From Gekko japonicus (taxonomy: Eukaryota): 64,000 nt of DNA. The position numbers and the translations under genes are program-made. Position 1 is the stretch's first letter. The number at the start of each line of letters is the position of its first letter. The stretch is taken from positions 392,939 to 456,938 of the forward strand of contig NW_015170904.1 in the NCBI RefSeq assembly GCF_001447785.1. The letters are read 5' to 3'. Positions 1 to 64,000 of the stretch are shown here, one piece after another. The notes beneath the pieces were generated by a model. It had not been told where the DNA came from and ran no database searches. It saw only the letters and a program-made list of their open reading frames with translations.

Positions 1-118
1 TGGCCCCACTGGTGGACCTCCTGATAGCACTGGTATTTCTGGCCACTGTGTGACACAGAGTGTTGGACTGGATGAGCCTTTGGCCTGATCCAACATTGGC
101 GTCTCTTATGTTCTTATG
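1..118 (+). mobile_element. CR1 LINE 3' UTR/tail fragment
   Basis: Near-identical to the tails at 5340-5461 and 56775-56897, the latter directly following a CR1 ORF2 end; ends in ttatgttcttatg repeat. Confidence 0.85.
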
Positions 119-1286
119 GTCCACATTGAGGACAAAAGCAAGATGTAAATAGCTAAATATATAAATAAATAGTAAATCTGCAAAACTTTCCCCTCTTCTT
201 TTTATGCTCACAGAAACTGACCCTCCCCTCCCCTCCCCTCTATCCTCTCCGTAAAAGTGGTGTATATGATAGCAAATGGTTGCAAAGACACAATATGCTT
301 ATCACCCCTTAGCTTGGCTCCTATTATTGTATCGGCTGATGTGTTAAGAGAATGACTTGTGGTAACACAGCTTTAATAACAGTTTCACTTTTTTTTTAAA
401 AAAAAACCCAAATATTCAGATATAACATGAAAAAATGTATCTTGCGAACACATTCCATGTGGGTGGTAATCACTTTCTGAACCCACAATACATTCTGAAA
501 CCTCAGCATTATTTGTCACATATAACATTGCATTTTCCGGTTATGGGATAATTGAGATGTATTATTTCTAAGTCTGGGCACCCATGGAAACATAAATTCA
601 TCTTCCAAACTGGATGCATGTAGAGATCAGGTTACAGGGGAAGCCATGAACTGTCACTGCTGAAGGAGATCCCAGGCAAGCAAGATGCACAGTTGTGCTT
701 TCCAGACCAGAGACAAAGGCTGAGGAGAGACTGGCAGTATAACGCGTGAGGGAGGCGGGGCAAAAAGACCCGGACCAAGTTATCGGGCCAAATTGCCAGT
801 CTGAACTCAGCCATCGACTGGAAGAAGCCAAGTTATGATGACAGTGGGGTGTCTTTACCTGAGGTCTTAACTACCAGGTTCCGATTGACCACTGAACTTG
901 CCAGGAACTCTCCTGGTGGACCTCTGACCTGGAGGGCTGGGCGAGGGATAAGCTTGGTTCTTTCACTTGTCAGTAGACTCTGTATTTCATGGAATTTCCT
1001 AAATTTATCTTCTGAGTTAATGCAATGACAGCCGAGGTGGTGGTGATCTCTGTGCTCTTTTCTGAGAAGGGATTTTGAGTCTTGCTGGTGTAGAGAAATT
1101 TAGGAGATTTATGCCTATGGAGTTTAATTTATCTGTTACCTCTTGGTCAAAAAGAGATGGGTATAACATGAAACCAGCAGCATTTGAAGTAGCTTACCCT
1201 CAAACACCTAATGCAGGGTTGACTAGGACTTACCATCATGAAAAATTTCCCTTTCCCAAAAGTTTTTTAAAACTTTTTTTTAATTA

Positions 1287-1545
1287 AGAAGAAGAAAGAA
1301 AAGTTGGGTTCACTCAGAGTCTCAGAGCGGCTTGCAATCTCCTTCCCTTCCTCTCCTCACAACAAACACCCTGTGGGGTAGGTGAGGCTGAGAGAGCTCT
1401 GAGAGAATTGCTCTTGAGAGAACAGCTCTGAGAAAACTGTGACTGGCCCAAGGTCATCCAGCTGGCTGCATGTGGAGGAGTGGGGAATCAAACCCGGTTC
1501 TCCAGATTAGAGTTCAGCACTCTAAATCACTACACCAAACTGGCT
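1287..1545 (-). mobile_element. tRNA-derived SINE with L2-like tail (Squam3-like)
   Basis: Minus strand reads agccagtttggtgtagtg (A box)...gggtttgattcccc (B box)...(ttc)n tail; many paralogues in the window. Confidence 0.85.
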
Positions 1546-1589
1546 TTCAGTTAACAACCAGCCTGAGGAAGTTCATACACTGTTACATG

Positions 1590-1798
1590 CAGGGGTCATT
1601 TGGGGGGGGACGCGGGGGGACGCCATCCCCCCGGGTGAGGTGCGGGAGGGCGGGGCCTGGAGCTCCCTGCTGGTGCCCACTGGAGGTCGCCGCCGGCTGT
1701 GGGGAGGACACACTTCCGGTGATGTCAGGGGGTGTGACATATGCTAATGAGTTATGCTAATGAGTCCCCCTAGCTCTTTTTCTACGAAATGACCCCTG
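1590..1798. mobile_element. Non-autonomous hAT element (MITE)
   Basis: TIRs caggggtcattt / aaatgacccctg; perfect 8-bp TSD gttacatg (1582-1589, 1799-1806). Confidence 0.9.
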
Positions 1799-2903
1799 GT
1801 TACATGTCATTTGACTGGTCCTAATAAAAAGATACTGTGTGGCTTGTGAGTATAAGAGTAAGCTCAGTCACATAAATGGCTTGAAGATTTCATTGTCAGT
1901 GCTAAAAAATTTCAGACAGTTGGCATCTGTTTTGGGGGGGGGAGGAAGGGTGATCTTTAGGCAAACCAGCTTAATGTGCAATGCTACATTTGTTGAGTAT
2001 CCTCTTAAATACAATGGTTGAAACTATTATGGTTCTTTCTGCCTAGTCCTAAATCTGAACTGGCTGCCCCACAGAACTGTTACTGCTATAACCTTGCATT
2101 GCTATACATTCCAGCTAACAGTGCAGTGAATCAATAAGATTAAAAAAAAAAGATAATTCTGCTCACTACCCACAATCAAGGAGTCACTCCAATTGTCAGG
2201 GACATTCCCTTTCTTACTACCGTCTCAGACCCATGTGGCTTGTCCATGAAAGTCCCATGATCCCTAGCATGGCCTTTGGCATGCTCAAAGAGGTGCCTTC
2301 CCTCCCCTTTTCATGGAAAAAGCTGGTTGGAGCCAACCCAATAAATGATACTCTGCAATGGATGGCTCTCTGTTGTGAGGCTGTACAAAATTCCTTGCTT
2401 TTAGATGTTAACTCCCTTGCTGAAATGTAAGTAGGACAATTTGTGACCATTTGCATACAAAAAAGGTAGCAAACTCACATCTTGCCCCATAAACACTAGG
2501 TGGCCTTAGGTAAACCTTTGTCTCTCAGTCCCCATCTAAAATACTTGACAGCCACTGCAATGTAGTGGTTAGAGTGTTGGGTAGCCAGCTCCCATCTTCC
2601 CTTGTAAACACTATGTGGCTTTAGATAAAATAAATTATTGTATGAAATTGTGTGTGGTATAGCCAGGAGATCCTAAGATTGTCTGGAAGCCTGAAACTGT
2701 AGCTCTTTGTGGTGAGCTAGTCTTACGTTTTGGGCTGGGAGAGCTGTGACTGACCCAAGGTCACCAGCTTGGCATCAGGTTCTCCAGATTAGAATCCATC
2801 ACTCATAACCAGTACACCACACTGGCTCCCTAGGCGGTGGCCTTAGGTAAACCATTGTCTCTCTTAGTCCTCATCTGAAATACTTGACAGCCACTGTAAT
2901 GTA

Positions 2904-3149
2904 ATGCCTGGGTTCCCTGCCCGATCTTCGCTTTGGGTTGGCTGGGGAGGGGAAGGGGAGGCGGGCAGAAATGCCCCCCCTTTCCCTTGAGCCTCTCAGC
3001 TTTCGCCCCACAGCTGCAGGACACCTAGAGAAGATTGGGCAGGGAACCCAGGCATGTTTGCATGCATACCCTTTGTCAGGGGGTGTGGCTTATGCAAATG
3101 AGTTATGCAAACGAGCTCCTGCACCTCTTTTTCTAGGAAATGACCCCTG
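2904..3149 (-). mobile_element. One arm of a caggggtcattt hAT element
   Basis: TIR aaatgacccctg ending at 3149, with the same subterminal block as 1730-1798 and 44522-44620. Confidence 0.75.
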
Positions 3150-3604
3150 TCTACCTATACCTTGTGGCTAATAGCCACTGATGGACCTCTGCTCCATATG
3201 CTTATCTAATTCCCTCTTGAAGCCGTCCATGCTTGTAGCCGCCACCACCTCCTGTGGCAGTGAATTCCATGTGTTAATCACTCTTTGGGTGAAGAAGTAC
3301 TTCCTTTTATTCGTTCTAACCCGACTGCTCAGCAATTTCATTGAGTGCCCACAAGTTCTTGTATTGTGAGAAAGGGAGAAAAGTACCTCTTTCTCTACCT
3401 GCTCTTTCTCATGCATACTCTTATAAACCTCAATCATGTCACCCATCGGCCGTTGTTTCTCCAAACTAAAGAGCCCCAAGCGTCTTAACCTTTCTTCATA
3501 GGGAAAGTGTTCAAACCCTTTTATCATTCTAGTTGTCCTTTTCTGCATTTTTCCCAGTGCTATAATATCCTTTTTGAGGTGTGGTGACCAGAACTATACA
3601 CAGT
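3150..3604 (-). mobile_element. CR1 LINE ORF2 C-terminal fragment
   Basis: ORF 3168-3548: YEERLRRLGLFSLEK...GDMIEVYK...RKYFFTQRVINTWNSLP, a typical CR1 ORF2 end; closely similar to 56290-56693. Confidence 0.92.
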
Positions 3605-4057
3605 TCTTAGTCATTCTTGCGTAATTTGGATCCTTGCATTCCTCTCGATTTTGCATTGTTAGTCATAACCCATAATTAATTTCCTCCATCCCTTGCCATC
3701 CTTTAACTAAACTGAGTTAAAATGTCAAATTTTAAAAAAGAAAAAATATATACATATTATAGGAAGAAGCTTAATAACCTTAAGTTTCTTAGCAGAAATC
3801 TTTTTTTTAATGTACACAATTTAATCCGACATCTTCAATAGGAATTGAAAACTAGCAGTCATTTACACTTCAGGAAACTCCAAAAATATGGTTAGAGAGT
3901 GTTGGACTAGGCCTAATAGGAGCCTCCACACAACTTGCATGGAAGGTAAATAACATCTCTAGTAAAGGGGCCGCATTTTCTTTTTCTCTCTCTAGGCAGT
4001 TGGCAGGTTACAACGACGCTTGGGGTCTGAGCCCCCAGCAGCAGACTGGTCCTCTCA

Positions 4058-4222
4058 AGAGTCCAGTAGCACCTTAAAGACTAACAAGATCTGTGGCAGG
4101 GCAGGAGCTGGTATCTGAAGAAGTGAGCAATGACTCACAAAGGCTCCTAACACGCCACAAATTCTGTAAGTCTTTAAGCTGCTACCAGACTCTTAACTCT
4201 TTCGTACTTCTACAGACAGACC
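4058..4222. mobile_element. Penelope-like pseudo-LTR inverted fragment
   Basis: gagtccagtagcaccttaaagactaac ... gtctttaagctgctaccagactc inverted arms around a degenerate hammerhead core ctgaagaagtgag...ctcac. Confidence 0.65.
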
Positions 4223-4229
4223 CGTCTTG

Positions 4230-5255
4230 GTCCTCTCAAAACATTCCAGACTTGAGGGAACAGGCTCCATTCCAGCGGCAGTTCAGTTTTTACAGCTTCA
4301 GGCACCCCTGTCACCATCCATCTCCCCCAGACCATGCCCAGAGCTCCTTCAGAGTTTGGCTCATCGCTCAGTCCCTACTGGCCTCCTCCTCCTCCTCAGT
4401 GGGGGCCCAAGCCGACCAGCTCCTAGATGGCAGACGGGCAGGCACTGCACGCCCTCTCTTGCCTACCATGCAGCAGTGTCGCGCTCCCCCACCAGGTGGC
4501 TGTTCCCAGCCTCACTGAACTCCATCTTCTCTCACCACGGAAGCTGCCAGATCTGGCCTTTGTTCCGCTTCCCTCAGTGGCAGAGCTTAGCGCTCCACTG
4601 TTGCTCTCAGTTTGAAGGGGAGCCAACCACATAGCTCCTCTCCAGGGGGAGCGGAAAGGCAGGCACGGTGCTTCCTTGCCCTCCCTGGCTGGAGTGGAGA
4701 CCTCCTCCTTGCTCCCTTTGGCCAGGCTCAGAGCTGCTCCCCACACCTGCCAAACATCTCCCCCTCCTGCTCCATTTCCCCTCAACCCCTGGCCGGCCCT
4801 CACTCCACAAGTGCCACCGCCGCGCACAAAGGTGGGACGCCGGCGGGCCACTCGGTGCTAGGCAGCAGAGGCGATGGCACGGCACTGTCTGGGGTCTGAG
4901 CATTGGGGTGGGCTGAGACGGAGATAGCCGAGCCGAGCCGAGTGCTGCGTTTTGCCTCTGTGAATGTGCCATTCTGGGTGCTGCCGGACAGCAGCAGTGA
5001 GTGGTTCCGACTGTGTCGCGGAGACAGCCTGGCCACCTGCGCTGGGGAGGAGGAGGATGGGGGGCTTCCTCCAGCTGCTCTTGGGTTACTTGGTGGCAGT
5101 GGACCTGGTCACCTGGATGTGTTGGGCACAGGAGAAAGGCGGCCCACACGGGCCTGGGCGGGCGGGCGGGCCAGGAAAGACAGCAGGAGGGCACTCTCTG
5201 GGCTCCTTCCCGCTGGAGCACCGTTCCAGTGTGCTCCGGTAGGAAATGACCCCTG
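4230..5255 (+). mobile_element. Second arm of a hAT element with GC-rich interior (left boundary uncertain)
   Basis: Ends in TIR aaatgacccctg at 5255; GC-rich sequence upstream contrasts with the AT-rich background. Confidence 0.5.
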
Positions 5256-5461
5256 TAGATAGGATCTCTCAGGCTGGGGCAAGGGATGCACTGTATTCTT
5301 GGTGCTTGGGGGGGCAACAGTGGGAGGGCTGTTAGTGTCCTGGCCCCACTGCTGGACCTCCTGATGGCACCTGGTATTTTTGGCCACTGTGTGACAGAGT
5401 GTAGGACTAGATGGGCCATTGGCCTGATTCAACATTGGCTTATCTTATGTTCTTATGTTCT
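5256..5461 (+). mobile_element. CR1 3' UTR/tail
   Basis: Colinear with 56697-56897; ends ttatgttcttatgttct. Confidence 0.85.
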
Positions 5462-5726
5462 AAAGGTTGAAATCCTAAGAATGTTTATCTGGGAGTACCC
5501 CATTACTTCTGAGAACACCTGATTAGGCTTCCTCCCACAGTTATTTTAAATCCGACTGGTCTCAGCTGAAGAATTAAGCCTATGTTTAGCTATATCACAC
5601 TAGTTTCAATAGGACTTTGTGTATGTAAAGTGCTGGAAAGTCAGAGCAGACTTATGGCAATCTCAGCAAGGGACTTTCAAGGCAAGTGAGAAGCAGAGTT
5701 GGTTTGCTATTGCCTTCTTCTGCAGG

Positions 5727-5902
5727 GTAGGATTGCCAGGTCCCATGTTCTCTGTGGCAGGGGAATTTGGGGGGCGGTCCGGGAGGGAGCGGGGCCATCC
5801 CCGATGCAAATGACATCATGCAGAGTGATGTCATCATGTCCGGGACGTAGCACCATGTGTGCACGCCCCCCCTGGTTTCCCTCAACCATTTAAAGGGAAC
5901 CT
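5727..5902. mobile_element. Partial hAT (tagggttgcca-type TIR) MITE
   Basis: Starts taggattgccaggtcccat; reverse-complement paralogue of 27490-27667. Confidence 0.7.
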
Positions 5903-6002
5903 TTACTGAAGGATCTGAACCTGATTGCTAGTGTTGTCCAAAACCAATGGGAACCTCAAATAAGAACAAGATACAAGTATAGTAAAAAAAAAAAAAGATT
6001 AA

Positions 6003-6091
6003 TACTGCAATCCTACACAGTACTGCACCTTTCTGAACCCACTGACTTCAGTGGAGCTACAGACATTTAGCTTTACTTAGGAATGCACTGT
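6003..6091. mobile_element. Short palindromic MITE
   Basis: tgcaatccta...taggaatgca fold-back; paralogues at 7012-7098 and 17492-17580. Confidence 0.65.
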
Positions 6092-7011
6092 GAATGATCT
6101 TAACTTCTACAGAATCAGAGAGAAACATGCTACTATAATGCCCTTCCTCTTTTTAATGCAGAAAATATGCTTTCTGTTCAGTACTGAGAAGGTTTAGAAG
6201 GACTACAGAAACGTCCTGTTAGGAATGAAAAATACAGCCTTGCTAATGCAATGAGCAGTTTGATCACTAACACAAAAGACAGGACTCACCTGAAATTAAG
6301 CCATCAAAGCAATTGAGCTTGATCTCAATCAGCCAAACTCTTAACCTTTGTTATTTTGATGGCACCACTCCAATTAGAGCCCCTCTGTCACCATTTCCAT
6401 TACAGACTCCTACTACTATGGGTTTATTGTCTTGGTGCTTTCCATTCTCAACAAGATGAACAGTACATCTGTAAGTTTCCAGTCAAAATGCAAATTACTA
6501 TATGGCATGTATGTCTACTTTATTTTAAATTCTGTTAAAGAGATGAGTTTTATTCTTTCTGAAATCATGACAGAAAATCAATGGTAGTACAGACAAAAAA
6601 AAATCTTTGTGCACACAAATATAGCAGTTGATTAGCCAAGTTGTATAGAACAATTTATATTGTTCAGCTTTACCCACATTAATAAATGCAGTATTTATTC
6701 TCTTATTGAGGGTAAATCACATAGGATATTCTCAGGCATCCATTCTGATGATGTCGTACAGGATCCAGCCACCTCCAGAAGAAGAAGGTTCTATGAGGTT
6801 TCACACACAAAATGTGTTTCTTTCATTGTATATATTATGGTGCTGACATACATCCCATGACTGTCATTTGGATCATCACAGAATGAATGTACATTAGCTC
6901 CCCCCAAAAAGTCCTCTTGATTTGCACAATTTGGTGCTGTGTTCTGAGATTGCCTGCCAGCTATACTTACTGGGCTTTCAAATTACTGTTTCATTTTATC
7001 TGGGAACTAAC

Positions 7012-7098
7012 ACTGCAATCCTAAAAAGAGTTACATCCTTCTAAGTCCAGTGAAGCCAATGGGTTTAAAGGGGTGTTACTCTGCTTAGGACTGCACTA
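7012..7098. mobile_element. Short palindromic MITE
   Basis: ctgcaatcctaaaaagagttac...gttactctgcttaggactgcact, self-complementary. Confidence 0.7.
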
Positions 7099-8074
7099 TA
7101 AACATATGCAATGAATTCCAAAATCGTGAATATTTCAAGTTTTATAGGCATAAGATAAATGACAAATAGAAATGGCAACTAAATATGACAGAGTACAGCA
7201 GAGGTCCTGCAAAATAGCTGCCAGATCCCAGAGAAGTGGCTCATTCACCCAGATGGCTAATTCCTATTTTCTTTAGAAGTACTGGAGCAGAGAGAAAAAT
7301 TTAAAATAAAATAAAATAATTAAAAATATTTTTAAACCCTATGAAAAAATATAGATGAAATTCTGAGCATAATATTTATACCTCATGTGATGAAAAACAT
7401 AGAAGAACAGAGAAAACAGTGTCAAAGTACATGCTATTAAAATAAGGCTTGTTTCTGAAGTATAGGGCAGTATGGAAGCTTAACATACATATCAAACATT
7501 ATAACTGAAGAACAAATTCCAGTCTGGCATCAGATTCATCTATTTAGAGTTCCCAAACAGATGAAGCAGATCTCAGGATTTTCATAAATGTTAAGAAAAC
7601 CCAGCAAAATCCAGCATCTTCAGCACCTTGAAGCCTAGGTCCTTCTGCTACTGAGGACTCATATCCTGACACCTTCATAGCAACAGAGTACTTCTTAATC
7701 CCAACCAGAACCCTGAGAGTTTTGTTTCTAACAAGGAGACCTCCCAACCTCCCTCTCAGTTGCCTGCCCCTGCTTGGTGGCAGTGCAGAGGACAAAATGT
7801 CCACAAACTAGCATTGTGTCACTTCCGGCAAATAACTGGAAACAATGTAGCTGATGGGATGCTCTCAGATTCGGACACGACTCTATAGCATTCACCAGAA
7901 ACGACAATCAAAGCAATCATTCCACTTGTCTCTGTCCCACTCCCCAAACGTAGTTTATAAGCATTTTAAAAGACTTGAACACATGTAACAGGTTTATTTG
8001 AACTAAAACTTTTTAAGAAGCAGGAACTTGGTCAGGCTGCTGCTTGCTTTGAGAACAGCCAAAATGGAGATTAT

Positions 8075-8592
8075 GGCCCCGGTCACACGGGCCAGATATC
8101 GCGGGGGGGGGGGGGGGGAGGCGTGGCTGTTTGCCCCGGAACGAACTACTGCGTGGCCGCCGGATCAAACATCCCACCGATGTCCCATGGTTCAGGGGGA
8201 GGTGCCGATCTTATGTCAATCCTGCAGCGTGGCAAAGAAGCGGCCCGGCGGGTTGTTGGTTTTTTTTACCTAAGTGTGCGTATGCGCCGTTGGGTGCGTT
8301 TGCACATCCCGTGGAGACTTGAAGAAAAAAAACCCTTTTCGCGATGGGACATGGGCGGGCGCCAGATGCCACAAGCTACCACCGGAAACGTGATCAGACG
8401 CCCACCCTTGCCCCGCGGTTTCCGGAAACTAGTACCTCAGAGGTACTAGTTTTTTATGGCGCATCTTCGGCGGGAAGCCTCGGGTTAGCCACGGAAGCTC
8501 TACGCTTCCCAGATGTTGCGGTTTGATTGCACCCGGAAAATCCGCCTATCTTCCGTCTCTGTAGCGTGGCTAATGCTCCGTGTGACGCAGCC
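8075..8592. mobile_element. CpG-rich MITE with PIF/Harbinger-like TIRs
   Basis: ggccccggtcacacgg ... ccgtgtgacgcagcc; shares a 20-mer (accgcaacatctgggaagcg, opposite strand) with 61934-62264. Confidence 0.65.
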
Positions 8593-8769
8593 AAAATTTC
8601 TTTTCTTTTTTTAAAAAAAGTTTTAAAAATTAAAGCATTTCTGTGTTGTCTTTGCTGAGATTCAAAATCAAAAGAGAAGTTCCCCCTTTTCAAAAAGGTG
8701 CTATGAACAACTCTCACACTTTTCACCAATTACCTTGTGGAATTCACAGCCACAAGATATAATGACAGC

Positions 8770-8893
8770 AAGAAGTGAGCAGTTACTCATGAAAGCTCAT
8801 ACCCTTACACAAATTTTGTTAGTCTTTAATGTGCTACTGGACTTTTGCTCTTTTCTACTGCTATGGACAGACTAACATGGCTACCCATCTTGA
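8770..8893 (+). mobile_element. Penelope-like pLTR fragment inside an old CR1 3' end
   Basis: agaagtgagcagttactcatgaaagctcatac...actaacatggctaccc; flanks (8730-8770, 8895-8990, 9460-9550) resemble a CR1 3' end. Confidence 0.6.
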
Positions 8894-8999
8894 TAGCAAC
8901 CAGGTTAGACAAAGTCACAGTTCCTTCAATGACCATGATAATTAAAGGAAGCTCCATTTTTCAGAGGAAGTAAATGCTCCAGTTACTAGGGGCTTAAAA

Positions 9000-9426
9000 C
9001 AGGGGTGTCAGACTCATTTGTTATGAGGGCTGGATCTGACATAAATGAGACCTTATTGGGCCAGGCCATGCGTGTAATAAAATGTAATGCCAGGTAGCAG
9101 AGATATAAACTTTATATAGGACACAAAGGGTTTTTTTTACTTAAAATAAAAATATGCTTAAAACATTAGCACTCTTGCAATATTTTGTTTATTTAACAGT
9201 GTCTGATAACTGACACCTCTTGCTCTGAATTATTAAATCAAAATGTCTGTGCTGTTGCAATCTTGAGTATGCTGTTCAGGTGTGTATCTGTAAGCTGCAA
9301 ACCTACGATGATGCAGCAGCAGCAGAACTCGAAGAAGAAGCAGAAGACAGCCAGTTCCACTGCAGGCCTGACAGAAGTCCTCTGGGGGCCTGATCTGGCC
9401 CCCAGGCCGCATGTTTGACATTCCTG
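9000..9426. mobile_element. Non-autonomous hAT (Charlie-like) element
   Basis: TIRs caggggtgtcagac / gtttgacattcctg; degenerate 8-bp TSD gcttaaaa / gcgtagaa; same ends as 43640-44067. Confidence 0.8.
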
Positions 9427-10042
9427 GCGTAGAACTCTGTGTCTTGACTTTATACTTTCTGGGTACCCAGCTGGCTACTGTGGAAAATAAGGCGCTGGAC
9501 TAGATGGACTTTTCTTCTGATGCAGAAGGGTTCTTCATGTATTCCTATGGCTCACCAGTACATGTCCATTTCCCTAATGGGAAAGGCATTTAAATCCCCC
9601 CAGGCGGCACTAGCACTACTAGTGAGCAAATAGATGCTATCTTTTGTCTGTAGATAATTAGCTGTGTGCTCCTAAACTTCTCTAAGGCTTCTAAGTGCTG
9701 AACCTTGGACAACAGGGCAATGGCTTGCTCACTCAGAACTGTACTGGTCTCTGTCAGAACTCCTGCCTGATAGCCAGTCTTACAGCTGCTGCTGAAGGAT
9801 TTTTTTTGAGCACTTTTTGCAGTGCGGGCAAACCTACAGAGCTCTGTTGCTTGGCTTAATGCTCCATGTGAAGGCCTTGTTCTCCGGCTGCTCTGGACAG
9901 CCACTGTCAGCAGGGGTAGTGGCAAGGGAGCCTCACATCTGCTCAGGTTCCTGTCTAGAAAACAGGGCTTGGAGGCAGAGTTGCCAACAGGCCTGGAGAA
10001 GAATGTCCTGTATCTTTAAGAGAGGCTTAATGTACAGAAAGC

Positions 10043-10140
10043 CTGAACTGGATGGCCCAGGCTTCAGGGTTCAGAAGCTAAGCAGGGACCAGACCTAGTT
10101 AGTAGTTGGATGGGAAACCACCAGTCCAGGGGTTGCTACA
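10043..10140 (+). mobile_element. 5S rRNA-derived SINE fragment
   Basis: cagaagctaagcaggg...gttagtagttggatgggaaacc matches the 5S internal promoter region. Confidence 0.7.
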
Positions 10141-11334
10141 CAAACTGCTGACGTTTCTCAAGGCATGGAGCAGGGGTCCCCAGCACGGTGCCTGTGGGCG
10201 CCACGACACCCTCCAACACCTTTTCTGGCACCATTTGTAGGTAGGATAAGTATTAAGTCTTGTGGCAGAAAGCATTATGTGGCAGATTGCTGGAGAGGGG
10301 GTTGCATTTGGAAAGAGGTTGCTTTCTTCTGTAGATTGGTCTTTCTGGTGTTTGTTTGATGTTAGATGTTCAGGATATAAGCAAAGTACAAAAAGGGATT
10401 TGTGTGAGCATGATATCTTTCACAGTGAGCCGTCACCTCCATTTAAAATCTTTACTATTAACTGTGCAACAAGTACAATGGCTTTGTGGCTGGCATATGA
10501 CTACTTTGATCCCTAAACCTCACTGTTATTTTTCAGTTTCTGTGTCAAACTAAAATCTGTACTGTGACAGGCCCAGTGTTGTTTCAAAATTGTCTCAGAA
10601 GATCAAAGCTGGTGGCCCTGTTCTAAAAGATGATTGATCATCACCATTGTGTACATGAAAAGCTGATTAAACTGCAGATAAACACAGGGTGTGATCTCTG
10701 AACCTCTTTCCACCCAAAATACGGGCTTTGGTGTGGATAATTCAGGGAATTATTTATATTTTTTAATCAGCATCAAATTCTGGTGATGGATTTCAAACAT
10801 TTGCATAATTTGACCAAAGAGTGCTTCTAAGCAATTCAAATTGGGAAGGTAATTTAGAATGAATGGTTGATATCTGTTCTGCGGGGGGTGGGAAAATCAA
10901 GAATGGAGATCAGCTCTATGATAGAATGACCCCCCCCCCCCCCCCCCCCACTATACATCCTGGACATCCAGCAGAGCTTGTTGAATGGGAAAGGGCTCAC
11001 TGGATCCTGCTTTATGATTATTTTTTGCCATCAAGATTGTTTTTTTTTAAAGCTCTGGTTATTGCAGTTAATGTTGTGTTTCTAATTTTTGGTGGACTTG
11101 CTATTTTTCATGTATCCAGTTAACTTTTAAAATTACAGCCTTGCTTACAAAGCTGTACATAGTCTTGGTTAGCGAGTTCTCAATAACTGTATGTAGATAC
11201 TACAATTCTCTTTCTGGAACTGAGATAGGACTGTGCTTCCAACCGTTGATAATATAGTTAGTATTAGCATTACTACATCATTGTTCTAGTTAGTCTCTGG
11301 GCAAAGGTTACAGAAGTCCCCACAAGCTTGCATT

Positions 11335-11418
11335 GTATGTATGTATGTATGTATGTATGTATGTATGTATGTATGTATGTATTTATTTCATTTCATTTCA
11401 TTTCATTTCATTTCATTT
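11335..11418. repeat. (TATG)n + (TTTCA)n microsatellite, probably an expanded SINE tail
   Basis: Visible tandem repeats followed by a SINE 3' remnant (ttataccctacctt...). Confidence 0.9.
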
Positions 11419-12484
11419 ATACCCTACCTTGTCCCCAAAAAGAGACCTAAAACAGCTCACATCATTCTCCTCTCTGCCGTTTCATCTTCACAACCACTTT
11501 GTGATATTTGGCCAACACCTGATTTGCAATAACACTGCTTTGTACAACTTGTCATTTTATGGAACTGTGCACAAATTCGTTCTTAAATGGTGCAGTATCT
11601 TTTTTTGTTATAAAACATTATATTGGCAGCCTGCATTGCAATCCCTCCTAACCTTTGGATATTCCTGACCCAGCACATGGAGATGGAAGTGAATAATGTT
11701 ATTGGAACTTGCATAGGTATGAAGACTTTTCAGTGTTAATTGACTCCAGTGTGCTTGAAGGTAGGCAGTCATGGGTCTCACTCTTGAAAAAGAATAGATG
11801 ATTTGGTTATACTCTGAGACTTAGCCAGGCAGGTCTTATGTGTCATCATGGACAAATGGCAGTAGAGCCACATAAGCACTTGACACAATAACATGTTGGT
11901 TATGAGCTAATTTTGACTGGTAGCACTCTCTTCTGCTTTTCCTAGTGGTATGATAAAATCCATGGCTTTAATACTGATAAATTATGTTCCATTGATCCTC
12001 AGTTGTTGTCATGTTTTGTTGGTGCCTAGCTATGCTTACCACTTCTTTCGTTCTGCTTTTCTTCCACACTCTTGTATACAGGGAGTAAAACAAAGTTTAC
12101 AGTAGTTGAACATTTCACTTTACTGCCTGCAGAAAACAAAAGAGCAGACAGGCTCAGTGGGTGGAAAAACTTTTATGGACTGGTGCATTCTCATAGGCTA
12201 AAACTAGCACAGTGTCTGTTTTCTATCAAATAAAAGTGAGGTTGCCAGATTGATTAACCTTTTAGGTATAGCTAACATGTTTCACAGCTGACATCCTGTG
12301 TTCCCTAGTTGTTTATTTTAGTAATTTTATAGTGGATTCCATTGCTGAGGCACCCGGGAGTTTTTTATTGGCAAAATCATGAAATGCCTACAATTTTCAT
12401 TTCTGCTAATAAAGTTATTTTCCAGCATTCCTAAGTATGCCTAGATAGCAAATCAATAATTCAGTGCCAGTTTGATTTTGAATA

Positions 12485-12740
12485 TGTTGTCGAAGGCTTT
12501 CACAGCCAGAGTTCATTAGTTGTTGTAGATTTTCCGGGCTGTATGGCCGTGGTATTGGCATTGTAGTACCTGATATTTTGCCAGCAGCTGTGACTGGCAT
12601 CCTTAGAGGTATAACACAGAAGGATGGAGTACTCTCTGTGTCGATGTGAGAAGAAAAAAATGGTAGGCAGGTAATTTATATCTACTCAGGAAGGTGGCAT
12701 AGGATTGAGTCATTATCTTGTAGGAGTTTCCCAGGCTGTG
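12485..12740 (-). mobile_element. Penelope-like element 3' end/pLTR
   Basis: Minus strand ...gatgccagtcacagctgctggc...cacggccatacagcccggaaaa...gaaagccttcgacaaca, a recognised squamate Penelope end. Confidence 0.65.
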
Positions 12741-12799
12741 ACATTTTGATGTTTCATCACATGTGACATTTTCTTGTGGTCTGCAGTGGTCTGCAGTAT

Positions 12800-12940
12800 C
12801 AGTGTCAGTATTGTCTACTCTGACCAACAACAGTTCTCCAAGGTCTCAGGCAGAGGTCTTTCATATCATCTGCCATGGAGGGAGTTGAACCTGGGGCCTT
12901 CTGCATGCAAAGCAGATGCTGTACCACTGAACATGCCCCT
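12800..12940 (-). mobile_element. tRNA-derived SINE
   Basis: Minus strand ttcagtggtacagcatctgctttgcatgcagaaggccccaggttcaac (tRNA-like head). Confidence 0.7.
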
Positions 12941-13055
12941 GCCCATGTGCCTTAGATACTATGCTATGGTCACCAACAATAGTAAAACCCCCGTGAATTA
13001 TGAGATATCCACTGATATTCATGCATGTGTAAATCTACCATGAGTTAAGTTGTAG

Positions 13056-13325
13056 GAGGAGGAGGAGATTGGATTTATACCCCACCCTTCACTTGGAGTC
13101 TCAAAGCGGCTTACAACCTCCTTTCCCTTCCCCTCCCAACAACAGACACCCTGTGAGGTAGGTTGTGCTGAGAGAGCTTTTTCCAGAACTGTCCTTGAGA
13201 GAACAGCTCTGACAGAACTATGGCTTGCCCAAAGTCATCCAGCAGCTGCAAGTGGAGGAGTGGGGAATCAAACCCAGTTCTCCCAGATTAGAGTCCATAC
13301 ACTTAACTACTGCACCAAACTGGGT
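13056..13325 (-). mobile_element. tRNA-derived SINE (Squam3-like)
   Basis: Paralogue of 1287-1545. Confidence 0.85.
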
Positions 13326-13659
13326 CTCATAAGCTACCCTCACGGTTCAGTTACTTTGGCTCCTACCTCAGTAGTGCAGGAACTACAGGACCCAGTGCAA
13401 CATTTTTTTAAAATTAATTTTGTGGAAATGCTTTACATTTCCAGCATGGAGCAATCCTACTCACTTGAGTGGTAGTGCTTGATCACCTATAAGACGAACC
13501 AGCCAAGGCAGTATGTCCTGGGTCCCTTTTGCCATTAGCTATGTGGTGAGTGACAGAGAGAAGGACTTGGGACCTGCAGCTTCAAGTAGGCCCGTTTTAT
13601 GAAATTGCAGTCAATTTTGTGGGGAGAAGATACAGAGCATACATAAAAGCTGTGTATGA

Positions 13660-14105
13660 GTGGGGCCATGATTCTGTAATGATCTGTTTTGCATGTAGAA
13701 AGTCCCAGGTCCAATCCCCAAACTCTTCAGTTAGAAAAAGGAACAAGTGGTAAATGATATCAAACCCTGGAGAGCTGGTGCTAGTCACATTAGACAATAT
13801 CAACCTTTTTTGGGGGGGGGGTGTATGTGTGTGTCTGTGTGTCTACACCTGGAAGTCAGGTAGACTCTGGTGACTGACCCCTACTGGGGAACTGGAGGAT
13901 ATTCAGAGAGGTGGCTGAATAAAGCCTGTTCCTGTCCTGATGTGGTATTCCAAGGAAATCTCCCATTCAGCTACTAACCACAGTTGATCCTGCTTAGCTT
14001 CTGAGATCTGACAAGATCAGGCTTGCCTGGGCTATCCAGGTCAGGGCTAGACAATACCATCCTTGATAGACCAGTTAGCTGACTCAGTAGAAGGCAGCTT
14101 CATAT
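13660..14105 (+). mobile_element. tRNA-derived SINE with CR1-like tail, interrupted by a 5S SINE
   Basis: Head at 13660-13807, tail at 14048-14105; same family as 12800-12940. Confidence 0.65.
13808..14047 (-). mobile_element. 5S rRNA-derived SINE (5S-Sauria-like)
   Basis: Minus strand gcctgatcttgtcagatctcagaagctaagcagg...tgggagatttccttggaatacc (5S), (CA)n tail; 17-bp TSD tagacaata(t/c)ca(a/t)cctt. Confidence 0.85.
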
Positions 14106-14977
14106 GATCCAAGCAGATCTTTGATCATGCGTAGTCCAGTGCATCACTGACAAGAAGGGACTGTTACAGGAACAGAGATTGAAACCAAGTGCCTGTGCTG
14201 TACTGAGTTATTTGCTCTTGATTTCCTCCTCCATGTTACTGAAATGAGATACTCTTGTCTGATTGCCTCTCTAAGGCCACCTGTGACATTGAGGGCATAT
14301 AAAGAATGGAAACTGGCAGTTTCAAATGAATTCTAGTGAGAGTCTATCCCATGAAAAACAGAGTGGTGACACAAACTGTTTGTAACACTTTGTTTTGCAA
14401 GAAGGACAGGAGAATAATATTTGTTTATTGTTGATGACCTGCCAGATCACCAAAAGATACTCCCGTTCTGACAATACAAATGCAATAATTACCATGGCTA
14501 GACTGCAATCCAGAAAGAATCTTGCATGGACAACTATTAGTGGGCATATGTCATAAATAATCTCCCATTACACATGTTCTTTCCATGGCCACATCCCTAT
14601 AACCCTGTCAACTGCGCAGGGTGTTCAGTGCGTGCGGTTTCAGCTACAGCCTGGATTAATCCATTCAGTTCAGTCTGTTCAGTTGTACAATTCAGTGCAT
14701 ATCCCTTTCTTTCCTTGAGAACAACTTTGATCATATAGATCCAGTGTAATGACTGTTTTAGGCACTTTTTGAAGTAAAGAAAAAACATCAGTGGTAATAC
14801 TGTATTTTATATTTTAAAAAGTGGAAGCAATTAATTCGTGTTATATGTGATGTGGCGCCTTGTGATGATCAGTGTGCTTTATAAACTACTTCTGATTATA
14901 TTTTTTGTGTTGATAAAGACATACAGGAAGCCCTCTACCCATGTGCACCATTGCGTGTGAAAGTTGTGCAAGTGTCT

Positions 14978-15288
14978 TGTTAAGTATGAGACTTCAGTCA
15001 GCTCTTAACAAGTGAATTCAGCTTTATTGGAATCAGACAAAACAACAACAACCAAATGGAGCAAGGAGCTCTCTTTTAAACTTTCCGGTCTTGTAAAACC
15101 ACACCCCCTAGTGTGTTAATAACCAATCATAGCTCTCGCATAACGGCCAATAATATTTGTTTCCTCCATAACCTTCCTTAGGTTCTGATTGGTCTACTTC
15201 GCAGAGTAGCCAATCAGAACGTACATTTCACGAGACCAGCCCTTGGTTGAAGCTCAGACATTTACTGTATGTATGCACATACATAACA
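14978..15288 (-). mobile_element. Solo LTR (311 bp)
   Basis: Termini tgtta...taaca; perfect 5-bp TSD tgtct (14973-14977, 15289-15293); polyA signal on minus strand (tttatt); CCAAT boxes. Confidence 0.85.
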
Positions 15289-16419
15289 TGTCTCTTTTTC
15301 TGTATATGGACATTTGGAAGTTGTAGTTTACAGTACCTCATGTATAATGTGAACAGTGGCATACCATGAAATGTTCACACATAATAATGTGCATATCTTT
15401 TTTCTTCTTCAACCATATCGTTTAAAAAAAATGTATGGAGACTCCGAATTCTCTTTAATGTGACATTAGAAAGCAAATATTTAACATGAAAAATGGTTTT
15501 CGTACACTGCTACTCAACTGTCTCTTTGCCTTTTCCTTTTTTTTTTGTGTAACTGTAATATGTCCTTCAAAATTGCTATCGTTCTTGTGAGTTTTCTGAT
15601 CTGACTTACCCCAGAGGCATTCAGCAACCTCACCCCCCACCCCCACATAGCTCCTTTTTTGTGGCTGGGAATGAGTGATTCCTATGCCCAGGGTTTTAAT
15701 TTGATGCTCACCTGTTTAACCTGGGGCAGTTAGTACTGGGATGAGCACCCAAGTGGTAAACAGCATCTGCCCCCATCCATGAGGACATTCTTGGTTCTTG
15801 TCTCTTCAGTAGCTTTAAAAGGGCTAGGGATTCTTAGAGGCTACAATAAAGACCAGCAGAGCTGTACTCAGCACCATAGCATTAGTGGAGGGAAATATGT
15901 AGGGGAATGAGAAAGTGCAGCGGCACAAGCGTATAGAACAGGCCTGTAGGCAACTTGCCTTATGTCTTTTCACTTCTTCACACACGTTTGCTTCTTTACC
16001 TGGTGCAGCTATTTTTTTTAATTATTTGTGGGATTTGTAAAAGGCTTTTCAACAAAAGAATATACAAACCAAATACATCTATATTCATTAAAATTGAAAT
16101 TATAATTTCAAAACAACCAGAGGGAGGGGGTAAAAAAAAATCAGAAAAACGGTGCAGTAGAATGATGAGGGTTAGCTCCCCAAAGCATGACGAAATAAAA
16201 ACATTTTTTTCCCGTTTGGTGACAGGGACAGATGAAGGTCTTGAGGAAAGGCATTCCAGAATTCAGTGATGTGGAGAATATACAGAGGGTTTTCCAGGCC
16301 CCCTCTGATCCAAGAAAGGGTACAAAAACCTATAGAGAACTTAGAAGCACTCTGCCACCCATGTCATTGGCTTAGATTTATAAAATTTTATCTTTCCAGA
16401 GTCCTGCTCATGGCAGCTC

Positions 16420-16640
16420 ATAAAGTAAAAACACTGAAGAGAAAGGCCTGTCTTTGGTTACCACCCACATCACCTCAGCAAGCAAGGGCATGGAAGGAAA
16501 GGCTTGAGAACAGGATCTTAACTGGCCAGCTGACAGGATGGGAGAAAGTGGTCCTTCAAGTACCTTGGTCCTTTGAATTATGCCTGGAAACAGATGGGCA
16601 GCCAGTGCACATCTATCAGTGCAGCACTGATATGGTTTGT
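16420..16640 (-). mobile_element. Old L2 LINE remnant
   Basis: Similar to L2 3' coding segments at 37130-37340 and 43170-43330. Confidence 0.5.
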
Positions 16641-17250
16641 TGCACATTTAACTTATTAAAAAATCTAGGTTTGCCATAGAGGGTTGTTAACAGAAAAGGC
16701 CCTGGTTCTTGTAAAACCACCTAGTATTCACAAGAGTTATTTGCAGCAGGACCATGTTAAATGATACCAGATTTGGGGAACAATATGTGTTTTTTTGTTG
16801 GAGGTGGGGCTCCATGTAGTTGGTACAGAGTATTGTGCCAGAACAGTATGCATATGTGTATTTACGCATATGATAGGGAACGATCCCAGAATATAGAGTT
16901 ATTTCTGATTTTTAAAACTGTTTTGCATTTCCTGAGTGATTCCCCCACCTTAGGATGCATTTCTCTTTTTTATGAAGGTAGGTGATTTTGCTTTCTCCCA
17001 CAGATCGTAAGGGCTTTGAAACTGGAGACCACCAATGGTGGTGAACTGTGCTGCTGTAATGGATACAATTTTTAGTGCTTCTCCAGAGGAAAGTGTGAAT
17101 TTATCAGGCAATTTTATATTAGGCATCCTTTGGATCTCACTAGATACATTAGTGGCAGTGTAATTTCAACACATCTGGGGCATTATTGGTGGATGGTGAT
17201 ATGGTACTAGTATGTCCTGTGCACTAATAGATTTGGTAGAGGAAACCATG

Positions 17251-17455
17251 CAATGCTTCCTCTAAGCTGTGCAATCTGGTGAGCAAAATATCTACTTGTG
17301 AGCTACTGGCATTAAAGTTGTGAGTGAGCAATTTGGCTACTGCATAAATTAGTTTGCTCTGGAGCCATCCTTCCTGAGCTAAGACAAAAATCTGTGAGCT
17401 GAAGGCTAAAAAACTGTGAGCTAGCTCACACTAACTCAGCTTAGAGGGAACACTA
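17251..17455. mobile_element. hAT MITE (copy without cargo of the family at 55777-56175)
   Basis: TIRs caatgcttcctctaagct / agcttagagggaacacta; colinear with 55777-55979. Confidence 0.85.
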
Positions 17456-18751
17456 GTTGTATATGCTGCTAACTTTCAGATGAGAGGGTTCACAGTGAAG
17501 TCCTGAACAGAATTACACCCTTCTAAGGTCGTTAGAGGCCATGGGCTTAGAAGGGCATAACTGTGTTTAGGACTGCGCTGTTAAAATGGCTGCCAACAAG
17601 CAGGTTATGTTCTAGTTTATACCATTGTGTATATACAAGAAGCTGCCAGGAAATGCTTTCGTGAAAGCGGCAGTATGCCTGTGAATAGTTTGAAAGTTCT
17701 TTTTTAGTCTTTAATTTTATGGCACAAACAAATGTAGAAAATCTGCTGACTATTGAGGTAATTCCCTTTGTGTCTGTTTGTTTCTTGAATGCCCATAGAG
17801 TAGCAATTAATGCCTAGAATCAGGCATTTTGCCACTGATCTTGAGTGTACCTGTTTTCTTATACCTGCACTTAGAAAATCTGAGCATCCCTTAGAGGATT
17901 CATATTTTTCACACTGATGTTAATTTCAGTAGGAGATTTACCTGTTTTAATGAGGAACAAACACAGATATAGAAGAAATGAAAGCTTGCTTCCTAATACT
18001 GATACCTCCTCTGTACGGGAGAACTCTGTGTATTGTTGATACGGGGAGAAAAATCACTTTTTCCTCTTTTGATGAGATGTAGAAATGTGGAAAGGGGAGA
18101 AGGCCATTCACTCACGCTTCTTCTCTTGACACTTCCTAGTTCATGAATTACCCTTATGGGGCTGATGGCTTCTGGTGAAGGGGTCACACTTGGCTGATTT
18201 GCATGTATCAGGTCTTGGACATAATTCCTCTTATCTTCAATTAAAGGATCTCAAGTATTTGCAGGAAGACTTCTTTGTAAGATATAGAGGGATGCTGCCT
18301 ATTGGAGTAGATGGTACTGGTTTAGGTAGATCACTGGTCTGACTTTGTCATTTCCAGCTAGAAACTCAGTCTTTCATGTTTGTTTTGAATCCTGGATCTG
18401 TGATAATAATGCAACTCGATTAATATACTTTTGTATTAAGGGTCAACTCAGTGTAAAGGGGAGAGTGGAGAAAAGAAAGGTTCTGTTAAAAATCAGCAGG
18501 TTGAATGATTTTTGCAGCATATCCATCTTTAGGAATTAAAAACCGTACACAAAATCTTGATCACTAGTCCCTTGATCACTACAACTCAGAGTCACCCTGT
18601 GAAACTGATTGGCAGTAGATTCAAGACAAATGAAGTTCTGCATGGCATAGTGAGTAGATGACTTGTGGAACTCATTGCCATCAGATGTGGCAATGGCAAT
18701 TGACTTAGATGTATTTAAAACGGGGTTGAACAGATTTATGGAGGATACTAG

Positions 18752-18987
18752 AGATCCAGTGTGGTGTAGTGTTTAAGAGTGCTGGACTAGGATCTGGGAG
18801 ATGCAGGTTAGAACCTCCTTTTTTCCATGGAAGCTTGCTGGATCCTTGGGCCAATCTTACACTCTCACCTTACCCTACCCTACTGCACTGCATTGTTGTG
18901 AGGATAAAATGGAGAAGAATGGTGTATGGTGATTTGGGTCCCCGTTGAGGAGAAAGATCGGGTATAATTGGAGCAAATTAATAAATA
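18752..18987 (+). mobile_element. tRNA-derived L2-tailed SINE
   Basis: ccagtgtggtgtagtgtttaagagtgctggactag head; taaataaata tail. Confidence 0.75.
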
Positions 18988-19003
18988 GGTCTACCATTGA
19001 CTA

Positions 19004-19969
19004 TCCTTCCTTATATATAAAAGCCATTTGGGGTGGCAATATTCTATGCGCGCCAAAATCAGGCCACATGAACTGCCAGTCAGAAGGTGCTGGCTGGGTT
19101 GACTGCTTGCCTTGCAGAGTCCCGCCCACAGAGGCCCCCACCAGCCTCTCGCCCTCAGTCTACATGGAAATGCTGAACGGGATGGAACCTCTGGCGGGCG
19201 CAGGCACTGAGACACGCCTGTGGACGAGATGGACCCTCCACCGGCCACAGGCAGCGACACACGCACATCTTACATTCCAATTCGCCCAATGGCAGCAGGG
19301 AGCCAGGAGGACGGGCCCGGCTGGCCTCGCTGTGGCCTGCTGGCTCCCTCCGCCCCCACCTGGCCTGCGCCCCCGCCTTCCTCCCCAGACTCCGGCTGTG
19401 ACCTCCTCACGCCTCCCTACCGTGGCTGCCCGATAGTGCGAGGGTTGTGGACAGCCGGGCACCGGGCGAAGAGAGGTGGAAGAGGGAGACGAGCCAAAAG
19501 CGCTGTGGCTTCCTCTCTGTCGCCGCCTCCGCTCGGCCCTGCCACAGCAGCAGCAGCAGCATGAGGAGTCTGGCAGTGAGGGAGGGGGAGAGGCAGCCAG
19601 TGGCAGTGCTGCGCCCGCCCCGGGGACAGTGCCCACCACTCAGGAATGCTGCTGAGGGCAGGAGCCCAGCAGGATGGCCAGGTGGTGCTGAGGGGAGGGG
19701 ACTGAGTTGTGGCCCCAAGGGAAGACACTCCAGAGAAAAGAGTCCAGGGGATGAGGGGTGGACCGCGGGGCGGAGGGAGGAGACGGTGGGCCAGCCCCCT
19801 GTGTGCTCGGAGACTGCCTGGGCATGGAACTGCTGCCGGGGCGTCCCCTCACCATGGCACCCCCGGGGTCTGTGGAATGAGTACAAATCGGAGTGCCGGA
19901 GGAGAGGGGAGATACCCCCCGTCTTTCTAGAGCTCATTTCATTGTTGCTGCAACAAGCCTTGCTCCTAG
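19004..19969 (+). mobile_element. Non-autonomous Helitron with GC-rich cargo
   Basis: A|TC start (tccttccttatatataaaagcc), perfect hairpin ttgttgc-t-gcaacaa (19942-19956), CTAG|T end, no TSD; removal restores the CR1 sequence gactattagccat. Confidence 0.85.
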
Positions 19970-20563
19970 TTAGCCATAAAAGCCAATAGAAACTCCAGGT
20001 TCTGATGGTCAGGTGCCTATAAACAGTCAACAAATGAGAGCTGGTGACTGGGACCTGCTTGGGGGCCTCATTGTAGTATCTGATTGGTTAAAGTGGGAAA
20101 TAGGATGCTGAACTAGACAGACCATTGGTCTGATACAGTATGGGTATTCTTGTGTTCTATGTCATAATTCCTCTTTCACAGAGCAACCTTTAGGGACAGA
20201 ATTCAAAGAACTATGAGGACAGTGAGACTTTCTTATCCCCCAAAAGCCGCTGGTCAGATCCTCAGAACACATTTGAGATACGGCACTGGAGGAGGGGGGT
20301 CCACAGAAATTAGAGGTGCCTTCCACTTGTGCAAACTTTGCTTTGGGTCCACTCTGTAACTGTAGAATCAGAAATAATTGGTATTTTGTGTTACGTTGGA
20401 GTCTATAGCAATATGTTTAATGATATATATGTTAGTTTATGACTATCTGAATTCTTTGAATGAAATGATGACAGAAGGACCTGGAACAAAAATTATAGTG
20501 TTGAAATAGTGGTTGCTTGAATATTTTCTGACTGCTCGTTCAGTATGAATATGCTGCAAATTT

Positions 20564-22275
20564 GACTTCCGGTTTTGGCTCCCTCAATGGCGGCTGCGAT
20601 CTCTCAGAGCTCCGGGAGATGCGTGCCATGAATCGGCGGATGGGCGGGTGCGATCATCTGCATTCCCCCTGGAGCCCTAGTGATGGGCTCCTAGCCATGG
20701 GGCACTTGGAGGGCCCTTCCGCCGGCAAAGGGGGGCTGCTCCCTGCCCCAGCGGTCCCACCACTGATTTCCAAAATGGACACGGGGACGCACACTGGGAC
20801 AAGCGCTTGGTTGCCAGACAAGGTAATCGTGAACGGCGAAATCTACATGGAAAAGTGAGTGTTTTTTTTTAGCTAAGACACCAGAAAAACAGACTGAAAA
20901 CCTCCCCTTATCAGAACGAGGGGGGGGGAACTCCCCCTCAAAAAGAAAAAGTGGTCTGATAAATGCAGCTATAAGGGGGGGCGGACTGTAAAAGCGAATA
21001 GACTAAACTAAAGAACTTTTGAGAACTTACCAAGCAATTCTAAAGGTTCCAGAGACTTTGATAACATTTCTTAAAAAGTAAACAATTCTCAAACGTGATG
21101 CCTCTGAGGAGGGAGGAGAAGGACAAGCAACCGAAACTGAAGTTCCCTGCCGGAAATGCCAGCCCAGTGAGTTCTGGTCCTAAACAGGACACTACTATAG
21201 ACTTCCAAAGTATGCTGACTGAGGCTTTGTGCCCTCTGCTGGAACAAATGACGTCACTACACGCGAAATTTGACTCACAAGAAAGCTAACTAAATGAAAC
21301 TACTAAAAAGACAGAAAAAATGGAGCAACAGCTTAAAGATGTCCGTGTCAACACACTGATGAGGCAGAACTGATGAGACACAACTTCTACAGCTGCAAAT
21401 GGAAAAAGCAATCTATGTCCTAAGATTCCAGGGGATTCCTGAAGCAAAAGACTTAAAGCAGACTATTTGTGATTTATTGGGTTCAGTTGTAGATTCTGAT
21501 TACATAAAAAAGAATAATCTGCTTGGCGAGACTATGGTGAGATTCTCTAGGAGACACGTAAGAGACCAAGTTTTGAAAGCAACAAATGGAACCACCCTGA
21601 AGATCAAAGACAAAGAAATGAAGGATATGAAGGATATCCCATTTGAAATAAGGAAAAAGAGAAAGAAATACAGAGACTTGGCACTGTTTTTACAAAAAAA
21701 ACAAAGTTCCCTACAGATGGAGTGTTCCTGAAGGCATCCTCTTCAAATTTAAAGACAAGAAAGAAAGTATTGACTCTGTTGCAAAGGCACGTGAATTTCT
21801 ACATCAACATGTCGGCTCAGCAGGGGAAGGAGAAAAAGATGATGATGGCAGCAGCAAGGGAAATGAAGAAGAAGGAGTACTGGCACCTTCTGATGAGGAC
21901 TCAGTTTCTGAACTGGGGGCGGCTGCCACTAAATTAAGCTATCGATTGAGAAATAAGAAGGAAAAAACATGAGTTGTGATTGTTCTCTGGATCCTGTTTT
22001 AAACCAGTTTAAAGCATTTTTCTTTAGAGTTCTTTATATAGCCAGATTTGTTGGAGATGTTAATTTAAGCAATAAAAATTATGTACTCACTTAACGTAGC
22101 AAATTATAAGCTAATTTACTAGAGGCTAATTTTGTAAGCATTGTGTATGACCACCATCTCTTGGGCTTTTAGTGGTTTTCTTTACTTTTGCCTGTAGTTT
22201 GTAATGTACCCTCCCTTGTTTCTTTGTAGTTTATAGAAAATGCAATAAAAAAATCCCCTATGCCCCCCCCCCAAA
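20564..22275 (+). mobile_element. HAL1-like (ORF1-only, half-L1) retrotransposon, full length
   Basis: 13-bp TSD atgctgcaaattt (20551-20563, 22276-22288); CpG-rich 5' UTR starting gacttccgg...aatggcggc; L1 ORF1 homologue; aataaa at 22244 plus A-run; no ORF2. Confidence 0.85.
21098..21972 (+). pseudogene. Disrupted L1 ORF1p-like gene (coiled coil, RRM, CTD, acidic tail)
   Basis: LRFQGIPE, MVRFSRRHVRDQVLK, KDIPFEIRKKRKKY, then YRWSVPEGILFKFK after a frameshift; one in-frame stop (21287-21289) and at least two frameshifts. Confidence 0.8.
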
Positions 22276-22664
22276 ATGCTGCAAATTTAGCTACTAGGGC
22301 TAAAGAAAAGAAATAATAAAAGTGGAAAATAGTTTTGCATCTTTTGTTAGAAGAAATAACTGTTCCACTCCTGTGGAACCAAAGGGGTGATCAGGGATTT
22401 TCCTTCAGTTTCTAACTATCATAAAAGATATTACAGTTGATGATTTCTTTAAAAAAAATAAAAATTGAGCATAAATTGTTGTGCTCTGCGTAGACCACTC
22501 CTTTTTGTTTTAGATTTCTCTTTAAAACATTAATGAACGTTTCAGGTCAGAAGAAGGGTGGGGGGAATGCAAGCAATGATGACATTCTATAAAAATGTTA
22601 CTGCTCCTGCATGTGTTGCATTGGCTTGACTTGTGTTATAGGAGGATCTTTTTTTTGGTACATC

Positions 22665-22804
22665 NNNNNNNNNNNNNNNNNNNNNNNNNNNNNNNNNNNN
22701 NNNNNNNNNNNNNNNNNNNNNNNNNNNNNNNNNNNNNNNNNNNNNNNNNNNNNNNNNNNNNNNNNNNNNNNNNNNNNNNNNNNNNNNNNNNNNNNNNNNN
22801 NNNN
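22665..22804. other. Assembly gap
   Basis: N run. Confidence 1.
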
Positions 22805-25124
22805 CAGAACATAATAAACAACTTGCGGGTGCTAAAGTGCCACATGGGGGGAGGACGGCTAACAAGAAAGTTAAATGCTTCTGCCACTAGCAGTTTCTCT
22901 GCTGTATTTTTCATGAGCTGCTACTACCCATAATGTACTTTGCTAGCTTAACAGAAATGGTCGCACACAGTAACAAACCAAACAGCATTCCAACACTGTA
23001 AACACCCAAAACAGTACCAAATTTGCCATGTAGTTAGAGCAGGAATCATCAGTTTCTATTTCGTGCATTCACTTTTAAGTAATAATCTATCTTTACACAC
23101 TTCTCTCTTATGTGCACCTACTATACAGGAAGGAATAGCTCCTGGTGAAGCAGAAAAGAAAACAGGCATGGTCAATAACTGAATCCCTTCAAAAGTGCAG
23201 CTATTTGTTTGTGCTGCTTTACTGTAAAAGTACAAAAGATAGTCCTAACGGTGTGTGTGGGGGGGAAATCAGATTATAAAGTGCTATAAAGCAGAAAATG
23301 TCATTTGATTCTCCAAACTGCACCAACTTTGTATAATTGCCCTTTTAATTATCCCTAGTGGCCCATGAAATTTGCAAAATAGAGCATTTAAGGTTTGATT
23401 TACTTATATGATGCACTTTGCTGATGCTCTTAATGAATGCTGTTTAGCACTAAAGCCAAACTAAAATTTCTGATTACCTGTAGGATGGCAGGAGCCAACT
23501 CAATCACAGAATGGGGAGTTTGCAGATAAAGATGTAGTGAAGTTGCTCTTTTTAAAGTTTTTCTTAGGGTTACAGATATATTGTTGCGTGTTTTCTATCT
23601 CTGAAGCCTACAAGAAATTACTACTAGATTGAATCCTTTATTTGCTCTGTTTGCAGGATACATCATTCCCTTCATTCCTCTTTCTCCCAGAAGCAACCTG
23701 TGACCCTCAAAAGCATTTTAAAGCCTCAGGGGTTACAGTGAGGAGAGAAATTGGGTTTGATCACCACTTCTTTGTGTACAGAATGCCCAAAGGATACAAT
23801 CTAGTGTATCCTGAATAGAGTTAGGATAAAGAAATAACTTTTTAATGGGCAAATATTTTCTTTGATTCTTGGGGTTTAAATTGTTGTTATATATGTATAA
23901 GTAAAAAAATGCTGGCACTCCAGCAGCTGGCGGGAGAAAGGCGGCGGGGGGGGGGGGAATGGCCGTTGTCAACAATGTGATGTCGCTTCCAGGTTTTCCT
24001 GGATGCCAGTCTTCTCTAGGAATCACCCAAAATTCTCCTGGAAATGATATCACACTCACTGATGGCTGCTTCCCATGTCACTTTCCCCCAGTCTTCCGCT
24101 GGTTGTCAGGCCAAGTCTGGAAACACTTACAGTATATAGATGTGTGTGTGTGTGTGCATATAGTTTCTTGTTTCTGTGCAAGTTCATCTTATTAAAGAAC
24201 TTAGGTTACAATTTTCAAATCTATGTACTATATGGTTTAATGGTTTTTAGAATGCTTTTTCTTCAAAGCTTTGTGCACAAACCAGAACCCAGAGGCACAC
24301 AATTAAATGATGAACACTAATCACTAGTGTTTGTGCATGTGTGTGTGTGTGTATGTGAAATTAACTGTAGTTTTTGGAGGCTGGGGTGCAGTTTCATAGA
24401 CCCAGCAGCCAAAAAATAATTTTAAAAATCTTAGCCTTATTTGCTTAGGAATTTCAGAACCACAGAATCAGGTGTATAAGTGAATTATGCAAAAGTACTA
24501 TTTTCAAGTAAAACTCTGCCCTATTGCTTTGACAATTTTTGTGTTTGTGTTTGGTGCTTCTAGAGTCATGGTACACGCCCCCCCCCCCCCCCCCACATAT
24601 GCAGTCAACTCAGCCGGAGCTAAGTGCAGCCACTATTTGTGAGCAGCATTTGTGGATAATGGGTGGGAGAGGTTAAGAATACATGGAACACTGGAGGGAG
24701 GACACAGAATCTTTAGATGGCTTGTTTCCTGTCCAACATCCAAAGACCAGCCTTGGTTCCATTCCAGGCATTAAAAAAAGGTGTGTATAGACATAATGTT
24801 CTCAAGCTCTCGACACAGTCCCTCCCCCCAATGCCTGGTGAGCTTCAAATTCAGGTTTCAAATCTTGATTAGAAGGGAACTTACTTAGTGCTATCCATTG
24901 CCATGGTTAAGGCCCGTGGGGGGTGGGGATTCAGAAGGGACACAAAGGGCAACGTCTGGATGGAGTTCATACCCTTGTGATTTGGCCTCATGTTTAAAAT
25001 CTGGAGAGTTAGCTTTAGAGTATTAGCTTTGACTTATCTCCATCTTATTTGTTATAAAGGCATTTCAGGGGATTCTCTGTGATTCCTTGTGCTAAGAATA
25101 CTAGCTTGGCTCTTATAATTGATA

Positions 25125-26058
25125 CTAGGAAAAAGGCCAGTTGTGGAAATAAATACAACGGCTTCTAGAAAGAGTCTCTGGGCGGGTGCCCCGGCCTTGG
25201 ACACTCAGTGTCAATTTGCTGTGGCAACGTCAGCAGTGTATAATGACACTGAGTCACCATTTTCTCCGGAGGAACTGATCTCTGCTACCTAAAGAACAGT
25301 TGTAATTTTGAGTGATCTCCAGCCCTCACCTGGAGATTGGCAACGATGGTTCCCCAGAAGGGAATAGTTGGTTTGGATGGTGGAGTCTATGGCTTTGTAC
25401 CTATCCGAGGTCCCACGCCTCCTGAAACCTCACCCTCTCCAGGCTCCATCCCTCACCTCTCCAGGAATTTCCCACCTGGAGTTGGCAACCCTACCTCCTT
25501 CCCAGCCAATCATCAACCTACCTTTATTTCCCCCTCACTCTTCAGCTTTCCACCCCCCACACACCTGCAGCCTCTCCCGTGCTCTGAAGTCCTGACTGCT
25601 ACGTCACATTGGCTGTCATACAGGGCCCCCCTCAGCAGCATATAAGGATACAGAGCCAACCGTTCTCTCCAGGGGAACTGATCTCTGCCATCTGGAAAGC
25701 AGTTGTAATTCTGAGTGATCTCCAGCCCTCACCTGGAGATTGGACACATTTTACCTCAGAAGAGCAAATTGTTTAGAATGTTAGAGGCAAAAGCCAATCA
25801 AGTCGCATATGCAAACGACCTCTGTGTTCTGAGGCAAAGGCCAATGAGGCTGCATATGCAAATAACCTCTGTGTTCTGGCTGGCTGTGGGGGGGAGAGGA
25901 AGGGCAAACTGTTTAGAATGTTGGAGGCGAGACTCAGGCAAAGCAGCCAGTGGATAGGGAAGACCCTCTGAATGACAGATCGGAGAGCGAACTGATTTTG
26001 GAGCGTGTGGAATGTTCTAGAGAAGTGCCACCACCATTCGGCTTTTATTTATAATTGA
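25125..26058 (-). mobile_element. Non-autonomous Helitron
   Basis: Minus strand: A|TCaattataaataaaagcc ... gccgttgtatttatttccacaactggcc hairpin, tttttcCTAG|T. Confidence 0.8.
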
Positions 26059-27209
26059 TATTGCAGGCCCATGCCACTACGACTATGGACAGCTTCCACT
26101 ATGATTCCTTTGTTTTCCTGACAGTCTTTTAGATCTGAAACTGTGGTTAGGACTTGACCTCCTGCACAGAGCTGGAAGCCCCAGTGCAACCTTGGTTGCA
26201 AATTATAGTTTTCTGATTTGAATATGACAGCAAGCTACGGTTTGCTGCAAACCAGGAAAGAAAGGGTGGAACTGTTTTAGATAAAGAAAGGGAGGGACAG
26301 GATGTGAATCAGAGACTTGTTATTATGTCTAAACGTGCCAGTAGAGTTTGAGACCTGGGAGGGTGGACTCCTGTAGGCTCAAATAAAGATACATGAATGA
26401 AATGCATTTTCAAAAAGCTAGAAGTTGCTATATTTCTAGGAAGTTGTTCTGATTTATTTTGCTTTTGGCAAATGAGGTTTGACTAGTGCAGCAAGGTGAT
26501 TCTTTATCCATTTAATCATGTTTTAAAATATGTAAATGCTGCATTTAAAATATGTGAAGACCCACAAAGAAAAATCAGTTTCCTTGAAATGGATAGATGA
26601 CCTGCTTTTAATCACATTGATTACTTGGATATTTAAATTTGTTTCAGATAGTACTACATTAATTATGTGCAATCTTGTAGTGCCCCCTCTTCTCCAGTTC
26701 TGCTGCCCATCCTTCAGCCATCTTACTAGGAACTGCTGGTGGGTCTCTGCAGGCTTCAGGATTGGAAGGGAAGTGGATTGCATCATCTGCTTCCTTCCTC
26801 CTCCCCAGGCAACAGCTTGGGTAGCTTGGAGCTGTTCCTGACCTTATCCCTTCTCCTCTTACAGGAATCCTTTTCAAAGAGGCTGTCTAGCCTTACCCTT
26901 CACCACCCCCCGCTAACCCCCACCTTCCCGCACACAGCTGGTCTGTTCCTGGGGAGTGCTGATTGCTCTCTCCTTCTTGCAAGGCTCCCAGCTTTCCCTC
27001 TTCCTCCAATGAGGGACTGTGCCCTGGATCTGACTGGAAAAGACCATAGACTGTCTGGGCACACCCCTGCTTTCCCTAAGCACATCCCCCTCTAGGCCAT
27101 AGCGCCTGAGCTGCTGCAGGTCTTGCCCTGGCCTCCTCTATGGCTGCTGGTACTGACACCTTGTTGGGGCTGCCCTGAGGCTGGGTCTCAACTGGTGTTG
27201 GCTGCAGAG

Positions 27210-27667
27210 TAGGGATGCCAGTCCTAAGGTGGGGGATCCCCCAATTTTGGGGCTCCCCCCAGACACTGTCCAGCCCGATCCCAACAGTCGTCTGTGGCCC
27301 CGCTTGAAAAGAGCGGGTGCCATGTGTGCCTTCCCCCACAAGCGGTGAATTCACGGCTTGGAGGTCAGGTGCATTTGACGCCAGCTCTTTTCATGTGGTT
27401 GCCACCCCCTCCTGCCCTGCAAGTGGTGAATTCGCCACTTGCAAGGGCAGGCGTGTGCAGCACCCTCTTTCCCCCCAACTATTTAAAGGAAAGATTCCCT
27501 TTAAATGGTTGGGGAGAAGCAGGGGGCATGCACATGCAGCACTGCATCCCCGGCATGATGATGTCACTCTGTATGACATCATCACATCAGGGATGGCCCT
27601 TCCCCCTCCCGCAACACTCCCCAAACCCCCCCTCCCACTGAGGAGAAGATGGGACCTGGCAACCCTG
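27210..27667. mobile_element. hAT (tagggttgcca-type TIR) non-autonomous element
   Basis: TIRs tagggatgccag / ctggcaaccctg; degenerate 8-bp TSD ctgcagag / ctgcgtag. Confidence 0.75.
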
Positions 27668-30600
27668 CTGCGTAGGCAGCCTCACCAGTGGGATAGCTTA
27701 GAGTCTGGCACCATCCTCGGACTGTCTTACATTTAGAATTGCAGAGAACCTGGCAGACACCCTACATCTAACACATTCATGACAGGTGCCTCCACCCTCT
27801 ATGAGTAACTGGCTCCAGTGGTAAAGTAAAACGAAAAGAAGAGGGTGCGGTCTTAGTGTGTGTGTGTGTGTGTGTTCTTGAGGCAATCTACATGTTAAAT
27901 TTTGTCTGAGTTCACAGTGGTGACTGGCAGCTATACTGCAGCAACACCATGTAAAAGTGCCACAGGGGCCCAATTTGAATCAGGACCACTGGGCAGGGGA
28001 GTAGGGTGCTTTTCAGCACTGTTTTCCAGGGCTGAAGCAGTCTGGAGGGGTGTATGTAGAATCACGTGTGTACAAGCATGCACATAATTTGTAGTTCAGT
28101 TGATAAGCTTTTAGAAATTTGATAACGGTTACATATTTCCTTCCCATCACTGCAGCCAGTTAACCAACAACAAAACGGTTGTTATTTGATGTCGCCATAA
28201 ACTGTATTTCCAAGAAACCCCATCCAGATTAAAATCAGGGGTTGTTTGGAGGTGTAATATGCCCATCCCCTGTAAAGCTGAATCTCTAACATATAAAAAT
28301 GTAAGCTGCACTTTACAGTAGTCTGCTGTCCATGTGAAAATAAACTTGAATCCTCACCTCAGAAGCAAATAAGAGAAGGTGAAATTTTCTGAAACATAGT
28401 TTTACTCCTTTCTAAAATTGGAAACACAAAGTGGAAGGTTAATAAGAAGAAAACCCTCTGAACCTAGTGGTTAGGCTAACATTTAGCTTCCCAACTGAGG
28501 AGGGATGAAGGAGCTGAGCCAAAACAATCACAAAGAAACCAATCAGATCACTGTAGGCATTCTTGTTTTCAAAGTTGGTAGGAAATGGTTTTCTAAGAAA
28601 AATTGAATTGATGTTCTTTCTTTCCCTTTAGGAGCCAGTTTTCTGATCTCCAGTTAAGATGATAAACCTATACTGGACTCTAATTTTTGGTCTGCAACTC
28701 AACAGTATTTTTATATATGTTGTCAGATTCTATTTCAGCTGTACAACTGCAAAGCAGTAGAGATGGTAGTTATTTTCTAGAGTCATCCTTATGTTTCCCC
28801 CTAAAATACACCAGATTTATTTATTCTTTTACCAAAAGATCATTTTTATCTGCAGGTAGGCTTGCTTACATGTGTGCTCTGTAGCACTCAATTCACTTAC
28901 TGTGGTCGTTAGCATTAATTGGGATTTGAGAGTATAACAAGAGCACAATATACCCCAGAGTGCTTTACTTAATTTCTCTTTGAAGTGGAATGAAGTTGTC
29001 CAATTGACCATATGCTGCGATTTGCCATTGCAGCAGTCGGTTGTCCTGACTCCTAATAGAACAGGTTAATCTTTCCTAGCAAGGCTTGGATTAATCCGCC
29101 GTTTGAATGCACACAAAGTATATAGACAGATACTGCCTTTGAAAATGACAACAAGTTCAAGACTCTGTAAGCTGTGTTCTCTGAACAAATAGAAACAGAT
29201 GTGGTGCAACACCTTTTACATAAAATTATCCAACCAGCTCAACAGACATAAATGCTATGTAAAAATGTTGCACTTAATGTGGTTTATTTGGATACATATT
29301 GGCATTAACTATTACAAATGTCGAATGTCTCTTAAAGTAATTTTTATCTTGGTCTGTGTGTGTACCCACTGCTCCCACTAGTTTGATGTGGAAGGGAGAC
29401 AGGTATAGAAATCCCAAAGCCAAGCAGTCTGTTTGTTTTAAACAAAATCTCTCCTCATTTTCCAACTTCAGCTTGTTCCCACAGACTAACATTGGGGGGG
29501 GGGGGGATAATGATTTGTTGTAGGAGTTATCCCCCAGGGTGTTATTTTTTGTAAAGATATAATAATAATAATAATTGTCCCTTTCTACCTTATATGCATT
29601 TGAGGGCCATGATTCATTACATAAAATCCTCTGTAGTGGCATGAACACATCAGAGTTTTTGTTGTTCACAGAGGGTTCCGCTGAGGAACTCGATTAGTGC
29701 ATCTTGTTGTTCTCAAAGGTGCCACTGGACTTGAATCTAGCTGATTAGTGCAATAAGCAAAACTAATTTTATAATTTAGGAGTTCAGATTCATTTCGCAT
29801 TCAAACATACAGGAGCATCCAAACATGTAAAACATCTGCTCAAATAAAAAAAATACCTTCCCGTGGTTTTATAAAGGGAGGTGCCCGCATTTGGCAACAT
29901 GTCCCACAGCCTCGGGGACATTAGTATAAAGGCCCTGCTCCGGTTCTTCATTTCATGACAAACAGCATTACAAGCAGCACCTTCTGCAATGGTTTGTAGG
30001 AAATGTAGGATAGGGCTGATATGGAGAGAGGTTTTTTCTGAATATCTGAACTTTATAGCACTTTACGTGAAGTGCCTTGTAGGCCAGTGCCACCACCTTG
30101 AAGTAGGCATGCAAAAGTAACATTTACCTTGTTCCTTTGCTTGTCACCTAGCTGGCTGTTGGTTAAAACAGTGTTATTGCTTGGGAGACAGTGTAGTTCA
30201 AATACCCTAATAGTCTTGGACATGAGTCTAAATCTCTGTTAACTAAGGAGTCTTGAGCAAGTCACTATCTCTGTGTTCCAGATCTCTAATTTTAAAGAAT
30301 GATCATGACCTGGCAGGCTTGTTGAAAGGAGCAATAAGATAAAGCAGTTTCCTTTCTAACAGGTTCTATAGAAACACTAGGTAGGATTCTGATGCATCTT
30401 GAGTCCTGGTACAAGTTACAGAAATATTCTGTTTATGATCCAGAAAGAGAAAATTTGTTATTCACTATCTTTAGTGTGGTTTCCCTCAGCTTACTTGTTT
30501 ATTAGATTCTATCTGCCTGCCCAGTTATGGGCTATGCAAGCATAAAATTTTACATATAGGATTATTCCTTCTGGAATGCCCAGTCCACAGCAGTTCCTTC

Positions 30601-31001
30601 TGATGCTTTAAAGCAAAGCAGGTTTGTGATGTGAAAGGGAAGAAGATGGCAACACGACGATGTTTGCTTTCATTCTGCTTATGCCTGCTTTTAAATATGG
30701 TAGTATTACTTATGTGAGTCCACATACGTGATCAGAAATTAAACCCGTAAAGTTGGATGATCAGCTGCCAATTTCAACTACAGCTCATGTGGTGAATGGT
30801 TTGATTCTTTCTTCATCCGTTGACTGTAAGCTTGATGCGACGAATCAGCAGTGTTTAGTTTTAGGAGGTTTAGAAACATTTTTCATTCTGCATTTTTGGT
30901 TCAGCAGTGACCTACGGTAGGTTTGGCTGCTTGCACTTACTTGCTTACTTACTACCTTGCTTCTGCCTTACTGCCAACAAGTGATAGCAGATGTGAGTAT
31001 T

Positions 31002-31214
31002 GTGTGTGTGTGTATGCCTGGAAGTCATGGTTGACTTCTGGCAACCCCTAGTGGGGTTTCGACGTTTCAGAGAGGTGGCTTACTATTGCCTGCCTCTGAG
31101 TCCCAGCCTTGGTATTCCTTGGAGGTCTCCCTTCCAGTTACTTGCCAGGGTCAGCCCTGCTTAGCTTCTGAGATCTGATGAGATTGGGCTTGCCTGGGCT
31201 ATCCAGGTCAGGGC
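31002..31214 (-). mobile_element. 5S rRNA-derived SINE
   Basis: Paralogue of 13808-14047 with 5S head and (CA)n tail. Confidence 0.85.
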
Positions 31215-32844
31215 TAAATTGAGGTATGTTGTTGGGCACTTGTCTGATACAATCCCTGACAAAACCACAGTGTGAGTTGCAGCCAAATGGTTAATTATGG
31301 CAGAGTGGAAATCCATACTACTAACTCGTATATATATTTTTGGAATAATGCAGATAACTGACTTTGTAGAGAGGAAAGTACTTTTTTCAACAGTCAAAGA
31401 AGAAATGTACAGTTTTGTCATGTTGGCTAATTTACAATATCTGTAAGATGCACCACTAGCTTCCATTCTTGTGTCCTCCCTCTTGATTCCACCGCTCTCC
31501 TCCCCCCCCTTTCTGTTTTCCTTTCCCCACTATCCTGTCCAAAGTGTGCATTTCCTCTGTTGCGTATTCTTTGGAGGGAGAGGTGGGATGGGATGGCAGA
31601 TGGGTTGCTTGTGTGATCTTACCTAATAAAAATTGATATTGTGTTTACCTTATCGTTCATTTAATAATAAATAAATGATGTTTTACTAAAATACAAGACT
31701 GATAATTAATGGGAAACCAACCGTCCAAATTTCCCTATAGCATTAGAGGCACTAGCCCATACCCTGTGACCAAGAAATGACTGAGACCCCAAGATATCCA
31801 ATGAATTTGCAGGGAAATCTCATTCATAGGGAAGACATTAGCTCTTAAGAGCTCCTTCAAAAGTATCCGGCAAAATAAACTTCATCGAAGTTAGTTTATC
31901 TACCAAAGAAACATGAAGGACTAAGTAAACCCTGATGAGATCTGAGGTTCCAGTCAATCTTGGTATTTAAAACCTGATGCTTAGGCTGCTAAGCCATCCC
32001 CTGAAGCTTTCCTTGCTGCATAAGATATGAAGAAATCTCCAGTCCTGCAAACAGATATTAAATTGGATACTTTTTCACCCTGCCTTGATAAGGTACAGCA
32101 CAGAGAAGCAGGGAAATGGAAAAGTGCTATGAAGAATTATATGTATTTGAATCTCACATAGAAACAGTTAAGATAGGAGGATTTTCGGAGCTGCTAGCAA
32201 TGGTTTCATTGATGAACTACAGAAAATACAACCCTTCCTTTGGTATTGCTCTGTGTTTGTGAAGAAAACTGTTATTGATGAAATATTTTGCACCTGGATA
32301 TGTAATTCTGTACAGGGCAGACTACTACCTACTGCCTTTGTGTCTGCGCTGCACTGCTTCCATAACATGTAGCAGGGCTCATCACGTGTGCTTGAAGTGC
32401 AGAATGTTTCCATGCCAGCACTAGAGTTTGTTGATGTATGTTAATGCTCCAAACACTGAGGAAGGATAATTGGGTGACAGACTCTAGCAACACAGACTGA
32501 ACTGTTAAGCCATTTCAAGGGTTCTTCCATGTTAAGCTCGTTGAAACAGCCCCAGTTAAGACAACCCCAGTTAAACATATAACTGGTAAATATGCCATTG
32601 TTTTAAATAAACCCATTCAAAATACTGAATCATCAGGTGCAAGAGCCCTTGGATATCAAAAGTCCAACTGCAGTTTGCTGGTATAGTCTCAAAAACTGTA
32701 CTTAGCAAATGGGTGTGATATACATAACATACTGGAATTTTCTGAAAAGAGAAGAGGTTTAACTGCACAGTTCTCTTTTATGTGTCAATTTGTCCACTGC
32801 TCTCACTGTTGCCTTGTTTACACCTTTGCCAGTTATGCTTTTCT

Positions 32845-32985
32845 GATATTTACATGGGCCAAACTGGAGAGTCTCTATGCAAGAGACATTAATAATAAAA
32901 ACTATGAGACACCAGTAGGAGAGCATTTCCATTTTTCTGGATCTTCAGTCATAGACCTAACTAGCAGAAGAGTTTCAAAGGGAGA
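32845..32985 (+). mobile_element. Penelope GIY-YIG endonuclease remnant
   Basis: IYMGQTG, then (another frame) DINNKNYETPVGEHFHFSGSSVIDL, resembling the Penelope GIY-YIG C-terminal region. Confidence 0.6.
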
Positions 32986-33083
32986 CTCTGTGGCAGCTGT
33001 GGGCTGAGAGAATGAGAGGAGAGGGCTCTGAGGCAACTGTCTTCTGGACTGAAGAATGTCCAGTCCTCCACTCTGGCCTCTTC

Positions 33084-33335
33084 TAAAGGTAAATGTAAAA
33101 GTTTCCCTTGCTCGAAAGCCAGTTGATTCCGACTCTAGGGGGTGGCGTTCGTCTCCGTTTCCAAGCCAAAGAGCCAGCGCTGTCTGAAGATGTTTCAGTG
33201 GTCATGTGGCCGGCATGACTAAATGCGGAGACTCATAGAATGCTGTTACCTTCCCACCGAAGCAGTACCTATTTATCTACTTGCAGTTTCTTGCTTTCAA
33301 ACTGCTAGGCTGGCAGGAGCTGGGGCCAGAGACAG
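33084..33335 (-). mobile_element. Sauria SINE (5' truncated)
   Basis: Reverse complement of the 63017-63350 core; accttta tail. Confidence 0.85.
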
Positions 33336-33979
33336 ATTCTTTCAAACCCAGCCACCTACCGTCAAATAAAAAAGGGACACAAGCTTTTGGGACTGGTAGT
33401 GTGTAATCTATGTGCTACCTAAAGGTCCCTTATTTGGAAACCTGCTAGGCCAAGGCTGTATTTATTTGTGAGGTAATAGTGATAACCCTTTCTAAGGTAT
33501 TTAACTTGACAGACAAGACCAGATAGAGATGAAAACAAAGGTTTATTTAACAGAAAATAAAGCATTTAATAAGGTAACTGTTACATGTGGATGACTTCAA
33601 TATATAAAATAAAGCTGGCTCTCTAGTAAAATAAATAACCCCCAAAGTAGGATTTGATTCCCCTTTCTCCAGAGAGGTTACCTTAGCAGGTTGAAGGTGG
33701 CTCTTTTTTTCTCACAGAGCACCTTTCCACAGAACCTACACACACCAGTTAGGAATGGCGGGCCCTTAATGGGATGCTTATTTGTCACACTAAAATAAAC
33801 TTTCTTCCCTAAGCTGACTCCCCAACCCTAAATAAAAGCTTGGTTAAGCTGACACCCCTTTCCAGAGCCACCGAATCCCTGTCCAAATTTTTTTCCCCCT
33901 TCACCTTTCCTAAACTGAGGCTGGCTCACCCCCTCCCATCCAGTGGTGCTCCATGGGCTCTGATTGGCCGACAGTCACT

Positions 33980-34670
33980 TGGAAGTCTCTATGCAAGAGG
34001 CATTAACAATGAAAACCACGAGCAGGGAAGTATTTCCATTTTCCTGGACACTCAGTTATATACTTACCTAGCAGAAGAGTTTCAAACAAACGCAGAAGAG
34101 TTTCAAGGAAGATGTTACCGGGTTGGAATTCATGTGCATGTTTGATTCTATCAGTCTTGGACTCAGTAAAGCCTGTGGATGGTTACTTCAGTGTAGAAAA
34201 AAAATTAGCCCTCCTTATAAGTTAATGTAACTTATACATATTTATTTTACTTTGCTAAGTCATCAACAGTTGGACACGATCCACAGTCACTATGATTGGA
34301 TCGTTAGCTCTTTTACCTGATCTTGCTTTCATCTGTGCTCCGCAGCATAATTCAAACCAGCTAGGTCCTGGAAAGCTAGGCCTTTTGTCCTTTTTTGTAA
34401 CTACCTTGCATCTCCCCTACCCTTTTGCAGTTTGGAGCGTTATGTGTATGCATTTGCAAACTAAATGTAACACATCATGCAGCCAGTGAAGTGGACTTTA
34501 TCTCATGAAAGCTGATGCCCCGGTGCAACTGAAGTGCTGTAAACAAGACTCTTTCAGTGCCATCCTGAGCGTCCTTCTAAGCCAGTTGACTTCATTGGAA
34601 GTTTTGTTAGGATGGCACTGTTTGTTACTTGACTGCAGGAGACTAACATGGCTACCCCTCTGAGATTCAT
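33980..34670 (+). mobile_element. Degraded Penelope 3' region
   Basis: Repeat of the GIY-YIG segment, then ctcatgaaagct and actaacatggctacccctctga pLTR pieces. Confidence 0.5.
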
Positions 34671-36699
34671 GTTTGCAGAGTTACTTTCAGTTTGGCAAAC
34701 TAATTCCTGTACTATTCTCAGATACAGAATTGAAAAGTGAAGGCAGACCAAAAAGCCCCAACGAACAAAAAAATCCCTACCTGTATAAGCCCTGCTATTC
34801 AGCTGTCTCTTATGAGTTTCTTACAAGAACTGTCCTCTTTCTCCATTCTTCCCTGAGTTGCCTGTACTTGAGAATAGCCACCCTACTTACTTTCATCGAT
34901 AACTCCACAGTTTACTGTTAGCGTTTAATTTTAAATGAGGAAATGTGTAAGGAGACATTTACAAGTTTACCTCCATGATACTGGCATACTGTTATAGTGG
35001 ATCTCATCAAAATCCTGGCAGTGGAAGGTGCAAATGTAGCCACTCTGTAAGATACTAAGGAGCCCACTTTGCATGTTAATTTTAAGAGACAAGTGGTCTC
35101 TCAAGAGTTATATTTGTATTTAAATATACATGGAAATGTTAATATCAGAAGGCAGAGTATAATTCATCAATTCATAATGCACCTAGGATTATCATCTTTT
35201 TTTTGGCAGTCTGCGTTCAGACGTAACAACAGACACTGTTTTGCCATTATGAAAATGGGTCCTGGAAGTTTTAGGGCTCCTGTGCTGTCAACATTATTTC
35301 TTCCCTCATGAGCAAACTGAATCTTGAAGACATGCTTGAAGGATAACACTATGGTTTGTTGTGATGTCCAAATTGAACAAAATGACAGATTGTGCTTTGT
35401 TCTCTTGCCTACAGAATCAGAACTCCAAAACGTGGCTTAATCCTAGCAGTCCAAGATTTTTTTTGATGGGTTGATGGCACATTTATGGTGTCTCAGGAGG
35501 CATTAATTGATCTCCTCCAGCAGTTCACTGGGGCACTGGTGAAATTATTTGTGGTTCCCGATGGTGGTGAATAAATGATGGCTTATGATGTCCTTCCACA
35601 GAGTTCCATTTTATGATGTTCTTTCTTCAAAGTATACATACAGATCCTGGGTAAGATTATGCACACGTGGGATGAGATACGCCACACGGTTCAAGTCATT
35701 CAGCTCTGTTCTTTTCCTTTTTACCTACATCTTAGAATCTGTTAGAACTTGATTAGTCGCTGACAATGTTTAAAGTTTTGTAAGGGTAAAAAGACAAATT
35801 AATGTCTCACAAGCCCTGCACTGTGAAGGAATAGGGATATCTACCCTTCTGTTGAGGGAGTTTTTTTCTCTACAGTTGCATGAAACTGGTAGATTGATGG
35901 GCACGCTGTATATATCAGATGGCAATTAGTGGTTGTTGCCGAAAGTGAGAGGATTTTTTTAGCTAACTATATTTCATATTTTGGTATATTTTATTACATT
36001 TTCATCTTATTTTATATTGCATTTCAATTCATTTAAAATGTTGTTACCTTCTTTGATCCTATGAGATGGTCAGGTTGCAGACTGAAATAAATCAATAATA
36101 CATGGTGAGCAAAGAGAACTGCTCATGTGTAATTTTTTTTAAAGGAATTATGTTAACATATGGTCAGCTGAGTGGTGCAGTTGGTTAATTGATTAATTAG
36201 ATTTTCACGGCAGAGCCCGAGCTTCAGAAGTGGTTCAAGTAATGAGGGTAAAAGGTTTTGGTTTCCTCTGTATGCCAACTGGAGCTGTGTCCTTATCACA
36301 AAACAAAAAAGAACAGCACCAAGCTAACAAGGATGCTTTTGAGCGAGGCATCTCCCCCCCCCCTTTGTTATTGGCAGTGTTTGTAGAGCAGTTTGTACAC
36401 AGGGTTACCTGGCCCCAGTCTCAGTCTTGAGATGTGTGTTCTTCTGCTTTCCTGAAACTCAAAAAGAAAGTCAATTCCTTTGTGCATCATGGCTCCTGTT
36501 GGTTGCTAATATTTTCTCTATTATTTTGCATCTTCTTACCTAGTAGGAATCCCAGGAATGTTGGTTTTTCCCATTTTTTAAAAATGTGACATCAGTTCAG
36601 TTCATATTACCACAACTGTGCTTCCTTTTAACGCAGTACCACAGCATACTCATGTTTAGAAGGCATATGCAACAAAGATTGCATGGAGTGGAGCCACAA

Positions 36700-38405
36700 T
36701 TTATTTATTTATTTATTTTATTTGTTTAATTTGTATCCCACCCTCCCTGCTAAGGCAGCTTACAGAATACACACACACACACACAACAGGATAGGTTAAA
36801 ACATGGAATTTAAATAAAACAAAAACTTATAAAATCATAGGTGCTAGTAAACATAGGTACTAATAGGTGCTAATAAGTGATGGCGGCAGTCTCTCGGCAT
36901 CCAGATGGTCAACTACCACCATAGTCTGGGTTCTTGCCAGGCTGTTGGTTATTAAGTTGGTGCTGGTATTGGGTGATGGAATTGGGGCCAGGGCCATAAT
37001 ATTGGGAGGTGGCACCCTAATCGAAAGCCTGGTGGAAGAGCTCCATTTTACAGGGCCTATGGAACTGTAAAAGGTCCCGCGGGGCCCTGATGTCATCTGG
37101 GAGCTCATTCCACCAGTATGGGGCCACCACAGAGAAGGCCCTGGCCCTTGTCACAGCTAGCCTGGCTTCTTTAGGGCCTGGAAGGGCCAGATGGTTTTGG
37201 AACCCTGATCTTAATGCTCTCTGGGGAACGTGAGGGGAACGGTGGTCCCTTAGGTAAGTAGGTCCTTGACTATATAGGGCTTTAAAGATAAGAACCAGCA
37301 CCTTGAACCAAATCCGGTATGCTATAGGCAGCCAGTGCAGTGATTTTAGGGCAGGCTGGATGTGCTCCCACATAAGGAATCACAACAACAGCCTCGCCGT
37401 TGCATTCAGCACCAGCTGTAGCTCCCGGATTTGGGACAAGGGCAGCCCCATGTAGAGAGAATTACAGTAATCCAATCTTGAGGTGACCATTGCATGGATC
37501 ACTGTTGCTAGGTCGTTGCATTCAAAGAAGGGAACCAACTGCTTGATCAGCCGAAGGTGATAAAAGACAGACTTCACGGTGGCTGCTACCTGGGCTTCCA
37601 TCGTTAAGGAGGCATCCAGGAGCACTCCCAAGCTCCTAACCTACGGCGCTGACAACAACGGCGCCCCATTGAAGGTCAGGAGTGGGATCCCTGACCTTGG
37701 CCCACTCCAACTCAGGCATAGGATCTCCGTCTTCATTGGATTCAATTTCAGTCAATTCAGTCTAACCCAACCAGCCACAGCTTTCATCACCAAGTCCAGA
37801 TCTCTCAGACTAGAGTCTGAATGGCCATCCAACAACAGATAGAGCTGGGTGTCATCCGCATATTGGTGACAACCCAGTTCGTGACTCCGGGCAATCTGGG
37901 CAAGGGGGTGCATATAGATGTTGAATAGCATTGGGGAAAGCACCGCTCCTTGGGGCACCCCACAAATTAGCGGGTGCCTTTTGGATAGCTGTTCCTCAAT
38001 GACTGCCCTTTGTCCCCGACCCTGAAGGAACGAGGAGAGCCACTGCAAGGCAAACCCCTGAATCCCAGTGTCGGTGAGGTGGTGGATCAGTAGTTGGTGG
38101 TCGACCGTTGAACGCTGCCGACAGGTCTAACAACAACACTGCTGTGCCGCCTCGATCCAGATGCCTCCGGAGATCATCTGTGAGGGCAACCAGGATCGTC
38201 TCTGTCCCATGGCCCGGTCAGAAAATGGACTGGAAGGGGTCTAATATGGAGGTGTCATCCAAAACACCTTGCAGTTGAATCACCTCCACCCTCTCAATTA
38301 GTTTTCTCAAGTAGGGCAAATTGGATACCGGCCGGTAATTAGCTAATTCAGCTGGATCCAAGGATTTTTTTTTCAGGAGAGGGCGGACCACCATTTCCTT
38401 CAGTG
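36700..38405 (-). mobile_element. L2-clade LINE, 5' truncated (RT and 3' region)
   Basis: GVPQGAVLSPMLFNIY...HQYADDTQLY, VTSRLDYCNSLY, LHWLPIAYRI; (taaa)n tail; frameshifted. Confidence 0.92.
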
Positions 38406-38549
38406 TACTTGGGAACAGTCCCTCAACAAGGGACTTGTTGATGATCTCCCTAAGTGCACCTTGTAACCCATCAGTACTTTCTGCCTTCTTAGAGCACTTT
38501 GAGACCAGACAACAGGGCTGTTATTGTGCACAGGGCAATCATTGTGTAG

Positions 38550-39087
38550 CATTGGTTCATGGTTCATAGCTGAACCAGAAACTGAACCACAAACCTGTAC
38601 AAACCAGGAACTTGGTTCACAAACCGACCCAGTTCCAATCCGCTCATGAGCCATTTAAAGTTTAACTCCCTGCTTTCTACTCCCTGCAGCTTTTCATGGG
38701 CAGCAGAAAGCAGGGGTTTCTAAACAGCTGAGTCATGCGGAGCAGTTTGCTCTGTGTGCATCAGCTGTTTAAAGGGTCTTTCTTTGGCAGCCAGCCTGAA
38801 GCTCAGAGCCATTTAAACCCCTGCTTTCTGCTCCCTGTGGCTTTTCATGGGGAACAGAAAGTGGTGGTTCCGAGACATTTAAACCAAACAGCTGAGCTGT
38901 TTTTCGTAAAGAGCAGAAAGTATGGGTTTAAACCCGCTTTCTGCTCTTCACCAACTACCACAAACCACATTAAAAATTGTGAACATTTGTGGTGGTTCTT
39001 CAGTTTACAAACATTACTTTGGGAACCACAAACCGGCCAAAAATGGTGACAAACTTTAGTTCATCAGCCAGTTCATGCCCATCCCTA
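38550..39087. mobile_element. hAT-like non-autonomous element (one clear TIR)
   Basis: Ends gttcatgcccatcccta; subterminal gaacc/aaacc repeats; internal inverted repeats. Confidence 0.55.
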
Positions 39088-39199
39088 CTGGCAACATTTA
39101 TTTAATTTATTGATATGACTGATTTTGTAAAACATGACAGAAAGGTGCCCTGATTTATCAGCCAACAGATTTTGAACTTTTAAATGGTTAAATGGTTGA

Positions 39200-39405
39200 G
39201 AGCCAGCTTGGTGTAGCTTGGTGTTGTGGTTAAGATTGGTGGACTCTAATATGGAGAACCAGGTTTGATTCCCCACTACTACACATGAAGCCAGCTGGGT
39301 GACCTTGGATCAGTCACAGTTCTCTCAAAACTTTCTCAGCCCCACCTACCTCACAGGGTGTCTGTTGTGGAGAGGGGAAGGGAAGGCAATTTCATGCCAC
39401 TCCGA
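39200..39405 (+). mobile_element. tRNA-derived SINE (Squam3-like)
   Basis: A and B boxes; paralogous body. Confidence 0.8.
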
Positions 39406-39540
39406 GATACACACATATGTACATATGCATATGACATCTTAAAACAGGCATTTTCTCCTGCACGAGAAATTTTACGGTACACCTGTTCAAAGGTGGTGCC
39501 TATTTTGACAGATGCATACGTCATCTCTCCTTATATATAA

Positions 39541-41180
39541 CTAGCAGTAAAGCCCGTTGTGAAAGCAATACAACGGGATCTAGAAAGAGGCTCTGGGGCA
39601 GTGCTCTGGCTTTGGGCAAACAGTGTCAGTTTGCTGTGGTGACCTCAGCAGGGTATAATGACAGAGTCCACTGTTTTCTCCAGAGGAACTGATCTCTGCT
39701 ACCTGAAGAGCAGTTGTAATTGTGAGTGATCTGTAGCCCTCACCTGGAGATTGGCAGCAATTGTTACCCAGGACAAAATGGCTGGTTTGGAGGGTGTAGT
39801 CTATGGCATTCTACCTGTCTGAGGTCCCACCCCTCCGCAAACCCCACCCTCTCCAGGCTCCGCCCCTCAAATCCCCAGGAATTTGTCAGCATGTAGTTGG
39901 CAACCCCATCTCCTTCCCAGCTAACCATCAACCTACCATTATCTGCCCATTTGACTTCAGCTGACTTCTGCCCTCTCTTCTGCAGAGCAGTTGTAATTCT
40001 GAGTGCTCTCCAGCCCTCACCTGGAGATTGGCAACAATGGTTCCCTATGAGGGACTGAGTGGTTTGTAGGGTGGAGTCTATGGCATTGCACCTGTCTGAG
40101 GTCCCACCCCTCCTCAAACCTCACCCTCTTCAGGCTCCATCCCTCAAATCTCCAGGGATTTCCCATCTGGAGTTGGCAACCCTATCAGGACTGGTCCCAA
40201 TGTGTTTTCTCCCAAAGGCCAAAGTAGGTGACAGGACCAAGCTTAGTTGCCTACCAACAGGCACTGAGGGGAATGTAGGGTTGCCAGCTCTAAGGAGGGA
40301 AATACCTGGAGGTTTGGGGGGTGGATTCTGTAGAGGGCAGCATGGGGCGGGGGGGGGGCGAAGGACTCAGCAGGTATAATGTCATAGGGTCTACCCTCCA
40401 AAGCATCCATTTTCTCCAGGGGAACTGATCTCTGTCATCTGGAGATCAATTGTAACAGTGGGAGATCTCCAGGTCCCACCTGGAGATTGGCAACCCTAGG
40501 GGAAAGTCAGCTGCACAGCAGGGGGTTGAAGAGAATGGTTTGATGGCTGCTGGGCCAAGATTGGCAACAATAGTTCCCCAGGAGCCCCATCGTAAATGCA
40601 CCAAACAATTCCTAAAGATTTTCCAAAACACTACTCTGTTTTGGGCTCCTGGGGAACTTTGAAGTAGCACCAAAGCTTTAAGATCTCTCCAGCTGTCACC
40701 TGGAGACTGGCAACAGCTTGTCTGGAGTGTGGGCAGCATGGCATTGTATCTGTCTGAGGTCCCCCTCTTCCTCCTCCTCCTCAGATTCCACCCTCAGCAG
40801 GCTTCATCCCTAAAATATCCTGGAAGTTTCCAACCTGGAGTTGGCAACCCTATGTCCTGGAGTTCGAACCGGGAGTTGGCAACCATCAGCCAACGTTTAT
40901 CTGCCTGTCTGTCTTTACAACCCCCCCCCACACACACACACACAGCCTCTGCCTAGGGAGCAGCTGACATCATTCTCCTCTCCAAACTGAAAATTCCAAC
41001 TGCCTTGCGGGGGGGGGGGGAGTTTGAGGTGTGGAATAGAGTGAAGTCCAATCAGCTTCCATATGCAAAAGACCTTGAAACGCAGCCAGTGTCGTCTGAG
41101 TGGCAGTTCTTCTGGCGAAACACTAAAGGCGGGCATTTTAGAACGTTGGTCCCCACTACTACTTTATTATAAGGGAGAGA
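39541..41180 (-). mobile_element. Inner non-autonomous Helitron
   Basis: Minus strand A|TCtctcccttataataaag ... cccgttgt-N-acaacggg hairpin, CTAG|T; 3' part colinear with 25125-25520. Confidence 0.82.
40276..40498. mobile_element. hAT MITE nested in a Helitron
   Basis: TIRs tagggttgcca / tggcaacccta; TSD ggggaatg / ggggaaag. Confidence 0.85.
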
Positions 41181-41581
41181 TTCTGTTTTGGTCATGGACT
41201 TCCCTGAACATTCCAACATGCTCCGAAATCAGTTGGCTGAATGATCTGTCATTCAGAGGGTCTCTCTATCCACTGGCTGCATTGCCTGAGTCCTGCCTCC
41301 AACATTCTAAACAGTTTGCCAGTCGGAACACAGAGGTCATTTGCATATGCGGCCTGATTGGTCTTTGCCTCTAACATTCTAAACAGTTTGCTGTTGCTGT
41401 TGGGAGTCATTGAACGTGTCCTGAGGTAAAATTGCCAGTCTCCCTGTGGGGCCTGGATATCTCCCAGAAATCACCATGTTCCCCAGCCACAGCAAATCAT
41501 TTCCCCTACAGAAAATTTCCCAGCTATTACAACTGATCTCCAGATTACCAAGATCAGTTCTCCTGGACTGTATGGCATTAT

Positions 41582-41601
41582 NNNNNNNNNNNNNNNNNNN
41601 N
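41582..41601. other. Assembly gap
   Basis: N run. Confidence 1.
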
Positions 41602-42880
41602 CAAACCCTGCCCTCCCCAGGCTCTACCCCTCAAATCTTCAGGTATTTCCCAACCCAGAGTTGGCAACCATGTAATTGGCTTATGGAACCACTTTCCAGA
41701 CCCTTGGAACCAAGAAAACATGGCACAGGAGGAGGTGCTTTTCTACCTTAGCTGCCACTGCAGAACACCCCCTCCCCCCAAAAAATAATAAATCAGAGGT
41801 GGAGGGAACCATACCTGTTACCATGAGGCTGTCCTCCCATACTACCCACTTGGGGCAGCAAAATGACTTGAGACACCCCTGCCTTATAGCTAAGCAGAAG
41901 GAAAGAAACACGGCTTGCCCCTTCCCTTTGCCACCCCACCAACCATAGCCAGGACATTCATCTGGAGCTTCCATCTAGAGTTCCCACAACGGGCCTAACT
42001 CCTAGTCTAAAATAAAGGACAGTGGTTCCTTCCCCCCTTAAAATGATTCCTTTATGACATAAAATGAGCAGATTGGCATTGGAAGATGCCTGTTCATGCT
42101 AAATATGTTTAATTGTACATTCTGGTCAAAAATATGTGTATATTATGTCTCACATGAATCCCTTCTCTGGTAAAGTACTTTTTTTTAGCCCTTCCTTGTC
42201 TTCCTGATTTCCCTCTTGTTTGTACTTTTCCTGTTGTTGTTTTTTAATGGTATTTCTTGTAGATAATTTTTTACTGCTGTAAAATTCAGTGAGTTGGATT
42301 CCATCTACTATCAGGGTACCAGAGATCGGGCATTTTCCACCTCTAACTTCTTGATGCATCCTGATGTGCTACTGAAATTCTGGTTCTGGGTATTTGTGTA
42401 CTCTAAGAGCATGGGGGGGCCTTCAATGGGAAGGGAAGAGTGTCAGAAATCTCATACAAGCAGAAGTGTTGCTTGAATGAGTGCAACAAGACATAAGATT
42501 CAACCAACCCATGCACTTATTTATTTATTTATAGAATTTATCTTTCTGTTCCCATCAGGGCCACCAAGGTAGCTGATTAAAGCATAGTAAAGCCACATCT
42601 TAAAAACCATTGAAGCCAAATAAAAACATGTAATTTGAACAATTAAAACCAAGTTAAAACATACATAAAATACACATACATGAAACAACAATTAAAAAAC
42701 AGAGCTGGAAGGAGGAATCACTGAGGGAATGCCAGAGAAACCAACCAAACAAAAAGCATCCCCCTCATATAAGATGGCAACAGAAGAGGTCAGACAAATC
42801 TCAATGGAGAGAGAGTTCCAGAATTTTGGTGCCATGACTGAGAAGGCCCTCTCCTGAGTTGCCAACTGCCTGGTTTCAAA

Positions 42881-43152
42881 AGAAGAAGAGATTGGATTTG
42901 TACCTTGCCCTTCACAAGTCTCAGAGTGGCTTACAATCTCCTTTCCCTTCCCCTCTCCACAACCAACACCCTGTGAGGTAGGTGGGGCTGAGAGAGCTCT
43001 TTCGAGAACTGCTCGTGAGAGAACAGCTTTGAAAGAACTTGTGACTGACCCAAGGTCACATCAGTAGCTGCGTATGGAGGTGTGGGGAAATCAAACCCGG
43101 TTCTCCCATATTAGAGTCCGCATTCCTAACCACTACACCAAACTGGCTCTCA
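42881..43152 (-). mobile_element. tRNA-derived SINE (Squam3-like)
   Basis: Paralogue of 1287-1545; tcaaaaga on both sides. Confidence 0.85.
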
Positions 43153-43639
43153 AAAGACAAAGGTACCCAAAGAAGGGCCTCTGAGGATGATTGTAGTAGT
43201 TGGATAGGTCATAAGGGAGTAGGCAGTCCATCAGATATGCTGGTTCCAAGCCATATAGGGCTTTAAAGGTCAATACCAGCACCTTGAATCGTGCCTGGAA
43301 ACAGACTCAGATCCAGTGTAAATAGGACAAGACTGTAGTGATATGGTTCCTATAACCCATCCTGGCCACGACATTCTATACCAATTAAAGTTTCCAAACA
43401 CTTCTCAAGGGTGCCCCCCCCCCCACAGAGTGCATTGTAATCTCATCTAGATGTAACCAAGGGCATGCACCACAGAGGCTACCTCTGGCTAACTAGTCAA
43501 AGCTGGTAAAAATGCACTCCTGGCCACAGCGTTAGCCTGTTTATCCAGCAGCAGGCCCAGGTCCAAGAGAAACCCCAAACGATGTACTTGTTTCTTCCAG
43601 GGGAGTGCAATACCATCCAGAATAGGTAACACTTTAAGT

Positions 43640-44067
43640 CAGGGGTGTCGAACTCATTTGTTACGAGGGCCAGATATGACAAAAATGTCACTTTGTCAGG
43701 CTGGGCCATGTGTGCCATAAAATGTAATACCGGGTACTGGAGATATAAACTGTATAAAGGACAGCAGCTGGTAAGCTCTGAGTTGGTGTATCCCCACCGC
43801 AAGACTGGGGCCGGGGGGCAAACACACAAAGGAAAACCCATATGGGGGGACTGGAGAGCCAGCAGTGCAGCACTGTGCAGATGCTCCTATGCTGCTTGAC
43901 TGTTGCAGACGAGGTTGTTCCGCCATGCTGAAGCCACAATCAGAGTGGCTCCACCCACTCCCTCCCAGCAGTCTCCTGTTCCCTCCCTTGCACGAGTTGC
44001 TTGCGGGCTGCATCAGAATCCTGGACAGGCTGGTTCCAGGCCCCAGGCCTTATGTTTGACACCCCTG
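43640..44067. mobile_element. Non-autonomous hAT (Charlie-like) element
   Basis: TIRs caggggtgtcgaac / gtttgacacccctg; TSD ctttaagt / ctttaaat. Confidence 0.88.
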
Positions 44068-44521
44068 CTTTAAATCCTGGGTCAGGCTTTCCACTCATCC
44101 AGTAGCACTTCTGTCCTGTGCGGATTAAGTTTCAGTTTATTAGCCTGCATCCACTCCAAAACTGCCTCCAGGTATCAGTTCAGGGTTTCTAGAGATTGTG
44201 GGATCAGCTGGAAGTGTGAGACAGAGCTGAGTGTCATCCGCATATTGTTGATGACACAGCCAAAATTTCTGATGACTTCACCCAGCGGTCTTATGTAGAT
44301 GTCAACATTTGTCAAAAATGTTGGATAAAGATCTCCTTTTTAAAAAATGGAACAGTAATAAAGTTCTGCCATTACTGTGGCAATACTACTTAGTTGCGTT
44401 TCATTTGCAGTGTGACCAGAAAACTGTGGTTTAACTATGCTGCCCCCTTCCACAGCACAAAGGACAGTTTCCATCTTTTACAATGATCTAAGTTCTTTCA
44501 ACACACTGCATCACACACACA

Positions 44522-44947
44522 CAGGGGTCATTTCGTAGAAACAGAGGTGCAGGAGCTCATTAGCATAACTCATTAGCTTAACTTATTTGCATATGCCACA
44601 CCCCCTGACATCACGGGAAGTGTGTCAGAAGGCAACACCCACCGCTCAGACTCCACTGGACTGTTTTGGATTGCTAGCTATTGGGGGGGGGGGAACGTGC
44701 AGATCTGTCCTCGCAAAGCAGGGAGAGCTTCTACCTGAATAAAACTTGGTCTTAAAGGTGCCACTGGACTGTTTTGGACTAGGGGGCCAGGCGGCGGGGG
44801 GTGGGGCTCTGCAGCTTACCTGGCTGCTTCTTGCTTTGACTGAGGGCTGCTGGGAGCAGGGGATGGGGCTTGTTGCATGTGTCCGCCCCCTGGGCTCTTT
44901 ACTGCCAGAGCTCTGCTCCTGTGCGCTCCTGCAGCAAATGACCCCTG
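44522..44947. mobile_element. Non-autonomous hAT element
   Basis: TIRs caggggtcattt / aaatgacccctg; TSD cacacaca / cacataca. Confidence 0.85.
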
Positions 44948-45688
44948 CACATACATATTCTTTCTGAGAGACTACCTTCTTATCAGTATTAATCTAGGCA
45001 GTGGTGGTCTTTGTGATGCTTAAGCAGTTTGCTCCTCTTCCCCCGACACCTAATATAATGTGGCAGGTGTTTCATGTAGAGTCACCTTTCTTGTGGCCAT
45101 TCAGTTTTTCTCCTTCAAATATGTATGCATGAGTCTGGGTGGGTGGGCAAGAGATTGCATACATCAAGCTTTCAAACATAAGAGCCTCTCTACATTACAT
45201 GCTACATGACTGTTGTGGCACGTGGTCATGCTTGACAGAGTGGAGGAGCACACCACTGCTCTCCTTTCTTCTCTCCATCATAAAAAGATTGTCTCCACCT
45301 AGGTAAGGCTATCACACGTGACTTTTTCTCCTGAAAATGTTTATTGGATGGCAACAGATGTTAAGAACTTGTAGAGACGTTTTTGCTGGATGTGAACTGT
45401 TGAATAAATCTCAGGCCATCTCCGAGGCTTATAGGGTATGCAAAATCTGCATGAAAGGTGATTATGTCTTTACAAGTAGGATAAGGGTGCACCTCCTAAT
45501 AACTGTGTGTGCAAAACAGATTGCATCACTTCGCTCATGACACTTTGTTGTGGGAAAGTAAGACACAGGGCATAAATTTTACAATAGGTCTCAAGGAGAG
45601 GGTTATAACATCTTTGCTTGTACCCTCATTCTGAAAACAGCAGTGGTCTATGGTGAAACAAGCTATTGTAAGCTGGAATCCCCGATAT

Positions 45689-45973
45689 AGCCACTTTGAT
45701 GTAGTGCTTAAGAGTGTGGACTCTAATTTGGGAGAACCGGCGTTGATTCCCTACTCCTCCTCATGCAGCTGCTGGTGTGACCATGGGTCAGTCATAAGTT
45801 CTTTCAGAGCTGTTCTCTCAAGGACAGTTCTGAAGAGAGCTCTCTCAGCCCCACCTACCTCATAGGGTGTCTGTTGTGGGGAGAGGAAGGGAAAAAGGGA
45901 TTGTGAGCCGCTCTAAGACTCCTTCGAGTAGAAAAGGGCGGGGGATAAATCCAATGTCCTCCTTCTCCTCCTC
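45689..45973 (+). mobile_element. tRNA-derived SINE (Squam3-like)
   Basis: A and B boxes, body, (tcc/ttc)n tail. Confidence 0.85.
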
Positions 45974-48279
45974 TAATTCGGCCAACCATTTTTTAAAAAA
46001 ATACCGATACAATGCTTATGATCTTATGCATATACCAGTTACTCTCCTGTGGTCCTGATCTGACTGAGATCCAGCCATGCCCGGGAATTACATTGCCAGC
46101 ATAGAAGTCCCATATCATAATCTGTCGAAAATTCACATGTGCACCCTATGGGGCTGTGTGATGTGTGAATTGGCCCTCATAAAATACACAGTCACTTGTC
46201 TGCTGGCTTTGCCTCTGGCTCCTCTACTCTTTTAGTGAGATTCTGTTCCTAAAACTGCCTATTATCATGGCAGTGCCAAATGCTGCTACTCCTGCTTTTA
46301 TAATGACTGCATTCCATTAGTTAAAATAAAATCAAAAGGAAATTCACTATCACAATTTTAAAGACTTTTCATGTGTCTGATATCACAACTGATTTGGGAA
46401 GAATGTCGTACATAATATATTGTCTGGAGTCCATTGTTTTAAATACTTTAAAAAGAACCCTGCTGCTACAATTTACCGATCTGGCTTGCCATGCCTTTAG
46501 GCGGGGGGAGGGGGGAGATTTTTTCTGCACGAGCAGAAAGCAGGAACAGAGTTCTGCAATAACAACAATAATAATCAAATCATTTGGTATTGAATATATT
46601 GGTTATTTATTTATTCCAACTGGAAAATCGAGCATTGTGTTAATGTATTTTATATGAATTATACTGCTTGATGAAATGGCTAATTTATTTTATCATATAC
46701 ATAAATAGCTAGCAGTTTTCAGTAGGACAAGCTAATGAAAATGATGCTATGAAATTGTCTACAGTATGAGGAGTGATGGAGTAAAGTTATTATTGGTTGA
46801 GTGCTAAGACGTTAGTGAACTGGCCATCATGTCTTTGAACTTTTGAACTGCTAGTTGTTTGTGTGATTTATTGATTTTGATATCTTCCTGTGTTAAGTTG
46901 TTCTTTATTAATTCTCCCATGCATTTATTTATTTTATTGTATGCTGGCTGCACAAAGAGAATTGTACATTGTCTGCACTCTCTGAAAATTCAGAAGCCGA
47001 AGCTAGGTTTGTTTTAGCAGATAGCTTGTTTTCAAGCTTACGATACCATGATGGACAAGGGAAATAGAAGTAACATTATGGAATTTGGGGACCAATGGCT
47101 TGTAAATACAGATGTGTGCTGCGTTTCTCTGCCTCTCTGCTCATCCAGAGTTTCAACTTGATACTAAATTTGTCCCTCCCTACCTTGTGCTACCACACTC
47201 TCTGGCTCTTCTAGTCCTGGTCTATTGTATCATCCTAGTGGCCTGAAACATGGGGAACATCACTAGACCCCTGAGCCTTTTCCCGAGAAAATGTGCTTTT
47301 GTCTTTCGCTTGTCTAGTGACTGATGCTAACTGGTAATGCTGCAAAATACTTTCAGTGACCTGAACTCTTGTCACATCTTCCTGGCAGGGTAAGACCTTG
47401 GAAACTGTCTTCCTTCTTACCACTGTTTCCATCCTCCCACCCCCAAGCTGACTTTGAATATTTAGATTTAGTACGGGACTTGCACCTCTAGATGCTTATC
47501 TCTTCAGCTGCAATTTTGAGCCCAGTCCCATTGATTTCCTGGGACTTCAGGATTGCCAGGATTTAAGTGTGACTGGTGTCAGTAGAACATAATTCTTGCA
47601 TAACAAAGCATAGGTTTGCAGCCTTCTTGTAGGGAGAGTCTGCTTTTTTATCAGAGCCTGGCAACTTCTTTTGTAAGTGATGCTGTGATTTTTAAATGTG
47701 TCTCTTTTGTACTGTAGAATTTTGGGGGGGAGGGGGGTCTTCTGTGGGAGCTACTTGATTGGCATATGCTTAGTGCTGCTTCTAATTAAATAACTTGACA
47801 CCAGCCTTTAAAATGTTGAATAAAAATGCTTTTAGCATGTAAAACTGCCAAACTTGCATGTGCTTGCCCAACTTACTCTGCTAGTTAAGGTGAGGTTGTT
47901 CCATGGATACTTGGACTTTGACTTGCTTCTAGCACTTTAAAAAAAAGTTTTATTGTTAAATAACTACTATTAATGTTCATATCCTGCTAATAATTCTGCA
48001 GGAACGCTCCAAAACGCTGGGTGTATGTCCTGCTAATTACACTGGAATGACTGTTATGGGGATGCTGAGAGCTCCTTTTAATGTCGTTGTTATTATTATT
48101 ATTATTATTTTAAAAACCCTTAAAATACAAGTTTGGAAGCTAGAAATACTCTTTTCTCTCCCCCCCCCCCCCCCCGCCTAACTAGAAAACAAAACATGTG
48201 GGAAAGGCTAAAAACAGGGCTGACACCAACACCATTAGCTGAAAGCAAGCAAGGGGGAAAAAAAATCCCATTTCATTGC

Positions 48280-49158
48280 AACTATGTTATTGTTTACTTT
48301 ACCATACACATCCTAATATGGTTACCTCCCTGTCAAAGCCGGCCGAGCCAGGGGCTGAGGGGCCCCCTCAGGGAGAAGCTTCGAACTGCTTCGCAGACAA
48401 TAAGAAACAAACGGCACAACTCCACAAAAGGCTTCCCGGAAAATAAGTGTCAAGTAAATCTTAAAGAACTCTGCCTACTGACACGCAGCTCTCTCTGTAT
48501 ATGTAAACCAGCGCCGTGCCATGCTGCCTGAGCTGAGATGCGTTTGTTTGGAAATATAAGTCACTGTGAGCATTTTAAGGGGGTGGGTGGGTGGTTGTTT
48601 CTTTTTAATTAATTTTGAAGGCAGTGGATTAATTCCTTGAAACATATCTTTACATGCGCCTTCCCCGAGTAATGTATGCTGTGGAGCCTTTTGCTAGGAA
48701 CGTTAAGGTAAGAATGCCGACTGAGCCTGGGACCTTTGTCAGTCAGGTTCAAAATTGATAAAGACGTTTGCTTTATTTAAAAAAAAAAAGGCAACCAAAC
48801 AAGCATGTGCTTCTTTAGATATTTCAGACCTCCTTCCAAACCGAGATGTGTTATTTCTCTTGATTGTCATGCCTACATCCTTCAAAATGCCACTAGTTGT
48901 AGACGCTGGGGGAGCAGAGGTGCACTCAGTCCTGTATAAACAGTGCCACAGATGCAAATGGTATGCCGCGACCAATTGTCAGCTAGACCAGTTTCTTTTT
49001 TAGAGGCTTTTCTGTTGTTTTTTTCGCCCCCTTCTTCTTCATCTTCGTCATCTTCTCTACTTGTGATTACTCTGAGAACCTTTGGCTGTTCCAAAAAAAT
49101 CTTCGCAGTCTTGAGGCTTGCCAGTTATTATCTGCAGGACCCAGAACAAAAGGTAGGT
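48280..49158 (+). promoter_or_regulatory. Candidate promoter and non-coding first exon(s) of an unidentified host gene
   Basis: Repeat-free; FOX tgtttac 48291, CArG cctaatatgg 48312-48321, STAT ttcccggaa 48433-48441, tataaa 48935, octamer 48952, ccaat 48972; donors aag|gtaaga (48707) and aag|gtaggt (49152). Confidence 0.4.
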
Positions 49159-50117
49159 TGTAAAACTCTGCTCCGGGGGAGGGACAAGTTATTTTTGGAG
49201 GATTGTCTTCCTACTGCATGACTGGCTGACCTAAAAGGAGGGGGGAATCCTCCATAGAGAGTAGGGAAGAGCAAGCAGTGCACTCTATCAGCTCCCCCCC
49301 CCCCCCATGGTGATTTTTTAAAAATCCGATTGAAAGAAATAATGTTCTTTTAAAAACAAACCAATTAAATCTTTTAAGATGAACAAAGCCTCAGTAAATC
49401 AGTATTGCTAAAGTATGTTAGTGCATATGTGTTCCATTTCATTTGTAAGATAATATGCAATTTAGGGAGTAGGATTTTGTAAAACATTTTCTTTGGGAGA
49501 TGTGAGTTTTGCTTTTTGTTTTATTTTTTTTACTCCAGTCCTAAACTTTCATAGGAATGATGGTTAATGAATGTGAACTTTTTTAGATGCCATGGTACAG
49601 ATCCTTTTTTGTTGTTTTGTGGTTTTTATTCGCTCAAATCAACAGGGTGTTGGGGGTTTTTTTGCAAAGAATCTTTTCCCTTAGGTGTGTGTAGACTTAA
49701 GTGCAAATGGAGAAAAGAGCAAAGCAATTCATCCCTCCCCAAAAGAGAAACCCATCCTGGACCTAATTTTTTAAAAATACTACATTCAAGTTAATTTTTA
49801 TTTGAAAAGTATGGTGGACATCGTCATATAGAAATCGAAGGGCAAATGAAGGCATGAGAATAGATGTCTAAGTTATGTGGAACTCAGCCTGCCAATAGAA
49901 ACATGAAATGTGAGAATGTACAGCACACCTTTGCAAAGGTAAAACAAGCTACTTCTTAAATACTTGGGTCATGATCTATCTAAGCTTAAGTCCCATTGAT
50001 TTCAACAGGAGGATTATGGTCATGCTTAAATCTTATCCATTTAAATCTGTGGATTTTTAAATGTACTACACTGTGGCTGCATTGTACCCCACTGTCTACT
50101 TTGGCTGCTGCTGCCAT

Positions 50118-50153
50118 TATTATTATTGTTATTATTATTATTATTATTATTAT
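50118..50153. repeat. (TTA)n microsatellite
   Basis: Direct observation. Confidence 0.9.
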
Positions 50154-50616
50154 TTCTCCCATAGTCAACTCATTATCTGGAAGCGTGTGTGGTGGATGTG
50201 TGCATGCACACTCACACATATCAGTGCTCACTATTTTTTGCACACTCTACTATCTTCTTTCCTCCTTTGATTTATTTTTCTATGGGGATATGTTTGGAAA
50301 TGTTGAGTCTTTTTTTAGATGAAAAAGAAAAGTCAAACAACTCCTGTGTTTAAAAAGATTCCATCCCCCTATTTGGAAATGATGTAGTTTAAAACAATCC
50401 ACACAATGTGTACCTAATAGTTCTATATAATAATTGTTATAATCTGCAAAAATCTAGAAACTCTATTTAAAAATAATATATATTCTGAATAACTGTTTTT
50501 TGAGAGGGAACATAAAGGTGGGTAGTGGGAATTAGTAGCCTTTAATTAGACATGGAGAAATTCACATTTTAAGGGATTTATGTTAGAACATGGAATGGCG
50601 GGTGGCTTGTTTCCTC

Positions 50617-50804
50617 NNNNNNNNNNNNNNNNNNNNNNNNNNNNNNNNNNNNNNNNNNNNNNNNNNNNNNNNNNNNNNNNNNNNNNNNNNNNNNNNNNNN
50701 NNNNNNNNNNNNNNNNNNNNNNNNNNNNNNNNNNNNNNNNNNNNNNNNNNNNNNNNNNNNNNNNNNNNNNNNNNNNNNNNNNNNNNNNNNNNNNNNNNNN
50801 NNNN
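50617..50804. other. Assembly gap
   Basis: N run. Confidence 1.
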
Positions 50805-51836
50805 TAATAAGACATTCAGCTTTGCCTGTTAAGTATTTTTAAAAGTTCATTCTCAGTTTTGCAAGAAAATACATATTTTAATGCTCAGAGCTGGACAGAG
50901 GTAGTCCAGTGACACAGTTGTAAACATAAAGGGGGAAGGGGTTGTTTTCTTTTACTCAGCCAATTCCTTTGACATTGCTGCTTTACATTTGTGGCCCATG
51001 TGCAGTTACAATGAGCCACCAAGCCCGCCCCTCCCCGATTTATAATATTTGAACAGTGTGTGCCATGCTTCTTGGTTAATTAAATCACGTTTGGCATGAG
51101 AATGATTTTGCTACTGTACATTTACTGTATACATTTTAGTAATGATTGATCTACAGAAACACGTTACTGGCTGTCTGGCTGACACTGACAGAACCACTGG
51201 CCCCACCTTCCTACCTATTTTAATGAGAAGAGAACAGCCAAAAAAAAAAGCCTCTTGTACAGTTCCACCTCCAAAATCTGCTGTGGAGATATGATTAGAT
51301 TAGAGGAAATTGAATTGTAGGCTGCCTATTATGTTATCATGTCATCAGCTTGCTGGAGTCCTGGCATACAGGACAGAGTTAGTGAGATACCCTTCTCTTG
51401 ACCCCCCCCCTCCTCCCCAACCCTAAGCCATTCTGTAGAAAATTTGAGCAGAACTGCACTCGCATGTAGAAAATGTCTTAATCTTCTAGCATGTATAGTA
51501 GCCCTGGGTAAGCAAGAACACTAGCTCATTTTGAGAAGTCTTTTGGTGGTGGCATGAAAGACACCTGTACATTGATACCTGAAGTTCAAGGTTAAAAGTG
51601 GTAAAAAGATTTTGCTGCTGTCCTGTTGCTATAGAGGATATCTCTAACATGTTCTGACTTATTCAGTAGATTTTTTTAAATTTTTTTGAAAATAATGAGC
51701 ATATATTAACTTTTAACAGGATAATCTATGTCATGATGTCTTTAGTTAAATTTTATTTAAGGTAATGTTACTCAGCTGTAGACCTGTCTGCTGGAAAAAT
51801 CTTTTCTCTGTTCTAAAACATATATTTGTTTAGGGA

Positions 51837-52160
51837 NNNNNNNNNNNNNNNNNNNNNNNNNNNNNNNNNNNNNNNNNNNNNNNNNNNNNNNNNNNNNNNN
51901 NNNNNNNNNNNNNNNNNNNNNNNNNNNNNNNNNNNNNNNNNNNNNNNNNNNNNNNNNNNNNNNNNNNNNNNNNNNNNNNNNNNNNNNNNNNNNNNNNNNN
52001 NNNNNNNNNNNNNNNNNNNNNNNNNNNNNNNNNNNNNNNNNNNNNNNNNNNNNNNNNNNNNNNNNNNNNNNNNNNNNNNNNNNNNNNNNNNNNNNNNNNN
52101 NNNNNNNNNNNNNNNNNNNNNNNNNNNNNNNNNNNNNNNNNNNNNNNNNNNNNNNNNNNN
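51837..52160. other. Assembly gap
   Basis: N run. Confidence 1.
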
Positions 52161-53552
52161 TGGTGCACCACAATAATGCAAGACACAAGATGTAACATTT
52201 AAAGGATTCATTATCTTACTGAGTGTTCCCTTAAGAAGCTGGGATTAACAGGGGGTGGAAGTGTCTTTTCAGTCTTCAGCATTACAGGCCTCCCAATAAA
52301 CAAACTACAGATTCTTTTGGTACCCTCGCCATCTTTAAGAAAAGAACAAACCATGTACCCTTGTATACTACTTGGTCGTAATCCTAGGATAGAACTATAG
52401 CTTATTCCTCATCTGCTGTAGCATCCACATACAGAACTGCGCAATAGACAAGTTGTCAAGTGCGCTCTAGGCTTAGCAAGATACAAGGCAGTCATTAAAA
52501 TTTAAGCACATCAGCTTCAAAAAGCCAATTTGGCCTATACTAGATGGATATGCAAATCATAATTTTTCTATCTTTTCTACTGTGTGTTCTGTTCTCCAGT
52601 TTTGTTCTTTGGATCTTAACTGAATTAAATCTGAATATATTTTTTAAAGGATTTCAGTTTCATGTATATGTCCCCCTAATTTTAAAATAGTTAGAATATT
52701 CCATGAACTTCAGTACAATCGTATGCAGACTTGCTTACATCTAAGCCTATTGGAATCATTCTGATACTTTCAACTACGTCATAGAAAAATGGTTCAGATT
52801 TGTACCTAACAATGTATCATGGATATATATATATATATTTGCTTACTGCTTTGGCAAGACTGTTGCATCCTTAAATCTCCATGAAAGCAAACACCGTTTT
52901 TCTTTGGGGCACTTGTGTATGTCAAGAGAGTTTCGTTGGCTAAAAATTATTATTAGGCTCTTGGAAATCTTGTCTTGAACAACATCCCATGACCCAAAAT
53001 AGTTTGTTCTGTTTTCTATAAACATTCACATTAGTCATTTCCTGGGTGAACAGTATAAAAAAGGTTGAGCAATGCTACTCTGTTGCTTACCTCCTCCACC
53101 CTTCCACCCTTTAAATGGTACATAGCAAACAAAGGGGAAGTTGTATGTTTGGTTTGCCAACTGTTGGTATTTAATGGATTCTTGTCTGCACATGAGCTCA
53201 ATTTATGTGTCTCCCATATATTTGTATCATCATGGTTCCATGCACTTTTTTTCATGGGAGTCCTGGTCTTCTGGAATTCTCACAGTGTCAGCCTTCAGAA
53301 TCAAAAGCAATGGAGCCCTTTGATTCCATAACTTCTCTCTTAGGATTTACCCTAGCTTAGGATTTACCCTAGCCAAGCTTTCTTGCACCTTTGGAATATA
53401 TAGCAACACATTTTCCCAGGTGTCTTTCTTTAGTACAATTGTGGGGAGGGAGGGGTTCATAGATTTTTGTTTTGTTTTAGCCATAATTACAAGATATATA
53501 TCACCATTGTGCTCCAGGGATGCAGTGAGGAGTCCCTACACACATATCAAAT

Positions 53553-53675
53553 ATAGAACAAAGTTCGAATCCAGTGGCACCTTTAAGACCAACAGAGTTT
53601 AACTCTTAAAGGTGCCACTGGTCTCAAACTTCGTTCTGTTGCTTCAAACCAATACAGCTACCAACTTGAATCTAT
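53553..53675. mobile_element. Penelope-like inverted pLTR junction
   Basis: ccagtggcacctttaaga ... tcttaaaggtgccactgg, a perfect 18-bp inverted repeat. Confidence 0.65.
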
Positions 53676-55776
53676 ACTCAGATATGTGATAGAACTCACT
53701 GTTGAATTGCACATTATAACTTAGAAACAGAAAGTTTTAAAACAAAATAAGCAACTAGTATAAATTTTAGACATTCTCAGGACTGAATAATATTGTCTCT
53801 AGTAAAATGTTTTCACCTGGATATCATCTGAATCAGTGAAATGTCACCTTCTCAATTGTATAGACTGGATACAGGATCTTCCTCTGAACATTTTTTTTAA
53901 AAGTAGCAAGTGAATACATTGCCACTATTGTCTAGATAATTCACTGGATTTCCTTCAAATAACCATTTATAACATTTATAAAGCTATCTGATGTTATTAT
54001 ACTTAGAAAATAATGCAGTTTGAAAAAAGATGACACGTCATTCATATGTTCTTCTCAGCCTTAGTTTCCTGAGAATTACAACTGGTGACAAGGGTGTTGG
54101 GAGCCTGGCCTGGGGCAGTGCGGGCCGCACCATCAGAGTGTGGAACGAGTAAGGCAAGGGCACCAACTCAAGTAGCATAGTCAAGGTCCAGTCTAAGCAC
54201 AGAGTCAAGACCCGTCAGTAGTCTGGTCTGAGAGTCAGATAGTACAGTCAGGTCTGGAAGTCCAAGAGTTATCTACGAGCAGGTTCAAGGGTGAGATGAA
54301 GGCAGATTCAGGATATGCTGGTCATGCTTGCAGCCAGCTGCTTGAGAGTAAACCTGCAGCTACTCATCTTTGCTATAAGCAAGCAGCTGGCATCAGGCAA
54401 GGAGATGTGCACTTTGTTGCCTCTCCTGTAGCTCTATTCTTAGTGTCCATCTGCAGATTCTATGGGTGTGGGTGATACTGGAGGACTAGAGACAACCAAT
54501 GGACTCTCTCCTGTTGGATGGGGGCTGGAGGGTGTTGGTGGCTCTGCACCAGTTGTTGACTGTGAACCCTGACAAGCCTGCAGCTCATCTTCCTGCTTGC
54601 GAGCTTCTGCTGGTTCAGAGCTGGTTACACGGGGCTCCTCTTCTCCTGAGTAGGTTGGGAGGACATTGTAAACACAGGATGAGGTGATGAAGTGAAAAGA
54701 GACAATTAAGTAAAATCACCTCCTCGTCCTCCTCCTTACAGGACTTCCCGCTCATAATTATGCATTTATTTGTCATTTATTTGTGACCTTCAAATCCTGT
54801 CCTTCTGGCGAGCTCAGGATCAGCATACTTGACGCCATTTTCCTCCCTTCAGTTATGTGGACTTCTGTGCCTCAGTCAACTAAGGATGCCCACTGTATGG
54901 ATTTAGTTGAGGCATATCGTTTTTCTAAATTGTGGCCATAGACAGTTGCATACAACACTAAAGCATTAAATTATGGTAAAATTGGTGGTTCACTACATAA
55001 ACTTTCACAGTGAACAAATTTTGAGTCCAGTGGCACCTTTAAGAGAGGGCAGGAAGGGTTGCATCCGTGCTTAGTTCTTGAGGCAGACTCAGCATGGGTT
55101 CTGTAAGGAAAGATCTTGTCTCTCTAACCTGTTAGTGTTCTTTGAAGGGGTGAACAAACATGTGGACAAGAGCGTCCCAATAGATGTTGTTTACCTTGAC
55201 TTCCAGAAAGCTTTTGATAAAGTTCCTCATCAAAGGCTCCTAAGTAAGCTCAATAGTCATGGGATAAAAGGACAAGACCCCTTGTTGATAAAAAACTGGC
55301 TAATCAATAGGAAACAGAGAGGGAGTATAAATGGGCAAATTTCTCAGTGGAGGGTGGTAAGCAGTGGGGTACCACAGGGATCATACTCAGTCCAATGCTT
55401 TTTAACTTGTTCATTAATGATTTGGAGTTGGGAGTAAGCAGTGAAGTGGCTAAATTTGTGGATGACACTAAATTGTTCAGGGTGGTGAGAACCAGAGAGG
55501 ATTGTGAGGCACTCCAAAGGGATCTGTCGAGGATGGGTGAGTGGTTGGTAATGTGGCAAATTGGGTTCAGTGTGGCCAAGTGCAAAGTGATGCACATTGG
55601 GACCAAAAATCCCAATATCCAAACTGTCAGAGACTGACCAAGAGAGAGATCTTGGAGTCATAGTAAATAACTCACTGAAAATGTCGAAACAGTGTGCGAC
55701 TGCAATAAAAAAAGGCTAACACTATACTGGGGATTATTAGGAAGGGAACTGAAAACAAATCAGCCAGTATCATAAT

Positions 55777-56175
55777 CAAAGCTCCCTCTAAGCTGTGGAG
55801 TCTTGTGAGCAAAAATTCTACTTCGTGAGATACTGGCATTAAGGTTGTGAGTGAGCGATTTGGCTGCTGCATAAATTAGTTTTCTCTAGAGCCATCCTTC
55901 CTGAGCTAAGACAAAAGCGTGTGTGAGCCAGAGGCTAAAAAAACTGTGAGCTAGCTCACACTAACTCAGCTTAGAGGGAGCCCATTGTCACCCCATTGAT
56001 CACCATGGTTGATTCATCTGATCTGGCTTGCTAGGCGGGTGTCCACTACCTCCCTCACCGCTCCATGTGCGTCCCTCCCAAAGCTGCGCGCTCGGTGGAA
56101 GAGGATGACCATCCCAGATAGAAGGAGTGTACCGTTCTTTGGTCAAGGGTATAAGATAGCTTAGAGGGAACTCTG
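55777..56175. mobile_element. hAT MITE carrying a 7SK fragment
   Basis: TIRs caaagctccctctaagct / agcttagagggaactctg; perfect 8-bp TSD atcataat (55769-55776, 56176-56183). Confidence 0.9.
55983..56161 (+). pseudogene. RN7SK: 7SK snRNA pseudogene fragment (roughly nt 30-200)
   Basis: tgtcaccccattgatc...ctaggcgggtgtcc...cctccctcaccgctccatgtgcgtccctccc...gctgcgcgctcggt...ggtcaagggtata matches vertebrate 7SK as I recall it. Confidence 0.92.
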
Positions 56176-56929
56176 ATCATAATGCCCCTATATAAATCGA
56201 TGGTGCAACCTCATTTGAAATACTGTGTGCAATTCTGGTCACCACACCTCAGAAAGGATTTTATAGCATTGGGGAAAAAGGGCAGAAAAGGGCAGCTAGA
56301 ATGATAAAAGGGTTGGAACACTTTCCCTATGAAGAAAGGTTAAAGCTCTTGGGGCACTTTAGCTTGGAGAAACGACAGCTGTAGGGTGACATGATCGAGG
56401 TACTTACTTCTATTTATTAGCTTCTATGACCAAAGGTGTACAAGATTATGCATGGGATAGAGCAGGTAGAGAAAGAAGTACTTTTCTCCCTTTCTCACAA
56501 TACAAGAACTCGTGGGCACTCAATGAAATTGCTGAGCAGTCAGGTTAGAACGGATAAATGGAAGTACTTCACTCAAAGAGTGATTAACACATGGAATTCA
56601 CTGCCACAGGAGGTGGCGGCGGCTACAAGCATGGACAGCTTCAAGAGGAAATTGGATAAACATAGGGAGCAGAGGTCAATCAGTGGCTATTAGCCGCTCT
56701 CAGTCTGGGGCAAGTGATGCACTGTATTCTTGGTGCTTGGGGGGGGGCAACAGTGGGAGGGCTTCTACTGTCCTCGCCCCACTGGTGGACCTCCTGATGG
56801 CACCTGGTAATTTTGGCCACTGTGTGACAGGAGTGTTGGACTGGATGGGCCATTGGCCTGATCCAACATTGGCTTCTCTTATGTTTTCGTGTTCTTATGG
56901 CCCTTTATTACACACCAAGGGAGATGCTG

Positions 56930-57131
56930 ATCACCAGTTTGGGGTCAAGAAGCATTTTTTCCTTTAGGCAAGTTTGGCTGGGGATTCTGGAGGGTTTTTG
57001 TCATCTTCTGGGCATGGAACCGGGGTCACTGGAGGTGTGGGGAGGAGGTATTTGTGAATGTTTTGAATTTTGCAGAGGGTTGGACTAGATGACCCTGGAG
57101 GTCCCTTCCAACTTTATGATTCTGTGATTCT
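56930..57131 (+). mobile_element. Second CR1-type 3' tail
   Basis: gggttggactagatgacc...ggtcccttccaac..tatgattctgtgattct. Confidence 0.75.
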
Positions 57132-59099
57132 AAAAGTTTATTCAAGGTATGAGCTTTCATGTGCACACACACCTCCTCAGATTTTGACTATATCTAATCC
57201 CATCATAAAACCATTTTCTTCTGTGAAACATTTGCCGTAACTCTTGGCCCTGGGATGCTAGAGAAACTTAGCCTATGGCCCTGTATCTGTAATTGTATGC
57301 TTCCCATTTTTACCTTTGCCTCTACTTTCCCTCTCTTATCTTTCCTAGCCAGTCTAGTCACACATACCCCTTTTTTAGATTGCCAGTTCCCTGGTGTAGG
57401 GCATACCCTTTTTGCTCCTGCAAAATGTCAAGTTGGTTTCAGTATAATATAATGCAGCATAATGTCACCTGAATCTTACTTGCAACTTGGTCCTGATTTC
57501 AAAAAAAGGCCTTCTAGGTAAAACAACCTCAATCTCTGAGCATGTTTTGGTGGGACTATTGCAGAACAGGGATGCTGTGAATTTCACCACGTACGTGTTT
57601 GACAGTCAAAATTTTTGTGTTTGAAGGTGTTGATCAGATGTGAGCCTATCCCCCAGCCTGTTTGGTTCATGCTGAACAGCCATGAGTACCTGCTGACCAG
57701 GTTCACCTCGGGTTTGTGCAAATCAGCGCATGTTCAAACTGATTAGCAGCCCATAGTGTCATGAAGGACTACTTAGAGGAACACCAAAGGGTAGGATTTT
57801 ATTAAAACACAGCATTTATTTATGACTGATGGATATGATTTGTGTCTGATCTAATAGTCTTATTTTTAAAATTGCCTGCTGAGTGGAGCAATTATGCAGC
57901 AAGGACAAGGGGTAGTAGAACTCGGGCTGTGTGAGAATGTGCCTATGTGAAAAGCAGCTGTATTGTACGGTTAGGGAGGAATGCAGCAGAGCAGTCTGTT
58001 GAACAACCATAAACAGGCTGGTGAACAGTCAAGCCTATCATCAGAAATCAGCTCCCTGGTCTTAACCGTCAAACAGGATGTCGGCAGAACTTGTGCATGT
58101 TTGAGGATCCTCAGCAGAGAAGGGTTAGAAGTTGTGAGAATGCTGTAGTGATCATCTCTTTACATATCAGTTCTGTCCACACAGAAACTAGGTTGAAAGC
58201 TATATGCCATGCCTTTACCAAAAGTAAACATTAATTTTAAAAATAGACCTTTCAAGTGAGTAGGAATAGACTTTTTGTAAATGACAGGTGGGGGATCAAT
58301 GACATTTACACACCCAAAATGTCTTTAGGGAAACTGAGTTGAAAGAAGACTCTGGAAATTTAGCAGAAATAAGTTACCCCTGCCATATTAGTTGCAGGAT
58401 GTGTTGGATGGTGATTTAAATATTTTTAAAATGACAAGTCGAGGGATCAAATACATGGGATACGATAGAACACTTTTTGCTACTATTTATGATGGGAGAG
58501 TCTAAGATAAGTGTTGGTATGCAAGTGTGAAAGTGAGTATTCAGTGCAGAAGTTTAAAAGCTGAGGACTTCTAATAGGCTTTAGAAGAAAGTGTAGATGA
58601 TGCCTAGGAAATCTTGTATAATAAACAATTGAATTCAACTTTGGGTCATGTTAGCCTTGTAAATGCTTTGGCTGATGTAGAACTGCCTTAAATGGTATTT
58701 ACTAGTGCTGTCTGATTGATTATTTTTTTTTTTTGTAATTCATCTAGAGTCTCCGCAAGAAAGGTGGCCGATAGATGAAATAAATAAAAAATAAATAACC
58801 AAATAAGTAAGTAATCTGACACTCCTGAACAAAATAAAAGAGAACAACTTTGGAATTTCTAGATTATAAATAAATGGTTTTATTGCTGCACACATCAACA
58901 GATAAGCTAATTTTATTTATTCATTCTCATTAAATCCCCTTATGATGAGGTACAGAGAGAGTGCAAAAGAAAACTCTTATTAACAGAATGCATCCTGTTC
59001 CTCTGTTAGTTCAAATGTCTTACATCAGTTTGGATGCTAGTGGAAGGGCAGATTCCTCTCAATGTGGACTCCCATTTCACACCCCGTGTTCATATTGAG

Positions 59100-60096
59100 A
59101 ATTTTATTATTTATTTATTTGTTTGTTTATTTAAATTTATAACCTGCCGTCCCCTCGAACGGGCTCAGGGTGGCGTACAGATGGGGCCAATGCCCAATCC
59201 ATAAAACATTAAAACTGCATTTAAGTGCTTGCCATAATATCTAACAAGGGAACAGATGACGTCATCAGGATAGTATCCTTAGTGGCCACAGCTCCACGTA
59301 GTACCACCATTTTAGCGCTCACGGCGAGTTGGTAATAATGGGCTATGACAGATGGTAACAGTCGTGGCGGCTCCTACTCAAACACCTGGCGGAAGAGCTC
59401 CATCTTACAGGCCCTGCGGAACTGTGCAATGTCCCGCAGGGCCCGGATCTCCTCTGGGAGCTCATTCCACCAGATAGGAACTGCCACCGAAAAAGCCCTA
59501 GACCTAGTCGCCACTAATCTGGCCTCCTTGGGACCTGGAACCACCAGGAGATGTTTAGTCCCGGACCGTAGTGCTCGTTGGGGAACATATGGGGAAAGGC
59601 CGTCCTGTAGGTATGTCAGACCCTGGCCATCTAGGGCTTTAAAGGTAAGAACCAGCACTTTGAAGCGAATCCGGTATGCTATCGGCAGCCAGTGCAGTGC
59701 TTTCAGCACAGGCTGGATGTGTGCCTCCCTAAGAAGGCCCATCAACAGCCTGGCTGCAGCATTCTGCACCAGCTGCAGCTTCCGGATTTGCGACAAAGGC
59801 AGCCGCATGTAGAGAGTGTTATAATGGTCTAGCCTCGAGGTGACCGTCGCATGGATCACTGTGGCTAGGTCGCCACGGTCGAGAAAGGGAACCAAATGCC
59901 GAGCCAGCCGAAGATGGTAAAAGGCTGCTTTGGCAGTGGCTGCTACCTGGGCCTCCATAGATAATGTGGAGTCCAGGAGCACCCCCAAACTCCTAACCTC
60001 CGACGCTGGCACCAAAGGTGCCCCCTCAAAGGTCGGGAGCGGGAGCCCCAACCCCAAACCACATCAACTCAAACCCAGGACCTCCGTCTTTGCCGG
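59100..60096 (-). mobile_element. L2-clade LINE 3' portion
   Basis: 227-aa ORF 59374-60057 (VTSRLD...LHWLPIAYRIRFKVL); (taaa)n tail. Confidence 0.9.
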
Positions 60097-60655
60097 ATTT
60101 ATTTATTTATTTATTTATTCTGGGATTTATATCCCCCCCTACCCGTACGGCTCAGGGCGGCAAAACAAGCGGCAAGCGCCGAGAGTAAAACACATGTTAC
60201 ATTAAAATTTCAAATACATCAATTAAAATGGTGATGTTAAACAACATTGGGGATAATACAGCCCCCTGGGGCACCCCGCATTCAAGGGGGTGTCTCTGGG
60301 ACTGCTGTTCCCCTATCACCACCCTTTATCCCCTACCTTGTAGGAAAGAGGCAAGCCATTGAAGGGCAAGTCCCTGAATCCCTGCGTTGGCGAGGCGGTG
60401 GGTCAGCAACTGGTGGTCGACCGTATCAAATGCGGCCGACAGATCTAATAACAACAGTGCCGCCACACCGCCCCGATCCAAATGCCTACGGAGGTCGTCA
60501 GTCAGAGCGACCAGTACCGTCTCCATCCCATGCCCTGGACGGAAGCCGGACTGGAAAGGATCTAGGACGGAAGCGTCATCCAGAAAGCCCTGCAACTGTA
60601 ACACCACCGCTCTCTCGATAGGTTTGCCCAAATAGGGCAAATTGGACACCTTCTG
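60097..60655 (-). mobile_element. L2 tail joined to an L2 RT N-terminal fragment
   Basis: (taaa)n tail at 60097-60119; ORF 60326-60721 with FQSGFRPGHGMETVL...LLLLDLSAAFDTVDH. Confidence 0.8.
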
Positions 60656-61933
60656 ATCCCAGGAACAGTATTTTGGGGAGCCCAGTGGACTACAGCAGGA
60701 CGGACGAGATCCATTCTGCAAATGCGGCTCCTCTCATTCTCCTTTAGGCCCCACCCACTATATTTATAATCTAAATTCTGGGTGGCCAGTTTGTGCCATG
60801 GCTACTATAACAGACACAGGTAATAGTGTTCTCTGACTTTCCTGTTCTGGAGTACAAGGACCTCTAGGCCTGGCGATGACATAGATTTAGCTATACTCCC
60901 ATTTACTTGTTGACTCAGTAGACAGAAGTAAAACCACAATATTGTACCAGGGAGATCTGTTTTGAGGAGGGCATGCCTTAGCAGCAGGACCTCAAGCTTT
61001 GCACATGACTTCTTGGACATTTGCAGTAAAGGTTGTCTACCATTAGCCTGATATTTTTTTTTAAGTATTTCATGGAAACAGTTGACCCCCAGTGCATCTC
61101 TGTTCCCATTTCTGAAAAAAAAAATACATTATTCCTAAATATTGGTTTTGGTTATATAATATGGTATAGCATTCTCAGAAACAAGGCTGGTAAAAATCAC
61201 CATATCCTCAGAGATGCAGAACTTAGAACCCTCTCCCCTTTGAAGCAACAATAGTCATGAATGATTACTCCTGCAGTTCCATGAGCCATGCACATTGTAT
61301 TTTCCCTGTAGGTTAGGTTTCAGTTTTTCCATTTGTCTTGGTCTGGAGTTTCACATCCTTGTCATCTCTCATTGCCCATCATGTGTTGCCATGGCTGGGA
61401 GGGTATCAGACTTAATTGTGCTATTTTATTTTCCTGCAGCATCATTATGTTATATTTATTTGTTTATGCTCAAAATGTATATCCTGTTTCTCTCTATAAA
61501 ATGTCTGTAAGGTGCTCACAACAGCAAGTAACAAAAATCACAACAAAATAACAATAAAAACAGAAGCAAAACCAGATGGACATTATGGATAAAGACAGTG
61601 CAAAAAAAATAATAATGAATTAGGTTAGAAATCACAAAGAGGACAATTTAAAGCAGCATGGTTTTAGTTGGATGAATGGTATCTCATTTTCATGGGAGAA
61701 GTTAGGATGGGCTCTTCAGTAAAACAGCAATCAAGTTTCCATTAATACTACTCCCTAATTATTATTTCACAGGAGTCTACTATTTGTTATGTGATCCTTT
61801 ACCCATAGCTCATCTGAGCTAGAAATTAATTTCTCCAATACCAATTTTGTTCCTTAAAAAAGGAAGAGGGAAGAAACACTGCTGGAAGGACACTAGCGAA
61901 GCTCCACAATGTCCATATAGGATGCATAACTGT

Positions 61934-62264
61934 GGCCCCGGTCACACGGAAGATTTTGGCCCGGGAGAGGGACAGATCGGGGGCGCAGCAAACAGGCGCG
62001 ATCTCACCGCAACATCTGGGAAGCGGCACGCACCCGTCCCTGATCCGTCCCTAATCCCGGAAAAGCTGCTGCAAAAAAGAACCTCCTACAGAGGAGGACT
62101 TACCTGAAGCACCGCAGCAAGCGTGGCCGTGGGATCCGCCGCGCCCGTCGTCCGGAGCAATCCAGGCTCCCGGCCGAACTGCGCACGCGCACACATGCGC
62201 AGTTCGGCAGCCTCGCTCTCCCTTCAGTAGCTTCCCCCCCGGCATCTGATCTGTGCGGCGGACC
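61934..62264. mobile_element. CpG-rich MITE with PIF/Harbinger-like TIRs
   Basis: ggccccggtcacacgg ... ctgtgcggcggacc; related to 8075-8592. Confidence 0.65.
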
Positions 62265-63016
62265 TTGAATGTGTAGCTAAAGGCAGCAGTTTTTCAAAGG
62301 GATTGCTTGTAAGACTCATTCCGTAATTAAAAATTGTTCTCTGTGCTTTTACCTGCTGATGAAGCTGTGATGAGGCCCATTTTTTATGGACTGATAAAAC
62401 CAAATAATGGGGGGGGGGTGTTATTCAGTTTATAGAAATATCTTTGGAAAGCAGAGAGAAAGGGATTTTTTTCTGTTTCAGACACTAATTATTAGCACCT
62501 GCAGGTGATGATACCAGGCTGCTAGGAGAAGGTAGTCAATTCCTGTTCTATCCAGGCTGGGAATCGGTAGGATACAAAGAAAGGCCTTGAGGAGATTCTG
62601 TTTCACTGGGGTTCTTCTAACAGCAGAAGTAGTTAGCAGTGTCTACATTTTAGGTTCAGGTAGCAGAGTCAGTGGGAGCCCTTAGAGAAGGCAGATGCTA
62701 AACTGACAGAATTCAATTGTTTTTGCTACCACCATCCCCCCAAGCAGGACTTAACTAAATATATTCTGCTAGTGATGTTGGCTTGGAGCTGTGCCCTGTT
62801 ATGCCATTTTCATGGCCACTGATGATGTTCTTGAGGACCTGAAAACCTAACATTTGGGTGGGGGTGGAGAACCACTTCAGACTTTTTGCTTGAAAAACCT
62901 GAGCTCCTTCCAAGTCTGGTCTGGTGATATTCTACTCTTTGAGAATTCTCCATCATACCTTAATGTATCAGTCTTTGGGGCCTTGGAGACTAGTGGGTGG
63001 CTAAGTTATGGTTATA

Positions 63017-63350
63017 GGAGCTGTGGTGGCTCAAGTGGTTAAGAAGCTGAACTGCAGGTTATGGAAGGTTGGTAGTTCAGCAGTTCGAGACCCAATTTGC
63101 CGCATGACGGGGTGAGCTCCCATCTCTAGTTCCAGCTCCTCCCAACCTAGCAGTTCGAAAGCAAGAAATTGCAAGTAGATAAATAGGTACCACTTCAGTG
63201 GGAAGGTAACAGCGTTCCGTGCGCCTTGGTGTTTAGTCAGGCCACATGGCCACGGAAACGTCTTCGGACAGCGCTGGCTCTTCGGCTTTGAAACGGAGAT
63301 GAGCACCGCAACCCTAGAGTCGGATTCGACTGGCTTTCGAGCAAGGGAAA
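63017..63350 (+). mobile_element. Sauria SINE, near full length
   Basis: tRNA-like head; core cctagcagttcgaaagc...aagtagataaataggtaccac...gggaaggtaac; imperfect TSD aagttatggtt / aagtgatggtt. Confidence 0.9.
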
Positions 63351-63624
63351 GTGATGGTTGGAGGAGTTGTTGTCATAGATATCCAGGGGTGAAATATAGA
63401 ATTGTGATCCATAACAAACCCATTATAATACTTAAATGATGGGATAATAAAATGGTGCCCTGCAGAATCCGCTGTCTTAAACCTCTTCAGCAGTCTATAC
63501 TGAGATGCCCTTTAGATGCTATCAGACCTGCAGGGTTGTCACTGAAACATGGAAACAAGTACTTCAGTCCTTAGCAAGTGAAGTTGTGCAAGTGCATGTT
63601 AGATGGGTCATTTTAGTGATGCCA

Positions 63625-63840
63625 ATTATTTGTTAATTTATTTACTACATTTATATCCTGCCTTTCTCTCTAGTGGGGGGACGAAACAGCTTAAATCATT
63701 TTCAGCTCCTCTATTTTATCTTTACAACAACCCTGTGAGGTAGGTTTGGCTGACTGTGTGTGGCCTAGGGTCCCAGCAGAGTGAGGTTTTGTGTCTGGGT
63801 CTCCCAGATCCCAGTCTGACTACTATGCTATGATGGCTAG
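63625..63840 (-). mobile_element. Old L2-tailed tRNA SINE
   Basis: acaacaaccctgtgaggtagg core; (ttta) tail. Confidence 0.65.
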
Positions 63841-63934
63841 CTCTCAAACCCAGTGTATGCGGGACAGCCGAATACTTGTGTATGTAGGACAGCCTTGTAA
63901 ACAGTGCAAATGTTGGTGCTAACATGTATGTTTC

Positions 63935-64000
63935 AGAGCCAGTGTGGTGTAGTGGCTAAGAGCGGTGGACTCCAATGGGGAGAACCTGGCTTGATTCCTC
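63935..64000 (+). mobile_element. SINE head (runs off window)
   Basis: gagccagtgtggtgtagtggctaagagc...ggcttgattcc. Confidence 0.8.

What the first reader, a model, noticed from the sequence alone, without database searches (positions are those of the whole stretch)
55777..56183. 7SK RNA fragment embedded in the TIR of a structurally intact hAT MITE
Seen: about 180 nt of 7SK, truncated at both ends and lacking polyA, flanked by a 12-bp duplication agcttagaggga (55968-55979, 56158-56169) that is part of the TIR; the 3' junction shares agct with 7SK. The duplication regenerates a full right TIR, and the 8-bp TSD brackets MITE plus 7SK. The copy at 17251-17455 has no insert. Known: 7SK regulates P-TEFb via HEXIM, and tailless retropseudogenes arise by microhomology-primed reverse transcription. 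Inference: either a one-off retroinsertion or a DNA-transposon subfamily that mobilises 7SK sequence.
Basis: partly seen in the sequence, partly recalled or inferred. Interest (0 to 1): 0.7.

Follow-up and report, generated by a model that had tools for sequence, protein, structure and literature searches.

The report
Dead 7SK copy inside common transposon
A single, decayed fragment of the 7SK RNA gene sits in the end of one copy of a very common small DNA transposon, likely pasted there by chance by a retrotransposon's enzyme; it occurs once in this genome assembly, so it is an ordinary nested insertion, not a transposon family that carries 7SK.

Summary
A 176-nt piece of 7SK (nt 30-205; Rfam RF00100, 107.8 bits) with no A-tail lies between two perfect 12-bp repeats inside the right terminal inverted repeat of a 206-bp hAT-type MITE. 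An 8-bp duplication brackets the whole, inside a decayed LINE. The MITE's right-end motif occurs 122,774 times (about 1% of the genome) and a 7SK core motif 229 times. Chance alone predicts 2-5 7SK copies inside MITEs and 0.4-1 inside a TIR. Of 111 other 7SK copies examined, all stop short of the 331-nt end, 50 have 9-19-bp duplications, and three end at the same nt 205 at unrelated sites. Best reading: one tailless-type 7SK retrocopy made by target-primed reverse transcription with 4-nt priming, landing in a MITE already in place. The right TIR is rebuilt at 17 of 19 positions but is moved 190 bp away from its subterminal repeats. Ordinary; low interest.

The parts
55075..55776 (+). Decayed non-LTR retrotransposon (LINE) reverse transcriptase region, 5' of the MITE. 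CR1-type by recalled motifs; no call names the clade.
   Evidence: Pfam RVT_1 at 55075-55434 (44.9 bits) and 55311-55634 (32.9 bits), cut-off 29.6; frameshifts and stops
55769..55776 (+). hAT-type 8-bp target site duplication, left copy (ATCATAAT, fits nTnnnnAn)
   Evidence: the left and right flanks are contiguous in other LINE copies in L045 and L133
55777..55795 (+). Left TIR of the MITE (18 of 19 to the family majority)
55777..55979 (+). Body of the 206-bp non-autonomous hAT-type MITE, with five TGTGAG motifs and one inverted copy (positions counted on the family majority) as likely subterminal repeats
   Evidence: 89-94% to other copies; 9 of 206 mismatches to the majority when read without the insert; motifs
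55968..55979 (+). Retrotransposition target site duplication, first copy (inner part of the right TIR)
55980..55985 (+). 6-nt filler at the 5' junction; CCCATTG (55981-55987) repeats 11 nt downstream in the 7SK part (55992-55998)
   Evidence: sequence; the other 7SK copies read differently just 5' of this point
55986..56161 (+). 7SK RNA fragment, nt 30-205, sense strand, no tail; the last 4 nt (AGCT, 56158-56161) are shared with the target
   Evidence: Rfam RF00100; 10 of 176 mismatches to the local 7SK majority
56158..56169 (+). Retrotransposition target site duplication, second copy
56158..56175 (+). Outer right TIR as now present (17 of 19 to the family majority right TIR when 56157 is counted)
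56176..56183 (+). hAT-type 8-bp target site duplication, right copy
56184..56360 (+). Continuation of the decayed LINE reverse transcriptase region
   Evidence: 88% to window 3468-3604; contiguous with the left flank in L045 and L133
17251..17455 (+). Comparison copy of the same MITE without insert and without a clear TSD

Best explanation
This is a single-copy, tailless 7SK fragment inside the right TIR of one copy of a very abundant hAT-type MITE, likely inserted once by a LINE's target-primed reverse transcription after the MITE had landed in an old LINE. Shown: the nesting (LINE, then MITE with 8-bp TSD, then 7SK piece with 12-bp TSD), the 4-nt overlap at the 3' junction, and single copy number. 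Inferred steps: (1) the MITE transposed into the LINE and made ATCATAAT twice. (2) A LINE endonuclease nicked the bottom strand just before AGCT in the right TIR; the freed 3' end ending in AGCT paired with 7SK nt 202-205 and primed cDNA synthesis. (3) Synthesis stopped 29 nt short of the 5' end and the junction was closed with a 6-nt filler, probably copied from the nearby CCCATTG. (4) A top-strand nick 12 bp on gave the duplication, which is why the TIR looks rebuilt. (5) The locus then decayed neutrally. It is predicted to have no function and never to have spread.
For: Single copy of both junctions. No other composite among the 40 scored of 537 candidates, nor among 111 other distinct 7SK loci examined: 0 inside a MITE, 1 starting 12 nt beyond a MITE end with a different junction. 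A genome-wide exact pattern of TIR core plus 7SK 5' start within 30 nt finds only that neighbour. Abundance: 122,774 MITE right-end matches, 229 7SK core matches, so 2.3-5.5 7SK copies are expected in MITEs and 0.43-1.0 in TIRs. The locus has the anatomy of its siblings: 50 of 111 have exact duplications of 9 bp or more (median 13; 33 of 50 are 11-15 bp); 32 of 111 end at nt 193-206; L022, L099 and L153 end at nt 205 at unrelated sites, L099 with the same AGCT overlap; 16 of 50 have overlaps of 3 nt or more against 5.2% in a no-priming simulation. The class, including 139 human 7SK cases and tailless copies in the anole lizard, is described in PMC5322556 (passages). Empty-site contiguity of the LINE. 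Perfect 8-bp TSDs in 20 of 29 other MITE copies, T at position 2 in 15 of 20 and A at position 7 in 14 of 20, as for Hermes (PMC10368747, passages).
Against: The copy is atypical at its 5' end: 96 of 111 siblings start within 6 nt of the 7SK 5' end and only 10 of 111 start at nt 15 or later; this one lacks 29 nt and has a filler, so it would fail the '5'-complete' filter of PMC5322556. The target (TC/AGCTTAG) does not fit that paper's TT/WAAAAWW consensus. The order of events is not dated: the 7SK part differs by 10 of 176 (5 are CpG transitions) and the MITE by 9 of 206, which cannot be told apart. The same sequence would result if the insertion had happened in a donor copy that then moved here once. 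The mobilising LINE was not identified. The chance estimate assumes uniform insertion, MITEs older than the 7SK copies, and 206 bp per end match. 111 loci were examined of at least 229, chosen by similarity.
Confidence: 0.92

Rival explanations
1. The 7SK piece was inserted into a MITE copy elsewhere, and the composite then moved here once by cut-and-paste, using the rebuilt outer TIR.
For: The 8-bp TSD brackets MITE plus 7SK and the outer TIR is 17 of 19 intact; divergence of the two parts is similar.
Against: The bracket is what any insertion inside a resident MITE gives. There is no second copy. The outer TIR is 190 bp from the nearest subterminal motif, and several hAT elements need ends well beyond the TIR (PMC10368747, passages). 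Chance nesting needs no extra step.
Confidence: 0.04
2. 7SK cDNA was patched into a break at the transposon end (transposase nick or gap repair) rather than at a LINE endonuclease nick.
For: The site is inside a TIR. The 5' junction is truncated and carries a filler that may be templated; 55967-55987 also resembles the inverted left TIR with two extra C.
Against: The duplication ends 6 bp inside the element, not at the tip where the transposase cuts. Its length (12 bp), the nt-205 end point and the 4-nt overlap are typical of the genome's other 7SK copies at unrelated sites. No excess of 7SK at TIRs was seen.
Confidence: 0.03
3. A multi-copy hAT subfamily carries 7SK sequence.
For: None beyond the structure of this one locus.
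Against: Junction patterns with 2-3 mismatches allowed find only this locus. By contrast, a related MITE nested in a larger hAT-domain repeat shows shared flanks in several loci at once, which is what co-amplified nesting looks like here.
Confidence: 0.01

Closest known systems
Tailless retropseudogenes of 7SK (Noll et al. 2015, PMC5322556; passages read)
   Same: 3'-truncated Pol III RNA copy, no oligo(A), TSD in the 8-35 nt range, short complementarity (2-18 nt) between target and RNA at the 3' end, shared truncation points among independent copies.
   Different: 5'-truncated by 29 nt with a 6-nt filler; target not A-rich; the paper's 7SK cases are human, and its cross-species figure (including the lizard) counts 5S rRNA and U2; the driving LINE here is unknown.
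Non-autonomous hAT MITEs; Hermes as the studied model (PMC10368747; passages read)
   Same: Short imperfect TIRs (19 bp; 17 bp in Hermes), 8-bp TSD with nTnnnnAn preference, repeated subterminal motifs.
   Different: No transposase gene; cognate autonomous element not found; family name not determined (no repeat library available).
SINEs with RNA-gene heads (e.g. the platypus snoRNA-RTE element mentioned in PMC5322556)
   Same: A small-RNA-derived sequence spread by LINE machinery.
   Different: Here no composite master gene amplified: the 7SK copies end at many different positions with no shared tail, and the MITE-7SK junctions are single-copy.

Membership tests
Tailless retropseudogene | Derived from a cellular RNA | tested here: met
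   Rfam RF00100 107.8 bits; 166 of 176 identical to the local 7SK majority
Tailless retropseudogene | 3'-truncated by at least 10 nt, no oligo(A) tail | tested here: met
   ends at nt 205 of a 331-position model; the TSD follows directly
Tailless retropseudogene | Flanked by an 8-35-nt TSD | tested here: met
   12 of 12 identical; the empty site is known from 29 other MITE copies
Tailless retropseudogene | Target complementary to the last 2-18 nt of the RNA copy | tested here: met
   4 nt, AGCT; 4 nt or more arises in 1.5% of no-priming simulations
Tailless retropseudogene ('perfect' subset of PMC5322556) | 5' end complete within 5 nt (the paper's search filter; it also lists 5'-truncated tailless copies) | tested here: not met
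   starts at nt 30 after a 6-nt filler; so not filed in the 'perfect' subset
Tailless retropseudogene ('perfect' subset of PMC5322556) | Target consensus TT/WAAAAWW | tested here: not met
   target reads TC/AGCTTAG
Tailless retropseudogene | Mobilised by L1 | not tested
   no search for the driving LINE was run
hAT-type MITE | Short TIRs, no coding capacity, high copy number | tested here: met
   19-bp imperfect TIRs, 206 bp, 122,774 right-end matches
hAT-type MITE | 8-bp TSD, nTnnnnAn preference | tested here: met
   perfect in 20 of 29 other copies; T2 in 15 of 20, A7 in 14 of 20
hAT-type MITE | Cognate hAT transposase element with the same ends | tested here: inconclusive
   hAT dimerisation domains are plentiful (150 scored of 1509 candidates), but in the 30 loci fetched the MITE-like matches were whole MITEs, fragments or nested copies; none was shown to be the end of a transposase element
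7SK-carrying transposon subfamily | Same junctions at several loci with different 8-bp TSDs | tested here: not met
7SK-derived SINE | Many copies with a shared 3' end or tail | tested here: not met
   3' ends of 111 copies scatter from nt 90 to 292 with unrelated flanks

The most novel reading that the evidence does not exclude
The 12-bp duplication rebuilt a working transposon end, and the MITE carrying two-thirds of 7SK was cut and pasted to this site at least once as a unit: a DNA transposon moving a Pol III RNA gene fragment, caught before or without amplification.
Probability: 0.04. Interest if true: 0.35.

Novelty: new member of a known kind. Interest (0 to 1): 0.08.

Why it matters
As it stands it matters little: it is one of hundreds of dead 7SK copies, and with the MITE at about 1% of the genome a few are expected to land in it. 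It is a neat teaching case, because the exact empty site is known from the MITE family and the priming geometry can be read base by base. Had the composite been multi-copy, it would have shown a cut-and-paste element spreading an RNA-gene fragment; that is not seen. The wider side result, a large set of tailless 7SK retrocopies in a genome rich in LINEs and hAT elements, could help to identify which LINE makes such copies, but that is a property of the genome and not of this locus.

Tried and rejected
Co-transposition: rejected by junction patterns, follow-up of the two weak 3' hits L062 and L063 (no 7SK, no MITE) and the composite DNA search. TIR hot spot for 7SK: the gapped pattern found only L155 (= L132), where 7SK starts 12 nt outside a MITE end; this tests only 5'-complete copies placed after a TIR and exact matches. 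A MITE subfamily with the same change at position 4 of both TIRs: 0 exact matches. Autonomous partner: not found among the 30 best of 150 scored hAT-domain loci. Dating by divergence: uninformative. Public sequencing runs: 24 listed, none with half of the sampled words (best 0.46); no read or contig alignment was obtained, so they are no evidence, and whether an allele without 7SK exists is left open. The Pfam scan of the short right flank gave only a weak, irrelevant match below cut-off. Literature: (5 papers, 3 listed) gave the tailless class; some searches listed 2, 1 and 2 papers, none by title or abstract start on a 7SK-carrying DNA transposon or on this MITE; (7SK, retropseudogene, squamate) gave 0. 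These searches cover only the held library, and supplements of PMC5322556 were not opened. The scan's earlier findings held nothing. My automated TSD caller takes only exact repeats near the ends, so 50 of 111 is a lower bound; a stricter subset of 36 'clean' junctions (16 with overlap of 3 or more) is biased towards overlap and the full 50 is the count used.

Full report
Observation. The window shows ATCATAAT at 55769-55776, a MITE from 55777, AGCTTAGAGGGA at 55968-55979, six letters GCCCAT, a 7SK-like stretch, AGCTTAGAGGGA again at 56158-56169, ACTCTG, and ATCATAAT at 56176-56183. Rfam scores the stretch as 7SK at 107.8 bits, E 5.8e-29, the only match up to E 1 in 55400-56600. Against a majority sequence of 29 other 7SK loci it covers nt 30-205 with 10 mismatches in 176, five of them CpG transitions, and its last four letters are also the first four of the duplication. 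The window's other copy of the MITE (17251-17455) is 89% identical and has no insert.

The host element. A search of G000 with the MITE body gave 4504 candidates, 40 scored. Twenty-nine other copies give a 206-bp majority that begins CAATGCTCCCTCTAAGCTG and ends CAGCTTAGAGGGAACACTG; 20 of the 29 have a perfect 8-bp TSD and three more have 1-2 mismatches. In the 20 TSDs, T is at position 2 in 15 and A at position 7 in 14, the nTnnnnAn preference given for the hAT element Hermes (PMC10368747, passages). A 25-letter right-end pattern with up to 2 mismatches has 122,774 matches and the reversed control has none; at 206 bp each that is 1.0% of the assembly, though the count may include related families and partial copies. 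hAT dimerisation domains are common in the genome, but the cognate autonomous element was not found in the 30 loci fetched. The MITE interrupts a decayed LINE: Pfam RVT_1 matches 55075-55434 and 55311-55634, and the left and right flanks are contiguous in the LINE copies of L045 and L133. That it is CR1-type is my recall of its motifs, not a call result. The genome is a vertebrate's by its 7SK and repeats; a reptile is my guess and was not tested.

Co-transposition test. The 5' junction pattern with up to 3 mismatches has one match, this locus. The 3' junction pattern with up to 2 mismatches has three: this locus and two 2-mismatch hits, against one hit of the reversed control; neither extra locus holds 7SK or MITE sequence. 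In the DNA search with the composite, only this locus matches all 234 bases; the other 39 scored hits of 537 candidates match within query 35-216, and the 29 I read have unrelated flanks. An exact pattern of TIR core plus 7SK 5' start within 30 nt finds one other place, where 7SK begins 12 nt outside a MITE end. The subfamily reading is refuted for this assembly, gaps and withheld stretches aside.

Chance. A 27-letter 7SK core pattern with up to 2 mismatches has 229 matches. With 229 to 537 copies, uniform insertion predicts 2.3-5.5 inside MITEs and 0.43-1.0 inside a TIR. Among 111 other distinct 7SK loci (120 records, duplicates and the own locus dropped), none lies inside a MITE and one lies next to one. 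One case in 112 is what 1% coverage predicts.

The siblings. Of the 111 copies, 96 start within 6 nt of the 7SK 5' end and 10 start at nt 15 or later. BLAST ends run from nt 90 to 267, with one at the end of my 292-nt reference; 32 end at nt 193-206 and 34 at nt 229-246. Fifty have an exact duplication of 9 bp or more (median 13). Sixteen of the 50 share 3 or more letters between the RNA end and the target, against 5.2% in a simulation without priming. Three (L022, L099, L153) end at nt 205 like this locus, and L099 uses the same AGCT. The sample was chosen by similarity to nt 30-205 or a core at nt 61-87, so it is not a census. This is the anatomy of tailless retropseudogenes in PMC5322556 (passages read): 3' truncation, no oligo(A), 8-35-nt TSD, 2-18 nt of target complementarity; 139 human 7SK cases; tailless copies also seen in the green anole.

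Mechanism. Shown are the nesting, the two duplications, the overlap and the single copy. Inferred from established target-primed reverse transcription: a bottom-strand nick just before AGCT leaves a 3' end that pairs with 7SK nt 202-205; cDNA is made towards the 5' end; a second nick 12 bp on duplicates AGCTTAGAGGGA. Because the duplicated letters lie in the TIR, the TIR appears twice. The outer copy matches the family's right TIR at 17 of 19, but it now lies 190 bp from the TGTGAG subterminal motifs, and several hAT elements need sequence well beyond the TIR, so mobility is likely reduced. That was not tested. The 5' end is the only unusual part: 29 nt are missing and a 6-nt filler is present. 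CCCATTG in the filler region recurs 11 nt downstream, which suggests a templated filler; it can also be read as the inverted left TIR with two extra C. I cannot choose between these.

What stays open. The order of events is inferred from parsimony, since divergence of the two parts (10 of 176 and 9 of 206) does not separate them. No allele or orthologue without 7SK was seen; the run search listed 24 runs with at best 0.46 of the words and no alignment of them was obtained. The driving LINE is unknown, and the target does not fit the TT/WAAAAWW consensus of PMC5322556.

Novelty and verdict. Searches of the held library (listings only, apart from the two papers cited) showed no report of a 7SK-carrying DNA transposon, and none is needed here. 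The finding is a new instance of a known kind: a 5'-truncated, tailless-type 7SK retrocopy nested by chance in a high-copy hAT-type MITE. Interest 0.08.

Noticed in passing
G000 genome-wide; L002-L030, L065-L154: At least 229 7SK retrocopies. Of 111 examined, 96 are 5'-complete, all stop short of the 331-nt end, 3' ends cluster near nt 193-206 and 229-246, and TSDs are mostly 11-15 bp with short priming overlaps. PMC5322556 counted 5S and U2 across species; one search found no paper on 7SK retropseudogenes in squamates. The driving LINE is unknown.
   Followed up: partly
L163, L165, L171, L172, L178, L184 and L179, L180 (e.g. L171:2193-2383): A relative of the MITE (about 69-79% to the majority, with an insertion in its left TIR) lies near hAT dimerisation-domain sequence in 8 of the 30 best hAT loci, with shared flanks (two flank variants; L184 ends in N). 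It looks like a MITE nested in a larger hAT element and amplified with it.
   Followed up: partly
L132 = L155 (G000:C12879:390536-390580): An independent 5'-complete 7SK copy (nt 1-238) starts 12 nt beyond the right end of a full MITE, with its own 9-bp duplication outside the MITE.
   Followed up: yes
window 55780 and 56172: Both TIRs of this copy carry the same change at position 4 relative to the majority. The left variant is also in 3 of 29 other copies; no plain MITE with both variants was found by an exact pattern. Probably coincidence.
   Followed up: partly
window 17243-17463: The comparison MITE copy has a changed last base and no recognisable 8-bp TSD.
   Followed up: no
L004 and L005 (G000:C12294:94826-95001 and 89180-89355): The same 7SK insertion with the same TSD and flanks twice, 5.6 kb apart: a local duplication or an assembly artefact.
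   Followed up: no
L016 (G000:C4473, just 5' of the 7SK copy): The 7SK copy is preceded by sequence that looks like a reversed U6 snRNA piece (recalled resemblance, not tested), and the 3' flank repeats sequence from before it: possibly a U6-7SK chimeric retrocopy.
   Followed up: no
L024 and L028: 7SK copies with rearranged 5' parts: a short internal repeat in L024; in L028 about 36 nt of other sequence between a 7SK 5' start and the rest.
   Followed up: no
L185: A cluster of several whole and partial MITE copies in both orientations within 1 kb.
   Followed up: no
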